A stretch of DNA of 64,000 bases from Trueperaceae bacterium (GTDB taxonomy: Bacteria > Deinococcota > Deinococci > Deinococcales > Trueperaceae): assembly GCA_965215565.1 (NCBI GenBank), contig CBDCDZ010000004.1:2496001-2560000 (forward strand), written 5' to 3'. Both the position numbers and the translations under genes were made by a program. The notes under the pieces were generated by a model. The model searched no databases, had not been told where the DNA came from, and worked only from the letters and a program-made list of their open reading frames with translations. Below, one piece after another: positions 1 to 64,000 of this stretch; position 1 is the stretch's first letter; each line of letters begins with the position of its first letter.

Positions 1-617
1 GACATAAACTCAATTAGCTGCTCCATTCTTGGCTCTGGCTCAGGCTTAATATCAATGTGAGGATGATAATCCTGTTGATCTGGTCCCCAATCGAAATAGA
101 TACCCGTGTTTGGTGTGACTAATTGCGTCGCCTGAGATTCATTTATTGCGAGATGTATACTTGCTAGTTCGATTGACTTCTTATCCCCTACAAGTCTCGC
201 GATGACGGATAATTTGTATATACCTGCGAGAAACTTAAAGTTAGCCCCATCTTTTGGTAGCAAGAAGTGATGATTAAAGGTAACGCCCTCTTGTGGAACA
301 AAAAGACCGCTACCTCTTTTCAAATCGTCTTTTTCACCGTACACCCATATGCTGAAGTTTTGTTTTGACTCGTTTCGCTGTAGCGATATATGAAGACTCT
401 CGAGAACTTGACCACGCTTTGAAGTGCTATAGAGAAGGGTGCGTAAGTATATCTTATTTTCGCCTCCTTCGAATTTAGAACCATCAGGACCAAAAAATAT
501 AACCGTTGGTTGAGTCATCACCAACTTGCCTCTACGAAAAAAGGTAAGCCACGCCGTTATTCCCGAAACGAGTAGCGCTGAACAAGAGATTGCAAAACTA
601 AACCACAACACTGTCAT
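1..617 (-). CDS. AT-rich hypothetical protein with N-terminal transmembrane helix (partial, runs off window start)
   Basis: Manual translation from ATG at 617 is open to position 1 (MTVLWFSFAISCSALLVSGITAWLTFFRRGKLVMTQPTVIFFGPDG...). Missing from the ORF track because it has no stop inside the window. Confidence 0.75.
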   Translation of the reverse strand, partial: MTVLWFSFAISCSALLVSGITAWLTFFRRGKLVMTQPTVIFFGPDGSKFEGGENKIYLRTLLYSTSKRGQVLESLHISLQRNESKQNFSIWVYGEKDDLKRGSGLFVPQEGVTFNHHFLLPKDGANFKFLAGIYKLSVIARLVGDKKSIELASIHLAINESQATQLVTPNTGIYFDWGPDQQDYHPHIDIKPEPEPRMEQLIEFM

Positions 618-643
618 CGAATTACACGCTCCACCGTCATACT

Positions 644-672
644 GAAAGGGGCGAGCCTGAAACTCACCCCTC
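644..672 (-). terminator. Probable intrinsic terminator after sucB
   Basis: Minus strand GAGGGGTGAG-TTTCAGG-CTCGCCCCTT-TC hairpin about 20 nt after the sucB stop. Confidence 0.6.
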
Positions 673-692
673 AATCAACCCCTTCTAAACTC

Positions 693-2126
693 TCAAACTT
701 CCAACAACATCCGCGCCGGACGCTCCACCGCCTCTTTCACCCGCCGCAAAAACGTCACCGCCTCACGCCCATCCACAATTCGGTGGTCATAGGTCAGCGC
801 AATGTACATCATGGGCTTAATCACCACTTGACCGTCTTCGGCAACGGGGCGCTGCTGAATAGAGTGCATCCCTAACACGCCGGATTGGGGCGGATTGACA
901 ATGGGTGTGGACATCAAGGAGCCGAACACGCCGCCGTTCGAGATGGTGAAGGTGCCGCCTTGCAGCTCTTCGGGTGAAATCTTGTTGTTTTGGGCGCGTT
1001 TGCCGAAGTCGCTCACCGTCTGTTCAATCTCAGCAAAGCTAAGCCGCTCGGCGTTGCGGATAATCGGCACGAGCAAGCCTTTTTTCGAGGAGACCGCCAC
1101 GCCGATGTCGTAGTAATTCTTATAGATGATGTCCGTACCCTGAATCTCGGCGTTGAGTTGCGGAAACTGCTTCAAGGCGTCAATCACCGCTTTGACGAAG
1201 AAGGACATGAAGCCTAAGCGCACGCCCTCGTAGCGCTCGGTGAAGGCTTCTTTGTACTCGTTACGGAGCGCCATCACTTCGCTCATGTCAATTTCGTTGA
1301 AGGTCGTCAAAAGAGCGGCGTTCTGCTGCGCTTCGACTAAGCGCTCGGCGATGCGGCGGCGCAGGGGGCTCATCGGCACGGCTTCCTCTTCGCGGTCGCT
1401 GCTGGAGGATGCAGGAGCCTCTCTCTCTTGCTTAGGCGCTTCTTTCTGCTGGCTCTTCTGCGTTTCTTTTTGCTGAGAGGAGCCTTGCTTGTCGCCCTGC
1501 TCACTGCCCTGCTTCTTCAAGTACTTCTGCACGTCCTCTTTTAAGAGGCGTCCACCCGGACCCGTCGCCTCGACCTGGTCGGCGCTGACGCCATTTTCTT
1601 CTAGGAGACGTTGCGCGGCGGGCATGATGCGCGGTTCGCCATCTGAATCTGACGCGGAGGTTTCTTCATCCCCTTCGTAACCGCGCTTCTCGGGCTCGCC
1701 CTTCTCCACATCTTGCTCGGGGCTGACGCCCGCCTCGCTGTCTTGGTCGGCAACTTCATCGGCTTGCGAGGACGCTTCGGTTTGCTCGCCCGAGTCCGCT
1801 TCGACCTCTTGGGTTTCGGTGTCCTCCTCTGACTCGGCTTCAGCCGCTTGCGCGTCCTCCGAACCTGCGTCCTCGCCCGCTTCAGCCCCTTCTTCTGATA
1901 TATGCGCGATGACCTCGCCGACCTCAGCGGTATCACCTTGCTGCTTTAAGACTTTGGTGAGCGTGCCGCCCACCGAGGCAGGCACTTCTAACGTTGCCTT
2001 ATCGGTCTCGACTTCGACTAGCGCTTCGTCCTTTTCAACCGTGTCACCCTCCGACTTGAGCCATTCGCCGATGAACACCTCGGTAATCGACTCGCCGACT
2101 TCGGGAACTTTGAGTTCTACTGGCAT
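693..2126 (-). CDS. sucB: 2-oxoglutarate dehydrogenase E2, dihydrolipoyllysine succinyltransferase
   Basis: Lipoyl domain (VETDKA), long acidic linker, E3-binding domain ([11 protein letters not shown]), catalytic DHRIVDG motif; directly downstream of sucA. Confidence 0.97.
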
Positions 2127-2182
2127 AATTTCTCCCTGCTACATTAAAGTGTCGTTATTGTATACCAAGAGGCGTAAATTAA

Positions 2183-2219
2183 GAGGTGTAGCGCTGCTTG
2201 TCAAGCAACGCTACACCTC
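2183..2219. repeat. 18-bp intergenic inverted repeat between sucA and sucB
   Basis: GAGGTGTAGCGCTGCTTG-T-CAAGCAACGCTACACCTC; the one mismatch is a G-U pair on the transcribed minus strand. Confidence 0.8.
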
Positions 2220-2247
2220 AAGTTCATAGGGTTAGTCTTCAAATCAC

Positions 2248-5031
2248 TTAACCGCTGGCGAAAGCCTCTTTAAGAAGCTCGGCTTGCTCCAACTTATGTG
2301 CGCTCCCGGAGCCCGTCGCGGGGCTCGCCGAGGCGGGGCGCGTCACGCCCGAGAAGGGCGAGCGTCCGAAGAGGTGAGAGCCGAAACGCACGCGCAAGAA
2401 CTGCCACGCGCCCATGTTCGCGGGCTCCTCTTGCACCCAGACGACGTGGACGCCGTCGGCGTAGTGAGCGAGAGCAGCCTGTAAGTCCTCGTCGGACAAG
2501 GGGTAGAGCTGCTCAAGCCGTACGATCGCCACGTCAAAGCGCTCTAACTTCTCGCGCTCAGAGATGAGGTCATAGTAAACCTTACCCGAGCAGAGCAGCA
2601 CGCGCTGGACCTTTTGCGCGTCCACCTCGGTGTCGGGGATGACGCGCTGGAATTCGCCGTTGGCGAGTTCGTCTAGCGATGAACTCACTTGCTGGTTGCG
2701 CAAGAGGCTTTTAGGAGCCATCATCACCAGCGGCTTGCGCCAGCGGCGCAGGACTTGGCGGCGCAAGAGGTGGAAGTACTGCGCGGCGGTGGTCGGGTAC
2801 ATGACCTGCATGTTGTCCTCAGCGCAGAGCATCAGAAAGCGCTCGAGCCTAGCCGACGAGTGCTCCGGCCCTGAGCCCTCGAAGCCGTGCGGCAAGAGCA
2901 TCACTAAGCCCGAAAGCCGCCGCCACTTGTCCTCCGCCGAGGCGATGAACTGGTCGATGATGACCTGCGCGGCGTTGTTGAAGTCGCCGTATTGCGCTTC
3001 CCAGATAGTGAGGCCGTCGGGCCAGTCCAGGCTGTAACCGTATTCGAAGCCCAAAACGCCCGCCTCGGAAAGCGGTGAGTTGTAGATTTCGATGGGGGCT
3101 TGCTCGAACTCTAGGTGGCGCAGGGGCATGTAGGTGTGCCCGTCCTCTACGTCGTACAGGGCGGCGTGCCGCTGACTAAAGGTGCCGCGCACCGAGTCCT
3201 GGCCGCTCATGCGCACGCGGTAGCCTTCAGTGAGGAGGCTCGCAAAGGCTAAAAATTCCGCCGACGCCCAATCAACCGGGCGCTCGCCCTGGGCTATCTT
3301 CTCGCGGTTTTGGGTTGCCCGTTCGATCTTGGCGTGCGGGTGAAAGTCTTCGGGGAACTGGGTTTGTGAACGCAGGAGCTTGACGAGCTTGTCCTTTTCG
3401 ATGCCCGTCGGCACGTCATCCACCTCTTTGTCCTTGCCGCCGACGTAATCTTTCCACAAACCTTCGCCCGCCTGATAGTAGGGCGTGTACGAATCGCTCC
3501 GAGCGGCGGAGAGTTCGGTCTCCAAATCTTCACGGCGGCGCTCGGCAATCTCGTCTATCTCTTCTTGCGCAACCTGACCGAGCTTTAAGAGGCGCTCCGA
3601 GTAGGCCTCGCGTACGCCCTTGCGGTTACGAATCGCCTCGTACATAAGAGGTTGGGTGAAAGACGGCTCGTCGCCCTCATTGTGACCGTGTTTGCGGTAG
3701 CAGTACATGTCGATGACCACATCACGGGAGAACTCGCGGCGGAAGTCCATCGCCAAGTTGACGACTTGCGCTACCGCCTCGGGGTCTTCACCGTTGACGT
3801 GGAAGATAGGGATTTGCAACATCTTAGCGACGTCACTGGCGTAGGGCGTGCTGCGGCTGTCCTTGGGTCCGGTGGTAAAACCGAGCTGATTATTGACGAT
3901 GATGTGGAGTGACCCGCCGATGTGGTAGCCGGGCAGCTCGCTCATGTTGAGCGTCTCTTGCACGACGCCCTCACCGATAAAGGCAGCGTCACCGTGAATC
4001 ATGATCGCTAAGCCGCGCTCGCGCTCCGCGTCGCCCAGGCGGTCTTGCTTGGCGCGGACGCGCCCCATCGCGACGGGGTTCACGAACTCCAGGTGAGACG
4101 GGTTGAAGCAGAGCGAGAGGTGGACCTCTTCGCCCGTGTCCGTGACCCAGTCGCTCGAGTACCCCAGGTGATACTTCACGTCGCCGCGCCCCCGGTGCAT
4201 CTCGGGGTCTTTGTCCTCGAACTCCCGGAAAATCTGCTTGGGGCTCTTGTCCATGATGTTCGCTAAGACGTTTAAGCGTCCCCGGTGCGCCATGCCTAAG
4301 ACGATCTCTTCGACGCCTTGGGAGCCCGCTTTGTCGATGGCGAGTTCTAGGAGGGGAATTAAGCTCTCGCCCCCCTCCAGCGAAAAGCTCTTCGCGCCCA
4401 GATACTTCTTCTGGATAAACTCCTCGAAGATGACTGCGTCGGTGAGCTTAGTGAGGATGCGCGTCTGCTGGTCGTGCGTGAGGTCGAGGTGATTTTCCGA
4501 GGTCTCCATGCGCCGCTGGAGCCACTTGCGCACCTGCAAGTCGTCGATGTGCATGAACTGTGCGCCGATGGAGCGGCAGTAGGTATTTTGCAACCTTTCG
4601 ATGACTTCGCGCAAGGTGAGTGAGTCCGTGCCGGGTATCGTACCGGGGGCGAGCTTGCGGTTCATGTCCGACTCGGAGAGGTTGTAGTAAGCGGGGTCGA
4701 GTTCGGGCGGCTGCTCTTTGGGCATCCCTAAGGGGTCTACGTCCGCCATGATGTGCCCACGCACGCGGTAGTTACGCACTAAGCGTCCGACGATTTGCTG
4801 CAAAGCAGCGTCACCTTGCGTGGCGTCTTGAGCGGCAACGTGCCCGTTCATTGCACCAAAGAGGCTCTTGGGTTTGAACGAAGGGCTGAACGAGGTCTGC
4901 CCGCCATTTTTGTACCCCTCGAAGTAAGCGCGCCAGTCGGCGTCTACCGACTGGGGATCGTCTAGATAGGCTTCGTAGAGGTCTTCGACGAACGCCAAAT
5001 TAGTTGGGTTGGGTAAAGCGGTGTCGCTCAT
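2248..5031 (-). CDS. sucA: 2-oxoglutarate dehydrogenase E1 component
   Basis: [20 protein letters not shown]-binding [26 protein letters not shown] motifs. Confidence 0.98.
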
Positions 5032-5338
5032 GCTGGTTCACGCATAGCAGGGTCTAGCTGCCATCCTTTTGAAGCTGCGTAGACGCCCAAAACCGCGCTT
5101 CAAACGGCTCCAGGACAATGGGCATATCTTAGCAAGATACTTACTGAAATATGAGTGTGAAAAGGTGAAATATTACACCCTGGATTCTTGAGGTTGTATG
5201 AGAGAGAATTTTGGTAAGCTCGAGTCCTTTGCATAACAAAATGACGGAATACGCAACGTGTGGTGTCCTCAGCAGTGTACAACGCACACCCTCTTATGAA
5301 CGCACACTGGGCGACGCATTTTAGGTTACCGTTGAACC

Positions 5339-5812
5339 GTGAACGAACCGAAAGAACACCTCATCGGCGTCATCTCAGATACGCACGGGCTTTTGCGCCC
5401 TGAAGCGTTAGAGGCGCTGCGTGGCGTCTCCCTCATCCTCCACGCGGGCGATGTGGGCAAACCGGAGATTTTGACGCGACTTGGAGAGGTCGCGCCTGTC
5501 AAAGCGGTGCGCGGCAACGTCGATAGAGGAGATTGGGCGCAGCAACTACCGGTGACGGAGGTTGTTGAGATTGGCGATGTGTTTTTCTACATGCTGCACA
5601 TCTTGGACGACCTGGGCCTCGACCCCGTCTCAGCAGGGTTTAAGGTCGTCGTGTTCGGACATTCGCACAAACCGTCGCAAGAGGTCAAAAAGGGCGTGCT
5701 CTACCTCAATCCGGGGAGTGCAGGGCCGAAGCGGTTTAAGTTGCCGGTGTCGTTGACGCGCGTTAAAGTGCGGGAACAAGGGGTCGAGGTGGAGGGGCTC
5801 GAGCTTGGTTAG
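5339..5812 (+). CDS. YfcE/MJ0936-family metallophosphoesterase
   Basis: ISDTHG, HAGD, RGNVD, GHSH and NPGS motifs. Confidence 0.9.
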   Translation: MNEPKEHLIGVISDTHGLLRPEALEALRGVSLILHAGDVGKPEILTRLGEVAPVKAVRGNVDRGDWAQQLPVTEVVEIGDVFFYMLHILDDLGLDPVSAGFKVVVFGHSHKPSQEVKKGVLYLNPGSAGPKRFKLPVSLTRVKVREQGVEVEGLELG

Positions 5813-5875
5813 TTCTCAGGTCCTGAATCCTTTTCAAGCCCTCACGTGTCCCTAGAGTCAGTATCTTAAAACTTA

Positions 5876-5986
5876 TAGCAGTTCCACTTATCATTGCTAC
5901 ACTTCTCCGCAGATATCATCTTTGAAAGTGCGTGCTAGGCGATGTTCTTTTTAGTGAGAGTGTAGCTGACCAGATGATACCTGCTA
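5876..5986 (+). repeat. Dispersed MITE-like repeat family A, copy 1 (contains empty IS110 target ACCAGATGATACCTGCTA at 5969-5986)
   Basis: Ends TAGCAG...CTGCTA. Internal blocks (GCAGATATC, GCGTGCTA, AGTGAGA, ACCAG..GATACCTGCTA) are shared, with variation, by the copies at 21572, 34138 and 61523. Confidence 0.8.
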
Positions 5987-7126
5987 TTAGGGTTTTACGC
6001 GCTTATCTCCCTCGTAACTAAAAAACGCCTCCACGATGCGGTTGAGGTGCAAAAGTCCGGCGTCGGTGGTGCGGAGGTAGGGCGGGGCGTGCTCGAGCTG
6101 CCCCTCTTCAACCAACCTCTCGGTGAGAGGTCTGTAGTAGTTGGTGACGTCAATCCCTGACCTCTTCTCGAGCCTCACCACGTCTACCCCGCGCCGCGTG
6201 CGCAGGCCCGTCATAAGTACATCTTCGGCGTAGCTGAGCGCGTCCACCGGTAACATTTCGGGCAACTCACCGCTCAGCCAACCTTTGATCGCGCGGTTGG
6301 TGCGCCGCTCCCCAATGAGATGCGTTTTGGCCTCTTGGCTCACCGGAACAAAACTCGCGGCGGACGGCCCCAACGCGAGAAAGTGCTCGCCGCGCCAATA
6401 CACCTGGTTGTGTTTCGACTCGTGACCCGGCTTCGCGTGGCTCGAGACCTCGTAACGCTCGAGCCCGTAGAGAGATAAAATTTCGTTCGCCCGTTCGTAA
6501 TCGTCCGCCTCTTTGTCCGGGTCTACCGCGACGCCGCGCCGCGCGAAAGGCGTGTGCGGCTCGATGGTTAGATTGTAGACGCTGATATGCTGCACGCCCA
6601 TCTGCGCGAGCGTATGCAAATCTTTCGCTGCGTCTTGGTCTGGTACAGCCGTGATGAGGTCTGCGGAAACTTCGAAGCCTGCGTTCAATGCCGTCTCTAC
6701 GGCGCGCAAACCCTCTTCTGCGTTGTGCTTTCGCCCTAAAAAGAGCAGCGTAGCGTCTTGGGTGGACTGCAAGCCGATAGAAAGCCGGCTAAACCCTAGT
6801 GATTGGAACGTCTGCAACCTCTTCTCGTCAAAGGTCAGGGGGTCCGCTTCCAGGGTGGTTTCACACCTCCCCGGAAAGCCCCACGTGCTTTGAAGTGCGC
6901 GGACGACGCGCCCTAGCTCCTCGTCCGAGAGGTGCGAAGGGGTGCCGCCGCCAAAGTAGACGGTCTCGAGTTCGCTGGGAAAGTCCGCGTAAAGCGCCGA
7001 GGCTTCTCGCTCCAAACGCTCTATATACGCCGCCACCAGCCCTTCGCTGCGGCGCATCTTGTGGAAGTCGCAGTAGGGGCAGATTTTAGGGCAGAAGGGG
7101 ACGTGGAGGTAGAGCGAACGCGGCAC
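5987..7126 (-). CDS. hemW: Radical SAM heme chaperone HemW
   Basis: LYLHVPFCPKICPYCDF (CxxxCxxC), GGGTPS and HNQVYW motifs. Confidence 0.9.
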   Translation of the reverse strand: MPRSLYLHVPFCPKICPYCDFHKMRRSEGLVAAYIERLEREASALYADFPSELETVYFGGGTPSHLSDEELGRVVRALQSTWGFPGRCETTLEADPLTFDEKRLQTFQSLGFSRLSIGLQSTQDATLLFLGRKHNAEEGLRAVETALNAGFEVSADLITAVPDQDAAKDLHTLAQMGVQHISVYNLTIEPHTPFARRGVAVDPDKEADDYERANEILSLYGLERYEVSSHAKPGHESKHNQVYWRGEHFLALGPSAASFVPVSQEAKTHLIGERRTNRAIKGWLSGELPEMLPVDALSYAEDVLMTGLRTRRGVDVVRLEKRSGIDVTNYYRPLTERLVEEGQLEHAPPYLRTTDAGLLHLNRIVEAFFSYEGDKRVKP

Positions 7127-7200
7127 CTCTTCAGCTTACGGAAAAGAACGCTAGCCGTAGCGTCGCGCCCTGACATGGACGGTGCCCTGTAAACGCGGTG

Positions 7201-9579
7201 CTAAACTTTGCGCGTCAAGACTACGCCTTGGCTGTCCGCTAGCGTCAGGGACCGCTCGGCGTGCTCGAACGCTACGCCGGGCGCGGCTAGCGCGAGCTGC
7301 CAGCCCTCTTGCGGCAGGTCGGGGACAGGCAGTTTTGTAGGCGTCACCTCTAGGGGCTCGCCCTCCATGTTGGCGAGGAAAAGCACCTGCTCGTCCCCAT
7401 CCGGTGAGGTGCGCAGGCTGTAAAAGAGCGTGGCGTCTTCTACCTTGCGCCCGTAATGGTCAGCGCCGCTCAAGTTACGCCTGAGCCAGGGGCGCGCCAG
7501 GCGAAACTCGCGAACGCGGCGGTTAAACGAGGCGCGCTCTTCGCTCAGGCGCTCCGCCGACAGCCCCACGCTGCAGTAGTCGTGCGCGTCGTCCATAAAC
7601 GCTTTGGCGATACGTTTAAGCGCCGCCATTGACAGCTCCGGCCCGGCGAGGGGCGGCTCGACGTCCTTTAAGAGGACGACCATCGTGACCAGGCTGTAGC
7701 TCGTCAGCGTCACGGCTCTGGCGAGTTCTCGCATGAAGCGGCGCAGCGCGTCAAGCTCGCTGAAGCCAAGCGCCTTGAGCCGCCTGAACGCGCCCTCTTT
7801 TACGTAAGCCGCCTCGTCCACTTGCCACCACAAAAAGAGCGCCTCTTCAGAGGCGACTTTCACGCCGTAGAGGTCGTCGGTGTTGCGGATGAAGCCCCAG
7901 GGCGCGTGCATGGAGGCGTTGAGAAAGTCCATCGGTACGCCCGGAAAGCTCGTGTAGGCGAGCAGGTGCGCCGCCGGGTTGTCGTAAGCGTTGCGCAAGA
8001 TGTCGGGGAGGTGCTCGCCCAAACGCTCGTTGATGGGCTCGTTAAGGTCTATCTGCGTGCCGCGCCGCACCGTGTCGTGGTTCGCGCAGCCCGAAATCCA
8101 GTGGCTGCCCTTCGTATAAATCTCTTCGACGCGCCACCAGCGCTCGTTCCAGAAGCCGCGCAAGGCGGGCGTATTGTGCGCGAAGGTGAGCGGTCCCCAC
8201 TGGAAGGCGTCGGGTTGCTGCTTGGTCACGTCGTCGTAGGTGGAGGCGGTGGGCCAGTCTTCTCTGGGCCACGGTCTGCCGTCCTCGAAAACCATCCAAG
8301 GGTGGTAGCGCAAACCCGCGACCTCTTGCTCGACGTCGCTCATCCTCTTCAGGTACTCGTCGTCGTGTTCGACGACTTGCTCGGTTGCGTTCCACAGCTT
8401 GAAATCTTGCGCGCCGTCCACGCGCACGCCGTCCGCGCCGACGTTGACCTTGCGGCGCTGCATCTCGAGCATCGTCGCCCTCACCACCGGGTGCTGCTGG
8501 TTGACATCTTGCCCATACATGTTGGGCCCGCGAAACCAGTAGGAATTGAGCAAGCTGAGCGCCTGGTTATCCGCGTGCCCATAGACGACGTCGAGGATGA
8601 GCTTAAACGGTCTAGGGAAGTTGTGCAGCGCCGCCACGAAGTCCAAGACCTCGTCGGGGCGTCTCGATTCTAAGAGCGTAGGGTTCGTCGCGGAGGACGC
8701 CGACAAGACAATGTCGTAGCCCCAGTTCGTCATGTCGGGGCGGCGGAGTTGGATGGGCAGCGTGAAGACCTCGTCCTCTTTGTTGTCGATCTCTAGAGGT
8801 TGCCAGAAGTGCGGTCCCATCTCATACTCGATGATGGGCTCGAGCGGAAGGGGTTGGACGGCGTCGTAAGCGAGATAAACCTGCTCTTCGGACGTGAGGA
8901 GTTCGTCCGCGCGCACCTTTTCGGCGATGTGCTCCAAAGTGCGCGTCAACCCCGCGAGCGTGCCGTTTGCTGTCGCGGTAGGGATGTGAAGCTGCAGGAT
9001 GTTGGTGGACGGCGCAAAGTTGACGACGTCCCCCTGCGCCGCTTCAGCGAGGTGGGCGTAGTACGCTTTGTCCTTGCGCTCCGCTTGCATCCGCGCCACG
9101 TCGTAAAACTCAGCCGGCGCGAACGCGCCGAAAGGAAGCGAAGCGGCGAGCACGTCCGGCGAGGTTTCCCAGCGTCCCATCGCCTCCCTGTAGGTGAGCC
9201 AGTACAGGCTGCCGAGTTCGCCCCTGCTACCCGCTTTCATCCCCTCGACGACGCCCCACAGGTAGTCGCCCTCTCGCGCCAACGAGACCAACTCGCGCCG
9301 GAACGAAACCTCTTGCAGCGGAGCCGCGAGGTCAACCTCATTAAGAGGTGTATAGACCTCCAAGAAGACGCGCTCTGGCGAGATGCCGCGCTGCGCGAGT
9401 TCGGGCACCCAGAAGCCTAGCTCGGCGTTTCCGTTCACGAAGTGAGCACCCAAGCACTTGACGAGGTGCTGCGCGGCGACGAACGGGTCGTTATAGGTGC
9501 GCTGAATCTGCTCAGCCCAGGCGACGAGAGTGGCGGTAGCGTCCGGTACGAGGCGGCATTGTGTAGATGCGTCGATCAT
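7201..9579 (-). CDS. gghA: Glucosylglycerol hydrolase (GghA/Slr1670-like alpha-amylase-fold protein)
   Basis: Motifs QLHIPTAT, TNWGYDI, DVVYGHADNQ, GPNMYGQD, RVDGAQDFK, GCANHDT and length of about 790 aa resemble the cyanobacterial family. Confidence 0.75.
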   Translation of the reverse strand: MIDASTQCRLVPDATATLVAWAEQIQRTYNDPFVAAQHLVKCLGAHFVNGNAELGFWVPELAQRGISPERVFLEVYTPLNEVDLAAPLQEVSFRRELVSLAREGDYLWGVVEGMKAGSRGELGSLYWLTYREAMGRWETSPDVLAASLPFGAFAPAEFYDVARMQAERKDKAYYAHLAEAAQGDVVNFAPSTNILQLHIPTATANGTLAGLTRTLEHIAEKVRADELLTSEEQVYLAYDAVQPLPLEPIIEYEMGPHFWQPLEIDNKEDEVFTLPIQLRRPDMTNWGYDIVLSASSATNPTLLESRRPDEVLDFVAALHNFPRPFKLILDVVYGHADNQALSLLNSYWFRGPNMYGQDVNQQHPVVRATMLEMQRRKVNVGADGVRVDGAQDFKLWNATEQVVEHDDEYLKRMSDVEQEVAGLRYHPWMVFEDGRPWPREDWPTASTYDDVTKQQPDAFQWGPLTFAHNTPALRGFWNERWWRVEEIYTKGSHWISGCANHDTVRRGTQIDLNEPINERLGEHLPDILRNAYDNPAAHLLAYTSFPGVPMDFLNASMHAPWGFIRNTDDLYGVKVASEEALFLWWQVDEAAYVKEGAFRRLKALGFSELDALRRFMRELARAVTLTSYSLVTMVVLLKDVEPPLAGPELSMAALKRIAKAFMDDAHDYCSVGLSAERLSEERASFNRRVREFRLARPWLRRNLSGADHYGRKVEDATLFYSLRTSPDGDEQVLFLANMEGEPLEVTPTKLPVPDLPQEGWQLALAAPGVAFEHAERSLTLADSQGVVLTRKV

Positions 9580-9905
9580 AACCGTTTCAGCCTACCTCAT
9601 AATATTGTGGTGCGAAAGACCGCGTAAGTGGAGCGGAGTGCGAGTTCTAAGGCGTAGAGTACGTTTTCAAATCGGATGCCCGAGTCACTTGTAGTGTGCT
9701 GAGCGCATTTTTAGGAGGAGTACTAGCTCGAGCAAAGCCCTCTAAACCTCCCTCCTTGCCCACTTTTTCACACCCTTCACTTGCTCTTCACGTTCTTACA
9801 GAAATCTTACAGACCGAGCGGTTGGCTCGGCTTAAACTACATATATCACTGAGGGGAACGAACCCCACCCCTCGGAAGCGATGACACTTGTTCTCTATGA
9901 ACCTT

Positions 9906-9957
9906 TAGCAGGCAATGACTTGCTAGGCACGCATCTCTAACCAGATGCTACCTGCAG
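9906..9957 (+). repeat. Short degenerate copy of repeat family A
   Basis: TAGCAGG...TGCTAGGC...TAACCAGATGCTACCTGCAG. Confidence 0.5.
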
Positions 9958-10077
9958 CTAAAGGCTCTTCTGGGCGCTTGGAACAAGTCGAGCTAGTAGC
10001 GCAACCGGCCGAGGGTAGCTCTTTGCTACGACTTGGTATCCACTACACTTTCTCATGGGGTTCCAGGGAGCAGAGCT

Positions 10078-12087
10078 ATGTCACCAGTGAACCGTTCATC
10101 CAAAGTAGCAAGCAAAGTAGTCAACACCCTTCTCACCCCAACCAATACTCAAACCAATACCCAAGCCGACACCCCAACGTCTGCCCGCGCCGCCAGACTC
10201 AAGCGCTACACCCGCTTAGGTCTTTTAGCCGCGAGCGCCTTTTTGTTCAGCGCTTGCAGCAGCGTCGAGACGCCCGAGCTAGAAGCGCAGGGCAGCGTCA
10301 AGTACATCAAGATGCGCGTCGCCTCTGACCGTGATGACGCCGAAGAGCGCGCCTCGGGCAAAGTCGTGACCTCTAGCACCGACTTAGAACTCACCTATGA
10401 TGTGAAGCGCGGTCAGCAGCTCGTGGGCGTGCGCTTTACCAACCTCAAGATTCCCCAGGGTGCCAAGATTCGCCGCGCCGAGGTGCGCTTCACCGCCGAC
10501 GAGATCGACAGAGGTGCGCTTAAGCTCAAGGTGTACGCCGACGACAGCGACAACGCCGCGCGCTTTGAGGAGAAGTCCCGCAACCTCTCTAAGCGCCCAG
10601 CCACCGCCGCCAAGGTGCGCTGGCAGCCCCAGGACTGGCGCAAGGTGGGCGAGCGCGGCGGCAAGCAGTTCACGCCCAACGTTGCGCCCCTGCTGCAAGA
10701 GGTGGTCAACCGCCGGGGCTGGCAGAGCGGCAACGCCTTCGCCGTGCTTTTCAGCAGCGAGAGCAAGCGCAACAAGCGTGTCGCCGAGTCCTACCGCGGC
10801 AACAAGCGCGCCGCCCCACAACTCTACGTCGAGTACATCCCCAGCAGCGCTGGTCCGAGTGCCCCTACGCCCAGCCCTGCACCTAGCCCTGCACCCAGCC
10901 CCGAGCCTCAGCCTGTCGCCGCGGCGAAGTCCGCTCTATACGTCTCGCCCACGGGCTCTGACAAGAACGACGGGCGGAGTGCCAAGAAGCCCCTCCAGAC
11001 CCTCGGGCAAGCGGCGAAGCTCGTCAAGCCGGGCGACACGGTCTACTTGCGCAGCGGCGTGCACAAGGGCTACCTCAGCAAGTCCTTTGAGACCGACGGC
11101 AGCAAAGACAAGCCCATCACCATCACCAGCTATCCTGGCGAGCGTGCCATCATCGACGGCAAGTCCCGCCACTGGAAAAACTACAAGAGCGTTTCCAACC
11201 CCACGCTTTTTAGAATCGCCGCCGACTACTACACGGTCCAGAACCTCACCTTCCGCCACGGAGCGGGGCGCGGGCTCTACCTCAAGGGTGACCACATCAG
11301 CGTGCGCAACGTCTTATCGCACAACCACCACAGCGACGGCATCTACTTACTAGGGGACTACGGCACCTTTGAAGACAGTGTTTCGCACTCCAACAACAGC
11401 TATCAGAACGGGGGCGAATCCGCTGACGGCATCAAGATCGCTGCGGGCACCAAGCACGTCGTGCGCAACTTTTTAGCCTACAACAACTCCGACGACGGCA
11501 TCGACGTCTTCTGCGGCAGCAGGTCTTTAGTCGAGTACAGCGTTGCGCACTCCAACGGGGCCGGGCATTCCGGTGACGGCAACGGGTTCAAGTTGGGTTG
11601 CCGCCGCACCGACAACAGCCAGAACATCGTTCGTTACAACGTCGCCTACAAAAACCGTGCCAACAACTTTGACGGCAACAGTGGAGGCGGGCTCACCATG
11701 CTCCACAACACCTCCTGGAAAGCGGGTGCCCACGGCTTCATCGCTTACGCTCCTAAGAGCAGTGGCAAAGCCCCCAACGTCCTCAAGAACAACCTCAGCT
11801 TTCAGGACAAGAAGACCAAGGGCATGAGCCGCGACGACAAGAGCAGCCACAACTCCTGGGACTTAAACATCAACAACCCCGACTTCACCAGCCTCAGCCC
11901 CTCCAACAAGAGCTTCTTGAAGTTAAGCTCCTCCTCCAAAGCTATTGACGCAGGCGTCAAGCTCAACCTCGCCTTCCAGGGCAAAGCCCCTGACCTAGGT
12001 GCCCTAGAAGGCAAGCAGAGCATCGCCTCGCTCTTAGGTGAAACCGTTAAAAAGTTACAAGGCGGGGGGCAGTTGGCAAGTAGGTAG
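10078..12087 (+). CDS. Lipoprotein with N-terminal beta-sandwich domain, Pro-rich linker and right-handed beta-helix (PL9 pectate lyase-like)
   Basis: Lipobox LFSAC; YVSPTGSD.NDG start of beta-helix; ADGIK, NSDDGID, GDGNGFKLG motifs; C-terminal APDLGALE. Start set at ATG 10078 after AGGGAG. Confidence 0.75.
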   Translation: MSPVNRSSKVASKVVNTLLTPTNTQTNTQADTPTSARAARLKRYTRLGLLAASAFLFSACSSVETPELEAQGSVKYIKMRVASDRDDAEERASGKVVTSSTDLELTYDVKRGQQLVGVRFTNLKIPQGAKIRRAEVRFTADEIDRGALKLKVYADDSDNAARFEEKSRNLSKRPATAAKVRWQPQDWRKVGERGGKQFTPNVAPLLQEVVNRRGWQSGNAFAVLFSSESKRNKRVAESYRGNKRAAPQLYVEYIPSSAGPSAPTPSPAPSPAPSPEPQPVAAAKSALYVSPTGSDKNDGRSAKKPLQTLGQAAKLVKPGDTVYLRSGVHKGYLSKSFETDGSKDKPITITSYPGERAIIDGKSRHWKNYKSVSNPTLFRIAADYYTVQNLTFRHGAGRGLYLKGDHISVRNVLSHNHHSDGIYLLGDYGTFEDSVSHSNNSYQNGGESADGIKIAAGTKHVVRNFLAYNNSDDGIDVFCGSRSLVEYSVAHSNGAGHSGDGNGFKLGCRRTDNSQNIVRYNVAYKNRANNFDGNSGGGLTMLHNTSWKAGAHGFIAYAPKSSGKAPNVLKNNLSFQDKKTKGMSRDDKSSHNSWDLNINNPDFTSLSPSNKSFLKLSSSSKAIDAGVKLNLAFQGKAPDLGALEGKQSIASLLGETVKKLQGGGQLASR

Positions 12088-12117
12088 GAAGGGGGAAGAA
12101 GAAAATCTAGAAGAGGT

Positions 12118-12157
12118 AAAGCGAGAGGGCGTCCACGTGGGACGCCCTCTCGCTTTT
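12118..12157. terminator. Bidirectional intrinsic terminator
   Basis: AAAGCGAGAGGGCGTCC-ACGTG-GGACGCCCTCTCGCTTTT between convergent genes. Confidence 0.9.
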
Positions 12158-12193
12158 GATGCGGTCTTCTTTGAAGTTTCGCTTTGGGCCCCT

Positions 12194-14131
12194 CTACTTG
12201 GCCATTCCAGCCGGCAACACCGTGTCCTCTCGCTCCGAGAGGTTTTGGATGCGCGTGTCTTCGGCGACGTCGGTGTCAGGCTGTGTCACCGGGCTGACCT
12301 CTCCCAAGTATTGCTGCAACGCCGCTTGCTCGGCTGTGTCTAAATCTTGCCTGTCCGTATCTGGGAAGGGGTAGGCGTCGCCACCGTCTGCTAAGAAGCC
12401 TAACGTCACTGTGCGGATAGGGCGCTCTGGGTCGCCGACGACAGCACCGTTCTCCACGATGACGTCCTTGACCTCACCGCTGTCATCGAGCAAAACCACG
12501 TTCTGCACGCGCTGACCCTCGCTCACGACGTTGCCCTCTTCATCCACCTCGCTGGGCGGCAAGCGCGGATCGAACGAAAAGGCTAAGCCGCCGACTTGCG
12601 GGAACTGCCCCGGCGTCGCGCCGGGCTCCACCGCTGCGACGCCGTGCTCCAAAATCTGCTTCAACTCCTGCGCGGTGAGCGTGAGGAGCGTCAAGTCGTT
12701 GTCGAAGCGCAGCGCGTTCTGGATGTCGAGCTGCGAGATGTCACCTTCTTGCTTGTCGGTGAGCGGGTTGGCTCGAGGTGGCACGCGCTCGCCCGCGTCA
12801 CCCGGCAAAACCGCGCCAATCGCCGCGCGGATGCCGCCGCCGTTTTTGATCGACACGGCTGTGTCAGGGTCCGTTTCTCTGGCAACGGCTAAGTTCGCGT
12901 CCGCCGTGAGGTTGCCCAAGTTCGTCTCCTGCGTACGCACCGCCTCACGCAGACCGTTCAGATAGACTTCGGTGCTGCCGAAAATCTCGCCGTCGAGTTC
13001 TTCGATGATGGTGCGCACGTCGGCGACCGCCTCCAACACGCCCTCAGCCGGGGCTTCGTCGCCCGTCTCGGCGACGCCCTGTTCGTCAGTCGCGTACACG
13101 CCGCTCTCCTCGCCGATACTGACCAACACACCCGCGCTGTTAAAGCCTGCGATCAGCCGTCCGACGTAGCGGTACTCGCGGCTGGTATTGACCAACGCGA
13201 CGGGCTCGCCTGAAGCGGAGGTGTAGAGCAGCGGGTAGTTGCCTCTACGCTCGTCGCCCTGGCGCAATCTATTGTTTGGCGTCGCAAGCAGCGTGTCCGA
13301 GCCGCCCGCGATCATGATGTCGACGCCCGAGAGCATCTGCGCTAGGTCAATTTCATTCTCGAGCTGCTGCAAATGCGCCAAAACGACGATCTTACTGATA
13401 CCGCGAGAGGTCAAGTCGTCGATAGCGGGCTGGACGATCTGCGCGAGCGCCTGCATATCCTGTTGGGCGCGTGGCGACACGCCCACGTCGCCCGGCGAGG
13501 AGATGCTAGGCAGTTGCGGCGTGGTGACGCCGACGACGCCGAACGTTTCGCCGCCCTCGGTGATGATCACGCTGCCCGCGATACTGTTCGGCACACTCGA
13601 CGCCTCTTGTCCGTCCGGCACGACGAAGTCGCCCAGGTTGCTACCGCTAAAGTCCAGGTTGGTGCTGAGATACGGAAACGTCGCGCCGGGGTAGCCGTCC
13701 TCTTCGTCAGCGGCGATGAGGTCTTCCACCACGTCCGTACCCAAGTCGAACTCGTGGTTGCCGAAGGCGGCGGCTTGAAACCCGACTGCGTTGTTGATGC
13801 GGATGTCGGCGCTGCCCGAGGTCGCGCTGAAAAAAGGACCGGGGATGTAGAGGTCGCCCGACGAGAGGATGAGCGTGAGACCGTAGTCCCCCTCGAGCCC
13901 GTTGATCACCGAAGAGAAGCGCGGCGCGTCTTCGGTAGCAGCCACCGCGCCCTCTTGGTCGCTGGCGTGAAGAATCTGCACAACGACCTCGGCGTCGCCC
14001 TCCAAGGGTCCCCTGGTGCTCTGAAACGGCAAGCTCGGGTCATCGGTAGGTTGAGAGGTGCTAGGCGCGCACGCGGCGAGCGCGAGGATAAGTGCGAAAA
14101 AGAGGTTGAGATGTAAACGTCGTTGCTGCAT
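12194..14131 (-). CDS. Lipoprotein bifunctional metallophosphatase / 5'-nucleotidase
   Basis: Lipobox LAAC; LHASDQEG, SSGD, GNHEFD, VRTQETNLGNL, NGGGIR, GQFPQV, GGDAY motifs. Confidence 0.9.
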   Translation of the reverse strand: MQQRRLHLNLFFALILALAACAPSTSQPTDDPSLPFQSTRGPLEGDAEVVVQILHASDQEGAVAATEDAPRFSSVINGLEGDYGLTLILSSGDLYIPGPFFSATSGSADIRINNAVGFQAAAFGNHEFDLGTDVVEDLIAADEEDGYPGATFPYLSTNLDFSGSNLGDFVVPDGQEASSVPNSIAGSVIITEGGETFGVVGVTTPQLPSISSPGDVGVSPRAQQDMQALAQIVQPAIDDLTSRGISKIVVLAHLQQLENEIDLAQMLSGVDIMIAGGSDTLLATPNNRLRQGDERRGNYPLLYTSASGEPVALVNTSREYRYVGRLIAGFNSAGVLVSIGEESGVYATDEQGVAETGDEAPAEGVLEAVADVRTIIEELDGEIFGSTEVYLNGLREAVRTQETNLGNLTADANLAVARETDPDTAVSIKNGGGIRAAIGAVLPGDAGERVPPRANPLTDKQEGDISQLDIQNALRFDNDLTLLTLTAQELKQILEHGVAAVEPGATPGQFPQVGGLAFSFDPRLPPSEVDEEGNVVSEGQRVQNVVLLDDSGEVKDVIVENGAVVGDPERPIRTVTLGFLADGGDAYPFPDTDRQDLDTAEQAALQQYLGEVSPVTQPDTDVAEDTRIQNLSEREDTVLPAGMAK

Positions 14132-14292
14132 AGATGCCTCCTAAGTGGTGGTTTTCACATTTGATAGTACCTTACGGAACGGCGTTCGAGCTACGGTAAG
14201 AGTAGAGGCGCGGGTTAATGAAAAGGGCAAGCGGCAATCTAAAAGCAACGAGCGACGAGGTCGTGAGGTCTACGCTTGCAGTAGAGTGAAGC

Positions 14293-15381
14293 GTGGCTAA
14301 AAAGTTGCGCCCCAAGCGTCTCTCGAAACGGGTATCCGAGCGGAAGAAGCGCCGCCCGACTCCAAATCAGAAGAGCGGCGCGCAGAACTACGAAGCCGAA
14401 GTTTTAGAGGGGCTCGTCCCTTTTGCGGCGCGCGAATTGAAAGAGGTCGAGGGTCTTCACATCACCTCTCAAGACGCAACTTCGGTACAGTTCCGCTTTC
14501 CCGGTCCTCCCCAAGCGCTACAAAAGCTGCGCAAGGTAGTCGCGGTGTATCGCCTCGAGACCTTCCGCGTCCCCCGTCCTAAAGCGCTTTTAGGTCACGA
14601 ACACTTGACCAAGCTCCTCGGCGTAGTCGAAGAGGTTAAAGGACAGGACACGTTTTCGAGCTTCCGTATAGGCGCGGCGGGCAGCGGCTCGGCGGTGTTC
14701 GCGCGGCTCGCCAGGGAGATAGAAAGAGGTGCGGGGCTGCGCTTCGACGCCGAGGAAGGCGATTTGCTCCTGCGCATAAGGAGATCGAAAGAGGGCTGGG
14801 ACATCCTCTTTAGAACGAGCGCGAGGCCGCTCTCGAGCCGTCCTTGGCGCGTCTGTAACCTAGCGGGCGGCCTCAACGCAACCTTGGCGGCGGCGATGCT
14901 CGAACTTGTCGGCGCAGAGCCAGAAGATCGTTTTTTCAACGCCATGTGCGGCTCGGGCACGCTCCTGATCGAGAGAGGTTTGGGGCAAGCGGCGCGGCTC
15001 GTCGGTTGTGACGTGAGCGGTGAGGCGTTGGCGTGCTCGAGCGAGAATATTCAGGCGAGCCACCTCTCCAGCGCCGAACTTTTGCAAGCTGACGCAACCT
15101 CTTTACCCTTCGGTGATTCGTCGTTCGACATTATCGTAGCGGACGTTCCCTGGGGTGACGTGGTGGGAACGCACGCGGGCAACGCGGCGCTCTATCCCGC
15201 TTTTTTAGCAGAAGCGGCGAGAGTTGCAGCGCCGGGGGCGCGGCTCGCCGTTCTCACGCACGAAATCAAGCTCTTCGAAGAGGTGCTAGCTAGTTTTAGC
15301 GAGGTGTGGCACCTCAGGGAGACGGTGCGCGTCTTTCACGGCGGGCATTACCCGCGCATCTACCTCTTGGCTCGAGCTTGA
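14293..15381 (+). CDS. THUMP-associated RNA (guanine-N2) methyltransferase, TrmN/Trm14-like
   Basis: LNATLAAAM, MCGSGTLLIE SAM-binding motif, DVPWG (NPPY-equivalent). Confidence 0.7.
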   Translation: MAKKLRPKRLSKRVSERKKRRPTPNQKSGAQNYEAEVLEGLVPFAARELKEVEGLHITSQDATSVQFRFPGPPQALQKLRKVVAVYRLETFRVPRPKALLGHEHLTKLLGVVEEVKGQDTFSSFRIGAAGSGSAVFARLAREIERGAGLRFDAEEGDLLLRIRRSKEGWDILFRTSARPLSSRPWRVCNLAGGLNATLAAAMLELVGAEPEDRFFNAMCGSGTLLIERGLGQAARLVGCDVSGEALACSSENIQASHLSSAELLQADATSLPFGDSSFDIIVADVPWGDVVGTHAGNAALYPAFLAEAARVAAPGARLAVLTHEIKLFEEVLASFSEVWHLRETVRVFHGGHYPRIYLLARA

Positions 15382-15484
15382 TGGCGCGCACTCAGTGCTC
15401 CACGTTCCACTGAGAAGAGGGACGCAAAATGTTCGGCAGATTTGTGCGTTTCGTCCATTGGTCTTTGTCTGGCGAGATACCCCT

Positions 15485-15577
15485 AAAAGTTGGTTGAGCA
15501 AGGTGCTGTGTAGAGGAATAGAGAATACAGCACGGGAGCCTGTATCCCTCTTTCACTTAGCTAGTCAACCGACTTTT
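15485..15577. repeat. Intergenic element bounded by 13-bp inverted repeats
   Basis: AAAAGTTGGTTGA ... TCAACCGACTTTT (one mismatch), with an inner GTGCTGT/ACAGCAC hairpin. Confidence 0.55.
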
Positions 15578-15611
15578 CGTGCAACCTCTTGTCTGGCTGT
15601 CTGGCAGGCTT

Positions 15612-15640
15612 TTGCGCAAGCAGCCCATTCGTGCTACACT
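15612..15640 (+). promoter_or_regulatory. Sigma70-type promoter of rpmB
   Basis: TTGCGC-N17-TACACT with extended -10 TG. Confidence 0.6.
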
Positions 15641-15702
15641 CTTTAAGTTTGCACGTCCCTTAACGGGCGTGTTTTTAATCAGGTCTTTTCTCGAGGTGAA
15701 AC

Positions 15703-15930
15703 ATGGCAAAAGTATGTGAAATTTGCGGCAAAAAGCCGATCATGGGCCGCGACGTGGTCCAGAGCGGTAAAGCCAAGCGCGAAGGCGGCGTCGGGCGCAA
15801 AACGACAGGCATCACCAAAAAGTGGAAGCTCCCGAACCTGCAGCGCGTCAAAATCTACCGGAGCGGCAACGCCCACACGATACGCGCCTGCACGAGCTGC
15901 ATCCGCGCAGGTAAAACGCTCACGGTTTAA
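15703..15930 (+). CDS. rpmB: 50S ribosomal protein L28 (Zn-ribbon type)
   Basis: MAKVCEICGKKP...PNLQ...CTSCIRAGK, with the Deinococcota-type GKAKREGGVG insert. Confidence 0.97.
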   Translation: MAKVCEICGKKPIMGRDVVQSGKAKREGGVGRKTTGITKKWKLPNLQRVKIYRSGNAHTIRACTSCIRAGKTLTV

Positions 15931-15967
15931 TCGTTGTCGTTGCTCAAAGCAGTAAGCTCAAACCAGT

Positions 15968-16009
15968 GAAAAAGTCGAGGCACGCTCTAGCGCGCGCCTC
16001 GACTTTTTC
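15968..16009 (+). terminator. Intrinsic terminator after rpmB
   Basis: GAAAAAGTCGAGGC...GCCTCGACTTTTTC. Confidence 0.88.
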
Positions 16010-16202
16010 TATTCTCTTAGCGGCGTCTCATTAGAAAGAAGCACCCCCGTGATAAATTGATGGTGTGATTCGGAACTGCACGCTTCGCTTATCCCTACTG
16101 AGAGCGTTTGAACTTACCCTCGCAGATGGGTGTGACTTGGTTTTACAAACTAAGTCACGCAACCTCGTATGAGTTCTCACCTTTTGATCGAGTCGGGGCG
16201 CA

Positions 16203-17660
16203 ATGGCTAGAGACATCACCGCTTTCGAAATCGTCTGGCGCAACCCCTGGGTCCGCGCGATAACTTACGCCGTAGCGATTACGGCGACGATTTATCTGCT
16301 CTTCGCGTACATATTGCCGGGCGCAGCCACCGCGTTTCAAGTTGCGATCATCGGCTTTGTCATCGCGTACATTCTCAATCCGCTCGTAATGGGGCTTAAA
16401 CGCTTGCGCATCCCCCGGACCATCGCAGTCATTCTCGTTTACCTGGCGCTGCTCGCGGTGCTCGTGTTGGGCTCGGTGCTCATCACGCAAGTCGTCACCG
16501 ATATCAGCCGCTTCGCCCGCTTTATCCCGGACGCCTTGGGAAATATCACGATGCTGCTGGGGCAAGCGGCGGCGTGGTTCTCCGGGTTGAGCGAAAACGT
16601 ACCCGACTTTATCGCGAACCGCTTTGGCGACGGTGCGGCGTCTGGCGGGGCGGAGATAGGCGGCGCAGCGGACACATCTGCTGCGCCGGACGGTGCGGCG
16701 GGTGGATCAGGGGACACGTCCAATGGCGACATCGCCCAGCGCGTCGAAGAGGCGGTCCAGAACCTCTTGACGCAAGCGGCAACCTCATTGGAAGCGGGTC
16801 TCCAAGAATTTATCAGCAACAGCGGCAACATCCTCCTCTCCGGCGGCGGCACCTTTATCTCCGGGGTGACGACGGTCTTCTCCACTACCTTTCAAATCTT
16901 CTTGATCCTTTTAGCGGGCGCGTACTTTCTCTACGACTTCCCAAAAATCACCGCGAACTTCCGGCGCTACGTGCCGCTGCGCTACCGCCCCTTCTACAGC
17001 GGCGTCGCTCAAAAGGTGGACCGCACCGTCGGCGGTTACTTGCGCGGGCAGCTCATCGTCATGCTCGCTATCGGCATCTTGCTCTGGATAGGTTTAGAAC
17101 TCGTCGGCGTGCCCTCCGCACCCTCGATTAGCTTTTTGGCGGCGATTTTCAACATCATCCCCTACCTGGGACCGATCATCGGCGTCGTTCCAGCCGTGCT
17201 TCTCTCCTTTACGACGGGCGCACCCCTGACCACCGCCATCCTCGCGGTGGTCGTCTTCGTCGTCGCCAACCAGATCGAGGGTAACTTCTTGTCGCCCCTC
17301 ATCTTGTCGAAATCTACGAACTTACACCCCGTCACGGTTTTCATCGCCATCATCGCGGGCTTCGGTCTGTTCGGGCTGGTGGGCGGTCTGCTCGCCGTAC
17401 CGACGGTGGCGCTCGCAAAGGTGCTTATCGAGTCGTACCTGCTAACCCGCCCGGCTTACACGGGCGAAGGCAAAAGCGCCGAAGAGGTCGCGGGCGGGGC
17501 GGAGGATGTAGCGCTCACGAAGCGGGAGCGGCAGATAGAGGCTGTTGCAGCGTATGAGAACGAGGACGAACGAGACGAGGCAGCGCGCGAGATAGGCGCA
17601 AAGCGTGAACGTCCCTTGCCGCGCGGCGAGACCAAGCCGGGGACTGAAACAGGTGACTAG
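16203..17660 (+). CDS. AI-2E family transporter
   Basis: Multiple TM helices; GYLRGQ, IPYLGP, QIEGN.LSP, LHPV, LLAVP motifs. Confidence 0.92.
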   Translation: MARDITAFEIVWRNPWVRAITYAVAITATIYLLFAYILPGAATAFQVAIIGFVIAYILNPLVMGLKRLRIPRTIAVILVYLALLAVLVLGSVLITQVVTDISRFARFIPDALGNITMLLGQAAAWFSGLSENVPDFIANRFGDGAASGGAEIGGAADTSAAPDGAAGGSGDTSNGDIAQRVEEAVQNLLTQAATSLEAGLQEFISNSGNILLSGGGTFISGVTTVFSTTFQIFLILLAGAYFLYDFPKITANFRRYVPLRYRPFYSGVAQKVDRTVGGYLRGQLIVMLAIGILLWIGLELVGVPSAPSISFLAAIFNIIPYLGPIIGVVPAVLLSFTTGAPLTTAILAVVVFVVANQIEGNFLSPLILSKSTNLHPVTVFIAIIAGFGLFGLVGGLLAVPTVALAKVLIESYLLTRPAYTGEGKSAEEVAGGAEDVALTKRERQIEAVAAYENEDERDEAAREIGAKRERPLPRGETKPGTETGD

Positions 17661-17808
17661 GCTCTGTTGACTTTTCAAACTATCCTCCATATTGCTGCAC
17701 GCAAGAAGTAGGAATCAAGAAGTAAGAAGACACCAAAGTACATCCGTTTACCCTGTCTGTGGGGGCAATAAGCAATTTTCTTAAAGGGCGAACGTCAACG
17801 CGACCTAG
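17657..17808. mobile_element. Putative non-autonomous MITE, about 150 bp
   Basis: CTAGGCTCTGTTGAC ... GTCAACGCGACCTAG imperfect terminal inverted repeats with CTAG at both ends; AT-rich interior; starts at the stop codon of the upstream gene. Confidence 0.55.
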
Positions 17809-17950
17809 AAAGAGACGCGCCACCCAAAGACGAGCCTCCCGTTGAAAGCCGCTATACTCAAACGCTCATGATGCGCCACTACCTTAAAATACACTGAATA
17901 AGCTATGAAGCTTCTTGCTTAGCACCCTCCGCAACGCGGTAGACTAGCGT

Positions 17951-20905
17951 GTGGCGAGACGCAAAGTGAAAAAACAACCTGCATTTGACCTAGAAGCTTT
18001 GGGCTTAGTGGTCTTAGCGCTGGGCATTCTGATCATCGGTTTACTTTTACCCGTGTTGCCTACGGGCGCGTTCGGCGCAGCGGTGCGCGAGATGGTGGTG
18101 GGGCGCATCGGCTTGGCGGCGTACCTCTTGCCGTGGCCCCCACTCGTGTTGGGTGGGCTCTTTCTGCTGCGCCAGTACCCTAAAGGGCTGTGGCGGGTGC
18201 TGGCGGGTTACTTCGTCGCCGGGACGGGCGCGTGGGCGCTGCTCGCGTTGGTTCAGCCGAATTTAAGCGGCGCGTGGGGTGTGCTATTCCGGTCGCAAGT
18301 GGCGGGCGCAACGGGCATTCTGGCTTACCTCATCGCGCTTTTAGTGATGAGTTTAGGGCTCGAGCTGCTCCTCGCCCAGCCCCCCACCAGCCTCTTGCGG
18401 CGCGGCGCAACGCGCACCGCGCTCAGCATTCAGCAAGGATTTGGCGCATTGATGAGTGCGCGGCGAGCCGCCAGGGCGAAAGCCGCCTTTCACGCCGACG
18501 TTTCCCTCGTACGCCGCGACCTCAAAGCGCTCGTCAAAGATTTAATTGCCCTGGACGCGCTCTATCCCGGCAGCGCCGAACTCAAGCGGTGGCGCGCGGA
18601 GGTCAAGAAGGCGCAGAAGCGTCTCAGCGGAGCGAACGAGCAGACGCTAGGCGAGGTCAGGCTCGACGTCGAAGCCTGGCAGAGCGCGCTTCAAAGCTTC
18701 GTGCAAGACCGCGCCGCCGACTTAGGAGCGCAACTCCGCGAGGAGGGGCTCTACGACTTTGACGCGCGGCTGCGCGGCGTTAAAGTGCAACTTGACGCGC
18801 CCGTCGAGGGCAAGCTCCGCGCGGCGCGCGCTTTAGATACGGTCCGCAAAGCACTAGCCCTCGATTTGACCGCTCTAAGCGAACGCTACAACCGCTTGAC
18901 CCGCGAGCGCGACCTCGCCGAAGCGCACCTCCAAGAGGTCAGAGCGGGTGAACTCGCCGCGGTACTAGAGGCTCACGCCGCGCGGCTAGCCCAGTACAAA
19001 GAGGTGGCGCGCGCTCGAGACGCTCTGGAGGAGGACGCGGATAAGCTCGAGAGATGGCGCGACCTCATGAGCGACGTGCTGCGCGTCGCGAGCGACCACC
19101 CCGGCGAGAGCGAAGTCGCCGAATACGACGCCTCGCTCACGCAGACCTTACGTGGGGGCGGGCGCGGCGTCCTCACGGAAGAGGAGGCCGAAAGGCAGGG
19201 GGAGGCGCTAACGGAACTCGAGGCGGTTCTGCGCGCGCCCAAAGAAGTCGGAGTCGAGCATGATGCCGGGACAAATAACGCTGGGACAAATGACATTAGG
19301 GCAGATGATATCCGAACAGAAACCGAACAGCTTGAATCTTTGGGCGACACGCCGCCCTGGGAAACCTCGTCACCTGATGGGCATAGTTTCGAGTACGTAG
19401 ACACCTACGATGACGACGAGGAAGGCGACGCCGAACCCATCCCGGAGGTCGGCGGCATACCCATTCAAATCCCCCCTCATAACCTCTTGGACGCACCCGC
19501 GCAGCACCGGGACGATCCCGCCTCTCACTCGCAAGAGGTCCGCAACCGCATCAACAAAATTGACGACACGCTCAATAATTTCAAGCTACAAGGGCGCGTC
19601 GTCGCCTCGGTACGCGGTCCGACTGTGACCCGCTTCGAAGTCGAGCCCGCCCCTGGCGAGAAGATTAGCCGCTTCGCCAACCTCTCGGACGATCTGGCGC
19701 TGGCGATGGCGGTGGGCAGCGTGCGCATCGAAGCGCCGATTCCGGGCAAGAGCGTTATCGGCTTAGAGGTGCCCAACACCAACCGCGACCTCATCAAGTT
19801 TCGCGAGGCGGCCGAGTCGCCGAGTTTCAAACGGAGCAAAAAGCGCCTGCCGCTGATTCTGGGCAAGTCCATCGACGGTGAGATGACAATAGAAGACCTC
19901 GCCAAGATGCCCCACCTCTTGATTGCAGGCTCAACGGGCTCGGGCAAGTCCGTCGCGGTCAACACGCTTATCGGCTCGCTCATCTACAAATTCCTCCCTA
20001 CCGACCTCCGCTTTCTGATGATCGATCCTAAGATGGTCGAGTTGACGCCCTTCGACGGCATCCCGCACCTCTTGCGCCCCGTCGTCACCAACCCGAACGA
20101 CGCGGCGGGCGTGCTTTTAGGCGCAGTCGCCCACATGGAGCGCCGCTACAAGATGATGAGCAAGATCGGCGCGAAGACTTTAGACCAGTACAACCAGAAG
20201 GCGCGCAACCTCGACCTGCCCGAGATGCCCTTTATCGTCATCATCATCGACGAGCTGGCTGACCTCATGATCACGTCGCCCAAAGAGGTCGAGTCCGCCA
20301 TCATGCGCCTCGCGCAGATGGCGCGGGCGACGGGGATGCACCTCGTTCTGGCGACGCAACGCCCGTCGGTGGATATTTTGACCTCGTTAATCAAAGTGAA
20401 CGTGCCTGCGCGCGTGGCCTTCGCCGTATCGTCGGGACATGACTCTCGCACCATCCTCGACACGATGGGCGCGGAGCGTCTCACAGGTATGGGCGACATG
20501 CTCTTCTATCAGCCCGGACTCGTGAAGCCCGTCCGCTTGCAAGGTCCTTTTATCAGTGAAGAGGAGATCGTTACCCTGTCCAACTTCTTGCGCCGTCAAT
20601 ACTTCGACGACGAGTTCGTCGAGGCGTACGGCTCGGACTTCGACCCGCCGCCCTTAGACGACTCGAGCGCCACGGGCATGGTGGACTGGAACGACGACAA
20701 GTTGCGCGAAGCCGCCGAGTTGGTCATCAACGAGGGTCAGGCGAGCGTGTCGCGGCTGCAGCGCCGTTTGAGCGTCGGTCACGCCCGCGCGGGCAAGCTG
20801 ATGGATTCATTGGAGGCGCTAGAGGTGGTAGGTCCGCACATGGGGAGTAAGCCACGGGACGTGCTCGTCGAGTTGGAGGAGTTGCCAAATCTGTTTGGCA
20901 AATAG
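17951..20905 (+). CDS. ftsK: DNA translocase FtsK
   Basis: N-terminal TM segments, coiled-coil linker, GSTGSGKS Walker [27 protein letters not shown]-terminal gamma domain (SVSRLQRRL). Confidence 0.96.
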
Positions 20906-20919
20906 CGCTATAATGACCC

Positions 20920-21514
20920 ATGACGGTTGAGCCAAAACCCCTCGAGATGAGCTATGAGGCGTTTCTCGAGTGGGCGGATGAGGACACGCCAGCGGAGTGG
21001 GTAGATGGTAAGGTCTTTTTGATGAGCCCCCCTCTGACCGTCATCAGGACGTCGCTGACTTTCTCACCGCGCTGATGCGTCACTTCACCGAAGAATACAG
21101 TTTAGGCAAGGTGCGTTCGGCTGCGTTTCAGATGAAGCTCGCTACGTCGGGGCGCGAACCTGACATTCTTTTCGTCTCTCAAGAAAATCTCGGTAGAATC
21201 AAAAGAACCGCCTCGTCGGTCCTGCTGACCTCGCCGTTGAAATTATCAGCCCCGAAAGCCGCAAGAGAGACCGAAAAGTGAAGTTTTTCGAATACGAACA
21301 AGCAGGCGTCAAGGAGTACTGGCTGGTTGACCCTGAACGAGAGCAAGCGGAGTTCTACCGGCTGGACGAACGCGAAAGTTATCAAGTTGTTGCGTTGAAT
21401 GAAGGCGTCTTTCGCAGTGAGGTGTTGACCGGGCTCGAGCTTGACACCGCATGGTTATGGCAAGAGCCGCTGCCGCCACTCATGTTCGTATTAAAGGCGT
21501 GGGGCTTAGTTTAG
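20920..21514 (+). pseudogene. Uma2 family endonuclease with two apparent 1-bp deletions (or sequencing errors)
   Basis: MTVEPKPLEMSYEAFLEW..EWVDG..MSP / HQD...REPD / GPADLAVEIISPES..RD..K..YEQAGVKEYWLVDP lie in three frames; breaks near 21030 and 21203. Confidence 0.8.
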
Positions 21515-21571
21515 CCACCTCGCCGGACGCTCGAGCCGTTTCACATCGTCCTCGAGCGACGCTCATACAAG

Positions 21572-21730
21572 TAGCAGTTCCAAAACATATTGAGACGGAT
21601 AAGCGTAGATCTCTGTCCGCAAGGACTAGCGGGATTTCATCTCAGAACGCGCGTGCTATATGGTGTTCTAAAAAGTGAGAGTGTTTCTAACCAGCTCCGA
21701 ACGAAGTGAGACAGGCTTTGATACCTGCTA
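21572..21730 (+). repeat. Repeat family A, copy 2 (long variant)
   Basis: TAGCAGTTCC ... GCGTGCTA ... AGTGAGAGTG ... ACCAGCTCCGAACGAAGTGAGACAGGCTTTGATACCTGCTA. Confidence 0.8.
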
Positions 21731-21964
21731 AAGGAACCTAACGAGAGCGTCTGCAATGCTCTTGCAAGTTCTCATGAGAAGAATATCTGCGCCATTCCAA
21801 TTCGGCGTTTAGGTTAGTTGTTATACTCACGCGGGGGCTCATTCTATGAACCTGCTCACCACACAACGGCGCAAGAGACGCTGCAAAGTAAAGACTTGAA
21901 GACATTAGCGACGCTCGAGCAAGCCGCTCCTCTCGGCGTTGCTCGCCGCGCAAGAAGGACACAC

Positions 21965-22843
21965 ATGTACCTCGATGTAACCCACATCACCGAATACAGC
22001 TACGGCAAGCCTGCCTGGGACTCGTTCAACGAACTCTGGCTGCGCCCCGCCGACGACTTCCGCCAGACGCTCTTAGCCTTTGAACTCGCCATCAGCCCGA
22101 AAGCGCCCGTGCGCAGCCGCAAGGACTACTACGACAACCTCATCCACCACTTTCATCTACCGAACGACCACACCGAGCTGCGCATCGAGGCACATTCTCA
22201 AGTTTTGACCTACCCGACGCCTGCGCCCCTGGCGGTCTCGGCGGAGACTCTGCCCGAGTTGCGCCACCGCTTCTTTGAATACTTAGCGCCCACGAAGCGC
22301 GTGTCGATGAACCGCAACTGGCCCGGCGTCTTCGGCGCACTGCCTCTTAAAAAAGACGACAACATCGTCACCTACTTAAATAACCTCAATACCTACCTCA
22401 ACAACCACTTCATCTACAAGCCGAACGCCACGCGCGTCGACACGCCGCTCGTCGAGTTCGCCGAGAACAGCACGGGCGTCTGTCAGGACTTCGCCCACGC
22501 CATGCTCGCCCTGTGCCGCACCGCGAACATCCCCGCCCGTTACGTTTCGGGTTACATCCACAGCAACCCGAACGCGCCCGACGAAACGCTCCTCGGCGCG
22601 GCGGCGTCGCACGCCTGGATCGAGGCGTTTATACCGGGCAGCGGCTGGGTCGGCTTTGACCCCACCAACGGCTGCCAAGTGACCGAAGCGCACATCAAAA
22701 TCGGCGTCGGGCGCGACTACGACGACTTGCCACCCGTACGTGGGCTACGGCGCGGCGGCGCGAACTCGTCATTAAACGTCGAGGTGCACGTGCGCAAGTC
22801 CCAAGAGATGCAGGTGAAAGCCGAGGGGGTCTCGAGGCTGTGA
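21965..22843 (+). CDS. Transglutaminase-like family protein
   Basis: H.TEYSY N-terminal domain; catalytic GVCQDFAH, ARYVSGY, SHAW.E, FDPTN. Start at ATG 21965 after AAGGA. Confidence 0.92.
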   Translation: MYLDVTHITEYSYGKPAWDSFNELWLRPADDFRQTLLAFELAISPKAPVRSRKDYYDNLIHHFHLPNDHTELRIEAHSQVLTYPTPAPLAVSAETLPELRHRFFEYLAPTKRVSMNRNWPGVFGALPLKKDDNIVTYLNNLNTYLNNHFIYKPNATRVDTPLVEFAENSTGVCQDFAHAMLALCRTANIPARYVSGYIHSNPNAPDETLLGAAASHAWIEAFIPGSGWVGFDPTNGCQVTEAHIKIGVGRDYDDLPPVRGLRRGGANSSLNVEVHVRKSQEMQVKAEGVSRL

Positions 22844-22851
22844 CGTTTACC

Positions 22852-22940
22852 GGTGTACCACAGTTTGTGGTTTAGCTTCGGTGAAGCGGGTGCAACCGCT
22901 CCCCGATACAGCAGATATCCACAAACTGGGACACCTTTTT
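22852..22940. repeat. Long intergenic stem-loop between convergent genes
   Basis: GGTGTACCACAGTTTGTGG ... CCACAAACTGGGACACC-TTTTT, with an inner AGCGG/CCGCT hairpin. Confidence 0.6.
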
Positions 22941-22945
22941 GATTT

Positions 22946-23457
22946 TCAGCCGAGCGTCTCAGCGTAACGCTCATATGCCCGCTTCACTTTGGGGTCGAAG
23001 CAGACTAAATAGATTTCAGATGGACACGTGTCGTGAGATTTGCAAAACTCGAGCACGCTGTCAATGGCGACTTTCGCAGCCTGATCAATCGGGAAGCGGT
23101 ACGCGCCGCAACTGATGGCGGGGAAGGCGATGCTACGCACGCTGTGCTGTTTTGCAAGCTCTAGAGACCTCTTATAGCACCTCGCCAAAAGCGCGTGCTC
23201 GTCATTATCGCCCCGCGCCACACCGGACCCACCGCGTGAATCACGTACTTGGCGGGCAGCTTAAACCCGTCTGTGATGACCGCCTCGCCCGCCGAGATAG
23301 GACCCAGCTTGCGGCTCGCATGGACGAGTTCTGGACCCGCCGCACGGTTGATGGCTCCGTCCACGCCGCCCCCACCGCTAAGGGCGGAATTCGCCGCGTT
23401 GACAATCGCGTCCACTTCTAACTTAGCGATGTCGTCACTCACGATCTCGAGCCTCAT
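22946..23457 (-). pseudogene. Macro-domain O-acetyl-ADP-ribose deacetylase (YmdB-like) with a 1-bp frameshift
   Basis: [24 protein letters not shown] in one frame and LARCY..SIAFPAISCGAYRFP in another; break in a G run near 23212. Confidence 0.85.
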
Positions 23458-23466
23458 AAGGTCAGT

Positions 23467-24591
23467 TTACCGCTTCCACTCCTCGTAACGCGCCGCTACA
23501 AACCTCTCCAAGTTCTCTTTGAAATGCTCCTGATTAAAGGTGAGCGCGTGCGAGCGAATCTCGGCGGGCGCGAACCTCTCGCGATGCTCTTCAAACCGTT
23601 CAACCGCGCCAATGAGTGAAGAGGCTTCTTGCGACTCGTAAAATACACCTGTCGGAGTGTCTGTATCCAAACCCTTGACCGTCTCCAACACCCCACCCTT
23701 GCCGAACGCAATCACAGGCGTCCCGCACGCTTGCGCCTCCACGGGCACGATGCCGAAGTCCTCTTCCGCCGCGAACACAAAAGCTTTGGCGCGCTGCATG
23801 TGGTCTTTCAAAACGTCGAACGGCTGATAGCCCATGAGCGTGACGTTCAGCTCCGCAGATTTCTGAATCTTGGCAAAGTCGGGTCCGTCACCGATCACGA
23901 CGAGCCTTTTGTCCGGCATCTGCGCGAAGGCTTGGACGATGAGGTCGATTTTCTTATAGGGAACCATCCTCGAGGCGGTGAAGTAAAAGTCCTCTTTCTG
24001 CTCTCGCAATTCAAATGAAGAGGTATCGACAGGCGGGTAGATCACCTCCGCTTCGCGCCGATAGACCTTCCAGACGCGCCGCGCGATAAAGTCCGAATTG
24101 GCAACGAAGTGGTCTACCCCGTTCGGCGTGCGGCTGTCCCAGAGCCGCACACGGTGGAGCATATAACGCGCCGCCCAACCTTTGAGCCCTCTCTCCAAAT
24201 TCGCCTCCCGCAGGTATTGATGCTGCAAATCCCAGGCGTAGCGAATCGGCGAATGCACGTACGAGATGTGAAGCTGGTCGGGTCCGGTGATGACGCCTTT
24301 GGCGACGGCGTGGGAACTTGACAGCACGAGGTCATAACGTGACAGGTCAAACTGCTCCACTGCGAGGGGCATGAGCGGTAAGAACTGCCGGTAGCGCTTT
24401 TCGGCAAAGGGCAGGCGCTGGATAAAAGAGGTCTGCACAGGTTTATTCTGGATGAAGTCGCGCTCACCCTCTGGCAGAAAATCTACCAAACTAAAGAGGT
24501 CTGCGTCCGGGTAGACATGGAGCATCTGCTCCAAGACCCGCTCGGCTCCGGCGTAGGTGACGAGCCAGTCCACAACGATGGCGACTTTCAT
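23467..24591 (-). CDS. Glycosyltransferase family 4 (WbaZ-like)
   Basis: MKVAIVVDWL..GAERV; SRMVPYK; EDFGIVPVEAQACG. Start overlaps the upstream stop (ATGA). Confidence 0.92.
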   Translation of the reverse strand: MKVAIVVDWLVTYAGAERVLEQMLHVYPDADLFSLVDFLPEGERDFIQNKPVQTSFIQRLPFAEKRYRQFLPLMPLAVEQFDLSRYDLVLSSSHAVAKGVITGPDQLHISYVHSPIRYAWDLQHQYLREANLERGLKGWAARYMLHRVRLWDSRTPNGVDHFVANSDFIARRVWKVYRREAEVIYPPVDTSSFELREQKEDFYFTASRMVPYKKIDLIVQAFAQMPDKRLVVIGDGPDFAKIQKSAELNVTLMGYQPFDVLKDHMQRAKAFVFAAEEDFGIVPVEAQACGTPVIAFGKGGVLETVKGLDTDTPTGVFYESQEASSLIGAVERFEEHRERFAPAEIRSHALTFNQEHFKENLERFVAARYEEWKR

Positions 24592-25676
24592 GCAGGTAAC
24601 ATCCTCTCCAAAACCTCCAACGTCTTCTGCGCGCACGCTTCCCACGTAAAGCGTTTCGCACGCTCTAATCCCTTTCGTCTAAGCGACGTTCGTAACGCTT
24701 CATCCTCCATGAGCAAGACGAGCTTCTCCGCGATGTCCTCCGGGCTGTGCGGATCGCAGTAGAGCGCGGCGTCGCCGCAGGCTTCGGGCAGCGAGGCGGC
24801 GTTTGAAACCAGCGCGGGGCAGCCGCACGCCATCGCCTCCAGAGGTGGCAAGCCGAATCCTTCATAGAATGAGGGCAGCGCGAGCGCGTCCGCGTGCTTG
24901 ACGAACTGCTTCAAGAGGTCATCTCGGACGAAACCCGTAAAGTGAACCCGCGCCCCCAACGCTTCCGCCTTCGCCGCTACCGCTTCATCCGCCGTGATGA
25001 GCCCCTCGCGCCGCCCGACGATGACGAGGTCATGCGGGATTCGGTGCTGCGCAAGCTCCAGCGCTCGGATCAGCCCGCCTACATTCTTGTGCGGCTTGAC
25101 GCTGCCGACGAAGAGAATGTAGGGATTTTCGTAAGGACGCGGCGCTTTACCAACGCTGAACCAGGCTCCGTCCACCCCGATGTGGATGGGCGTCACCGCT
25201 TGCTTGCCCCGCCCCGTCAAGCGGAGGAGTTCATCTTTGCTGAACTCGGACACCGTCACGATGGCGTCCGCCTTCTGCCGCACGGCGCGAAACATTCCTC
25301 TGGCGTAGAGCTTTTTGGGCACGCTCATGTCCGACTGGACGAGGTGAAACACGTCGTGGACGGTGACGAGGAGCTTGCCACTGTATCTATTAGGGTAAAA
25401 GATGGGGACGTTGTAGTGCGGGGACCAGAAGAGGTCCGTTTCCGGGGGCGTCTTTTGAGCAAGCTCGAGCTGCTCTTTCACTGAATAAAGAGGTGAATTG
25501 CAATCCGTTATCGTGACGTTGGGGGCGTCCGTCCAGGTGAGGCTCGAGAGGTCAGCCGCAGACCCTAAGAGGTGAAACGCCAGTTCGGGTTTCGCCGCGA
25601 TCAACCTCGGCAAGAGGTTTTGGATGTAGGTGCCGATGCCCGAATTATGCAAGGCGCGAACGTCAACGGTGAGCAT
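24588..25676 (-). CDS. Glycosyltransferase family 4 (mannosyltransferase-like)
   Basis: SGIGTY, TVHD, KPHKN, EGFGLPPLEAMACG motifs. Confidence 0.92.
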   Translation of the reverse strand: MLTVDVRALHNSGIGTYIQNLLPRLIAAKPELAFHLLGSAADLSSLTWTDAPNVTITDCNSPLYSVKEQLELAQKTPPETDLFWSPHYNVPIFYPNRYSGKLLVTVHDVFHLVQSDMSVPKKLYARGMFRAVRQKADAIVTVSEFSKDELLRLTGRGKQAVTPIHIGVDGAWFSVGKAPRPYENPYILFVGSVKPHKNVGGLIRALELAQHRIPHDLVIVGRREGLITADEAVAAKAEALGARVHFTGFVRDDLLKQFVKHADALALPSFYEGFGLPPLEAMACGCPALVSNAASLPEACGDAALYCDPHSPEDIAEKLVLLMEDEALRTSLRRKGLERAKRFTWEACAQKTLEVLERMLPA

Positions 25677-27009
25677 CTAAATCTCTCGAGTTCGCAAATG
25701 TATTCGCCGTCGCAGAGGAATACCTCATCAGATACGTTGCCAACGCGAGCACCGGAAAGAGCCAGAACTGGTAGAAGAGCACGTTGTTGAATTGGCTCGC
25801 GAAGGCGGTAATCACGACGAGGTAGAGTAGGAAGTAGCGAAAGCAGCGTTCTACAAAAGTACGTTCTCCTAACGCTTTCTTGCGAAACCGCCGCCACAGC
25901 GTCACGCCCCACCAAAAGACCAAAGCCACGATAAAGAGCGTCCCCACCGCGCCGAAACTCACTAGAATCACCTGCAACGACGAATCTAAAGAGGTGAGCC
26001 CTCGCGCCCGCTGCGCGTAAATCAAGAGGTAGTTGTAACCCACGCCGAAAAGAGGCTGCTCGGCGAAGAGGTCAAAACCCAGCTCGAACGAACTGAAGCG
26101 AGCTTGCGCCGAGGCGTCGGTGCTCACGGCGGCGATGCGAGACCACGTGCGCGTAAGGGCGCTCAAGTAGACCGGACTCGCGAGCGCGAAGAGGAAGAGC
26201 GCCGCAGGGACGACGATGAGCAGTGAGCGCTTAACGCGCCGCTTCGTCAAAAGGTGCAGTGCGCCCGAGAGAGCGAACACGCCCACCGCAGCAGCTAGGG
26301 TAGCGATACCGCTACGAGAGCCCGTCAGCACTACCGACACCGCGAAGAGCCCCGCGAGCAGGAGGTAGCGCGTCTTCCAAACGCGCTGATACGCTAAAAC
26401 GCTTAAAGTAAAAGGAAACACCGCAATCGCCCCGTAATAGTTCGGGTCAAAGTAGGGCGAGACGAGCCGCCGCTGGTGCGGGTCACCGAAAAACTCGACG
26501 CCGAAGCCCCGTAAGAACACCCAGAGGTCACGGGAGTCTGGAAACATCACGTAGATCACAAAGGCTAGCAGCGCGACGCAGAGGTACGTGATGAGAAAAT
26601 AGTTGAGAACGCCCAAGAGGTCCTGCCGAAAGAAACTGAAGAGGTAGTAGCCAGCCGTGAGCCCCGCCGCGAGGAGGAGCAGCAGCCGCACGCTGTAGAG
26701 GAGCGCCGACGCGCTGAACCCGTTCAGCATCGCGCCGTACACCGACGACGCGGCGAGAAAGAGCGCAAAGGGCAACAGGCTCTTCAAGTTGAAGAGGAAC
26801 AGCTTACGGTGAAACATCGAGCAGCCAACCGTGAGCCCGTAGAGCCCGAACTCTCCGAGCGAGAGGTTGTCCGCTCCCGGTGAAGTGGGGATAATCCGTG
26901 TGCTATTACCTAAAACGAGGTAGAGAAACGAAAACGCCAGAAAAGCGTGCGGCAGCCGGAGCGCGTAGCCCGCCTCCGACTTGCGGAGCCCGCGAAGATA
27001 GAGCGTCAC
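25663..27009 (-). CDS. O-antigen ligase / Wzy polymerase family protein
   Basis: Many TM helices; DPNYYG, LTGSRSG, PLFGVG motifs; GTG start overlaps the upstream stop (GTGA). Confidence 0.8.
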   Translation of the reverse strand: MTLYLRGLRKSEAGYALRLPHAFLAFSFLYLVLGNSTRIIPTSPGADNLSLGEFGLYGLTVGCSMFHRKLFLFNLKSLLPFALFLAASSVYGAMLNGFSASALLYSVRLLLLLAAGLTAGYYLFSFFRQDLLGVLNYFLITYLCVALLAFVIYVMFPDSRDLWVFLRGFGVEFFGDPHQRRLVSPYFDPNYYGAIAVFPFTLSVLAYQRVWKTRYLLLAGLFAVSVVLTGSRSGIATLAAAVGVFALSGALHLLTKRRVKRSLLIVVPAALFLFALASPVYLSALTRTWSRIAAVSTDASAQARFSSFELGFDLFAEQPLFGVGYNYLLIYAQRARGLTSLDSSLQVILVSFGAVGTLFIVALVFWWGVTLWRRFRKKALGERTFVERCFRYFLLYLVVITAFASQFNNVLFYQFWLFPVLALATYLMRYSSATANTFANSRDLDAHR

Positions 27010-27932
27010 GCGCTCGCCCGTTTCGGTCTGAAAGACTCCAAGACGAGCCTGAGAATCATCGGGATGCGCGCCCACTGCTTGCGCTGCACGCGCTTGGCGA
27101 GGGTGACGAGCAGCCCTAAGTATACGCTCGGCAAAGCCTCGGGCGCGTGCTTGCGCGTATACAGCAGACGGTTGCGGACGCCGTAGTAGTCCGCCAAGCG
27201 GCTCTTTTTCGCGCCGTCGCTGGACGAGCCTATAGACCCGCCCTCCTTGTGATAGACGACGCTCTCGGGTGCAAACGCGAGCGCGTAGCGCCCTTTCGCC
27301 CGCGCCGCCCAGTCCACCTCTTCGAAGTAGAGAAAGTAGTCTTCGGACATGAGCCCGACCTCATCTAAAAAAGACCTCGAGACCAAACACGACGCCCCTA
27401 CCAGATAGTCCAGTTGCGCCTCGACCTCTTCCGCGTCAACCTCTTCACCTCTTGGCGCGTCTTGACCGATGTGACGCGACGTGGAGAGCCATTTGTTATA
27501 CGTCGCGCCGCCGTACGCCTGAATCCTGCTCCTATCGTGATGATAGACGAGCGTGGAGCCGCAGAGCCCCGCCTCCGGTTTCTCCTGCATCCGCTTCACA
27601 AGCTGCGTGAGTGCGCCCGGCTCAACTAAGGTGTCGTTATTGAGGAGCCAAGCGTAGTCCGCGTCACGCTCTAACGCATAGCGGAGACCGACGTTCGTCC
27701 CGCCAGCAAAGCCCAAGTTCGCCCCGCTCTGGATGATGACGTGCTGCGGATAGCACCCCTTCAAGACCTCTTCTGAGCTGTCCGAGGAGTCGTTATCCAC
27801 CACAACGACTTCGAAGTTGAGATACTCGAGCCCTTTTAGCGACTCGAGACAGTCTAGCGTGTCCGCCAGCCCGTTCCAGTTGAGGATGACGATGAAGACT
27901 TTGGGCGCAACTTGAAATTGAGATTCAGACAC
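27006..27932 (-). CDS. Glycosyltransferase family 2 (WbbL-like)
   Basis: IILNWNG-like start, NLGFAGG.N, LLNNDT, YFLYFEEVDW motifs. Confidence 0.9.
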   Translation of the reverse strand: MSESQFQVAPKVFIVILNWNGLADTLDCLESLKGLEYLNFEVVVVDNDSSDSSEEVLKGCYPQHVIIQSGANLGFAGGTNVGLRYALERDADYAWLLNNDTLVEPGALTQLVKRMQEKPEAGLCGSTLVYHHDRSRIQAYGGATYNKWLSTSRHIGQDAPRGEEVDAEEVEAQLDYLVGASCLVSRSFLDEVGLMSEDYFLYFEEVDWAARAKGRYALAFAPESVVYHKEGGSIGSSSDGAKKSRLADYYGVRNRLLYTRKHAPEALPSVYLGLLVTLAKRVQRKQWARIPMILRLVLESFRPKRASA

Positions 27933-28809
27933 GCTTGCCCATCTTTCCCGCTAAGCCGTGCAGAAGTCCTTGCGCCACCGCTTCTAACTTCTCCCGTTTA
28001 CGCTTTTCGACTAGAATAATCTTGCTGATTTCTTTAAGAAAACCGAGCATGTCTCGCAGCACCCAGCGCGGTTCTGAGGTGAAATAACGGCGGTAGACCG
28101 TCAGACGATTTCTCGAGCTGTAATAGCGGCGTAAAGAACTGTGGTTCGTGGCGTGAAAGGTGAGACCGAACCTCTTATACTTCTCCGTCTCGCCTAAGTT
28201 GTGCTTCAGGATGGCGGTGCGGGACTCGAGCACTCCGAACCCCTCACGCCGAGCGCGCAAGCAAAATTCGTGGTCTACGTAGTCGATGAAGAGGTCTTCC
28301 TCGAACAGTCCTGTTTTAGCGAGCGCATCCGCTTTCACTAAATTTCCTGACGTCATCGTTGAGACAATCTCTTGACAAGGTTCGCCGCTCGGCTCACCGT
28401 GCTGGAACACCGTACCCGTTGTCTCGTCGCGGTAGACGGGGGAGAGGATGGCGATGTGCTCTCTGTTCGAATAAGCGTTATAAGCCTCCAACAACCTCTC
28501 CACAAATTCAGGCGGCGGCTTGCTGTCTTGGTCAAATGTAGCAATCCACGTGTAACCCTGTTCTAAAGCGTACTTAATACCGATATTGAGCGCGGCGGCG
28601 ATACCTAAGTTCTCTTGATTGTAGAACACTTTGACGCCGCATTCTTCTATCTGTTGGATGGGTCCCAGGTTTGCGGAGCCGTTATCCACGACGACGACCT
28701 CTTGCACTTGAGGGCGTAGGGCGGTGACGTTCTCGAGTAGCCCCTCACCCGGGTTAAACGTCACGACGACGGCGCAGACATCGCGGTCAGGATTTGCAAA
28801 TAGAGTCAC
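27925..28809 (-). CDS. Glycosyltransferase family 2 (RfbF rhamnosyltransferase-like)
   Basis: VVTFNP, NLGIAAALN.G, FDQDS, FIDYVDHEFCLR, RRYY..RN motifs. Confidence 0.88.
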   Translation of the reverse strand: MTLFANPDRDVCAVVVTFNPGEGLLENVTALRPQVQEVVVVDNGSANLGPIQQIEECGVKVFYNQENLGIAAALNIGIKYALEQGYTWIATFDQDSKPPPEFVERLLEAYNAYSNREHIAILSPVYRDETTGTVFQHGEPSGEPCQEIVSTMTSGNLVKADALAKTGLFEEDLFIDYVDHEFCLRARREGFGVLESRTAILKHNLGETEKYKRFGLTFHATNHSSLRRYYSSRNRLTVYRRYFTSEPRWVLRDMLGFLKEISKIILVEKRKREKLEAVAQGLLHGLAGKMGKRV

Positions 28810-28835
28810 ATTTACCTACACACCGCGAGAAGAGG

Positions 28836-29750
28836 TCAAGGCGTGACTCTGCGCCCGCTTCTCCCTAAAAGCGCATCTATCCCAGCTTTCGAAATCATCG
28901 CCGCCTTTTCCTGATGCTTTTCTTTGCCGAATATCTTTAAGAGTGCGCCCAGCGCAATGACTTTGACCGCCTTGAACTTCGCGCCCAAATACCCTTCGTG
29001 CTCGGCGCGGCGGAAGACGAGGTTGCGGTAGTCGTAGTAGAGCTTCCAACTCGGCTGCTCGGGCACGCTGACCTTGCGCCCTAAGATGTTGACGTCTTCG
29101 CGCGGCACTTTTTTCATGTCCGCGTGGTAGATGGGGCCGTACGGAAGGCGCAGAATCTTTGCGCCCGCTTTGTGAATGCGGAAGGAATACTCCAAGTCGT
29201 CGTGGTAGATGAAGTAGTGCGCGTGAGGGTAGCCGATCTTTTCGACTAACGTGCGCGGCAGCGCCATCCCGACGAAGATGCCGAACTCCTCTTCGACGGG
29301 TTCAGTCGCGGCAAGTCCACCCTTTTTCTCGTAGGGTAAGGACGGGTTGACGAGCGCATTTTTGCCGTCGTAGAAGTCGGCGAGCGCTTTCGTTGCGCCC
29401 TCGGAGGGAAGCGCGTCATCGTCCATCACCCAGATGAGGTTGCAGTCAATCTGCGCGGCGCGTTTGAAGCCCGCGTGAAAGCCGCCTGCGCCGCCTGTGT
29501 TTTCAGGCAGGACGAGAAGCTCGAGCCCCGGATACGCCTTAGAGAGCATGTCCACTGTTCCGTCCGTGCTCGCGTTGTCCACAATCAAGATGTGACTGAC
29601 CGGATAGGACTGATTCAAAATGCCATCCAAGCAGCGTTTCAAAAGCTCTTTACGGTTGTAAGTGACGACGACAGCGCAAATTTTAACCGTCTTTTTCGGC
29701 ACTTCCCGCTCCGGCGCGACGCCCGTATCCCTTAATACAGAAGAGGTCAT
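28836..29750 (-). CDS. Glycosyltransferase family 2 (probable galactofuranosyltransferase)
   Basis: VVTYNR, NTGGAGGF, WVMDDD, DDLEYS motifs; translationally coupled to glf. Confidence 0.8.
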   Translation of the reverse strand: MTSSVLRDTGVAPEREVPKKTVKICAVVVTYNRKELLKRCLDGILNQSYPVSHILIVDNASTDGTVDMLSKAYPGLELLVLPENTGGAGGFHAGFKRAAQIDCNLIWVMDDDALPSEGATKALADFYDGKNALVNPSLPYEKKGGLAATEPVEEEFGIFVGMALPRTLVEKIGYPHAHYFIYHDDLEYSFRIHKAGAKILRLPYGPIYHADMKKVPREDVNILGRKVSVPEQPSWKLYYDYRNLVFRRAEHEGYLGAKFKAVKVIALGALLKIFGKEKHQEKAAMISKAGIDALLGRSGRRVTP

Positions 29751-30862
29751 TTCGCCATCCTTTCAAAGAGGCTCAAGGCTCGCCCCGTCGCCTGGTCCAT
29801 GTTGTAGTACTTGTAGTCACCTAAGCGTCCCGCGAAGATGACGTTGTCCTGCTCCTTCGCCTCTTCCAAATACTTCTCGTACACCTCGCGGTTCTCGTCG
29901 CGTGGAATTGGGTAGTAAGGCTCGTTTTCACCCAACACGTAGCGCTGCGGGTATTCGGTGACGAGCGTTGTCTTGGGTAACTTCTGACCCGTCAAGTGCT
30001 TCTGCTCGGTGGTGCGGGTGAACTCGTACTCGTTCGGGTAGTTGACCGTCCCGACCTCTTGGTGCTGCGCTTCGTCGAGCGTGGTCAAGCCGAAGCGCAC
30101 GCTCCGGTACGGGAGCGCGCCGTGTTTATAGTCAAAATAGGCGTCGATCTGTCCGGTATAGACCATCTGCTTATACGTGACCTCTTCGGCAATATCTTGA
30201 TAAGGCGTATTGAGAAGCACGCGGATGTTCGGGTGCTTGAGCATCCGCTTGAAGAGTTGCGTGTAGCCGTAGAGAGGAATCGCCTGATACGTGTCCTGAA
30301 AGTAGCGGTCGTCGCGGCTGATATGCACGGGCACGCGCCCCGTGACTGCGGGGCTAAGCTCCTCGGGCGTAAGTTCCCACTGTTTGGTGGTGTAGCCGTA
30401 GAAGACCTTTTGATAGATGTAATCCGCCAACTCTTGCAGCGGTTCAATCCCGCTCTCCCTCATCTTCAAAATCGGCACTTTGACGCCGAAGCCGTAGTGC
30501 TCTAAGAGGAGGCACTCGAGCCTTTTGGCGTAATCTGGCGGAAAGAGCATATAAAGTGCGTTGAGGTTAAAGGGCAGCGGCACTTTTCGCCCGTCTACCA
30601 CGCCCAAAACATGATGGTAGTAAGGACGCCACTCGGTGAAATTCGAGAGGTAATTCCAGACCTTTTGCGAGTTCGTGTGGAAGATGTGCGGTCCGTACTT
30701 GTGCACCAAAACGCCGTGTTCATTGTGCTCGTCGTAGGCGTTGCCGCCGATGTGGTCGCGGCGGTCTACTAAGAGCACCTTTTGGTCCAGTTGCGTCGCG
30801 ATGCGCTCCGCCAGCGTCGCACCTGTAAAGCCTGCGCCGACGATGATCCAGTCTACGTTCAT
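29747..30862 (-). CDS. glf: UDP-galactopyranose mutase
   Basis: GAGFTG, HIGGNAYD, HKYGPHIFHT, EPYYP, GRLGDYKYYNMDQ motifs. Confidence 0.97.
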   Translation of the reverse strand: MNVDWIIVGAGFTGATLAERIATQLDQKVLLVDRRDHIGGNAYDEHNEHGVLVHKYGPHIFHTNSQKVWNYLSNFTEWRPYYHHVLGVVDGRKVPLPFNLNALYMLFPPDYAKRLECLLLEHYGFGVKVPILKMRESGIEPLQELADYIYQKVFYGYTTKQWELTPEELSPAVTGRVPVHISRDDRYFQDTYQAIPLYGYTQLFKRMLKHPNIRVLLNTPYQDIAEEVTYKQMVYTGQIDAYFDYKHGALPYRSVRFGLTTLDEAQHQEVGTVNYPNEYEFTRTTEQKHLTGQKLPKTTLVTEYPQRYVLGENEPYYPIPRDENREVYEKYLEEAKEQDNVIFAGRLGDYKYYNMDQATGRALSLFERMAK

Positions 30863-31023
30863 AGAGGTCTCCTGCTAAAATCTGTAAGATTTTGGCAACG
30901 TTTAGCGGTTAAGGACCACGATTCATTCGTGGTCCGACTCCGCAAGTTCTCACTGTGGAGGTCTGTGCTCATAGAGGTCTACTTTCTTTTGAAGTCGTTG
31001 TGAAAAAAGTCATATTAGTTCTA

Positions 31024-31989
31024 TCAGTCTACGTCTTGAGGCGTCTTCAGCCACGCTGATAGGTCACGGTCAATCAAGGTTTGTAACTTGAGGATGTCCT
31101 CGCGGTAAAGCTCGGTGAGTTCCGCCTTGACCTGCGGGTCTAAGGGCGGCTTGGCGAGGTTGTTCTGCCGCACATTGGTGATGAGCTTATAGCGCAGCCC
31201 ATCCGGGATGAGGTATTTGAAGGTGGACTTAAACCAGTTGGGTTTGGCTAAAAAGCTGTGGAGGGCTCTGTTTTTGGGCACGCCCGAGACGTTGAGTTTG
31301 AGAGAGGTATCGGGTTTGAAGTCGGGGTCTACCCCTAAGAACGCGAAGAGGTCACGGAATAAGGCGTCGGCGTCGTGCTTGAGGTCCTCTTGCAGATAGA
31401 CCTTGATGTTCTCAGCCGGAAAGTGCGCGTAGTAGCGGCTCAGTTGCGCGTAGTAGAACCCTAAGCGGCGGTAGTGCCAGATGTGTTCGTAACCTGCGGC
31501 GACGCGGGCGTCCTCTTCGCGTAACGCTTGCGCGAAATCTCGAAGCGGCTCACGGTCGTCGCGGATGAGGTGGAGGAAGCTGGCGTAAGCGCGTTCGGCG
31601 GGGTTGCGCAGCATCACGATGATTTTGGCGTCGGGGACGTAGTGAGTGATGCGCTTTATGGCGCGTTCGCTGTAGAGGTACAAGGGTGAAGCTTCGCCCA
31701 GCGCGATTTCGTCCGTGACGCCATCATACTGCGCCTTGTAATCCTCCAAAGAGGTCACGGAGAAGTCGTTGACGGCTTCATCGTCGCCCGGCCCGGTGAA
31801 GGTAAGAGGTTGATTCTCTAAGGCAAAAAAGTTCGTCTCTTTCGTGTGCGAGACGTACACCTGCGGGTGCTGCTTGATGTAGGCGTGCAGCGCCGTCGTG
31901 CCCGCTTTCGCCGCACCGACAATCAAAAAGTTAGGCATCTGGTGAGAGGTTGTATCTGTAGTCGTTGGTGAGGTTGTCAGTTGGGTCAT
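31024..31989 (-). CDS. Sulfotransferase
   Basis: PAPS-binding IVGAAKAGTT (5'-PSB) and LRNPAERAYAS (3'-PB); GEASPLY. Confidence 0.92.
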   Translation of the reverse strand: MTQLTTSPTTTDTTSHQMPNFLIVGAAKAGTTALHAYIKQHPQVYVSHTKETNFFALENQPLTFTGPGDDEAVNDFSVTSLEDYKAQYDGVTDEIALGEASPLYLYSERAIKRITHYVPDAKIIVMLRNPAERAYASFLHLIRDDREPLRDFAQALREEDARVAAGYEHIWHYRRLGFYYAQLSRYYAHFPAENIKVYLQEDLKHDADALFRDLFAFLGVDPDFKPDTSLKLNVSGVPKNRALHSFLAKPNWFKSTFKYLIPDGLRYKLITNVRQNNLAKPPLDPQVKAELTELYREDILKLQTLIDRDLSAWLKTPQDVD

Positions 31990-31998
31990 AAAATCCTT

Positions 31999-33360
31999 CT
32001 ATCCGCGCTTCTCATTTTTACGCACGTCGATGAGCCCCAGAATAGAGTAGAAGCCGAAGCGTTTATACACGAACGCGGCTAAGAGCGTGTTGTAGACCGC
32101 CATGCTGGTGGCGGTGGCGGTGGCTGCGCCGACCATCCCCAAGCGCGGAATGAGCAAGAGGTTCAAGGCGACATTCAGAACAGCGCTCGTACCGATGGCT
32201 TTGGCGGAGTCGCGCTCGTGCCCCGTCATGTTGAGCATCTGCCCGACGGAGCCAGCGGCGGCGTCTACGAGAAAGCCCAAACTGAGCACAGCTAACGCGG
32301 CGTGTCCGGCGGGAAATTCGGGTCCGAAGATGCGCAAGAAGGGGCCTCCGAAAAGGATGAGCCCGAGCGCGAGAGGTAAAGAGCAGAGGAAGATGATGCG
32401 GGTGGTGCGGCGAATCGTAGACTCGAGCTTCTCCCGCTCTCCCTGCGCGTAGAGCTTCGCGATGACGGGCGAGAGCGCCGCGTTGACCGCCGCCAACACG
32501 AACGCGATGAGCGCCGCGCCCTGCGCCACAATGCGGTAGATGCCCACCTCAGTCTGCGTGCCCAAAAAGCCCAGCATGATGATGTCGGTGCGCGCGTTGA
32601 TGATCAGCACGCCGCCGATGAGCAAAAAGGGTAGGGCGCTGCGGAGCCACGCGCCCATCTGATAGTGAGGCGTAGCCTGCGTGACCTCTCGAGCCAACGC
32701 CCGCCGCAAAAGCCACGCGCCGACGAGGAATGATACGCCTGTCGCGGCGACGGACATCCCAACCGCCCACGCCGCGTTGAACTCCGAGCCGAGGAAGAGG
32801 TAAGCGCCCACGACAAACGCGATAAGCAAAACCGGACGCACCAGCATCTCCGGGACTTGCCCCGCAATCACGTGGTTGAGACCTCTTAGCGCCGCTTGGC
32901 GCACCAGCGTCAGCGCCGCCAGCGGAAGCGAACTGAACGCGACGATGAGCGCTAGCGAAGAGGGAGAGAGCCCTTGAACACTCCAAACGATGAGCGTTGC
33001 GGTGAGCGCGATGAGCAGCGAGGCGAGGAGCGCCGCGCCGTTCGCCCACCGCAAGATTCCTTTGAGGTGTCCCCACGCTTCCCTAGTCCGGTAAACCGAG
33101 ACCTCTCTTACTAATAGCTCGCCTAAGCCGAGCACGGCGGGGATAGTGAGCAAATTGACCCAGGCGAACGCCAAAGCGTACGCGCCGAAAGAGGTCGCGC
33201 CTAAGAGGTTGGTTAGCAGGATGCTCGAGGCGAACCCCAGCCCCGTCCCACCCACCTTGAGCGCAAACGTGCCGAGTGCGCCCCTGGCGGTCTTTCCTCT
33301 GACGGCGTCGTAAAGTCGGGATGGTAGCGTAGCCGTTCCTATGTTTTTCAGCGTGTTCAA
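31999..33360 (-). CDS. Wzx polysaccharide flippase
   Basis: About 12 TM helices; DIIMLG, GIYR, LIPRLGMVGAA motifs; inside the glycan locus. Confidence 0.9.
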   Translation of the reverse strand: MNTLKNIGTATLPSRLYDAVRGKTARGALGTFALKVGGTGLGFASSILLTNLLGATSFGAYALAFAWVNLLTIPAVLGLGELLVREVSVYRTREAWGHLKGILRWANGAALLASLLIALTATLIVWSVQGLSPSSLALIVAFSSLPLAALTLVRQAALRGLNHVIAGQVPEMLVRPVLLIAFVVGAYLFLGSEFNAAWAVGMSVAATGVSFLVGAWLLRRALAREVTQATPHYQMGAWLRSALPFLLIGGVLIINARTDIIMLGFLGTQTEVGIYRIVAQGAALIAFVLAAVNAALSPVIAKLYAQGEREKLESTIRRTTRIIFLCSLPLALGLILFGGPFLRIFGPEFPAGHAALAVLSLGFLVDAAAGSVGQMLNMTGHERDSAKAIGTSAVLNVALNLLLIPRLGMVGAATATATSMAVYNTLLAAFVYKRFGFYSILGLIDVRKNEKRG

Positions 33361-33621
33361 ATCGCGTGCCCCCGCGAGTAAGTTGAAGTGAAAGGATGCC
33401 TAAGCGGGGCTCCTTATCTCTAGGATACCAGCATGACAAGTCTTAATGAGGATTGATGAAGGTGCAGCGTAGCGAGCGTTCCCCGTCCACTATGAGCGTA
33501 GCCAAAGCATGAACGCCTTTGGGTTATGCGTTCATGCTCACGTCATCTATTTGACGGGGTCAAGCACTTGACGGAGGACCTGTGCGCGCGGTGCTTCAAT
33601 AGGGTCCGAAAGGGGTTCAAA

Positions 33622-34125
33622 ATGAATAAAGTCGCAGTTATACTTATTATGCTCATGCTAAGTCTGGGTTTCGCTCAGGACACGGGAGGGATGAGCGATA
33701 TGGCGTCTGCCGAACTGTCCGCGACGACGGACAGCGGGACGCCCGAAGCTTACACCGAGGAACGCTGGCAGGAGGCGAGCGGAACGGCGTCTGCCTCGTC
33801 ACAGTCCGAGGGTGAATACACGGTGCGCTTGGAGGCGAGCGGCTTGGTCCCGGATGGGCTCTACACCACCTGGTACGTCATCCCCGGTACCCTGGGCACG
33901 TCCGCCGGGCAAGAAGTAGGTCCTGCGGGGGGTGTGCCCAACGAATTTCGCGCGGACGCCCAAGGAAGCGCCACCTTCGAATTCACGGTGCCCGCCGAGA
34001 ACGACTACCGAGACCTCGTCGTCGCCTACCACGCGGACGACATGACGCACGGCGAGATGCCGGGCGCGATGGGCGAGGTGACGTTTGCTCACCTGATGAC
34101 GGCTTTTCCTGCGCCGAGCAATTAG
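33622..34125 (+). CDS. Secreted hypothetical protein with Met/His-rich C-terminus
   Basis: AAGGGG SD, signal peptide MNKVAV...GFAQ; ends AYHADDMTHGEMPGAMGEVTFAHLM. Confidence 0.8.
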   Translation: MNKVAVILIMLMLSLGFAQDTGGMSDMASAELSATTDSGTPEAYTEERWQEASGTASASSQSEGEYTVRLEASGLVPDGLYTTWYVIPGTLGTSAGQEVGPAGGVPNEFRADAQGSATFEFTVPAENDYRDLVVAYHADDMTHGEMPGAMGEVTFAHLMTAFPAPSN

Positions 34126-34137
34126 ACTTTAACCTCA

Positions 34138-34237
34138 ATAAGACCAAGTATGAGTGAGGCGGGTGAGCGCAGATATCGTCTCAGAACGTGCGTGCTAGAC
34201 ACCGCTTTGCATAGTGAGACTGGCTCAAACCAGATGA
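34138..34237 (+). repeat. Repeat family A, copy 3, interrupted by IS110 (its end continues at 35362-35372)
   Basis: GCGCAGATATCGTCTCAGAACGTGCGTGCTAG...AGTGAGA...ACCAGATGA | IS110 | GATACCTGCTA; left boundary approximate. Confidence 0.8.
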
Positions 34238-34253
34238 ACTTAGTATAGAGTTG

Positions 34254-35192
34254 TCAAGCCCCCTTCCACCTCTGTGGGTGCTGCTGAGTGACTTGCAGCA
34301 TGAAACGAAAGAGTTCTCTTGCGAGATAGGTTTTGAGACTTCTTAGAGCAGCCCGGCGGGTCTTGCCTTGCTGCTGTTTCTTGTCGAGATAGGCTCTTGT
34401 CGGTTCGCTGTGGCGCAGTCTGACTTGGGCAATCATGTGAAAGGTGCGGTTGAGCCGACGGTTGCCGCCGATGTTGAGTTGCCTTCTCTTCTGACCACCA
34501 GAAGAGCGCTCGACAGGCGCACAACCTGAATACATGGCAAAGGCGTGTTGTGAACGAAAGCGTCGGATGTCACCTGCTTCAGCAAGTAGCGTGGCGGCGT
34601 GAACGACGCCGACGCCAAAGACCTCTAAGAGTTCAGGCATCAGTTCGTCAACGAGGGCTTTCATCGCCTGCTCGAGCGTCTTGAGTTGTTCTTTAAGCAC
34701 TGCAATAACGGCTTCGACGGCTTGGCGAGCCACCTCTAGCTCAAGGCTCGCTAAGCTCAGCTTGTGCGCTGTAAGCTGTTTAGCTAGCGCTTCTCGGGTG
34801 CGGGTCAGATGTTTGAGGTCTTCAACCGCTTGCCGAGGTGCAAACGTAGTCAGCTCAGGATTAGCCAAAGCAGCCCGAGCTACGTTTTCAGCGTCTACCT
34901 CATCACTCTTCTTGCGTCCTCTTTTGCTGCGGTACTGACTCGTCAGACTCGGACTAATGTCCACAACCTTATGGTCCTGCCCGAGCAACGCTTGACTCAA
35001 CCTCCGAGCAAAGGGGTTATTCGCCCCTTCAATAGCGCACCGCTGAACGTCATAGCGCTTTATCCAGTGCTCCAAAGTTGCCAAGCCCTCAGCCGTATTC
35101 GTAACGGTGCAGTGACCTAATACCTTGCCCTGTTTATCTAACGCTGCTGCGGTATGGCTCTGCGGATGTGGATCAACCCCTATAATGACCAT
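34254..35192 (-). CDS. IS110 family recombinase/transposase
   Basis: RuvC-like DEDD residues (GVD, IEG, KSDEVDA), coiled coil, Tnp domain GVG..A..LLAE.GD..RF, catalytic SSG, GNRRL; SD AAGGAGG. Confidence 0.96.
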   Translation of the reverse strand: MVIIGVDPHPQSHTAAALDKQGKVLGHCTVTNTAEGLATLEHWIKRYDVQRCAIEGANNPFARRLSQALLGQDHKVVDISPSLTSQYRSKRGRKKSDEVDAENVARAALANPELTTFAPRQAVEDLKHLTRTREALAKQLTAHKLSLASLELEVARQAVEAVIAVLKEQLKTLEQAMKALVDELMPELLEVFGVGVVHAATLLAEAGDIRRFRSQHAFAMYSGCAPVERSSGGQKRRQLNIGGNRRLNRTFHMIAQVRLRHSEPTRAYLDKKQQQGKTRRAALRSLKTYLARELFRFMLQVTQQHPQRWKGA

Positions 35193-35207
35193 ACAACCTC
35201 CTTAGGT

Positions 35208-35348
35208 TGCTGCTCACGGTAGCTGCTTATCCGTCTATGAGGCTACTAAGCGTCTTAGTATCAGGCAAGCTCCGTGTAGCTTAGTGAGCGAGGTGTGCAG
35301 TTCATCTGTTAGCCCTAAAGCTGATACTTGCTGGGCATCACCTCGCTT
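35208..35348 (-). ncRNA. Predicted IS110 bridge RNA (target-binding and donor-binding loops)
   Basis: Stem AGCGAGGTG/CACCTCGCT encloses AGCAAGTATC and ACAGATGA, which match the two target halves. Stem CACGGAGCT/AGCTACCGTG encloses ATACTAAG and ATAGACGGA, which match the donor junction halves. Boundaries approximate. Confidence 0.85.
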
Positions 35349-35413
35349 CTCTTAATATACGGATACCTGCTAGTAGAAGGCTCGCCCTTGAAAATAAGAT
35401 AACCTTGTGTAAC

Positions 35414-36060
35414 GTGACAAAAGCCATTATCTTTGACCTTGATCAAACGCTGATTGATAGAACGAAAACATTTCAACGTTTCCTCGAGGCACAGTATTTC
35501 CGTTTCCAGAATGACTTAAATGCCGTGTCTAGAGACCTCTTCATCTCGACAATTCAACATTGTGATAACAACGGGTATACACCGAAAAGAGAGGTTTATG
35601 CTCAGGCTTGTGCGGCGTGGGGCTCGAGCTTAGCGGCGAACTCCACGCTGACTTTGAAGAGGTCTACGGTCAAGAGCCCATCTTATTTGAAGGGGCTAAA
35701 GAGGTGCTTAGGGCGCTACAAGCACATTACAAGCTCGGTTTGATTACGAACGGACGAAGCCAAAGTCAAAACGCCAAAATCGATAACGCTGGCATCCGTG
35801 AGTTTTTCGGCTCGATCAAGATTTCAGAAGAAGAGGGCGTCAAAAAACCAAACCCTATCATTTTCGAGCGTTGTGTCAATCAGCTTGGCGTCACTTCAGA
35901 AGAAGCGGTCTATGTAGGTGACCATCCTGAGAAAGACATTATGGCGGCTCGAGCGGTAGGGCTTAAAGCGGTTTGGGTACGGAATGCTCACTACTCTAAA
36001 CCTAAAAGTGCCGATGGTGCTATCGGTCATCTTAGTGAACTTGTGGACCTCATAGTTTGA
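35414..36060 (+). pseudogene. HAD-family hydrolase with a 1-bp frameshift
   Basis: IIFDLDQTL motif I in one frame; ITNG, KPNP, YVGD...DI in another; break near 35618 (GCG T[T]G GGG). Confidence 0.82.
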
Positions 36061-36090
36061 AGTAGGAGATTAGAATTGTATATGTTTAGG

Positions 36091-36966
36091 AGACCTCTTG
36101 CAAAAGTAGACATATAGCTGCAAAGTAAGGCTATGCGATACGAAGAGATTAGAGGACTAGCGCCAGAAGGGTTCAGACGTTTGACAGGCGTCAAGCCTGG
36201 TGTGTTCAAACAGATGCTCGACGTTCTAGGAGAAGCTGAACGGCAGAAGAAGAAGGCGGGACGCACAAGCAAACTCAGCTTGGAGGACAAACTGCTCTTA
36301 GCGCTGTCGTACTGGCGCGAATACAGGACGCAGTTTCATATTGCGGCGAGTTACGGACTGCACGAGTCCACAGCGAACCGGATCATCACACGGATTGAAG
36401 ACGTACTCATCGCTTCAGGCAAGTTCAGCTTACCTAAAAGGCGCGAGGTGGAAGAGATTGAGTGGACTGTCGTCTTGATTGATGTCACCGAGACGCCTAT
36501 TGAGAAGCCCAAAAAAAGGAGCGACGTTACTTTAGCGGAAAAAAGCAGCGCCACACGCTGAAGAGTCAAGTGCTGGTAGACGCAAGTGACACGAGGATTC
36601 TTTCAACAGCCCACGCCAAAGGTCCCAAGCACGACTACAAGCTGTTCAAAGAAACAGCCCCTAGGTGTAAACCTGAAGTCTGGTACGTCGCTGATAGCGG
36701 CTATCAAGGCTTAGCAACGCGTCATCCACAGACCTGCTTGCCCGTCAAAAAGCCTAAGGGCGGTGAGCTTAGTGATGAAGCCAAACAACACAACCGCGCT
36801 CTAGGACGCTTCCGCATCGCGGTAGAACATGTGATTCGTTCGCTCAAGATCTGGCGTATCCTCAAAGAAACTTACCGTAATAGGCGCAAGCGCTTCTCCT
36901 TACGCTTCAACCTCATCGCCGGGCTCATCAACGCCAACCTCGATTCATGACTTTTGCAAGAGGTCT
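36091..36966 (+). mobile_element. IS5-family (ISL2/IS702-like) insertion sequence, 876 bp
   Basis: Perfect 17-bp TIR AGACCTCTTGCAAAAGT / ACTTTTGCAAGAGGTCT; 3-bp AGG target duplication. Confidence 0.95.
36133..36950 (+). CDS. IS5-family transposase, orfA/orfB joined by a -1 frameshift at the A7 tract 36511-36517
   Basis: FRRLTGV HTH in orfA, IDVTE.PIEKPKK; the -1 frame continues KERRYFSGKKQRHTLK...ADSGYQG...RIAVEHV. Confidence 0.9.
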
Positions 36967-37606
36967 AGGGAAGAACTCGAGGTCATCTTTGGCGAACAAG
37001 CGTTAGAGCTAGGCTTATTCTATAAAGTTGAGGTCGCACTCCGATTCGAACTGAGTTTGGGAGGCTCGTACATCGATCAATTCAGTACCGCCTTTGACCG
37101 TGGACGTACGATATTGGCTCAAGCTTTTGAAGGCGCTGAAAGGTTTGTTTTCATTATCAGCACCTTCAGCACAAATCCTCCTCGCTTCAGCCATCTAGCT
37201 TTACGTTCACTGAAAGATTGTGGAATCGGCGTTTCTCGACCTTACGAGTACTGGTGCATCGAGCAAGATTTAGGAGCTTTCACGTCAGAAAACAGAGTAT
37301 TTATCGCATTTGAGGGTACGAAGGAACAAATTGGTTATGCCCTTTGGGGCGCTTTAGCTAGAGACCTTGGTATAAAGCCCAAGCTATCTTGTAGTGTTCA
37401 TGTCGCCGCACCTGAACTTGGTATCTTAGCGCATCCCTACGATGATAGAGGAATGGACCTTATCGGCCCGAATCAGTCTCGCTTAAAGTCTTTGTACACC
37501 GAATTTGACAGTTGGCTATTGAATTATGACAGAGAGAGGATGAATAAGATTATCGGAACCCTCTGAGTACCTCGAGAAACCTTCGCATCCTGTATATTTT
37601 TCAAGC

Positions 37607-37639
37607 AAAAGGGAGTGGGTAGCAAGCTACCCACTCCTC
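37607..37639. terminator. Intrinsic terminator between convergent genes (U-tract on the ugd strand)
   Basis: AAAAG-GGAGTGGGTAGC-AA-GCTACCCACTCC. Confidence 0.8.
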
Positions 37640-37666
37640 GAGCATTTCTGAAGATCTACAGAACGA

Positions 37667-39022
37667 CTACTTCCCAACCCCCACATACGTCAGCCCATGC
37701 TCCTCAACCTCACTCGGGTTGAGCATGTTGCGAGCGTCCATGATGAGGTCGCCGCGCATCCGCGCCTTGATCTCCTCTAGGGGCAAGTGCTTATACTCTT
37801 GCCAGTCAGTGACAACTACGAGTGCGTCGCAGCCCATCGAGAGGCATTCGACGTCTTCGCAATATTCGACGGGCAAGTCCGGGTAGAGCCTGCGGGCGTT
37901 CGCCATCGCGATGGGGTCATGCACGCGGATGACCGCGCCGCGTTCATGCAGGTGCTCGATTAAGGTCAGCGCGGGCGCGTCGCGTAAATCGTCGGTGTTG
38001 CCCTTGAAGGCGAGCCCCATGAGCCCAATCGTCGTGCCGCGTAAGACTTTGAGGTGCTTTTGCAGGCGGTCGATGATGTGAAGGCGCTGCTTCTGGTTGA
38101 CCTCGATGGCGGACTCGACGATGGACATGTCGTAGTCGTAGCCTTTGGCGGTAGCGATGATCGCGCGGGTGTCCTTGCCGAAGCAGGAGCCGCCCCAACC
38201 GATGCCCGCGTTTAAGAACTTGGGGCCGATGCGCGTGTCCAAGCCGATGGCGCGCGCCACCTGGGTGATGTCCGCGCCGATATGTTCCGCTAAGCCCGCA
38301 AATTCGTTGATGAAGCTGATCTTGGTTGCTAAAAAGGAGTTGGCAGCGTACTTGGTCAGCTCGGCGCTGGTGGGCGTGGTGGTGATTAAGGAAGGCAGCG
38401 GGTAGCGTTCGGGGCGTGGGGTCTCGCTGGGGGCGTCGAAGGTTTGCTCCAAAAGAGGTGCGTAGAGTTCGCGGAGCATCCCGATAGCCGTCGCGCCGTC
38501 TGCGCCGATGACCACGCGGTCGGGGTAGAGCGTGTCGTGGACGGCTTTACCCTCAGCGAGAAACTCGGGGTTCGAGGCGACGGAGACGAAGGCCTCGACA
38601 CCCTGCTTTTCCAAGGTGCGCTGCAAAATTCCTTCGACGTGGCGCGCGCTGCCGACGGGCACGGTGGACTTATTGACCACGACGAGCTGCGCGCCCGGCT
38701 CGATGCGCTCGGCCACCTCTTTAGCGGCGGCGTCCACATACTGCAAGTCCGCGTCGCCATTGCCTTTGGTGGGCGTGCCTACGGCGATGAAGACGACGCC
38801 TTCGCCTTTGAGAGAAGGGATTTCCGTCTGGAAGCGCAAGCGGTTTTTAGAACTCCGTAAAAGCTCCTCTAAACCGGGCTCGTGAATCGTGGAGGTGCCC
38901 GTCTTGAGCGTTTCAACGATTTGCGGGTTTTTATCTACGCAGGTGACTTTGTGACCTAAGTAGGCTAGTGCGACGCCCGTGGTGAGTCCGACGTAGCCTG
39001 TTCCGATGATAGTGACGTTCAT
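37667..39022 (-). CDS. ugd: UDP-glucose/GDP-mannose dehydrogenase
   Basis: GTGYVG, AVGTP, KSTVP, NPEFL, GGSCFGKD, AFK.NTDDLR motifs. Confidence 0.93.
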   Translation of the reverse strand: MNVTIIGTGYVGLTTGVALAYLGHKVTCVDKNPQIVETLKTGTSTIHEPGLEELLRSSKNRLRFQTEIPSLKGEGVVFIAVGTPTKGNGDADLQYVDAAAKEVAERIEPGAQLVVVNKSTVPVGSARHVEGILQRTLEKQGVEAFVSVASNPEFLAEGKAVHDTLYPDRVVIGADGATAIGMLRELYAPLLEQTFDAPSETPRPERYPLPSLITTTPTSAELTKYAANSFLATKISFINEFAGLAEHIGADITQVARAIGLDTRIGPKFLNAGIGWGGSCFGKDTRAIIATAKGYDYDMSIVESAIEVNQKQRLHIIDRLQKHLKVLRGTTIGLMGLAFKGNTDDLRDAPALTLIEHLHERGAVIRVHDPIAMANARRLYPDLPVEYCEDVECLSMGCDALVVVTDWQEYKHLPLEEIKARMRGDLIMDARNMLNPSEVEEHGLTYVGVGK

Positions 39023-39024
39023 GC

Positions 39025-40320
39025 TTAACCTCTGCTTTCTGAAATGGAGTTGACGCGGTTGACTTGAGGGGTTGAGGGAGATTGCGGTGTCGGCGTTTTA
39101 GGAGGCGCTATAGCGGCGCGTAAAAAGATAAGAAGCGTGGCGAGCAGCGCGCCCGCGAGGACGGCGAGGATAACGCGCGAGGTGCCCGGCGCGGTGACGG
39201 GCGCGCCAGGTATGCTGGCGCGGTCTAGGAGTCGCGCGGTGCTCGGGACGAGTTCGCGCAGGTAGGCGGCGCGCACTTGGGCGTCAGCGGCGCTCTGAAA
39301 GGCGGTCTCGGCGCGTTCTGCGGCGCGGCTAAGGTCGCGCCCCCGCTGCTCCGGCGCAGCGGCAGGCTGAGTCTGGAGCGCCTCTTCGATGCGCTGAAGT
39401 TGCGCCTGTAAGCTCTCCTGTTCCGCGAGAAGCCCGCTCAAGGTGATCTCTTCGCGCTGCACGTCCGCCATGCGGCTCGGCGTGTTCGTCTGGCGCTGGG
39501 CGCGCAGCGTTTCCAGCCTAGCTCTCGAGGCGTCAGCGGCGCGCGACAGCGACCGCAGTTCCGCTTCGCCCTCGACGAGTTCGGCGGTCAGCCCCTGGAC
39601 CCTAGCCGCCGCGAGGCTGCCTTGGTTTTGCGCCTGAAAGTCTTGCAGTTGCGTCTGGGCGCTCTGCAAGGTCTTTTCGAGCCGCGCCGCCGCCGCGCCC
39701 GTCGCCGCTTCTATCTCGCTCAAGGTTGCCGCGCGCAGGTCATGCACCGCCGCCACCGTACTCTGCGCCCAGGCGTCCGCTAACGCTGCCGCGCGCTCGG
39801 GCTCGGGGAGGGTAACGATGTGCGTGACGACTAAAGACACGTCCTCCCCTGTCTGGTTCGGCCTGGTGTCGCGCCGCAGGCTGCCCGCCGCCCTGAGACC
39901 TGCCGCGCCCATATCGGTACCGGGCACACGGCTGAGCGCGTCCTCTAGCACCGCGTCGCTCAGGGCGAGTTCGCGGTACGCTTCGAAGGGGACCGCGCCG
40001 CTCCGCTCGAGGCTCAGGCGCTGCCCTGCCCCAGAAGACTCGCCCTCGACAGGCAACGGTGAAACGAGCACCGCCGCGCTCGCCACGAAGACGGGCGTAT
40101 GCCGCAGCGTGGACGCGAACGCTAGAGCGCCCGCTAAGAGCGCCGCCCCGATGATCCAGGGAAGCCCGCGCCTAAAGACGAGGTAAAGCTCCCGCAAGGA
40201 GACTTCGTCGTCTTTAAGGGACTCGTCTCTTGGAGGCTCGTCTTTTAGCGTGCGCCTCGCCCGCTCAGACGCAGCGGCTGGCACGCCGTTCGGCGCGTTG
40301 TTTGTAGTGGATTCTGGCAC
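39025..40320 (-). CDS. Wzz/GumC-type polysaccharide co-polymerase (chain-length determinant)
   Basis: DEVSLREL motif, N- and C-terminal TM helices, periplasmic coiled coil; no kinase domain. Confidence 0.8.
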   Translation of the reverse strand: MPESTTNNAPNGVPAAASERARRTLKDEPPRDESLKDDEVSLRELYLVFRRGLPWIIGAALLAGALAFASTLRHTPVFVASAAVLVSPLPVEGESSGAGQRLSLERSGAVPFEAYRELALSDAVLEDALSRVPGTDMGAAGLRAAGSLRRDTRPNQTGEDVSLVVTHIVTLPEPERAAALADAWAQSTVAAVHDLRAATLSEIEAATGAAAARLEKTLQSAQTQLQDFQAQNQGSLAAARVQGLTAELVEGEAELRSLSRAADASRARLETLRAQRQTNTPSRMADVQREEITLSGLLAEQESLQAQLQRIEEALQTQPAAAPEQRGRDLSRAAERAETAFQSAADAQVRAAYLRELVPSTARLLDRASIPGAPVTAPGTSRVILAVLAGALLATLLIFLRAAIAPPKTPTPQSPSTPQVNRVNSISESRG

Positions 40321-40666
40321 AGACCTGAACTTTCTTTAGAGCGTTGTGTCGGCACGCGAGCGCCGTTACCATAAACTTAGCAAGTATACAAGATTTTGTA
40401 AGTGACAGATGATAGCGCCCCCGCCGAGCCTAGGCGTTAAATTCACGACCGGCTTACTTGTTAGCTCACCCAGTGGCTTACCTGATGGACAATGCGCGAC
40501 TCGCCCCCGAAGGACAATTTAGCAGGCAGCCTCGGAATCTTGACCGGAAAATAGTGCGTTCCAGCGTGCTCTACTGGCGGCAGCACGCTCGCCCGTATCG
40601 GCTATGCCCGTTCACCCATGTCAGCAGAAGAGCCCCAAAATACCGTTCCGCTTGCTATCCTACAAG

Positions 40667-41515
40667 GTGTACGTACAGACCATCCCCACCCTGCCCGAGA
40701 CCTTACCCCAGCTTACCTCACATCTGCAAGGGCGGCGCGTGCTCGTCCTCTCCGGCGCGGGCATCAGCACCGAGTCGGGCATCCCCGACTACCGGGGACC
40801 CGAAAGTTCGAAGAAGCCGCGTAACCCAATGCGCTATGGGCAATTTGTCGGCAGCGAGGCGGCGCGGCAGCGCTACTGGGCGCGGAGCTTTCGCGGCTGG
40901 CAGCGCGTCTATAAGGCGCAGCCTAACGCGGGGCATAGAGCGTTAGCGCAGCTCGAGCAGGGGCGCGGCTTCACCGGACTCATCACTCAGAATGTCGACG
41001 GGCTCCACCAGGCGGCGGGCAGCCGCAACGTTTTAGAGTTGCACGGCAGCCTAGCCGCCGTGCGCTGCTTGGCGTGCCGGGGCGTGGAGTCGCGGCGGAA
41101 GTTGCAGCGCAGGATGCGCTCGGCTAACCCCGCCCTGCATATAAGCGCTACCGATATCGCACCTGACGGCGACGCAGAGGTGTCCGAAGAGGCGATCCGC
41201 CGTTTCAACGTCCCAGCTTGTGAAAGGTGCGGCGGCGTCCTCAAGCCGGACGTGGTTTTTTTCGGCGAGAACGTGCCCAAAGCGCGCGTCTCGAGGGCGT
41301 GGAGCATGTACGAGCAGGCTGACGTCCTCCTCGTCGTCGGCTCGTCGCTCACTGTCTTTTCGGGCTACCGCTTCGTGGCGCGGGCGGCGAAAGAGGACAA
41401 GCCCGTGGTGATCATCAACGCAGGTCCGACGAGGGGCGACAAGGACGCTTGCTTGTGTGTGGACGCCAGGCTGGGCGAGGTGTTGCCGAGTTTGGTGAAG
41501 ACGCTGTGCACGTAG
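40667..41515 (+). CDS. NAD-dependent protein deacylase, class II (SIRT4-like) sirtuin
   Basis: GAGISTESGIPDYRG, RQRYWARS, TQNVDGLH, ELHG, two CxxC, KPDVVFFGE. Start chosen at GTG 5 nt after TATCCT. Confidence 0.93.
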   Translation: MYVQTIPTLPETLPQLTSHLQGRRVLVLSGAGISTESGIPDYRGPESSKKPRNPMRYGQFVGSEAARQRYWARSFRGWQRVYKAQPNAGHRALAQLEQGRGFTGLITQNVDGLHQAAGSRNVLELHGSLAAVRCLACRGVESRRKLQRRMRSANPALHISATDIAPDGDAEVSEEAIRRFNVPACERCGGVLKPDVVFFGENVPKARVSRAWSMYEQADVLLVVGSSLTVFSGYRFVARAAKEDKPVVIINAGPTRGDKDACLCVDARLGEVLPSLVKTLCT

Positions 41516-41554
41516 CGCTGACGTCCTCTGAAATCAACTTGCGGCGCTGATAGG

Positions 41555-41621
41555 GAGCAATGAAGAACGAGCAATGAGTTGAAAGTGGAAATCAAAGATT
41601 TTCACTCATTGCTCATTAGCT
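41555..41621. repeat. Heptamer (AGCAATG) hairpin repeat family B, copy 1
   Basis: GAGCAATGAAGAACGAGCAATGAG...CTCATTGCTCATTAGC; its reverse complement aligns with 60815-60866. Confidence 0.8.
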
Positions 41622-41623
41622 TT

Positions 41624-44194
41624 TTATAGCCTCGGGTCCACCGGCTCACTCTCCAACGCCAGCACGCCAAACACACATTCGTGCACGCGGTAGAAAGGTT
41701 CGCCTCTCACGAAGCGTTCTAACGCTTCGATTCCTAATGCAAATTCACGTAGCGCTAGCGAACGCTTCGCGGACACGTTGCGCGCCTTTAGCCGCTCTAG
41801 GTGCTGCGGCAGCGCGTATTCTGGACCGTAGATGAGCCTGAGATATTCCCTACCTCTTACCTTGACGGCGGGTTGGACGAGGGTTTGCCTCGCCTCGGCT
41901 TCCGTTTTACCTTCGGCGATAAACTCGAGCGGTTTCACCACCATCCCTTCACCGCCTCTCGCCGTCAAGTCTTCCCACCAAGTCACCGCGTCGGCGACGC
42001 TCGCGTCGTCCTCCAAATCAACTTTGATGAACGCCGTGCGCTGTAACGAGCCTGACAGATACTTCGCCAGCGTCTCCAGGTGCCACACGTGCGTCTTGTC
42101 CGTGTGAACTGCGCCCTCGGTGGCTAAGAGGTGAAAGGGGGCGAGCTTGAGGTCATCCGCCGAGGTGACGTTCCAGCAGTAGCGCCGATACGCCTCGCGG
42201 TAGCGCGTGACGCTCTGGGACCTCTTCGTCATCTCTCCTCGCAAGGTGGACATCTCGAGCCCCCTTCGCTCAGCCTGCTCCAGCGCTGAAAGCGTTTCGC
42301 CCAGAGCGCGCTCCGCCGCCGTCCCTACCGCTGCGTACTGCTCCTCTAGGAGCCGCTGCGCCTTTGCGGACCAGGGCAGGAGTTCGGTGTCCAAACAGAC
42401 CCAGTCGGTTTGGAAGTCGCGCCAGAAGTTCGTCTCCTCTAAAGAGGTGCGGACGCGGGCGAGCAGGTCTTTTTCTAGAGAGGTACTCGAGAAAAAGGGT
42501 CTCCCGGTGCGCGTGTAAAAGATGCCGTCACGCCCGCCTGTCACACCGAAACGCCGCGCCGCGACCGCTCGGTTACGGCAGAGGACGAGGACGGTGCGAG
42601 AGCCCATGTGCTTCTCTTGACACACGACCTCTCGGACCCCTGCGCGGTAGTAACTGGCGAAAGCTTCGTCGGGATGCTCCAACAGCTCCGGGCGCTTCGA
42701 GGTTTGCGGGGCCGCCATCGTCGGCGGCAGGTAGATGAGCCACTTGGGGTTCACGGCGGCGCGGCTCATCACCTCTAAAGCGGCGGCCGCGTTCTCCTCG
42801 CGGATGGTGACGCTACTGCGCAGCCGCGTGGCGATCTGGCGCTTGCCAAGCACATCTTCGATGTCGAGGACGCCACCTGAACGCTCTTTTGTAGGAGAGA
42901 GAAAGGGGCGCGCACTCTCGGCGTAGACCTCTTGCGCGGGGACGGAGACGGTCTCCATCTCCGGGTAGCGGAGCGCCGTGAGCGCGCCGCCGAAGACGCA
43001 GCCCGTGTCGATATTCACCGTGCGGTTGAGGTGATAAGGCTCTGCCACGGGCGTATGGCCGTAAACGACGAACGCCTCGCCCCGGTAAGACGCCGCCCAG
43101 TTGCGCCGTACCGGGAGCCCGTACTCATCGGTCTCGCCCGTCGTGTCGCCAAAGAGCGCGAAGGCGCGCACCGCGCCCGAGGCGCGCCCTTGCAGGTCTT
43201 CCGTGAGCCCCGCGTGCGCCGCGACGAGCTTGCCGCCGTCCAGGATGTAGTGGCTCACCAAACCGTCAATAAAACTCGCCATCTCCTTCTCAAAGGCGGG
43301 GCGCACCTCTTCGGGGAGGGCGTCGAGTTCCTCTACGGTCTTCTCGAGCCCGTGCTTTAGCTTGACCTCCTTGCCGCGCAACTTTTTAAGCAGCTTCACG
43401 TCGTGATTGCCCGGCACGCAGAGTGCGTGACCTGCGCCTACCATCGCCTCGACGAGCCCCAGAGCGTCTAGGTTGCGCGGACCTCGGTCCATCAAGTCAC
43501 CGAGGAAGACCGCCCTGCGCCCTCCGGGGTGCGCGTAGAGACGCGGATAGAAACCTCGTTCTGCGTCCCGCTCCGTCCAGGTGTAGCCGAGCTTACCTAG
43601 CAACCCCTCCAACTCGTCGCAGCACCCGTGCACGTCCCCGATGAGGTCGAAAGGACCGCTTTCGTCTCGCTTGTCCGTCCAGAGGGGTTGACGTACGACG
43701 CGCGCCACGCCCACCTCTTCGGGCGAGCCCAGCACGTATATGTAGCGAAACCCCTCGCGCTTCAGACCCTTGAGCGAGCGTCTGAGTTGCCGGGTCTGGT
43801 TGCGCACGACGTGAGGACCGAAGTCGCGTTCAGGGCGCGCCGCGTTGCGCGCTTGGAGGAGCTTTTCGGGCAAGTCGAAGACGATAGCCGCCGCGAGGCA
43901 GTGGTGCGTGCGGGCGAGTTGCAGCAAAGTGGCGCGGTCTTCGCGCCGCACGCTGGTGGCGTCGATGACGGTCAAGCGGCGGTGTGAGAGGCGCTTAGCC
44001 GCGACGGTGCGCACCAGTTCAAAGGCGTCTTTCGTGACGGAGAGGTCATTTTCGTTGTCGCTAATAGCGGCGCGGCAGGCGTCCGAAGAGATGACCTCGG
44101 TCGGTTTGAAGTGCTTCGCCGCGAAGTGTGATTTGCCCGCGCCCGACGCGCCGACTAAGAGGATGAGGGAGAATTCGGGAACGCTGAGGTTCAC
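41624..44194 (-). CDS. pnkp: Polynucleotide kinase-phosphatase-ligase Pnkp
   Basis: Kinase P-loop GASGAGKS; phosphatase GDVHG, GDLMDRG, GNHD; ligase EKHMGSR, GEGMVVKP, KVRGREYLR. Confidence 0.96.
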   Translation of the reverse strand: MNLSVPEFSLILLVGASGAGKSHFAAKHFKPTEVISSDACRAAISDNENDLSVTKDAFELVRTVAAKRLSHRRLTVIDATSVRREDRATLLQLARTHHCLAAAIVFDLPEKLLQARNAARPERDFGPHVVRNQTRQLRRSLKGLKREGFRYIYVLGSPEEVGVARVVRQPLWTDKRDESGPFDLIGDVHGCCDELEGLLGKLGYTWTERDAERGFYPRLYAHPGGRRAVFLGDLMDRGPRNLDALGLVEAMVGAGHALCVPGNHDVKLLKKLRGKEVKLKHGLEKTVEELDALPEEVRPAFEKEMASFIDGLVSHYILDGGKLVAAHAGLTEDLQGRASGAVRAFALFGDTTGETDEYGLPVRRNWAASYRGEAFVVYGHTPVAEPYHLNRTVNIDTGCVFGGALTALRYPEMETVSVPAQEVYAESARPFLSPTKERSGGVLDIEDVLGKRQIATRLRSSVTIREENAAAALEVMSRAAVNPKWLIYLPPTMAAPQTSKRPELLEHPDEAFASYYRAGVREVVCQEKHMGSRTVLVLCRNRAVAARRFGVTGGRDGIFYTRTGRPFFSSTSLEKDLLARVRTSLEETNFWRDFQTDWVCLDTELLPWSAKAQRLLEEQYAAVGTAAERALGETLSALEQAERRGLEMSTLRGEMTKRSQSVTRYREAYRRYCWNVTSADDLKLAPFHLLATEGAVHTDKTHVWHLETLAKYLSGSLQRTAFIKVDLEDDASVADAVTWWEDLTARGGEGMVVKPLEFIAEGKTEAEARQTLVQPAVKVRGREYLRLIYGPEYALPQHLERLKARNVSAKRSLALREFALGIEALERFVRGEPFYRVHECVFGVLALESEPVDPRL

Positions 44195-45600
44195 GGCGAC
44201 ACCTCTAGCCTCTCCCGTTCATCTTCTACATTCTCGAGCCTGAACACCCCAACTTGCGTCGGCGCACCTACTTCGTCTTTGAGTAAGACGTCAGTGCTAA
44301 TCGCGCCTAAATGGAGTTTGTAGCTGTACCGCGTCGCCACCCCTTGCGCCCACGCCCGAAACTCCGCCCTGGTCCACTCGAAACGGTGGTCAGGGTGGCG
44401 AAAGGTGCCCTCGTCCATGCCAAAACGCACATTGTAATCCCGGTTCGGCGTCGTGAGGATGACGGTCTCGGGGCGCGCGTGACCGAATACGTTCGCCTCG
44501 AACGCTGTTAGCTGAAAGGGCTCCAAGTGCTCGACGACTTCGACGATAGCAGCAGCGTCAAACCCTGTGAGCCTCGAGTCTCTATAGAGGAGTGAACTTT
44601 GAAAGAGGTTCACCCGCTCTTTCGAAGGTGAGGACCCTAACCAACGCGCCGCTTTCGCAAGTGAACGAGTCGAAACGTCCATCCCGGCAATGTGGGCGAA
44701 CTGCGGCTCCTGGACAAGCAGCTTTAGGAGCTTGCCCTCACCGCAACCGAGGTCGAGCACGCGCCTCGCGCCGCTCTCTTTGAGCCGGTCGCGTACCCAG
44801 TTCAGGCGTTCATCATGGAGTCTGAGCGTGCTTGTCCCGTCTATCTTCGTAGCGGGTTCCGGCTCCTCGTCGGTTAAAGACGCCAACGCCGAGGCCGCCA
44901 AGCCCCGCTGATGCTTAAGGTAGCGCCTCGTGATGAGCTCGCGCTCAGGGTGGCGCTCCAGCCAGCCCTCCCCTTTCGCCAAGAGGTTGTCCACCTCATC
45001 TTCTTCGATCCAGTAGTGCTTGTCGTCGTCTAAAACGGGGATGAGCACGTAGAGGTGGCGCAGCAGCTCGGCGAGCGTGAGCGTGCCCGAGAGGGTCACG
45101 CTGTAGTAGGCGCTCTCGCCCCAACTCGGGAACGCCGCGTCGAGGGGGTAGGGCTCAGCCCTTACGGTATAGCCGAGGGGTCCGAAAAGCCGCTCGAGCA
45201 GCGCGCCGCCCCCCTTATCGCTGCGGCAGGGCAAAGAGGTCAGCTTGGCTTCGAGCGGCAGAGGGGTCTCGGTCAACTCGGGCTTAGCGTTGCACCTGCC
45301 CCCTAACGCGCTGCCAAACACGCGAGCCAGCGCCACGCTTATGAGTGAAGAGGTGGCGTAGGGGCGGTCATTGACGTAGGGCTGCAAGGCGAAACTGGGC
45401 GCGCCGCCGCGCCGCGTCAAGCGCACCGGGTCAACGGCTAGCAGGAGCGCCGCCGTGCAGCGCGCCTCGCCCGCTTCGGGGTAGAAGACGTGCGCTTCGC
45501 CGAAAGGCAGGCTAAAGGTCTGCGCCTTGTCCGGGTGTTTGTGCAAGAGGTAGCCGAGGTCGGTGGCGGGGACGTGGGTGGTAGCGAGGGTCAAGAGCAT
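44191..45600 (-). CDS. hen1: 3'-terminal RNA ribose 2'-O-methyltransferase Hen1
   Basis: MLLTL..PATDLGYLLHKHP, YVNDRPY, PVLDDDKHYW; DLGCGEG, EVVEH, RHPDHRFEWTR; 4-nt overlap with pnkp. Confidence 0.96.
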   Translation of the reverse strand: MLLTLATTHVPATDLGYLLHKHPDKAQTFSLPFGEAHVFYPEAGEARCTAALLLAVDPVRLTRRGGAPSFALQPYVNDRPYATSSLISVALARVFGSALGGRCNAKPELTETPLPLEAKLTSLPCRSDKGGGALLERLFGPLGYTVRAEPYPLDAAFPSWGESAYYSVTLSGTLTLAELLRHLYVLIPVLDDDKHYWIEEDEVDNLLAKGEGWLERHPERELITRRYLKHQRGLAASALASLTDEEPEPATKIDGTSTLRLHDERLNWVRDRLKESGARRVLDLGCGEGKLLKLLVQEPQFAHIAGMDVSTRSLAKAARWLGSSPSKERVNLFQSSLLYRDSRLTGFDAAAIVEVVEHLEPFQLTAFEANVFGHARPETVILTTPNRDYNVRFGMDEGTFRHPDHRFEWTRAEFRAWAQGVATRYSYKLHLGAISTDVLLKDEVGAPTQVGVFRLENVEDERERLEVSP

Positions 45601-45675
45601 AGCGTCCCCGTCCTCACGCTCCGGGTTTCGTGCTCCTTATGTAGAGGTGCGCGCGCGTTCACGAACGCTATTCTA

Positions 45676-45778
45676 TACGGATTCCGACTACATAAACTCC
45701 GACACTGCGTGCTTCTACGGAGCCGGAGTTGATTTCGTCCCTTTCAGGGGTACTTCGTGAAGCTCATCGGAATCCGTA
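45676..45778. repeat. 103-bp element with perfect 12-bp terminal inverted repeats (Deinococcus SRE-like)
   Basis: TACGGATTCCGA ... TCGGAATCCGTA; inner AACTCCG/CGGAGTT repeat. Confidence 0.8.
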
Positions 45779-45947
45779 GTTTTTTCAACTCGTTAGAGAG
45801 TCCTCAACCGCTAGCGGGAGCGAACTAGCCCCAACGGGGCGGGCTTTGCCCGTTCTAGGGTCCACGCGACTGCGTATCATGCCATTGTAAACGGCTCGTA
45901 CTGGCTATTCGTTGATGTTACCATCGGTTGAAGACTCTTTACTCGGA

Positions 45948-45967
45948 TTAATTCTTTTAAGAATTAA
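45948..45967. promoter_or_regulatory. AT-rich palindrome, possible operator
   Basis: TTAATTCTT-TT-AAGAATTAA in the divergent hen1 / PA14-lipoprotein intergenic region. Confidence 0.45.
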
Positions 45968-46130
45968 CCGGAAATGGTGTTAGCACCGACACCCTCGACA
46001 TCAACGCGATGTTCATCAACGCTTCATGAACATCTACTCACAAAATTTGTGGTCGATTCGACGTAGTATTCACATAATGCCACTCGTCAGCATCATATTA
46101 CCGCTGGCATCACATTAAGGAGGCTACATC

Positions 46131-46697
46131 ATGACGATGTCCGCCACTTCACGCACACTCTTACTCCTCACCTGGCTGCTGTTAGGGCTCTTACTGGGCG
46201 CGTGCGCCGAGGGAGACACCCCTGCGGACACGCCCTCCAGGGAAGCTGACTTTGAGGGCACGCTGAACGCGAGCTACTACTTCTTGCCCGAGGACACCAC
46301 CGCGCTACCCGACTTCGACGCGCTCACGCCCGAGGGTGAGTTGCAAAACCCTTCACTGAACATCTCGAGGCGCGACTTCGAGCAGGGCTTCCCAGGTATT
46401 CCAGAACGCACCACCTTCTTTGGGGTTCTCTACACGGGCACCTTTACCCTGGAAACAGAAGGTAGCTACACCTTTAGGCTCCTCTCGGACGACGGCTCGA
46501 GGCTCTACATCGACAACCAACTCGTGGTTGACCTCAACGGCTCTCACGACACGTTGGAGGAGAGCGCAACGGTGACGCTGGACGCGAGCACGCACAGCTT
46601 GCGCGTGGAGTATTTCCAGGGACCCGGCGACGAACTCTCCTTACAGCTTTTCGTGACGCCGCCCGGTGAGGACGAGCAGATTTTCACGGTTCAGTAG
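46131..46697 (+). CDS. PA14-domain lipoprotein
   Basis: SD AAGGAGG; lipobox LGAC; YTFRLLSDDGSRLYIDNQLVVD and LRVEYFQ PA14 motifs. Confidence 0.9.
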   Translation: MTMSATSRTLLLLTWLLLGLLLGACAEGDTPADTPSREADFEGTLNASYYFLPEDTTALPDFDALTPEGELQNPSLNISRRDFEQGFPGIPERTTFFGVLYTGTFTLETEGSYTFRLLSDDGSRLYIDNQLVVDLNGSHDTLEESATVTLDASTHSLRVEYFQGPGDELSLQLFVTPPGEDEQIFTVQ

Positions 46698-47113
46698 TCG
46701 GGCTCGCCCGAGCACCTTGAATAGATTGTAGACAAGACGTGTATAAAATGGCAGACATTCATCTAACGGGTACCTGACGCGCTGAGAGAAGGAGAGACCA
46801 AGGGTGCATATAGAATATGAGGAGCGCTTCTCCTTCTCCTACGTTCTCTCCCGCACGCTTCTAATGCCACGCTCCAGTACCATTCCACGTTATTAACGCT
46901 CCGCGCGCCTTCAGCGTAAGCCACTTTTGCACGGCTGCTCTCACTCTGTATAAGATGGGGCTGGGCGCTAACGTCATCTAACAACACAACCCTACAGCGA
47001 ACTTCCGCAAGCCCACTAACCCCAACGAAAAATTTTGAATAGTGATGATCTGATGACGAGATAAACGCATGAGGACGAATTACGTGAGACACGTGCGTAG
47101 GAGAGGCAGCCGA

Positions 47114-48445
47114 GTGAAACCGATACCTAAAGACAACATGAAGACCGCCGCGAACACCTCTATGAGCCGAGACCCTGCGCGCTATCCCGCGTGGCTGCGC
47201 CTTCTCGCGCTCACCGCGCTGCTGAGCAGCGGCGTGGGCGCGGCGCAGGGCAGCTTAGAGGCGTTTCTGGCGTCTTTGGACTCTTATCCGGGTTTGCAGG
47301 CAGCGCGCACCTCGTTAGCGCTAGCGGAGGCGCGCTTGCGCAGCGCGTATGACCCTTTCAGCTTGCAGCTTAACAGCGCGTTCGACCCGCAGCCCGCCGA
47401 GGACGATCCGACGTTCACCGCCTCTGCGGGCGCGGTCTTTCGTCCCTTTCTATACGGCGAACGCGCCGACTTCGTACGGCAGAGCGAGTTGGCGTTAGCC
47501 CAAGCGCGGCTCGACTACGCTGAGACGCTCGCCAACTTGGAAGTCGAGGCGCTAGAGGCGGCTTGGAGCTTGCAACTCGCCGAGGAGTCGCTGGAGCTTG
47601 CCCGCGAAGGTGCCACCGTCGCGGAGCGCGCGTTGGCTTCGGCGCAGGCGCGCTTGGAGCGGGGCGTCGCCAACCCGCCCGAGGTGCGCAGCGCCGACCT
47701 CGGGTTGGGCGAAGCGCAGAACCTCCAGGCAGACGCGCAAGACGTGCTCGCGCTCGCGGCGCAGCGCTTGGAGACCTTTGTCGGCGACGTGCAACTCACT
47801 ACGCTACCCGAATACCCAGTGCCCGAGGCGGGCGTGCCCCTCACGGTGCAGCGCGCGCAGCTCGAGGTTGCGCTCGAGCAGATAGACGTCGGCGCAACGC
47901 AGCGCAGCCTCCTACCGGTGGTGCAAGCGAGCTACGACGTGGGCATCGACGCGCGTAACGCGCTCACCGCCTCCATCAGCTCCGACACGTTCGCGCCCCG
48001 CGTCGGCTACAGCTATACGAGCAACGGCGCGGACACGGGCTTCCGCCTGGAGGTCTCCTACAACATTGAGCTGAGCGACTTCGAGACGGTGGACATCGCC
48101 ACGGGCGAAGTGAGCCGCGCCGAAGCCGCCCTGCAAAACGCGGCGCAGCGGGCGCAGCTCGAGCGTTCGGGTTTGGACAACGCTCTCTCTAGCGCGCAGC
48201 GCAACCTAGACCTCGCGCGGCGCACCTTTGAAAACGCGCAGCAGACTCTAGAGGAGACCCAAGCGCGCGAAGAACTCGGGCTCAGCTTGCCCTTAGAGAC
48301 CCAGCAAGCTGCCGTCGACGTGACCCAAGCCGGGCAGAACTTTCAGGCGGCTCGCCTGGCGGTGCAAGCCGCGCGCTTCGACCTCTACGAGTTCTACGCG
48401 CTGCCCCCCTCGAGCGTCACCGCCCAGACAGGGAGCCAACCGTGA
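47114..48445 (+). CDS. TolC family outer-membrane efflux protein
   Basis: Signal peptide, two helical OEP repeats with beta segments; start chosen at GTG after AGGAGAGG (uncertain). Confidence 0.8.
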   Translation: MKPIPKDNMKTAANTSMSRDPARYPAWLRLLALTALLSSGVGAAQGSLEAFLASLDSYPGLQAARTSLALAEARLRSAYDPFSLQLNSAFDPQPAEDDPTFTASAGAVFRPFLYGERADFVRQSELALAQARLDYAETLANLEVEALEAAWSLQLAEESLELAREGATVAERALASAQARLERGVANPPEVRSADLGLGEAQNLQADAQDVLALAAQRLETFVGDVQLTTLPEYPVPEAGVPLTVQRAQLEVALEQIDVGATQRSLLPVVQASYDVGIDARNALTASISSDTFAPRVGYSYTSNGADTGFRLEVSYNIELSDFETVDIATGEVSRAEAALQNAAQRAQLERSGLDNALSSAQRNLDLARRTFENAQQTLEETQAREELGLSLPLETQQAAVDVTQAGQNFQAARLAVQAARFDLYEFYALPPSSVTAQTGSQP

Positions 48446-49569
48446 AGCGGCTCATCTTGACCTTTACAGCCGCTTTCGCGCTCATAGCGGGCGCGTTCGC
48501 GCTGACCTTGGAGGAAGCCTTAGAGAGCGCTCTTAACCGCCCCGCTATCCTGACCGCTCAGCTCGAACTCGATGAGGCGAGGGTGAACTTGGAGCGCCGC
48601 GAGGCGGACCCGCTCGCGCTGCGCCCCGAGGTGGAGGCGGCGCGGCAGCGCTCCAGACTTGCGCAAGCGTCTTATGAGCGGGCGTATTTTCAGAGCATCG
48701 CGGAGGTGGGCAGCGCCTACGCGAACGCGCTCAGCGCGCGGCAGGAGGCGGAGCTAGCGAGCCGGCGCGTCTCCCTAAACGAACAGCTCGTTCGCGCCGC
48801 TGAAATCCGCGCGGCGAACGGCACCGCGACGGCGCTCGACTTGCAGGAGGCGCAAACGGCGTTAGAGGGGGCGCAGCAGGCGCAGAGCGCCGCGCAAGAG
48901 GCGCTCAACTTGGCGCAGCGCCGCCTCAACGGGCTTTTGAAGGGAACGGTGCGCTTAGAGTCTTTAGAGCCCATCCCCGACGCGGCGCTCGTAAACGTGC
49001 CGCCCTTGGAGCGTGTTTTAGACGCCGCCGAAGGGCATCCTATCGTGCTGGAGGCGCAGCAGACCTTAGAGCTAGCCGAACTCAGCCGCGACCTCTTAGA
49101 CCCCGTCTTCACGCCGCGCTCCGAGATCGAGAGCGCCCGTGTTCAACTCGAAGCCGCGCAGGAGACCGCTCGAGAAGTCGCCCGCGATTACGCTTTAGAG
49201 ATGCGCGACCTCTACTCGCAAGCGCAGACGACGCGCACGGCGTATAATGTCGCCAGAGACAGGCTCGCGAACGCCCAGGAGCGGCTCGCCGCGCAGCAAA
49301 ACCGCCTAGAAGCGGGGCTCATCTCCGAACTCGAGCTGAGACAGACCGAAATCGCCTTTAACGAAGCCGAGTTCGAGGCGTTGTCCGCGAGAAGCGCCTA
49401 CCTGAGCGCCCTGCTCGCCCTGCAATCGGGCTCACTCACCGAGCTGACGAGCGACTTCCTCAGCGATATCGAGGGAGGTACCGGAGGGCAAAGTGGAGGC
49501 GTCAGCAACACCACGGGCGGAGGCGGCACTGCTGATGCGGGTGAAGATACAGGTGGAGGTACAGAGTAA
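48442..49569 (+). CDS. TolC family protein (second, largely helical)
   Basis: Signal peptide then LTLEEALESAL; R..AG.IS.LEL OEP motif; Gly-rich tail; GTGA overlap with the previous gene. Confidence 0.8.
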   Translation: MKRLILTFTAAFALIAGAFALTLEEALESALNRPAILTAQLELDEARVNLERREADPLALRPEVEAARQRSRLAQASYERAYFQSIAEVGSAYANALSARQEAELASRRVSLNEQLVRAAEIRAANGTATALDLQEAQTALEGAQQAQSAAQEALNLAQRRLNGLLKGTVRLESLEPIPDAALVNVPPLERVLDAAEGHPIVLEAQQTLELAELSRDLLDPVFTPRSEIESARVQLEAAQETAREVARDYALEMRDLYSQAQTTRTAYNVARDRLANAQERLAAQQNRLEAGLISELELRQTEIAFNEAEFEALSARSAYLSALLALQSGSLTELTSDFLSDIEGGTGGQSGGVSNTTGGGGTADAGEDTGGGTE

Positions 49570-51209
49570 TGGGATACGAGATGCGGTTTCGCTTGCTGCT
49601 CCTCTTGGGGATGCTCATCGGCGCGGCGCTCCTCGCCGGCTTGTGGTTACAGAACCAGGGCGGCGTCGCGCTACCCGACGTGCTCACTTTGGGGGACAGA
49701 GCGGAACAGGGTAGCGCGGAGCAGAACCTAGCACAGAATTCAGCACAGAACAGCTTACAAGCGGGAGCAGAGGATAGCACACCTCAACCTAACTCTGCTG
49801 ACGCGCCAAGCGGCGCTGAACGCACGACTGAAGCCGTGCCCGGCACCCCAACCGTCACCGCGACCAGTACCCCAAACAACACCGTGAACGTCGCAGCAAA
49901 CCGTCAGACGGGACGCGGCGCGCTGCTCGGCGCTGCTGACGCGGTGGGCGTCGCGCAGGCACAAGCGTCACAGGAGCAGTCAGGACAGGATCAGGCGGGG
50001 CAAAACCAGGCTGCGCAGAGTCAGGCAGGGCAGGGCGGCGCAGGACAAGCTGAAGACCCGGCTGCTCCCCTCCAGCCCCAGGCGCGCCCCGTCAACGTCG
50101 TCGTCGCCGAGCCTGGCACGCTCAACGCGACGCGCATCACCTCGGTCATCGTCGAGCCCGCGCAGGAGAGCCGCATCGCGGCGGGCACGGACGGGCGCGT
50201 GGTGAACGTCTTGAAGCGTAAAGACGCGCGTGTTGCGAGAGATGAGCCCGTCGTCATCCTAGATACGGACACGCTGGAGTTAGAGGAGCAAAACACCGTC
50301 CTCGAGGTAGAGAGCGCCCGCGTCGCCCTGCAGCAAGCGCAGCAGGCGAACCGCGAGGACCAAGCCAGGGCGAACTCCGGGCTGCGCAGCGCCGAAGTGA
50401 CCCTAAACTCTGCGCGCCAGCGCTACACCGAGGCGCAGCAGCTCTACGCCGAAGGCTTTATCTCCTTAGCCGAACTCACCGCTTTAGAGGCGGAATTCAT
50501 CCAGGCTGAAACGGTCTATAACGACGCGCAGAACGCCGTTGCCAGAAGCGTGCGCGCCAACAGCGAGGGCTTAGAGATTTTGCGGCTCACGCTGCAGCAG
50601 GCGGAAACTCGGCTCACGCGCATCCGCCAAGCGCTCCAAGCCGCCACCATCCGCGCGCCTTTCGCGGGCGAGATCGTCGAAATGCTCGTCGAAGAGGGCG
50701 AGAGCGTCCAGGGGGGCGTGCCGGTCTTTCTCCTCGCCAATACCGACGAGCAAGTCGCCCGCTTCAACGTACCTTTGGACGTCGCCAGCCGCATCGTCGA
50801 GCAGGGCATCTTGTATATCAAGTACGGTGGGCTCGACTACGGCGCGAAGGTGCTGAGCCAGAGCCGCGTCGATCCCGAAACGCAGCTCGTCGAGATCACC
50901 GCCCGGCTCTACGGCTCGCAGACCCAAATTCCGAGCGGCGTCGTGACCCAGCTCCCCTACGCTTACAAGGCGGCTGAGGGCATCATCTTGCCCGCTGGCG
51001 CGGTGCAGAGTGAAGTCGGCGAGACCTTCGTCTACGTCGCTGAAGGGGACGCCGAAGGGAGCGTCGCCGCCCGCCAGAACGTCGAGGTGCTCGCCGAAGT
51101 CGAAGAGCGAGTGGCGGTGAACGGTCTGAGTGAAGGTGTGCGGGTCATTCATCCTGTTCCCAACGGCGTGCGTGAAGGGTCGCAGCTCGTTGTGTCGGAG
51201 AGTCCTTGA
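49569..51209 (+). CDS. Efflux RND transporter periplasmic adaptor (HlyD/MFP)
   Basis: N-terminal TM, Gln-rich low-complexity linker, lipoyl-like halves, coiled coil, IRAPFAGEI motif. Confidence 0.88.
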   Translation: MGYEMRFRLLLLLGMLIGAALLAGLWLQNQGGVALPDVLTLGDRAEQGSAEQNLAQNSAQNSLQAGAEDSTPQPNSADAPSGAERTTEAVPGTPTVTATSTPNNTVNVAANRQTGRGALLGAADAVGVAQAQASQEQSGQDQAGQNQAAQSQAGQGGAGQAEDPAAPLQPQARPVNVVVAEPGTLNATRITSVIVEPAQESRIAAGTDGRVVNVLKRKDARVARDEPVVILDTDTLELEEQNTVLEVESARVALQQAQQANREDQARANSGLRSAEVTLNSARQRYTEAQQLYAEGFISLAELTALEAEFIQAETVYNDAQNAVARSVRANSEGLEILRLTLQQAETRLTRIRQALQAATIRAPFAGEIVEMLVEEGESVQGGVPVFLLANTDEQVARFNVPLDVASRIVEQGILYIKYGGLDYGAKVLSQSRVDPETQLVEITARLYGSQTQIPSGVVTQLPYAYKAAEGIILPAGAVQSEVGETFVYVAEGDAEGSVAARQNVEVLAEVEERVAVNGLSEGVRVIHPVPNGVREGSQLVVSESP

Positions 51210-51887
51210 GTCCCCAATGAGGCTATCCCGAGACTTACATGAAGAAAGGGTTAAGACCCGCGTCATCTTCTCGCCCGGATGCTGTTGCTCGCACACCTCC
51301 GCGCAGATTTTTCGGCTCGTAAACGCGCAGAAGGGGGCTCGAGCCGCTTCAAGTCATACGTCTCACAGTCCTGTTCACCTGCGCTGAACCGTAGACCGCG
51401 CTGCTACATTTACTAAGCTGAAACGCCGACACAGCCTCTATCAAAACAAAGCGGGCTATAGAGAAGAACGCGCGTCTGTGAAGGAGATGACGCCGCCTAA
51501 TGGAAAGGGTACTCTATGCAAAATGTACGAACGGAAGTTGCCCGGTGGTGAGTTTTTCAAGGACACCTTGCGCATTTTTCACATTTACATCTGGAGAGTT
51601 GCGCGAAGCGAGCAACTTGTTATAGACTCCAAACGTGAGAACGAACGTTAATTTTCTCACTTCACCACAAGCGAAACAGTACAGGGGGTAACAGTGCGGG
51701 GACCATGCGGAGGGGACCACTCATGCAGGTGCATCATGTCCAGTCGCGCCCAACACATGACCTACCCAGTATGTTGACGACTATCCAACCAACCTCTGAT
51801 TCAGCCACCACCCAGCATCAGCGCAGCGCCAAACAGACAGCACGTTGCGAACCGTTATCCTAAAAGCAGTTATGAGGGGCAAGCACT

Positions 51888-53357
51888 ATGTTACAACCGT
51901 TCAAAAATTTCACTTGGCGTCCGAGCCGAGCAAAGAAGCGCTCGAGCCTACTCACCTTGCGTATTTCCTTTGTGATCACGGCGCTCGTTCTAACCGACTT
52001 AACAAGCGCCCTCTTCGCGATTCTCGCCGCTGATTATATTCACGTGCTTTTTGGTGCAGAGGTCAGCGTGCTCATCTCGGCGGGCAGAGCGACGCTCTTC
52101 TTTTTGCTCCTATGGCCCCTCATGTACCTGCACGAAGGGCTCTATCCGGGTTACGGTATTACGGCGATTCAACACCTTAGAAAACAAGTCGTCGGCACCT
52201 TTTACGTCGGCTTTATCATCTTAGGAATCAGCTTGTTCGTCAGCGAGTTCATCCTCTTGCCCGTGCTGTTCACGGTTTTAGCCACCACCATAGGGATGGT
52301 GGTGAGCCCGCTCTTCAAATACCTCACCAAGCGTTTTCTATCTTACTTGGGCGTTTGGGGCTCACCTGTCGTCATCATCGGGGCGAACCCGACGGGCAAA
52401 CTCGTCGCCGAGGTCATGAAGTCGCGCCCTTTAGTCGGGCTCAACCCCGTTGCTTTTTTTGACCATAACCCCGAATGCGTTGGGCGATTCGTCGCGGGCG
52501 TGCCCGTCAGAGGCACCTTAGAGGACGCGCAGCATTTCATCGAGAGCCGCGGGCTCAAGCACGTCTTCGTGACGCACACGGGGCTCCCTGACCACGGGCT
52601 CAAGCTCACCGTGGGGCGGCAGGGGGGCGCGCCTAAAAAGCTCAAGTTCATCTCTGACCTCTCGAGCTTGGAGACCACCCAGCGCTACGCTAGCGGTCTT
52701 CACAACATGATGACGCTGGACGTGCGCAACAACCTGGGCTCCGGTCTCAACCGGAGCGTTAAGCGCACCGTGGACGTCGTCGGCTCAGCCCTCGCCCTCC
52801 TGCTTCTCTTTCCTGTTCTCGCGGCGCTCTACCTGTGGATTCGTCTGGACAGCCCCGGCCCCGCGCTCTACCGCAGCCAACGCATCGGTCAGCGCGGCGA
52901 ACCCTTCTCGTGCTTTAAGTTTCGGAGTATGCGCGTGGACGCCGAAGCGCAACTCCAGCGGCTGTTCGAGGAAGACCCCAGATACCGCACTGAATACGCG
53001 CTGTTCCATAAACTCAGCGATGACCCGCGCATCACGAGGGCGGGCAGCGTGCTGCGTAAGTACAGCTTAGATGAGCTGCCCCAACTCCTCAACGTCCTCG
53101 TCGGCGAGATGAGCTTAGTGGGACCGCGCCCCTACCTGATGAACGAACTCGCCGAGATTCCCGAGGCGAACAAGATCGTCTTTGAGGCGAAGCCGGGCAT
53201 GACGGGTCACTGGCAGGTCTCGGAGCGCAACAACGTACGCTTCGAAGAGCGACTTTGGATGGAGGAGCACTACGTCCGCAACTGGTCCGTCTGGTGGGAC
53301 TTCATCTTGCTCTGCGAAACGGTCAAGGTGGTCATCAAGCCCAACGGGGCACGCTGA
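51888..53357 (+). CDS. WbaP/WcaJ-type polyprenyl-phosphate glycosylphosphotransferase
   Basis: N-terminal TMs, CoA-binding-like domain, KRTVDV, KFRSM, DPRIT, DELPQLLNVLVGEMSLVGPRP motifs. Confidence 0.93.
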   Translation: MLQPFKNFTWRPSRAKKRSSLLTLRISFVITALVLTDLTSALFAILAADYIHVLFGAEVSVLISAGRATLFFLLLWPLMYLHEGLYPGYGITAIQHLRKQVVGTFYVGFIILGISLFVSEFILLPVLFTVLATTIGMVVSPLFKYLTKRFLSYLGVWGSPVVIIGANPTGKLVAEVMKSRPLVGLNPVAFFDHNPECVGRFVAGVPVRGTLEDAQHFIESRGLKHVFVTHTGLPDHGLKLTVGRQGGAPKKLKFISDLSSLETTQRYASGLHNMMTLDVRNNLGSGLNRSVKRTVDVVGSALALLLLFPVLAALYLWIRLDSPGPALYRSQRIGQRGEPFSCFKFRSMRVDAEAQLQRLFEEDPRYRTEYALFHKLSDDPRITRAGSVLRKYSLDELPQLLNVLVGEMSLVGPRPYLMNELAEIPEANKIVFEAKPGMTGHWQVSERNNVRFEERLWMEEHYVRNWSVWWDFILLCETVKVVIKPNGAR

Positions 53358-53502
53358 AGGCTACGTGTACAGATGAGGTGCGGACGCTCAGGTAACACTG
53401 TTAAGAAGAATATGAAAAGGCGGAAGGCAGCAGGCAACATAAAACCTTTAAGTCTTGAACGTGACGCCGCCTCTGCTGAACTTAACCTTAGCCAGTAAAT
53501 TT

Positions 53503-54720
53503 ATGGCGACATCAAACGAGGTAGTTAAAGAGGTGGCTGACACCTCCTCCACCGAACCCACCACTAAACCCATCGTCATCGCCACCTTGCACCGCCCAAC
53601 TGGGACGATAGGCGGCATTCAAAAACACTTCAACGTGCTGTTAGAGGTTGCCAAAGAGGTGGGACTGCGGGCCGATGTCATATCACCCTTCGCCGCCCCC
53701 GCCGCGCTCACCTATCCCTTACTCGGTGTAGGCAAAGGACTGGAGAAGTTGGGCGGTCCCGTCCACGCCTGGTACTACGAACGCGCCCGTTTGCTGCTGA
53801 TGCGCCGCGCCCTAAAGAGGCGGCTGGGTCCTCATACGTCCACCCTCGTGTACGCCCAAGACCCCGTCAGCGTGGAGGCGGCGCTGTCGCTTAAAGACGA
53901 GGGTTATGACCTCGAAATCGTCCTTGCGATTCACGTCAACCTCTCTATGGCGGAGGAGTGGGTGGGCAAAGGGTTCATTACCCGTAAGAGCCGCGTGTAC
54001 GAGCAGATGACGGCTCGAGACCGGCGCGCCCTGCCCCGTATGGACCGTTTGGTCTTCGTTTCACGCTTCATGGAGCAGCAGGTTCTCCGAGCCGTTCCCG
54101 CTATAAAAGACGTGCCGCGTCACGTCGTGCCGAACTTCGTGCAGACGGCGACGCGAAGTACGTCACCGCCTAAAACTGACCTCATCACCATCGGCACCCT
54201 GGAACCCCGCAAAAATCAAGCCTTCTTGCTCCGCACAGTAGCCGCCGCACACCGTGCGGGCTACCCTTACACACTGAGCATCGTCGGTGACGGCTCCGAG
54301 CGAAAGAGGTTGGAGGAACTCACCGACAAACTCGGTTTGCAAGACTTCGTCACCTTTACTGGTGCGACGCCTAAAGCCTGGACCCTCATCCCCGAGCACC
54401 GCGCCTACGTCCACGCCGCGCACATGGAGAGCTTCGGCATCGTTCTCTTGGAGGCGATGGCGGTGGGCAAACCCGTCTTCGCTGCGCCTGTTGGCGGTGT
54501 CCCTGAGGTCTTTCACGACGGCGCAGAGGGACACTACTGGAACTTAGATGACCCGCAGGGCGCAGCAGAGCGACTTGTAGAGGTGTTGGAACGTCCCGAG
54601 CGGTACGAGGCGATGTCGCGCGCCGCGCAGAAACGCCAAGCGGACCTCTTTTCGGTGGAGGCGGTGCGCGAGAGGTTGTTGGGGGCTATTTTGGGGCGGG
54701 CTCGAGGTACCGAGAGGTAA
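53503..54720 (+). CDS. Glycosyltransferase family 4
   Basis: GGIQKH, LEPRKN, ESFGIVLLEAMAVG motifs; start uncertain. Confidence 0.9.
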   Translation: MATSNEVVKEVADTSSTEPTTKPIVIATLHRPTGTIGGIQKHFNVLLEVAKEVGLRADVISPFAAPAALTYPLLGVGKGLEKLGGPVHAWYYERARLLLMRRALKRRLGPHTSTLVYAQDPVSVEAALSLKDEGYDLEIVLAIHVNLSMAEEWVGKGFITRKSRVYEQMTARDRRALPRMDRLVFVSRFMEQQVLRAVPAIKDVPRHVVPNFVQTATRSTSPPKTDLITIGTLEPRKNQAFLLRTVAAAHRAGYPYTLSIVGDGSERKRLEELTDKLGLQDFVTFTGATPKAWTLIPEHRAYVHAAHMESFGIVLLEAMAVGKPVFAAPVGGVPEVFHDGAEGHYWNLDDPQGAAERLVEVLERPERYEAMSRAAQKRQADLFSVEAVRERLLGAILGRARGTER

Positions 54721-54724
54721 CTCT

Positions 54725-54946
54725 CTACGATTCAAACGCGCTTCTAGGCACACCAGACTGCCGAATGATGGATTGAAGTGTACCTCTTCGAAGCTCAGCG
54801 TGATTAGGGACGGGTACAGTTGTCGTTGTCTCAAGCAACCGCTTTTGCATCACGATGTGGCTGCCGCGCTGCCGCACTTGAGTAAAGCCATACTGCTCGA
54901 GAATCGCACAGACCTCTTTCCCGGAGAGAACGCGCAGTTTACCCAA
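54725..54946 (-). CDS. hicA: HicA family toxin (mRNA interferase)
   Basis: L...GF...RQRGSH...VPVP.H.EL..GTL.SI signature. Confidence 0.93.
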   Translation of the reverse strand: MGKLRVLSGKEVCAILEQYGFTQVRQRGSHIVMQKRLLETTTTVPVPNHAELRRGTLQSIIRQSGVPRSAFES

Positions 54947-55160
54947 CCGCGACCTCTAAGCGGGTGATGTACACCTCTTCGTGGAGACGCTGCTCAATCT
55001 CAGTGGGTGAGGCGGTTTCAAAGAAAAGCTCGAGCGCTTCTCGTAAGTTTTCCCGCGCCTCTTCAACCGTATCGCCTTGACTAGCGATGTCGAGTTCTGG
55101 GCAAAGCGAGACGTAACCCTCTTGCTCGCGTTCGATGATGGCTGTTAGCTGTTTGCGCAC
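54939..55160 (-). CDS. hicB: HicB family antitoxin (short form)
   Basis: YVSLCPELDIASQGDTVEEARENLREAL signature; overlaps hicA. Confidence 0.92.
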   Translation of the reverse strand: MRKQLTAIIEREQEGYVSLCPELDIASQGDTVEEARENLREALELFFETASPTEIEQRLHEEVYITRLEVAVG

Positions 55161-55199
55161 AGTGGTTACTCCAATTTCAAGGTTTGCGTGCAGCGAACT

Positions 55200-55400
55200 T
55201 CATATTTTCCCAAAAGACTCAATAGTTCTTTGAATTCGGGGCTCGCCAGCATAGCCTTCCTTCAGGAGCAGATAGTCTTTGACCAGTTGATACGCTGCCT
55301 CGAACAAAACTTCGGGAGGTTGGCTCTGCCAAAACGCGATGTCGAAATCATCATCCTCACCTAGTTTGCTGTAGTTTTCTTGAATGCGCATGTCATTCAT
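55200..55400 (-). CDS. Small hypothetical protein (DIAFWQS..PE type)
   Basis: 66-aa ORF preceded by TAGAAT; resembles small proteins usually encoded before nucleotidyltransferases. Confidence 0.6.
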   Translation of the reverse strand: MNDMRIQENYSKLGEDDDFDIAFWQSQPPEVLFEAAYQLVKDYLLLKEGYAGEPRIQRTIESFGKI

Positions 55401-55475
55401 TCTACCGCATGAGCGAACTCTATTTTGTCAGCAAGGTAAAGATGAAGGTATATGTCCTCCAATCCAATGTCTCGG

Positions 55476-55946
55476 TCACAATTCTTTCGTCATTTGCACC
55501 TGCCAGGGGGTAAACCCCTCTTTAAGATTAAGCTCGATCATCGCTTTGTTCACGTAGAAGACACCTGTAGTAATACGCTTAGCGCCGTGCTCCCTCAGCC
55601 AAGCTTCCCCCAACCGCTTGAGTTCTCGAGCAATCCCTTTTCGTCTATGCCTTTGGTCTACCCACAGAGATTCGATGCGAGCTACCGTCTCGCCTCCTTC
55701 GTCCTCAACGCTGACCCAGTGAAAGCCTACGAGCTTGTCCTCCTTGTCTCGAGCCACCACCACATGCGTTTTAGCACTACCTGACGAATTCGACAAAACA
55801 GTGTAAATCTGTTCGACCGACGCTTCCTTGACCTCATAACCTTCGATCCAGCCGTGCTCGAGCGGTGCGCTCTGGTGCAAGCGGGCAATGGTTTCGATCT
55901 CTTCTAAATCGGTGAAATCCAAGCCGGAAAAGGTAGTATCGTCCAT
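55476..55946 (-). CDS. GNAT family N-acetyltransferase
   Basis: LWVDQRHRRKGIA acetyl-CoA motif; N..MI.LN.K.GF. Confidence 0.9.
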   Translation of the reverse strand: MDDTTFSGLDFTDLEEIETIARLHQSAPLEHGWIEGYEVKEASVEQIYTVLSNSSGSAKTHVVVARDKEDKLVGFHWVSVEDEGGETVARIESLWVDQRHRRKGIARELKRLGEAWLREHGAKRITTGVFYVNKAMIELNLKEGFTPWQVQMTKEL

Positions 55947-56168
55947 TATGAGGTCCTTTCAGTATTTTCTTTGAAGCTTTTGAGAATCTACCTAAGCTCA
56001 AGCGGTACTTTGAGGTGTAGCACTTCTTAGCATCGCTACTTAATCTCGGCAGGCGAGGCTGTTTCGGAGCATAGCTCGAGCCACTCCGACGTACACAATT
56101 CCACATCCTCCGCGCCACCACGCACGAGGACTACCCGCCCACCCCCGCACCTCCTTTATACTACGCAA

Positions 56169-57314
56169 ATGGCAGATTACTACGAGCTACTCGGCGTCTC
56201 ACAGAGCGCGGACGCGAAGGAAATCAAAGCCGCGTACCGAAAGCTCGCGCTGAAATATCATCCCGACAAGAACCCTGGCGACAAAGAGGCGGAGGAGACC
56301 TTTAAGAGCCTCAACGAGGCGTACGCGGTTCTCTCCGACCCGGAGAAGCGCACGCGCTACGACCGCTACGGCTCCGCTGACCCGCAAGCGGCGTTTTCCG
56401 GCGATATCTTCGACATCTTCTCGTCGGTCTTCGGCGGGGGCGTCGCGGGCGGCGGCTTCGGCGGGGCAGGGTTTGGTAGGGCGCGGCAGCGTGGACAGCC
56501 GGGCGAGGATTTGGAGGCGTCGCTGAGCATTACCTTGGAGCAGGCGAGGGCGGGCGAGAGCGTTCCCCTAGAGGTGGAGCGTTTAGGCGTGTGTGACCGC
56601 TGTGACGGAGAGAGAGCCGAGCCCGGCAGCGAAGGGCGCGAGACCTGCCCGACCTGTCGCGGTGCGGGGCAGGTGCGCGCGCAGACGCAGTCGTTCTTCG
56701 GCACGGTTGTGACCAACCAGGTCTGCCCGCAGTGTCGCGGTTTGGGCGAAGTCGTCATCACGCCGTGCGGCAAGTGTGTGGGCAGCGGACGGCAGCGTGT
56801 AAGAGAGACAGTAGAGGTCAACCTGCCCAAAGGCATCGACGCGGGCTACCGCTTGCGTTTGTCGAACGAGGGCAACGCTGGCATCGACGGCGCGAGAAAC
56901 GGCGACTTGTACGTCTACATCGACATGGAGTCTCACCCCCACTTCACCAGGGACGGCGACCACTTGCGCTACGCCCTGCCGCTCGGCTTGGCGCAAGCGA
57001 CGTTGGGGTGCGCCTTCGAGATTCCGACGATGGAGGGACCCGAAGCGCTGAGCATTCCACCTGGCACGCAGCCCGGCACGGAGTTCCGTCTGCGCGGCAA
57101 AGGGATGCCCCGCTTGCAAAAGATCGGCACGGGCGACCTCATCGTCACGGCGGACGTGCAAGTCCCCAAACGGCTCAGCGCAAAAGCGAGGGAGCTACTC
57201 GAGGCGTACGCCGACGAGGTGGACGAAGGCATCGAGGAGCACGAGAACCTTTTGGGGCGATTGCGCGGACTCTTCAAGCATAAAGACCATAAAAAAGACA
57301 AAGTCGAGAAGTAA
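56169..57314 (+). CDS. dnaJ: Molecular chaperone DnaJ
   Basis: J domain with HPD, G/F region, four CxxCxG zinc-finger repeats, C-terminal domain. Confidence 0.97.
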
Positions 57315-57320
57315 GCGCGG

Positions 57321-58088
57321 ATGCCCGGCTCGGTGACAGGTACGGTATCAGGTACGGTGCTCCTGACGGGCGCGACGAGCGGGCTAGGTCTCGAGCTAGC
57401 CCGCCTCTACGCCTCTAAAGGTGCGCCGCTCGTGTTGGTAGGGCGCAAACCCCTCTCTAAGTTGGACGCTTTCTTCACGCCTCAAAACTACTGCCAAGCG
57501 GACCTCTCGCAATCTGGCTCGGTCGACGTCATCCTCGAGTTCCTACAACACGCCCAAATCGACGCGCCCCTGCTCCTCATCCACAACGCGGGCGTCGGGC
57601 TCTACGGCGATGTCGCGGAGCATTCGGAGGGAGAGGTCGAGGCGCTCCTCGAGGTCAACCTCTTCGCCCCCATCGCCCTGACGCACGCACTGAGCGCTCG
57701 CACGAGAAAGGTCGTCTTTATCAGTTCTGTCGTGGCGGACGTACCCGCGCCGGAGTACGCGGCGTACGGCTCCTCCAAAGCGGCTTTAGACGCTCTTGCG
57801 CGGAACTTGCGGCTCGAGGCGAGAGGTGCACCGGAGGTGCAGACCATCCACCCCGGCGCAATCCGTACCGAGATGCACGCGAAGAGCGGCGTGCCCGAAG
57901 GGACGTTCAACGTCGAGCGGTTTCCGAGCGCGGAGAAGGTGGCGGAAGAGGTCTATAGGGCGATTGCGGGTCCTCGCAAAGACGTGACGATCGGCGTGAA
58001 CAACAAAGTGCTGCGCTTCGCGGGTACGTACCTCGCCGGACCTCTTGATAGGTTGATGCGGTACCGGGCGAAGAGGTCTGGAGGGTGA
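57321..58088 (+). CDS. SDR family oxidoreductase
   Basis: TGATSGLG, HNAG, YGSSK motifs. Confidence 0.92.
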   Translation: MPGSVTGTVSGTVLLTGATSGLGLELARLYASKGAPLVLVGRKPLSKLDAFFTPQNYCQADLSQSGSVDVILEFLQHAQIDAPLLLIHNAGVGLYGDVAEHSEGEVEALLEVNLFAPIALTHALSARTRKVVFISSVVADVPAPEYAAYGSSKAALDALARNLRLEARGAPEVQTIHPGAIRTEMHAKSGVPEGTFNVERFPSAEKVAEEVYRAIAGPRKDVTIGVNNKVLRFAGTYLAGPLDRLMRYRAKRSGG

Positions 58089-58855
58089 AGCGGTGCGCGG
58101 TTACGGGTGCGGCGAGTGGTATTGGGCGCGCGCTTGCGGCGGCGTACGTTGCCGAAGGTTTTGAAGTTGTGGGCGTTGACCGTGATGAGAATGGTCTGGC
58201 GGCAGTCGCACAAGAACTCGGGGAGCCGTTCTCTTTCATCCAGGTGGATTTAGGTGAGCGGGAAAGGCTCGAGTCCCTCGCCACCCAACTCGCACAAGGT
58301 TCACCTCTCGATGTCTTCATCCACAGCGCAGGCATCAACCACGTAGGCGCGTTTGTAAACTCGGACCTCTCTCGTCAGCGCTCTGTTTTGGAGGTCAACT
58401 TGAGCGCTCCTCTTCTTCTCACGGCGCACCTGCTCCGCCAAGAGGTCTTGAAGCGCGGCAGTTCACTCGTTTTCATCTCGTCGCTGTCGCACTTTGTCGG
58501 CTACCCCGGCGCGGCGGTCTACGCGGCGAGTAAGTCGGGACTCGCGGCGTACGCGCGGAGCTTGTCGGTAGCGCTCGCGCCGCGAGAGATTCATGTGCTC
58601 ACCGTTTACCCCGGTCCGACGCGCACGCCGCACGCGGCGAAGTATAGCCCAGGCGGGGCTTCAGACAAGCGCCTCGAGTCCCGCCGGATGCCGCCGGATG
58701 TCCTGGCACAAAAGATCGTCCGCGCCGTCCGCGCTAAGCGTCCCGTCCTCGTGCCCGGTCTCAGCAATAAGGTCATGGCGTCCATAGGACGTCTTGCGCC
58801 GGGCGTCACAGGAAGGGTAATGCGGCGCGCAATTTTGGACAAGCTGACGCGCTGA
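58085..58855 (+). CDS. SDR family oxidoreductase
   Basis: TGAASGIG, YAASK motifs; GTGA overlap. Confidence 0.92.
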   Translation: MKRCAVTGAASGIGRALAAAYVAEGFEVVGVDRDENGLAAVAQELGEPFSFIQVDLGERERLESLATQLAQGSPLDVFIHSAGINHVGAFVNSDLSRQRSVLEVNLSAPLLLTAHLLRQEVLKRGSSLVFISSLSHFVGYPGAAVYAASKSGLAAYARSLSVALAPREIHVLTVYPGPTRTPHAAKYSPGGASDKRLESRRMPPDVLAQKIVRAVRAKRPVLVPGLSNKVMASIGRLAPGVTGRVMRRAILDKLTR

Positions 58856-58941
58856 TGTTGCCGCTCGGTGTGTCCATACTCCCCAACAGAACACGTAACG
58901 CGCAGCGTTTTGTCTCGTGAACGAGGTGATATTCTAGCAGC

Positions 58942-60240
58942 GTGGAAAGCACCTTGACGCAAAAAAAACTCGGCAACTGGCAGCAGGTGGTTCTGGACAG
59001 TCTCGAGGCGTACGCCGTCTTCGTTGCCGATACAGACGGAACGATTCTGACGTGGCAACCCGGCGTCGAGAGTATTCTCGGTTACGACGAAGCGTCTTTT
59101 ATCGGACAGAAGCTACATATCATCTATACCCAAGCAGACCGCGACGCGGAACTTCCTGGGCGGGAGATGCATATCGCTCAGCAAACCGGGCGGGTGCAGG
59201 ACGAACGGTGGCACCTCAAAGCGGACGGCAGCCTCTTCTGGGCGCTGGGCATCGTGACGTCGCTTTATGACGACGCGGGCACGCTCATCGGATTCACCAA
59301 GATTATGCGCGACAACACGCAGCGCAAACGCGAAGCGCTTGCGCTGCAGGAGCGGGAGTCGCAGCTCGCATTCGCGCTCGAGGCGGGCGCGTTGGGCACC
59401 TGGAGCCTGGATATGAGAACGGGTCTGCTGCGCTTCGACGCACGCTGCCGCGAACTTCTTGGCGCGCCTAAGCGGGTGCGCTACCAAGAGGTGTTGGAGC
59501 GCATCCATCCTAAAGACCGCGCCGACGTGTGGGGCGCGGTTCGCGCCGCGCTGACCCCCGCGAGCAACGGCACCTTCGAGGTGAGGTTTCGCCCCACCGC
59601 GTTCTACTCACCGCGCTGGCTTCTTGCACAAGGAAAATGCAGCTTCGAGAGGGACGGCACCGCGCACCAGCCGAGGCGCTTTGTCGGTGTGATGAAAGAC
59701 GTCACTGAGCAGACCCAAAAAGAGCAGACGATGGAGCAACTCGCGTATCAAGACGCCCTGACCGAACTCGCAAACCGCCTCTTTTTCGAAAAGCAAGCCG
59801 AGACGCTCCTGGCGCTTGCACGGCGGCACCAACGCAAGATGTACCTCATCTATATCGACTTAGACGGTTTCAAAGAGGTCAATGACACCCAAGGACACGC
59901 CGCTGGCGACGACTTACTCGTGCAGGTGACGCGGCGCTTCAGGGCGAGGGTACGCTCGAGTGACCTTTTGGGGCGTCTAGGCGGCGACGAATTCGTCGCG
60001 CTCGTCGAGGGCGACGTGAGCGCGAGGACGGTAGGGGAGCGTTACTTAGAGACCTTCGCGGAACCCTTCGACGTGCAGGGACGATCTGTCCATATCGGCG
60101 CGAGCATCGGCGTGGCGGAGTATCCCGAGGAGGGCGGCACCTTAGGGGCGCTCATGAGCAGTGCGGACATGGCGATGTACGAAGCGAAACGTTCGGGTGG
60201 CGGCGTCAAAGTCGCCGACTTGCAGCCGTCCGAGCTTTAA
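58942..60240 (+). CDS. PAS-PAS-GGDEF diguanylate cyclase
   Basis: Two PAS/PAC domains; DALTELANR, DLDGFKEVND, RSSD I-site, RLGGDEF. Confidence 0.94.
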   Translation: MESTLTQKKLGNWQQVVLDSLEAYAVFVADTDGTILTWQPGVESILGYDEASFIGQKLHIIYTQADRDAELPGREMHIAQQTGRVQDERWHLKADGSLFWALGIVTSLYDDAGTLIGFTKIMRDNTQRKREALALQERESQLAFALEAGALGTWSLDMRTGLLRFDARCRELLGAPKRVRYQEVLERIHPKDRADVWGAVRAALTPASNGTFEVRFRPTAFYSPRWLLAQGKCSFERDGTAHQPRRFVGVMKDVTEQTQKEQTMEQLAYQDALTELANRLFFEKQAETLLALARRHQRKMYLIYIDLDGFKEVNDTQGHAAGDDLLVQVTRRFRARVRSSDLLGRLGGDEFVALVEGDVSARTVGERYLETFAEPFDVQGRSVHIGASIGVAEYPEEGGTLGALMSSADMAMYEAKRSGGGVKVADLQPSEL

Positions 60241-60299
60241 TCTCTAGGCGTGTCGGTTCCATGTGCGCCCCCGCCCCTTTTCAGATAGACTGTCGTCTA

Positions 60300-60794
60300 A
60301 TGAGTATCCAAACGAGAGTCAGAAGTGCAGCCGTGCAGGTGCTCATCGAGCTACCTGCGAAGCGGCGCAAGTTCGAGCAGATGGCGCAGAAGCTGGAGAC
60401 TTCGGGGCAGCGTTTAGAGGAGCGTCTCGTAAAGGCTGAAGGTACGCCCGAGCAGAAGCGAACGTTGCGTCACATCATCGGCATCGAACGCTGGGGACAG
60501 CGCCGCTTGTGGCTCGCGGTTCGCTACGGCGGCGAGAGCGGCGTGCGCAGCGCCGAAGCCGCCTTCAGCGACGCGCACCACGCCTACAAGCCCGCTGACA
60601 CCGCCACCTGGGATGAACTCATCACCAAATTCGGAACGACGCGCCAAGAAACCGTCAAGTTGGCACGTTATTTGGCGGAGACCGACATTAACGGAACGAC
60701 GCGCGTTCCGCACAACGACTTAGGTCCGCTGAGCTTGCGCGGTTGGTTGCGCTATCTGCGGACTCACGCGACGTTCGAGGGACGGCGGATTTGA
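60300..60794 (+). CDS. DinB-like family protein
   Basis: LRHIIGIERWGQ, HNDLGPLS.RGWLRYL..H pattern; start at ATG 60300 after TAGACT. Confidence 0.7.
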   Translation: MSIQTRVRSAAVQVLIELPAKRRKFEQMAQKLETSGQRLEERLVKAEGTPEQKRTLRHIIGIERWGQRRLWLAVRYGGESGVRSAEAAFSDAHHAYKPADTATWDELITKFGTTRQETVKLARYLAETDINGTTRVPHNDLGPLSLRGWLRYLRTHATFEGRRI

Positions 60795-60895
60795 AAAAGC
60801 AGCAATGAGGAACGAGCAATGAGCAATGAGTGAAAACCTTTAGGCTTTTACTTTCAGCTCATTGCTTTTAACTGTTTGTTCTCATTGCTGTTTTT
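60794..60895. repeat. Heptamer (AGCAATG) hairpin repeat family B, copy 2; probable bidirectional terminator
   Basis: AAAAAGCAGCAATGAGGAACGAGCAATGAGCAATGAG...CTCATTGC...CTCATTGCTGTTTTT between convergent genes. Confidence 0.8.
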
Positions 60896-61430
60896 AAGGA
60901 CAATTATCCGCAATCGGCAGCCACCTAGTCTCAAAGGTCTTCGTGCGCCCCGCCTCGTCCTCCACCTCGAGGTAAAGTTTGCTCTCCCCGATGACGTCGG
61001 GTTCGAAGACGACGATGATGTCTTGCGTTTCTAGGTTCGTTTCCGAGTCCGTCTGCACGGATAAGGGTGCTGCGTAACGAGGAATGGCGTACCTGTCGCG
61101 GATGTAGCCGCGTTCGGACACTTCAACGCTCGAGCTTCTGGGCGTCAACCGCTTCGACTCGGTGACGCCGCCGCGACTCCCCTCTAGGTAGAGCTTCCAG
61201 GAGTCCAAGTCGCCGTCATACGAAAACTCGTACGTCAGGGGCGTTTCTATGTTGTCGCAGATGTAGTTGCGTCCGCTACGGTCGCGGTAGTTGGTAGTGT
61301 AGCGGGCGTCGTAGACCTCGAGCCGTTCCACGTTAGGGCTCGGTGACGGTCCACCATCAACCAACGTGATTTCGCAGCCCGCCAAAAGACCTAGCAGCGC
61401 AAGCAGCAGCCCTATATTGACCCTTCTCAT
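60894..61430 (-). CDS. Hypothetical lipoprotein
   Basis: Lipobox LAGC, GAGG SD; two further Cys (ICDN, DNCP). Confidence 0.8.
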   Translation of the reverse strand: MRRVNIGLLLALLGLLAGCEITLVDGGPSPSPNVERLEVYDARYTTNYRDRSGRNYICDNIETPLTYEFSYDGDLDSWKLYLEGSRGGVTESKRLTPRSSSVEVSERGYIRDRYAIPRYAAPLSVQTDSETNLETQDIIVVFEPDVIGESKLYLEVEDEAGRTKTFETRWLPIADNCP

Positions 61431-61522
61431 TCTTATCGTTCCTCTCCACTTAGCCCAGTTCGTCTCCCTATTTTATGAGCCCAACATGAGCGAGAGGTCG
61501 CGCTTTCATGAAGCGGGGTTTA

Positions 61523-61722
61523 TAGCAGGTATCAAAGGCTGTCTCACTTCGCTCGGAGCTGGTCAGAGTGCGCGAAGCCATTCCCGGAGGGAAGCTTCGT
61601 AAGCGAAGCAACACTCTCACTGTAGAAAACACTGCTCAGCACACACTTTAGGGGATGAGGTTCCGTTACAGCAAACTGTGAAATCCGCGTGATTCGCTTC
61701 TCAGTGCTTCCGATAACCGCTA
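61523..61722 (-). repeat. Repeat family A, copy 4 (longest variant, TA-flanked)
   Basis: Minus strand TAGCGGTT ... AGTGAGAGTGTT ... ACCAGCTCCGAGCGAAGTGAGACAGCCTTTGATACCTGCTA, near-identical to 21690-21730. Confidence 0.8.
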
Positions 61723-61730
61723 TAGTTACA

Positions 61731-62948
61731 TTAGCTTCCAACGAGCCTCGTGGCGACTTCAACCTCTTGCGACTCCAAGGTGCGGTGAACGGGGCAGCGC
61801 TCGGCAATCTCTAAAAGTCGCTCGCGCTGCGTTTCGTCGAGGTCGCCGTAGAGTTTGAGTTCGCGGTCGAAGTGGTCATGTCGGGTGGGTTTGCCATTGC
61901 CGTTCTCGCTTTTGACTTTTTTGTGCTTTACTTCGACTTCGACGGCCTCTAAGGGCCACTCCTTGCGGTCTGCGTACATGCGCAGCGTGATGGAGGTGCA
62001 AGAACTCAGCGCGGCGGCGAGGTAGTCGTACGGCGTCGGTCCGGTGTCGGTGCCGCCCATCGACTCGGGCTCATCCGCTAGGAGCATCTCGCCGTGCGTG
62101 AGCACTTCCGTGCGGAAGGTCTCTTCGGTGCGGGCGACGGTGCGCTTCCTGCCGATGTCGTCCGCCCACGTCGGCTGCGCCCTCTTTTCTGGGCGTGTGT
62201 CCAGATACTTCGCCGCCCACGTCGCGATGACCGCGCCCGCGTAGCAGGAGTCTCTGTCCCTCGTCAAGAGGTGGTCCGCGTTGTCCAGCGACACGAAGCT
62301 CTTGGGGTGCTTAGTGGTGATAAAGATATCCGCCGCGTTCTGCACGCCTACCGTGTTGTCGATGGGCGAATGCAGCACGAGCAGCGCCTTACCCAGTTTA
62401 TGAATAACGCGGCGCATGTGCGAGGTGCGCAGATCGTCCAAAAACTGCTTCTTGATGGTAAAGCCACGCCCCGCGAGCGACACCTCCGCGACGCCCTCGC
62501 GCTCGATCTCTTCGCGGCTACTCTCCAAAAGTTTAGTAACGTGCTCGGGCTCGCTCGGTGCGCCTAGCGTCGCTACAGTTTTCGCCGACGGGACGCGGTG
62601 CGCCGCCTGCAAGACCGCCGCGCCGCCCAGCGAATGCCCGACGAGGAGTTGCGGCGCGTCGTAGTGCTCCTCCAAAAACTCCGCCGCCGCTACCAAATCG
62701 TCCACGTTCGACGAGAAGTTCGTGTCGGCGAAGTCGCCCTCGCTCTCGCCCAGACCCGTAAAGTCGAAGCGCAGCACGGCGATGCCCGCCTCGGCTAAGG
62801 CGCGGCTGATGTTCACGGCGGCGTTTAGGTTCTTCGAGCAGGTGAAGCAGTGGGCGAAGAGCGCGTAGGCTTTGGGCTCGCCTTGCGGCAGCTCGAGCCG
62901 CGCCGCTAGCGTGTCCCCGTGCGCCCCCTTAAAGGTCAGTCGTTTCAT
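61731..62948 (-). CDS. Bifunctional alpha/beta hydrolase / OsmC family protein
   Basis: AHCFTCSK, GHSLGG, DHLL; OsmC domain with ADEP, ALSSCT, CPVHRTL. Confidence 0.93.
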   Translation of the reverse strand: MKRLTFKGAHGDTLAARLELPQGEPKAYALFAHCFTCSKNLNAAVNISRALAEAGIAVLRFDFTGLGESEGDFADTNFSSNVDDLVAAAEFLEEHYDAPQLLVGHSLGGAAVLQAAHRVPSAKTVATLGAPSEPEHVTKLLESSREEIEREGVAEVSLAGRGFTIKKQFLDDLRTSHMRRVIHKLGKALLVLHSPIDNTVGVQNAADIFITTKHPKSFVSLDNADHLLTRDRDSCYAGAVIATWAAKYLDTRPEKRAQPTWADDIGRKRTVARTEETFRTEVLTHGEMLLADEPESMGGTDTGPTPYDYLAAALSSCTSITLRMYADRKEWPLEAVEVEVKHKKVKSENGNGKPTRHDHFDRELKLYGDLDETQRERLLEIAERCPVHRTLESQEVEVATRLVGS

Positions 62949-63079
62949 GTCGGTCTCCTTATGTAAGAGGATGATACAGACTTTGGCTTTGGTCTGTCTC
63001 TATCTTGACACGGGAAGTGGTAGGAAGCTTCTAAATAAGAAGGTTGGAAACCCTGAACACCCAATCACCTGTTGCAAAA

Positions 63080-63721
63080 CTAAATTGATTCTTTCTTCTT
63101 TACGCGCTTTCGTACAAAGGTGTACCAATCCTCAAGATAATTAAACAGCCTTTCAAAACGGTACATCTGTTTCAATGTTTGTTGAAACCAACTTGTAGAT
63201 TTACTCCGACGAATTTTGCGCTGCTTTCGCGCTTCCCCTAATATCTGCGCCCGGTATGTGCCTAAAAGGTAGATGGTTTCACGATTTACATCTTTCTTTG
63301 CTCGACGCAGATCACTTTCTACCCAAAACTTGTCTACTCTTTCTCCTTCAGAAATTTTATTTTTTGCGTTGATAGTGTCTCTGACTGCCAAGTGCAACTG
63401 TGCGATAGCCTGTTCTAAATCTCGAGAAACCGCGAGATTAGGTGAAACCATTATAACGCGCAGTTCAACTTCTAAGATGAATTCATCGAGTCTAGCTCGG
63501 TTCATGTTATTTTCAAGACTTCTCCTAAGGTCAGCAAGAAGCTCCTCCAACTCTTCAAGTTTTTCAATATCATGCTTTCTTAGCGCCTCTTGTATTGCTA
63601 GCTTCTCTTCGTGCCTTCGTCGGCGTGACTCGGTAATATTGCTAAGAAGCCAACTGAGAAATGCACTGAGCACCGCTATGACAGCACCAAACAGATAAAA
63701 TTCCTCACGGCTCATATACAT
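63080..63721 (-). CDS. AT-rich hypothetical protein with N-terminal TM helix and coiled coil
   Basis: Long open frame in low-GC DNA; FYLFGAVIAVLSAFLSWLL TM segment; start set at ATG 63721. Confidence 0.7.
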   Translation of the reverse strand: MYMSREEFYLFGAVIAVLSAFLSWLLSNITESRRRRHEEKLAIQEALRKHDIEKLEELEELLADLRRSLENNMNRARLDEFILEVELRVIMVSPNLAVSRDLEQAIAQLHLAVRDTINAKNKISEGERVDKFWVESDLRRAKKDVNRETIYLLGTYRAQILGEARKQRKIRRSKSTSWFQQTLKQMYRFERLFNYLEDWYTFVRKRVKKKESI

Positions 63722-63725
63722 AAAG

Positions 63726-64000
63726 TTAAGAGTTGTCCTCTTCCGAAGGCGGCAGCTCAGGTGACACTTTTGGGGAGGTGCGCCTAAAGCTAGGTAGTCG
63801 CAAGCGCCACCTCTTCTCATCAGGTGCCTCCAGTTCACCCGCCACCGCTCCGTTCTCTAGCTCCACCTCTTCACCCCGGTTCGTCAACCGCTTAGCGAAC
63901 GCCCGCCCGCGCTCCAACGCCGCGTCATAAAACCCGCGCAAGTCCTCCTGGTCGGGCACCTTGCCCCGCGTCGCCCAGAGCTGCACGCTCTGACCGATGG
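63726..64000 (-). CDS. C-terminal part of a hypothetical protein (partial; possibly YcjF/DUF697-like)
   Basis: Frame open to the window end (IGQSVQLWATRGKVPDQEDLRGFY...); host-like GC. Confidence 0.55.
   Translation of the reverse strand, partial: IGQSVQLWATRGKVPDQEDLRGFYDAALERGRAFAKRLTNRGEEVELENGAVAGELEAPDEKRWRLRLPSFRRTSPKVSPELPPSEEDNS

Follow-up and report, generated by a model that had tools for sequence, protein, structure and literature searches.

The window, a stretch of 64,000 nucleotides from a Trueperaceae bacterium, carries an IS110-group insertion sequence at 34236-35363 (minus strand; 1,128 bp from core to core) that is very probably active and operates like IS621. Its ends, core, target, guide covariation and intact catalytic residues can all be read at the sequence level. 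Recombination is apparently conservative at a TC core, and the element inserts strictly at the left end of an intergenic MITE of about 300 copies.

The element, its copies and its target repeat

The element sits between two plus-strand host genes. Its open reading frame (34254-35192, minus strand) encodes a 312-aa recombinase with an N-terminal DEDD RuvC domain (PF01548) and a C-terminal Ser domain (PF02371). The protein scored 171 bits against NF033542, above the cut-off of 140 (its family and length are those given in the earlier note on this DNA), and it matched the structures of IS621 (8WT6) and ISCro4 with E values of 3e-16 and 3e-14, respectively. The catalytic set D7/E55/D97/D100 and S231 is present; all 61 aligned homologs have D7, E55 and D100, and at least 90% of them have D97 and S231. 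The element has no terminal inverted repeat and no target duplication, and a short core is found at both junctions and once in the empty site. The left end is long (169 bp), the right end is short (16 bp), and the predicted RNA lies 5' of the gene. IS1111-group traits, namely subterminal inverted repeats of 7-17 bp and an RNA in the right end, were absent. The features are as follows, with the target guides abbreviated LTG and RTG and the donor guides LDG and RDG.

5876-5986 (-), unoccupied MITE copy of 111 bp, its target site intact, with a 3-bp duplication
34160-34235 (-), remainder of the interrupted MITE, with the right target arm at 34235-34231 and no canonical right end
34236-34237 (-), right core TC, from junction comparison
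34238-34246 (-), left donor arm, 9 bp, beginning with the conserved ATAC
34252-34257 (-), predicted -35 box TTGACA over the stop codon, 18 bp from the -10 box only in the circle
34254-35192 (-), IS110 recombinase, 312 aa, with putative core-reading loop E55-G-A-N-N
35193-35210 (-), tentative small hairpin over the recombinase Shine-Dalgarno sequence
35212-35280 (-), donor-binding loop (DBL) of the predicted bridge RNA
35228-35229 (-), predicted DBL handshake guide TA, pairing with target -2/-1 after strand exchange
35230-35238 (-), RDG, five contiguous pairs to core and right donor, then probably two looped-out bases and two pairs
35254-35261 (-), LDG, 8/8 to donor -9 to -2; the next bases, 35253-35252, are unpaired with donor -1 and the first core base
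35285-35347 (-), predicted target-binding loop (TBL): outer stem, LTG, inner hairpin (35322-35311), RTG and handshake guide, from the consensus fold with compensatory pairs
35300-35301 (-), predicted TBL handshake guide AC, pairing with donor -2/-1 after strand exchange
35302-35308 (-), RTG, 7/7 to core and right target
35323-35331 (-), LTG, 9 nt, 8/9 to left target and core, with an A:C mismatch at position 4
35355-35361 (-), right donor arm, overlapping the predicted -10 box (35359-35354)
35362-35363 (-), left core TC, the only bases common to target and circle junction
35364-35372 (-), left target arm, formed by the first 9 bp at the left end of the interrupted MITE, identical at 9/9 left junctions

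Seven full copies, differing at 0-1 positions in 1,128 bp, and three remnants (two left-end and one right-end) were found in the source genome, all at the site that the guides predict, as the earlier reading would have it. The junctions fall at the same TC within TAGCAGGTA/TC/ATCTGG (left, 9/9; right, 8/8). TC was taken as the core, in agreement with the core first proposed, because it is the sole sequence common to the target and donor junctions. The element has evidently spread recently. In G000, matches to the RNA model R1 occur only next to the recombinase gene (8/8). At two places on contig C4 of this genome (3341787, plus strand, and 160172, minus strand) 19-23 bp of the left end remain, joined to the MITE interior at a short shared sequence; these remnants are deletion scars of two further insertions. 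A degenerate copy flanked on both sides by the same MITE body (L013, G000 C4 3452600-3453400) differs from the element by 0 substitutions and 19 gaps and is probably an assembly artefact from mixed filled and empty alleles. If the alleles are indeed mixed, movement would still be ongoing. No RNA run with the element was listed among the sequencing runs, and no end-to-start joint of a circle was listed in the contigs of four runs, contigs being apt to drop rare forms; neither result speaks for or against RNA or circle. Runs X1/X2 may be of the source sample and are not independent.

The target site is the left end of a dispersed repeat, with 230 exact empty 15-mers and 385 left ends at up to two mismatches. 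The repeat has a 111-bp base unit, which in longer forms is extended by inserted palindromic modules. A 3-bp duplication surrounds 159 of the 223 complete copies (mean of 7 and maximum of 16 after shuffling), the joined flanks show a 3-bp surplus over empty sites in other (paralogous) repeats, and one copy interrupts an IS630 gene. Since synteny breaks in G001 and G002, where an orthologous empty site of the window MITE was sought and not found, nested and IS630 insertions served for this empty-site comparison. Short, non-coding and present in many copies, with inverted ends and target duplication, the repeat that had been called MITE-like is by these features a true MITE. Its 17-mer was found in 17/128 genomes of the family, and the MITE is conserved in at least 7 genera of that bacterial family. 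Only 21/385 sites lie in ORFs of at least 200 aa, vs. 68% of the chromosome, and none of the filled sites does (0/10), which agrees with the suggestion that the repeat is a safe harbour.

No autonomous MITE transposase with the same ends was found in G000, where 22 long repeat families and the long end pairs were examined, and no match to such a partner was found on plasmids. IS5-type elements of G000 were rejected as the partner; they also make 3-bp duplications but their ends differ. A REP/RAYT link was rejected too, as no MITE motif (up to 3 mismatches) was present in the 9 PF01797 loci examined of 11 in five genomes; PF01797 matches in G001 and G002 numbered 0. Within the MITE (e.g., window 5876-5986) are an inverted internal copy of its own left end and a motif equidistant from the two termini, and palindromic modules may be present in addition; the internal copy in G018 bounds a unit of 77 bp whose 14-bp ends are perfect. 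Several more dispersed palindromic repeat families of the G000 chromosome have been hit by MITE insertion. At another locus (L078, G000 C4 3784734-3788051) an open frame of 1,322 aa with a DNA methyltransferase-like start contains a Y1_Tnp match, possibly through fusion or nested insertion.

Predicted bridge RNA and proposed mechanism

The strings that the earlier note had read as guides (35323-35332, 35302-35308, 35254-35261, and 35230-35238) and its empty site (5969-5986) were all found at these coordinates. The IS621-type LTG/RTG/LDG/RDG layout held up in the covariation across homologs described below and in dinucleotide shuffles of the 157-nt left end, where 0/20,000 gave even three of the four guide matches in order. 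The LTG, first given as 10 nt with 9/10 matches, is a guide but measures 9 nt (35331-35323). Position 35332 belongs to the scaffold, being A in 12/14 homologs while the facing target base varies. The RDG at 35230-35238 is likewise a guide, but rather than the contiguous 8/9 pairing proposed, a discontiguous 2+5 pairing with two looped-out bases, as in IS621, fits better, as AT-xx-NCGGA is found in 9/10 close homologs and xx is never the AT needed for contiguous pairing.

The two stem-closed loops read earlier were recovered, with inner hairpins, in the consensus fold of a 12-sequence alignment, in which homologous loci align across the conserved RNA scaffold and 23/32 pairs showed two-sided compensatory change (in at least one of the 12 sequences). 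The single-sequence MFE, in contrast, mis-pairs loop 1 and buries the LTG, and the open form costs ∼8 kcal/mol. The folding z of the left-end region is -3.70. By eye, 8 nt in the 3' part of the LTG (35323-35331) are complementary to the beginning of the LDG (35257-35264), which may represent an alternative fold. The hairpin over the ribosome-binding site is seen in most homologs and could conceivably be a translation brake. Rfam gave no match to the element left end or to the MITE.

Handshake guides, of the kind described in PMC11208158, follow the RTG and the RDG and had been absent from the first reading. The four handshake bases of the window element pair 4/4 after exchange and none before; pairing only after exchange is said to favor insertion (PMC13626964). 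The computed RE-LE junction of the circle holds a predicted promoter, TTGACA-18-TATATT. The RNA would start near 35348, right at the first stem, and an IS621-like 5' stem-loop therefore seems absent.

The proposed mechanism draws on the biochemistry of IS621 and CazIS110-1 (PMC13626964; 10.1101/2025.10.25.684509; 10.64898/2026.03.19.712850). The element would be copied out as a circle, whose RE-LE junction would build the above promoter, and an RNA of ∼150 nt would be transcribed from about 35348. In a recombinase tetramer the LTG and RTG would pair with the MITE end and the LDG and RDG with the circle junction, and cleavage and exchange would proceed via phosphoserine. Both handshake guides would pair only after the exchange (4/4 pairs), favoring insertion over excision.

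Guides, targets and core among homologs

A single-protein query gave no related loci, while an alignment query gave 12 + 3. Counting one representative per guide set, non-core LTG bases matched the element's own target at 6.07/7 positions vs. 2.54 in cross-element comparison (14 elements), and non-core RTG bases at 4.25/5 vs. 1.41 (16 elements); each difference was reached in 0/100,000 permutations, values that overstate independence because the homologs (39-92% identity) are related. A one-base register shift of the LTG was permitted in test and control alike. The covariation of guides with flanks anticipated in the earlier note is thus present for both target guides. Left out as identical-guide duplicates were L002, L014, L029, L033, L018, L027 and the element's own copies; also left out were L032 (right end replaced), L003/L026 (right end only) and L020 (right end misfit; left guide matched). 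L028 and L006 from G018 were tentatively joined as two halves, L012 was retained with a mis-aligned RTG slot (2/5), and L090/L091, read by eye only, both fit. On the donor side, the first 8 nt of the LDG equal the donor in 17/18 elements, with six donor variants. The base after the RTG pairs with donor -1 in 16/16 distinct elements and the base after the RDG with target -1 in 14/14; such first-base handshake pairing occurred in 11 and 4 of 100,000 permutations, respectively.

The 92% homolog (G002) and a 71% metagenome homolog have unchanged target guides and site. The guides of the 75% homolog (G054) are displaced by 3 nt on the same MITE end, and its three copies stand at the second TC of MITE variants that lack the first TC. 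Guides of the 67% homolog (G046) match a related motif, which has 55 copies there and 1-5 in four other genomes; the remaining homologs aim at other sites. In a tree of 20 homologs the MITE-end targeters L009, L002, L014 and L029 group together at 94/95, just below the starred level, and neither target register forms one clade. Guides appear to have been reprogrammed naturally between homologs, and the element may be programmable by rewriting its loops. Homologs at 67-100% identity share one target motif but read it in two registers offset by 3 nt, which amounts to a natural experiment.

Several homologous loci have peculiarities of their own. L012 (G000 C4 420850-421990) is a broken 56% paralog with its own guides, a stop at codon 238 and loss of the third Asp; it interrupts the left end of an IS630-like element, an end that also occurs empty elsewhere (IS630-like and ISL2-like being partly provisional names). 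L109 (G046 C1 55836-55953) is a lone target-loop remnant without donor loop or gene, and its LTG matches its own flank. L002, the 92% homolog of G002, has a ∼90-bp insertion just past the start codon. In the most divergent homolog, L024 (39%), the left junction is CC and the right one TC, and another loop follows E55.

Across the clade the TC core was found at 18/18 right ends and 16/17 left ends, counts that are partly built in, since the end-finding patterns demanded TC at the right end and TC or CC at the left. Of 21 loci with a right end, 20 have TC at a constant 9 bp from ATAC. The second core T of IS621 hardly varies and is read by G63, and A61 and N84 read the first position (PMC11208158). 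One HMMER alignment to IS621, with a 1-residue gap, puts N58/N59 opposite G63 and S80 opposite N84. EGANNPF was found in 89/115 scored homologs, and an E-G-A-x-[NHT] loop was among the top motifs listed. The IS621/ISCro4 rule of a CT (or NT) core read via A61/G63/N84 does not hold for this element (TC; G63 to N, N84 to S), and we infer that the EGAxN loop (N58/N59, with S80) reads TC rather than CT.

The donor register is shifted as well. The donor ATA lies 6 bp from the core and the left donor arm is 9 bp. The LDG pairs with donor -9 to -2; donor -1 is paired in 5/18 elements and the first core base in 9/18, and neither is paired in the window element. The core is included in all four guide pairings described in PMC11208160, and the IS621/ISCro4 rule of a 7-bp left donor with the LDG over the first core base does not apply here; the donor arm is probably read 2 nt further out than in IS621. 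A native 7-nt RTG is already known for some orthologs (PMC11208160). No TC-core IS110 recombinase was found in the literature search, although ISfinder and bioRxiv supplements lay outside it and a published one is possible.

Insertion pattern and comparison with known systems

All seven full copies precede the GTTTGAG MITE subfamily, which supplies 70 of the 234 empty sites where the 14-nt guide site is exact (p of roughly 3e-4 for seven events and 3e-3 for five independent ones). Two pairs of copies have identical right flanks of 76 and 52 nt; the first 76 nt of the window flank (34160-34235, minus strand) are identical to the flank of another copy. At least two identical 50-mer pairs arose in 4/100,000 random draws and in 129/100,000 draws within the subfamily, and the nearest empty MITE bodies differ by 5 and 7-11 of 60 positions. 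The shared right flanks and the single subfamily suggest flank co-copying.

A tentative explanation, which we consider possible though not probable, is a partly homing-like spread: the recombinase would make the left junction alone (LT-RD, "direct transfer"), and host recombination in the shared MITE body would finish the right one and co-copy the flank. One-ended transfer of this kind would explain both the GTTTGAG bias and the shared flanks, and the left transfer of CazIS110-1 is reported to be ∼10-fold more active than the right (10.1101/2025.10.25.684509). However, for one copy there is an empty twin that agrees with it over 88 nt, and this copy resembles a clean insertion; 4/7 full copies keep an intact MITE duplication, and a 5' vs. 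3' chimera test of MITE bodies was not decisive. The bias could also reflect extra specificity 3' of the RTG or the age of the MITE (subfamily), and later gene conversion between filled alleles would yield a similar flank picture. An RTG extension to account for the bias was unsupported by the three sites of the G054 homolog. The 52-copy CAAGT..ATTTG subfamily received 0/10 insertions though the guides fit it equally or better, a deficit that is not significant at n = 10; the LTG keeps its fixed mismatch to the site used. With similar reserve we picture a Deinococcota clade that would read TC via the EGAxN loop, use a left donor arm 2 nt longer, specialize on mobile-element ends and spread partly by one-ended, homing-like transfer.

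It is rather unlikely that target choice rests on a DNA hairpin at the MITE end in addition to the guides. The target site can form a 5-bp hairpin, CAGGT-ATC-ATCTG, with the core in the loop; it is kept through compensatory change in 52/441 MITE copies and is also compensated in the 55-copy G046 repeat matched by the guides of the 67% homolog, and none of 215 non-terminal near-copies of the 12-mer is used. These non-terminal copies mismatch the RTG too, though, so that the guides alone explain their neglect; many homolog targets have no such hairpin, which may serve the MITE's own mobilizer. The model for such a reading would be the target stem-loop of ISPpu10. Like ISPpu9, this REP-targeting IS110 of Pseudomonas putida has multiple copies at one site of an intergenic repeat and a hairpin in its target, but its core is CT and its stem lies 5' of the left target, whereas the stem here is centered on the core.

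We regard it as very improbable that the insertion sequence is a passenger of the MITE, moved as a composite by the MITE transposase, with guide matches that record one old insertion. Although MITE duplications enclose MITE plus IS at 5/9 sites examined and two pairs share MITE bodies, the seven copies lie in five unrelated MITE body types and the paired bodies diverge after 52-76 nt; these differing bodies behind near-identical copies largely refute the idea. The insertion also splits the MITE left end, no autonomous partner was found, and homologs insert where their own guides point. Least credible of all are chance guide matches or protein-only specificity, statistically refuted by the shuffles, cross-element permutations and compensatory stems.

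IS621 (E. coli; 8WT6) and ISCro4/IS622 (9T56) share with the window element the domain order, the catalytic residues, an RNA in the long left end, the order of TBL then DBL, handshake guides, a junction promoter and an intergenic repeat target, as well as a 9-nt LTG whose end lies on the core and whose fourth position forms a non-canonical pair, and a 9-nt discontiguous RDG. The proteins are distant, and their core is CT vs. TC here, their loop EATG vs. EGAxN, and their target REP vs. a MITE end with a 3-bp duplication. The donor ATA lies 7 bp from the core in IS621 vs. 6 bp here, with a left donor of 7 bp vs. an arm of 9 bp. A native 7-nt RTG, the 16-bp right end and the apparent lack of a 5' stem-loop also set the window element apart. 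The recombinase had been called compact; its length of 312 aa is correct, but the size is not special, being 14 aa below IS621 (326 aa) and near the bottom of the 300-460 aa range in PMC11208160.

IS4321 and IS5075 (IS1111 group), which use Tn21 terminal inverted repeats, are described as likewise parasitizing another element's end; the window element uses a MITE end and its 56% paralog an IS630-like end. Unlike the window element, they have long subterminal repeats and an RNA in the right end. CazIS110-1 (Caloranaerobacter azorensis) is likewise a multi-copy IS110 with an LE bridge RNA, for which a copy-out/direct-transfer model has been put forward; the parts of its description drawn on here mention no flank co-copying. 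Protein 0794980a76b3c811f4 in the 1,054-protein tree of PMC11208160 carries the clade motifs GVDPHP and EGAGN, and the clade was therefore sampled in that tree; the row for this protein gives no ISfinder name, RNA, core or target.

Bridge RNAs have been predicted in ∼86% of ISfinder IS110-group elements, and publications (including PMC11208160) already describe IS110 elements that target REPs, attC sites and transposon ends. Repeat targeting is common in the IS110 family, a point on which the earlier note overstated its case. The mechanism is the published IS621 one, and the known bridge mechanism is unchanged by our findings; what differs from IS621, as far as sequence comparison can tell, is the clade-wide TC core, the donor register and the MITE-end target. 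Literature searches found nothing on a Truepera IS110, nor on IS110 with IS630 ends and bridge RNA, and no IS110 aimed at a MITE among the matches listed (titles and abstract starts).

Bridge editing in human cells picks among CT or GT cores (10.1101/2025.05.14.653916), a limit due to the reading of the second core T by the IS621 protein. A natural TC-core clade with a 7-nt RTG, an RNA of ∼150 nt and readable guides, ends and promoter is a candidate to widen the target range and could help to find the residues that determine the core. The recently proposed direct-transfer pathway can be examined at the genome level through the shared flanks.

The window also contains an IS5-family element at 36091-36966 (plus strand), with two ORFs, a frameshift at an A run and partial matches to NF033581. 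It has inverted ends and a 3-bp duplication, and three full copies are present in the genome.
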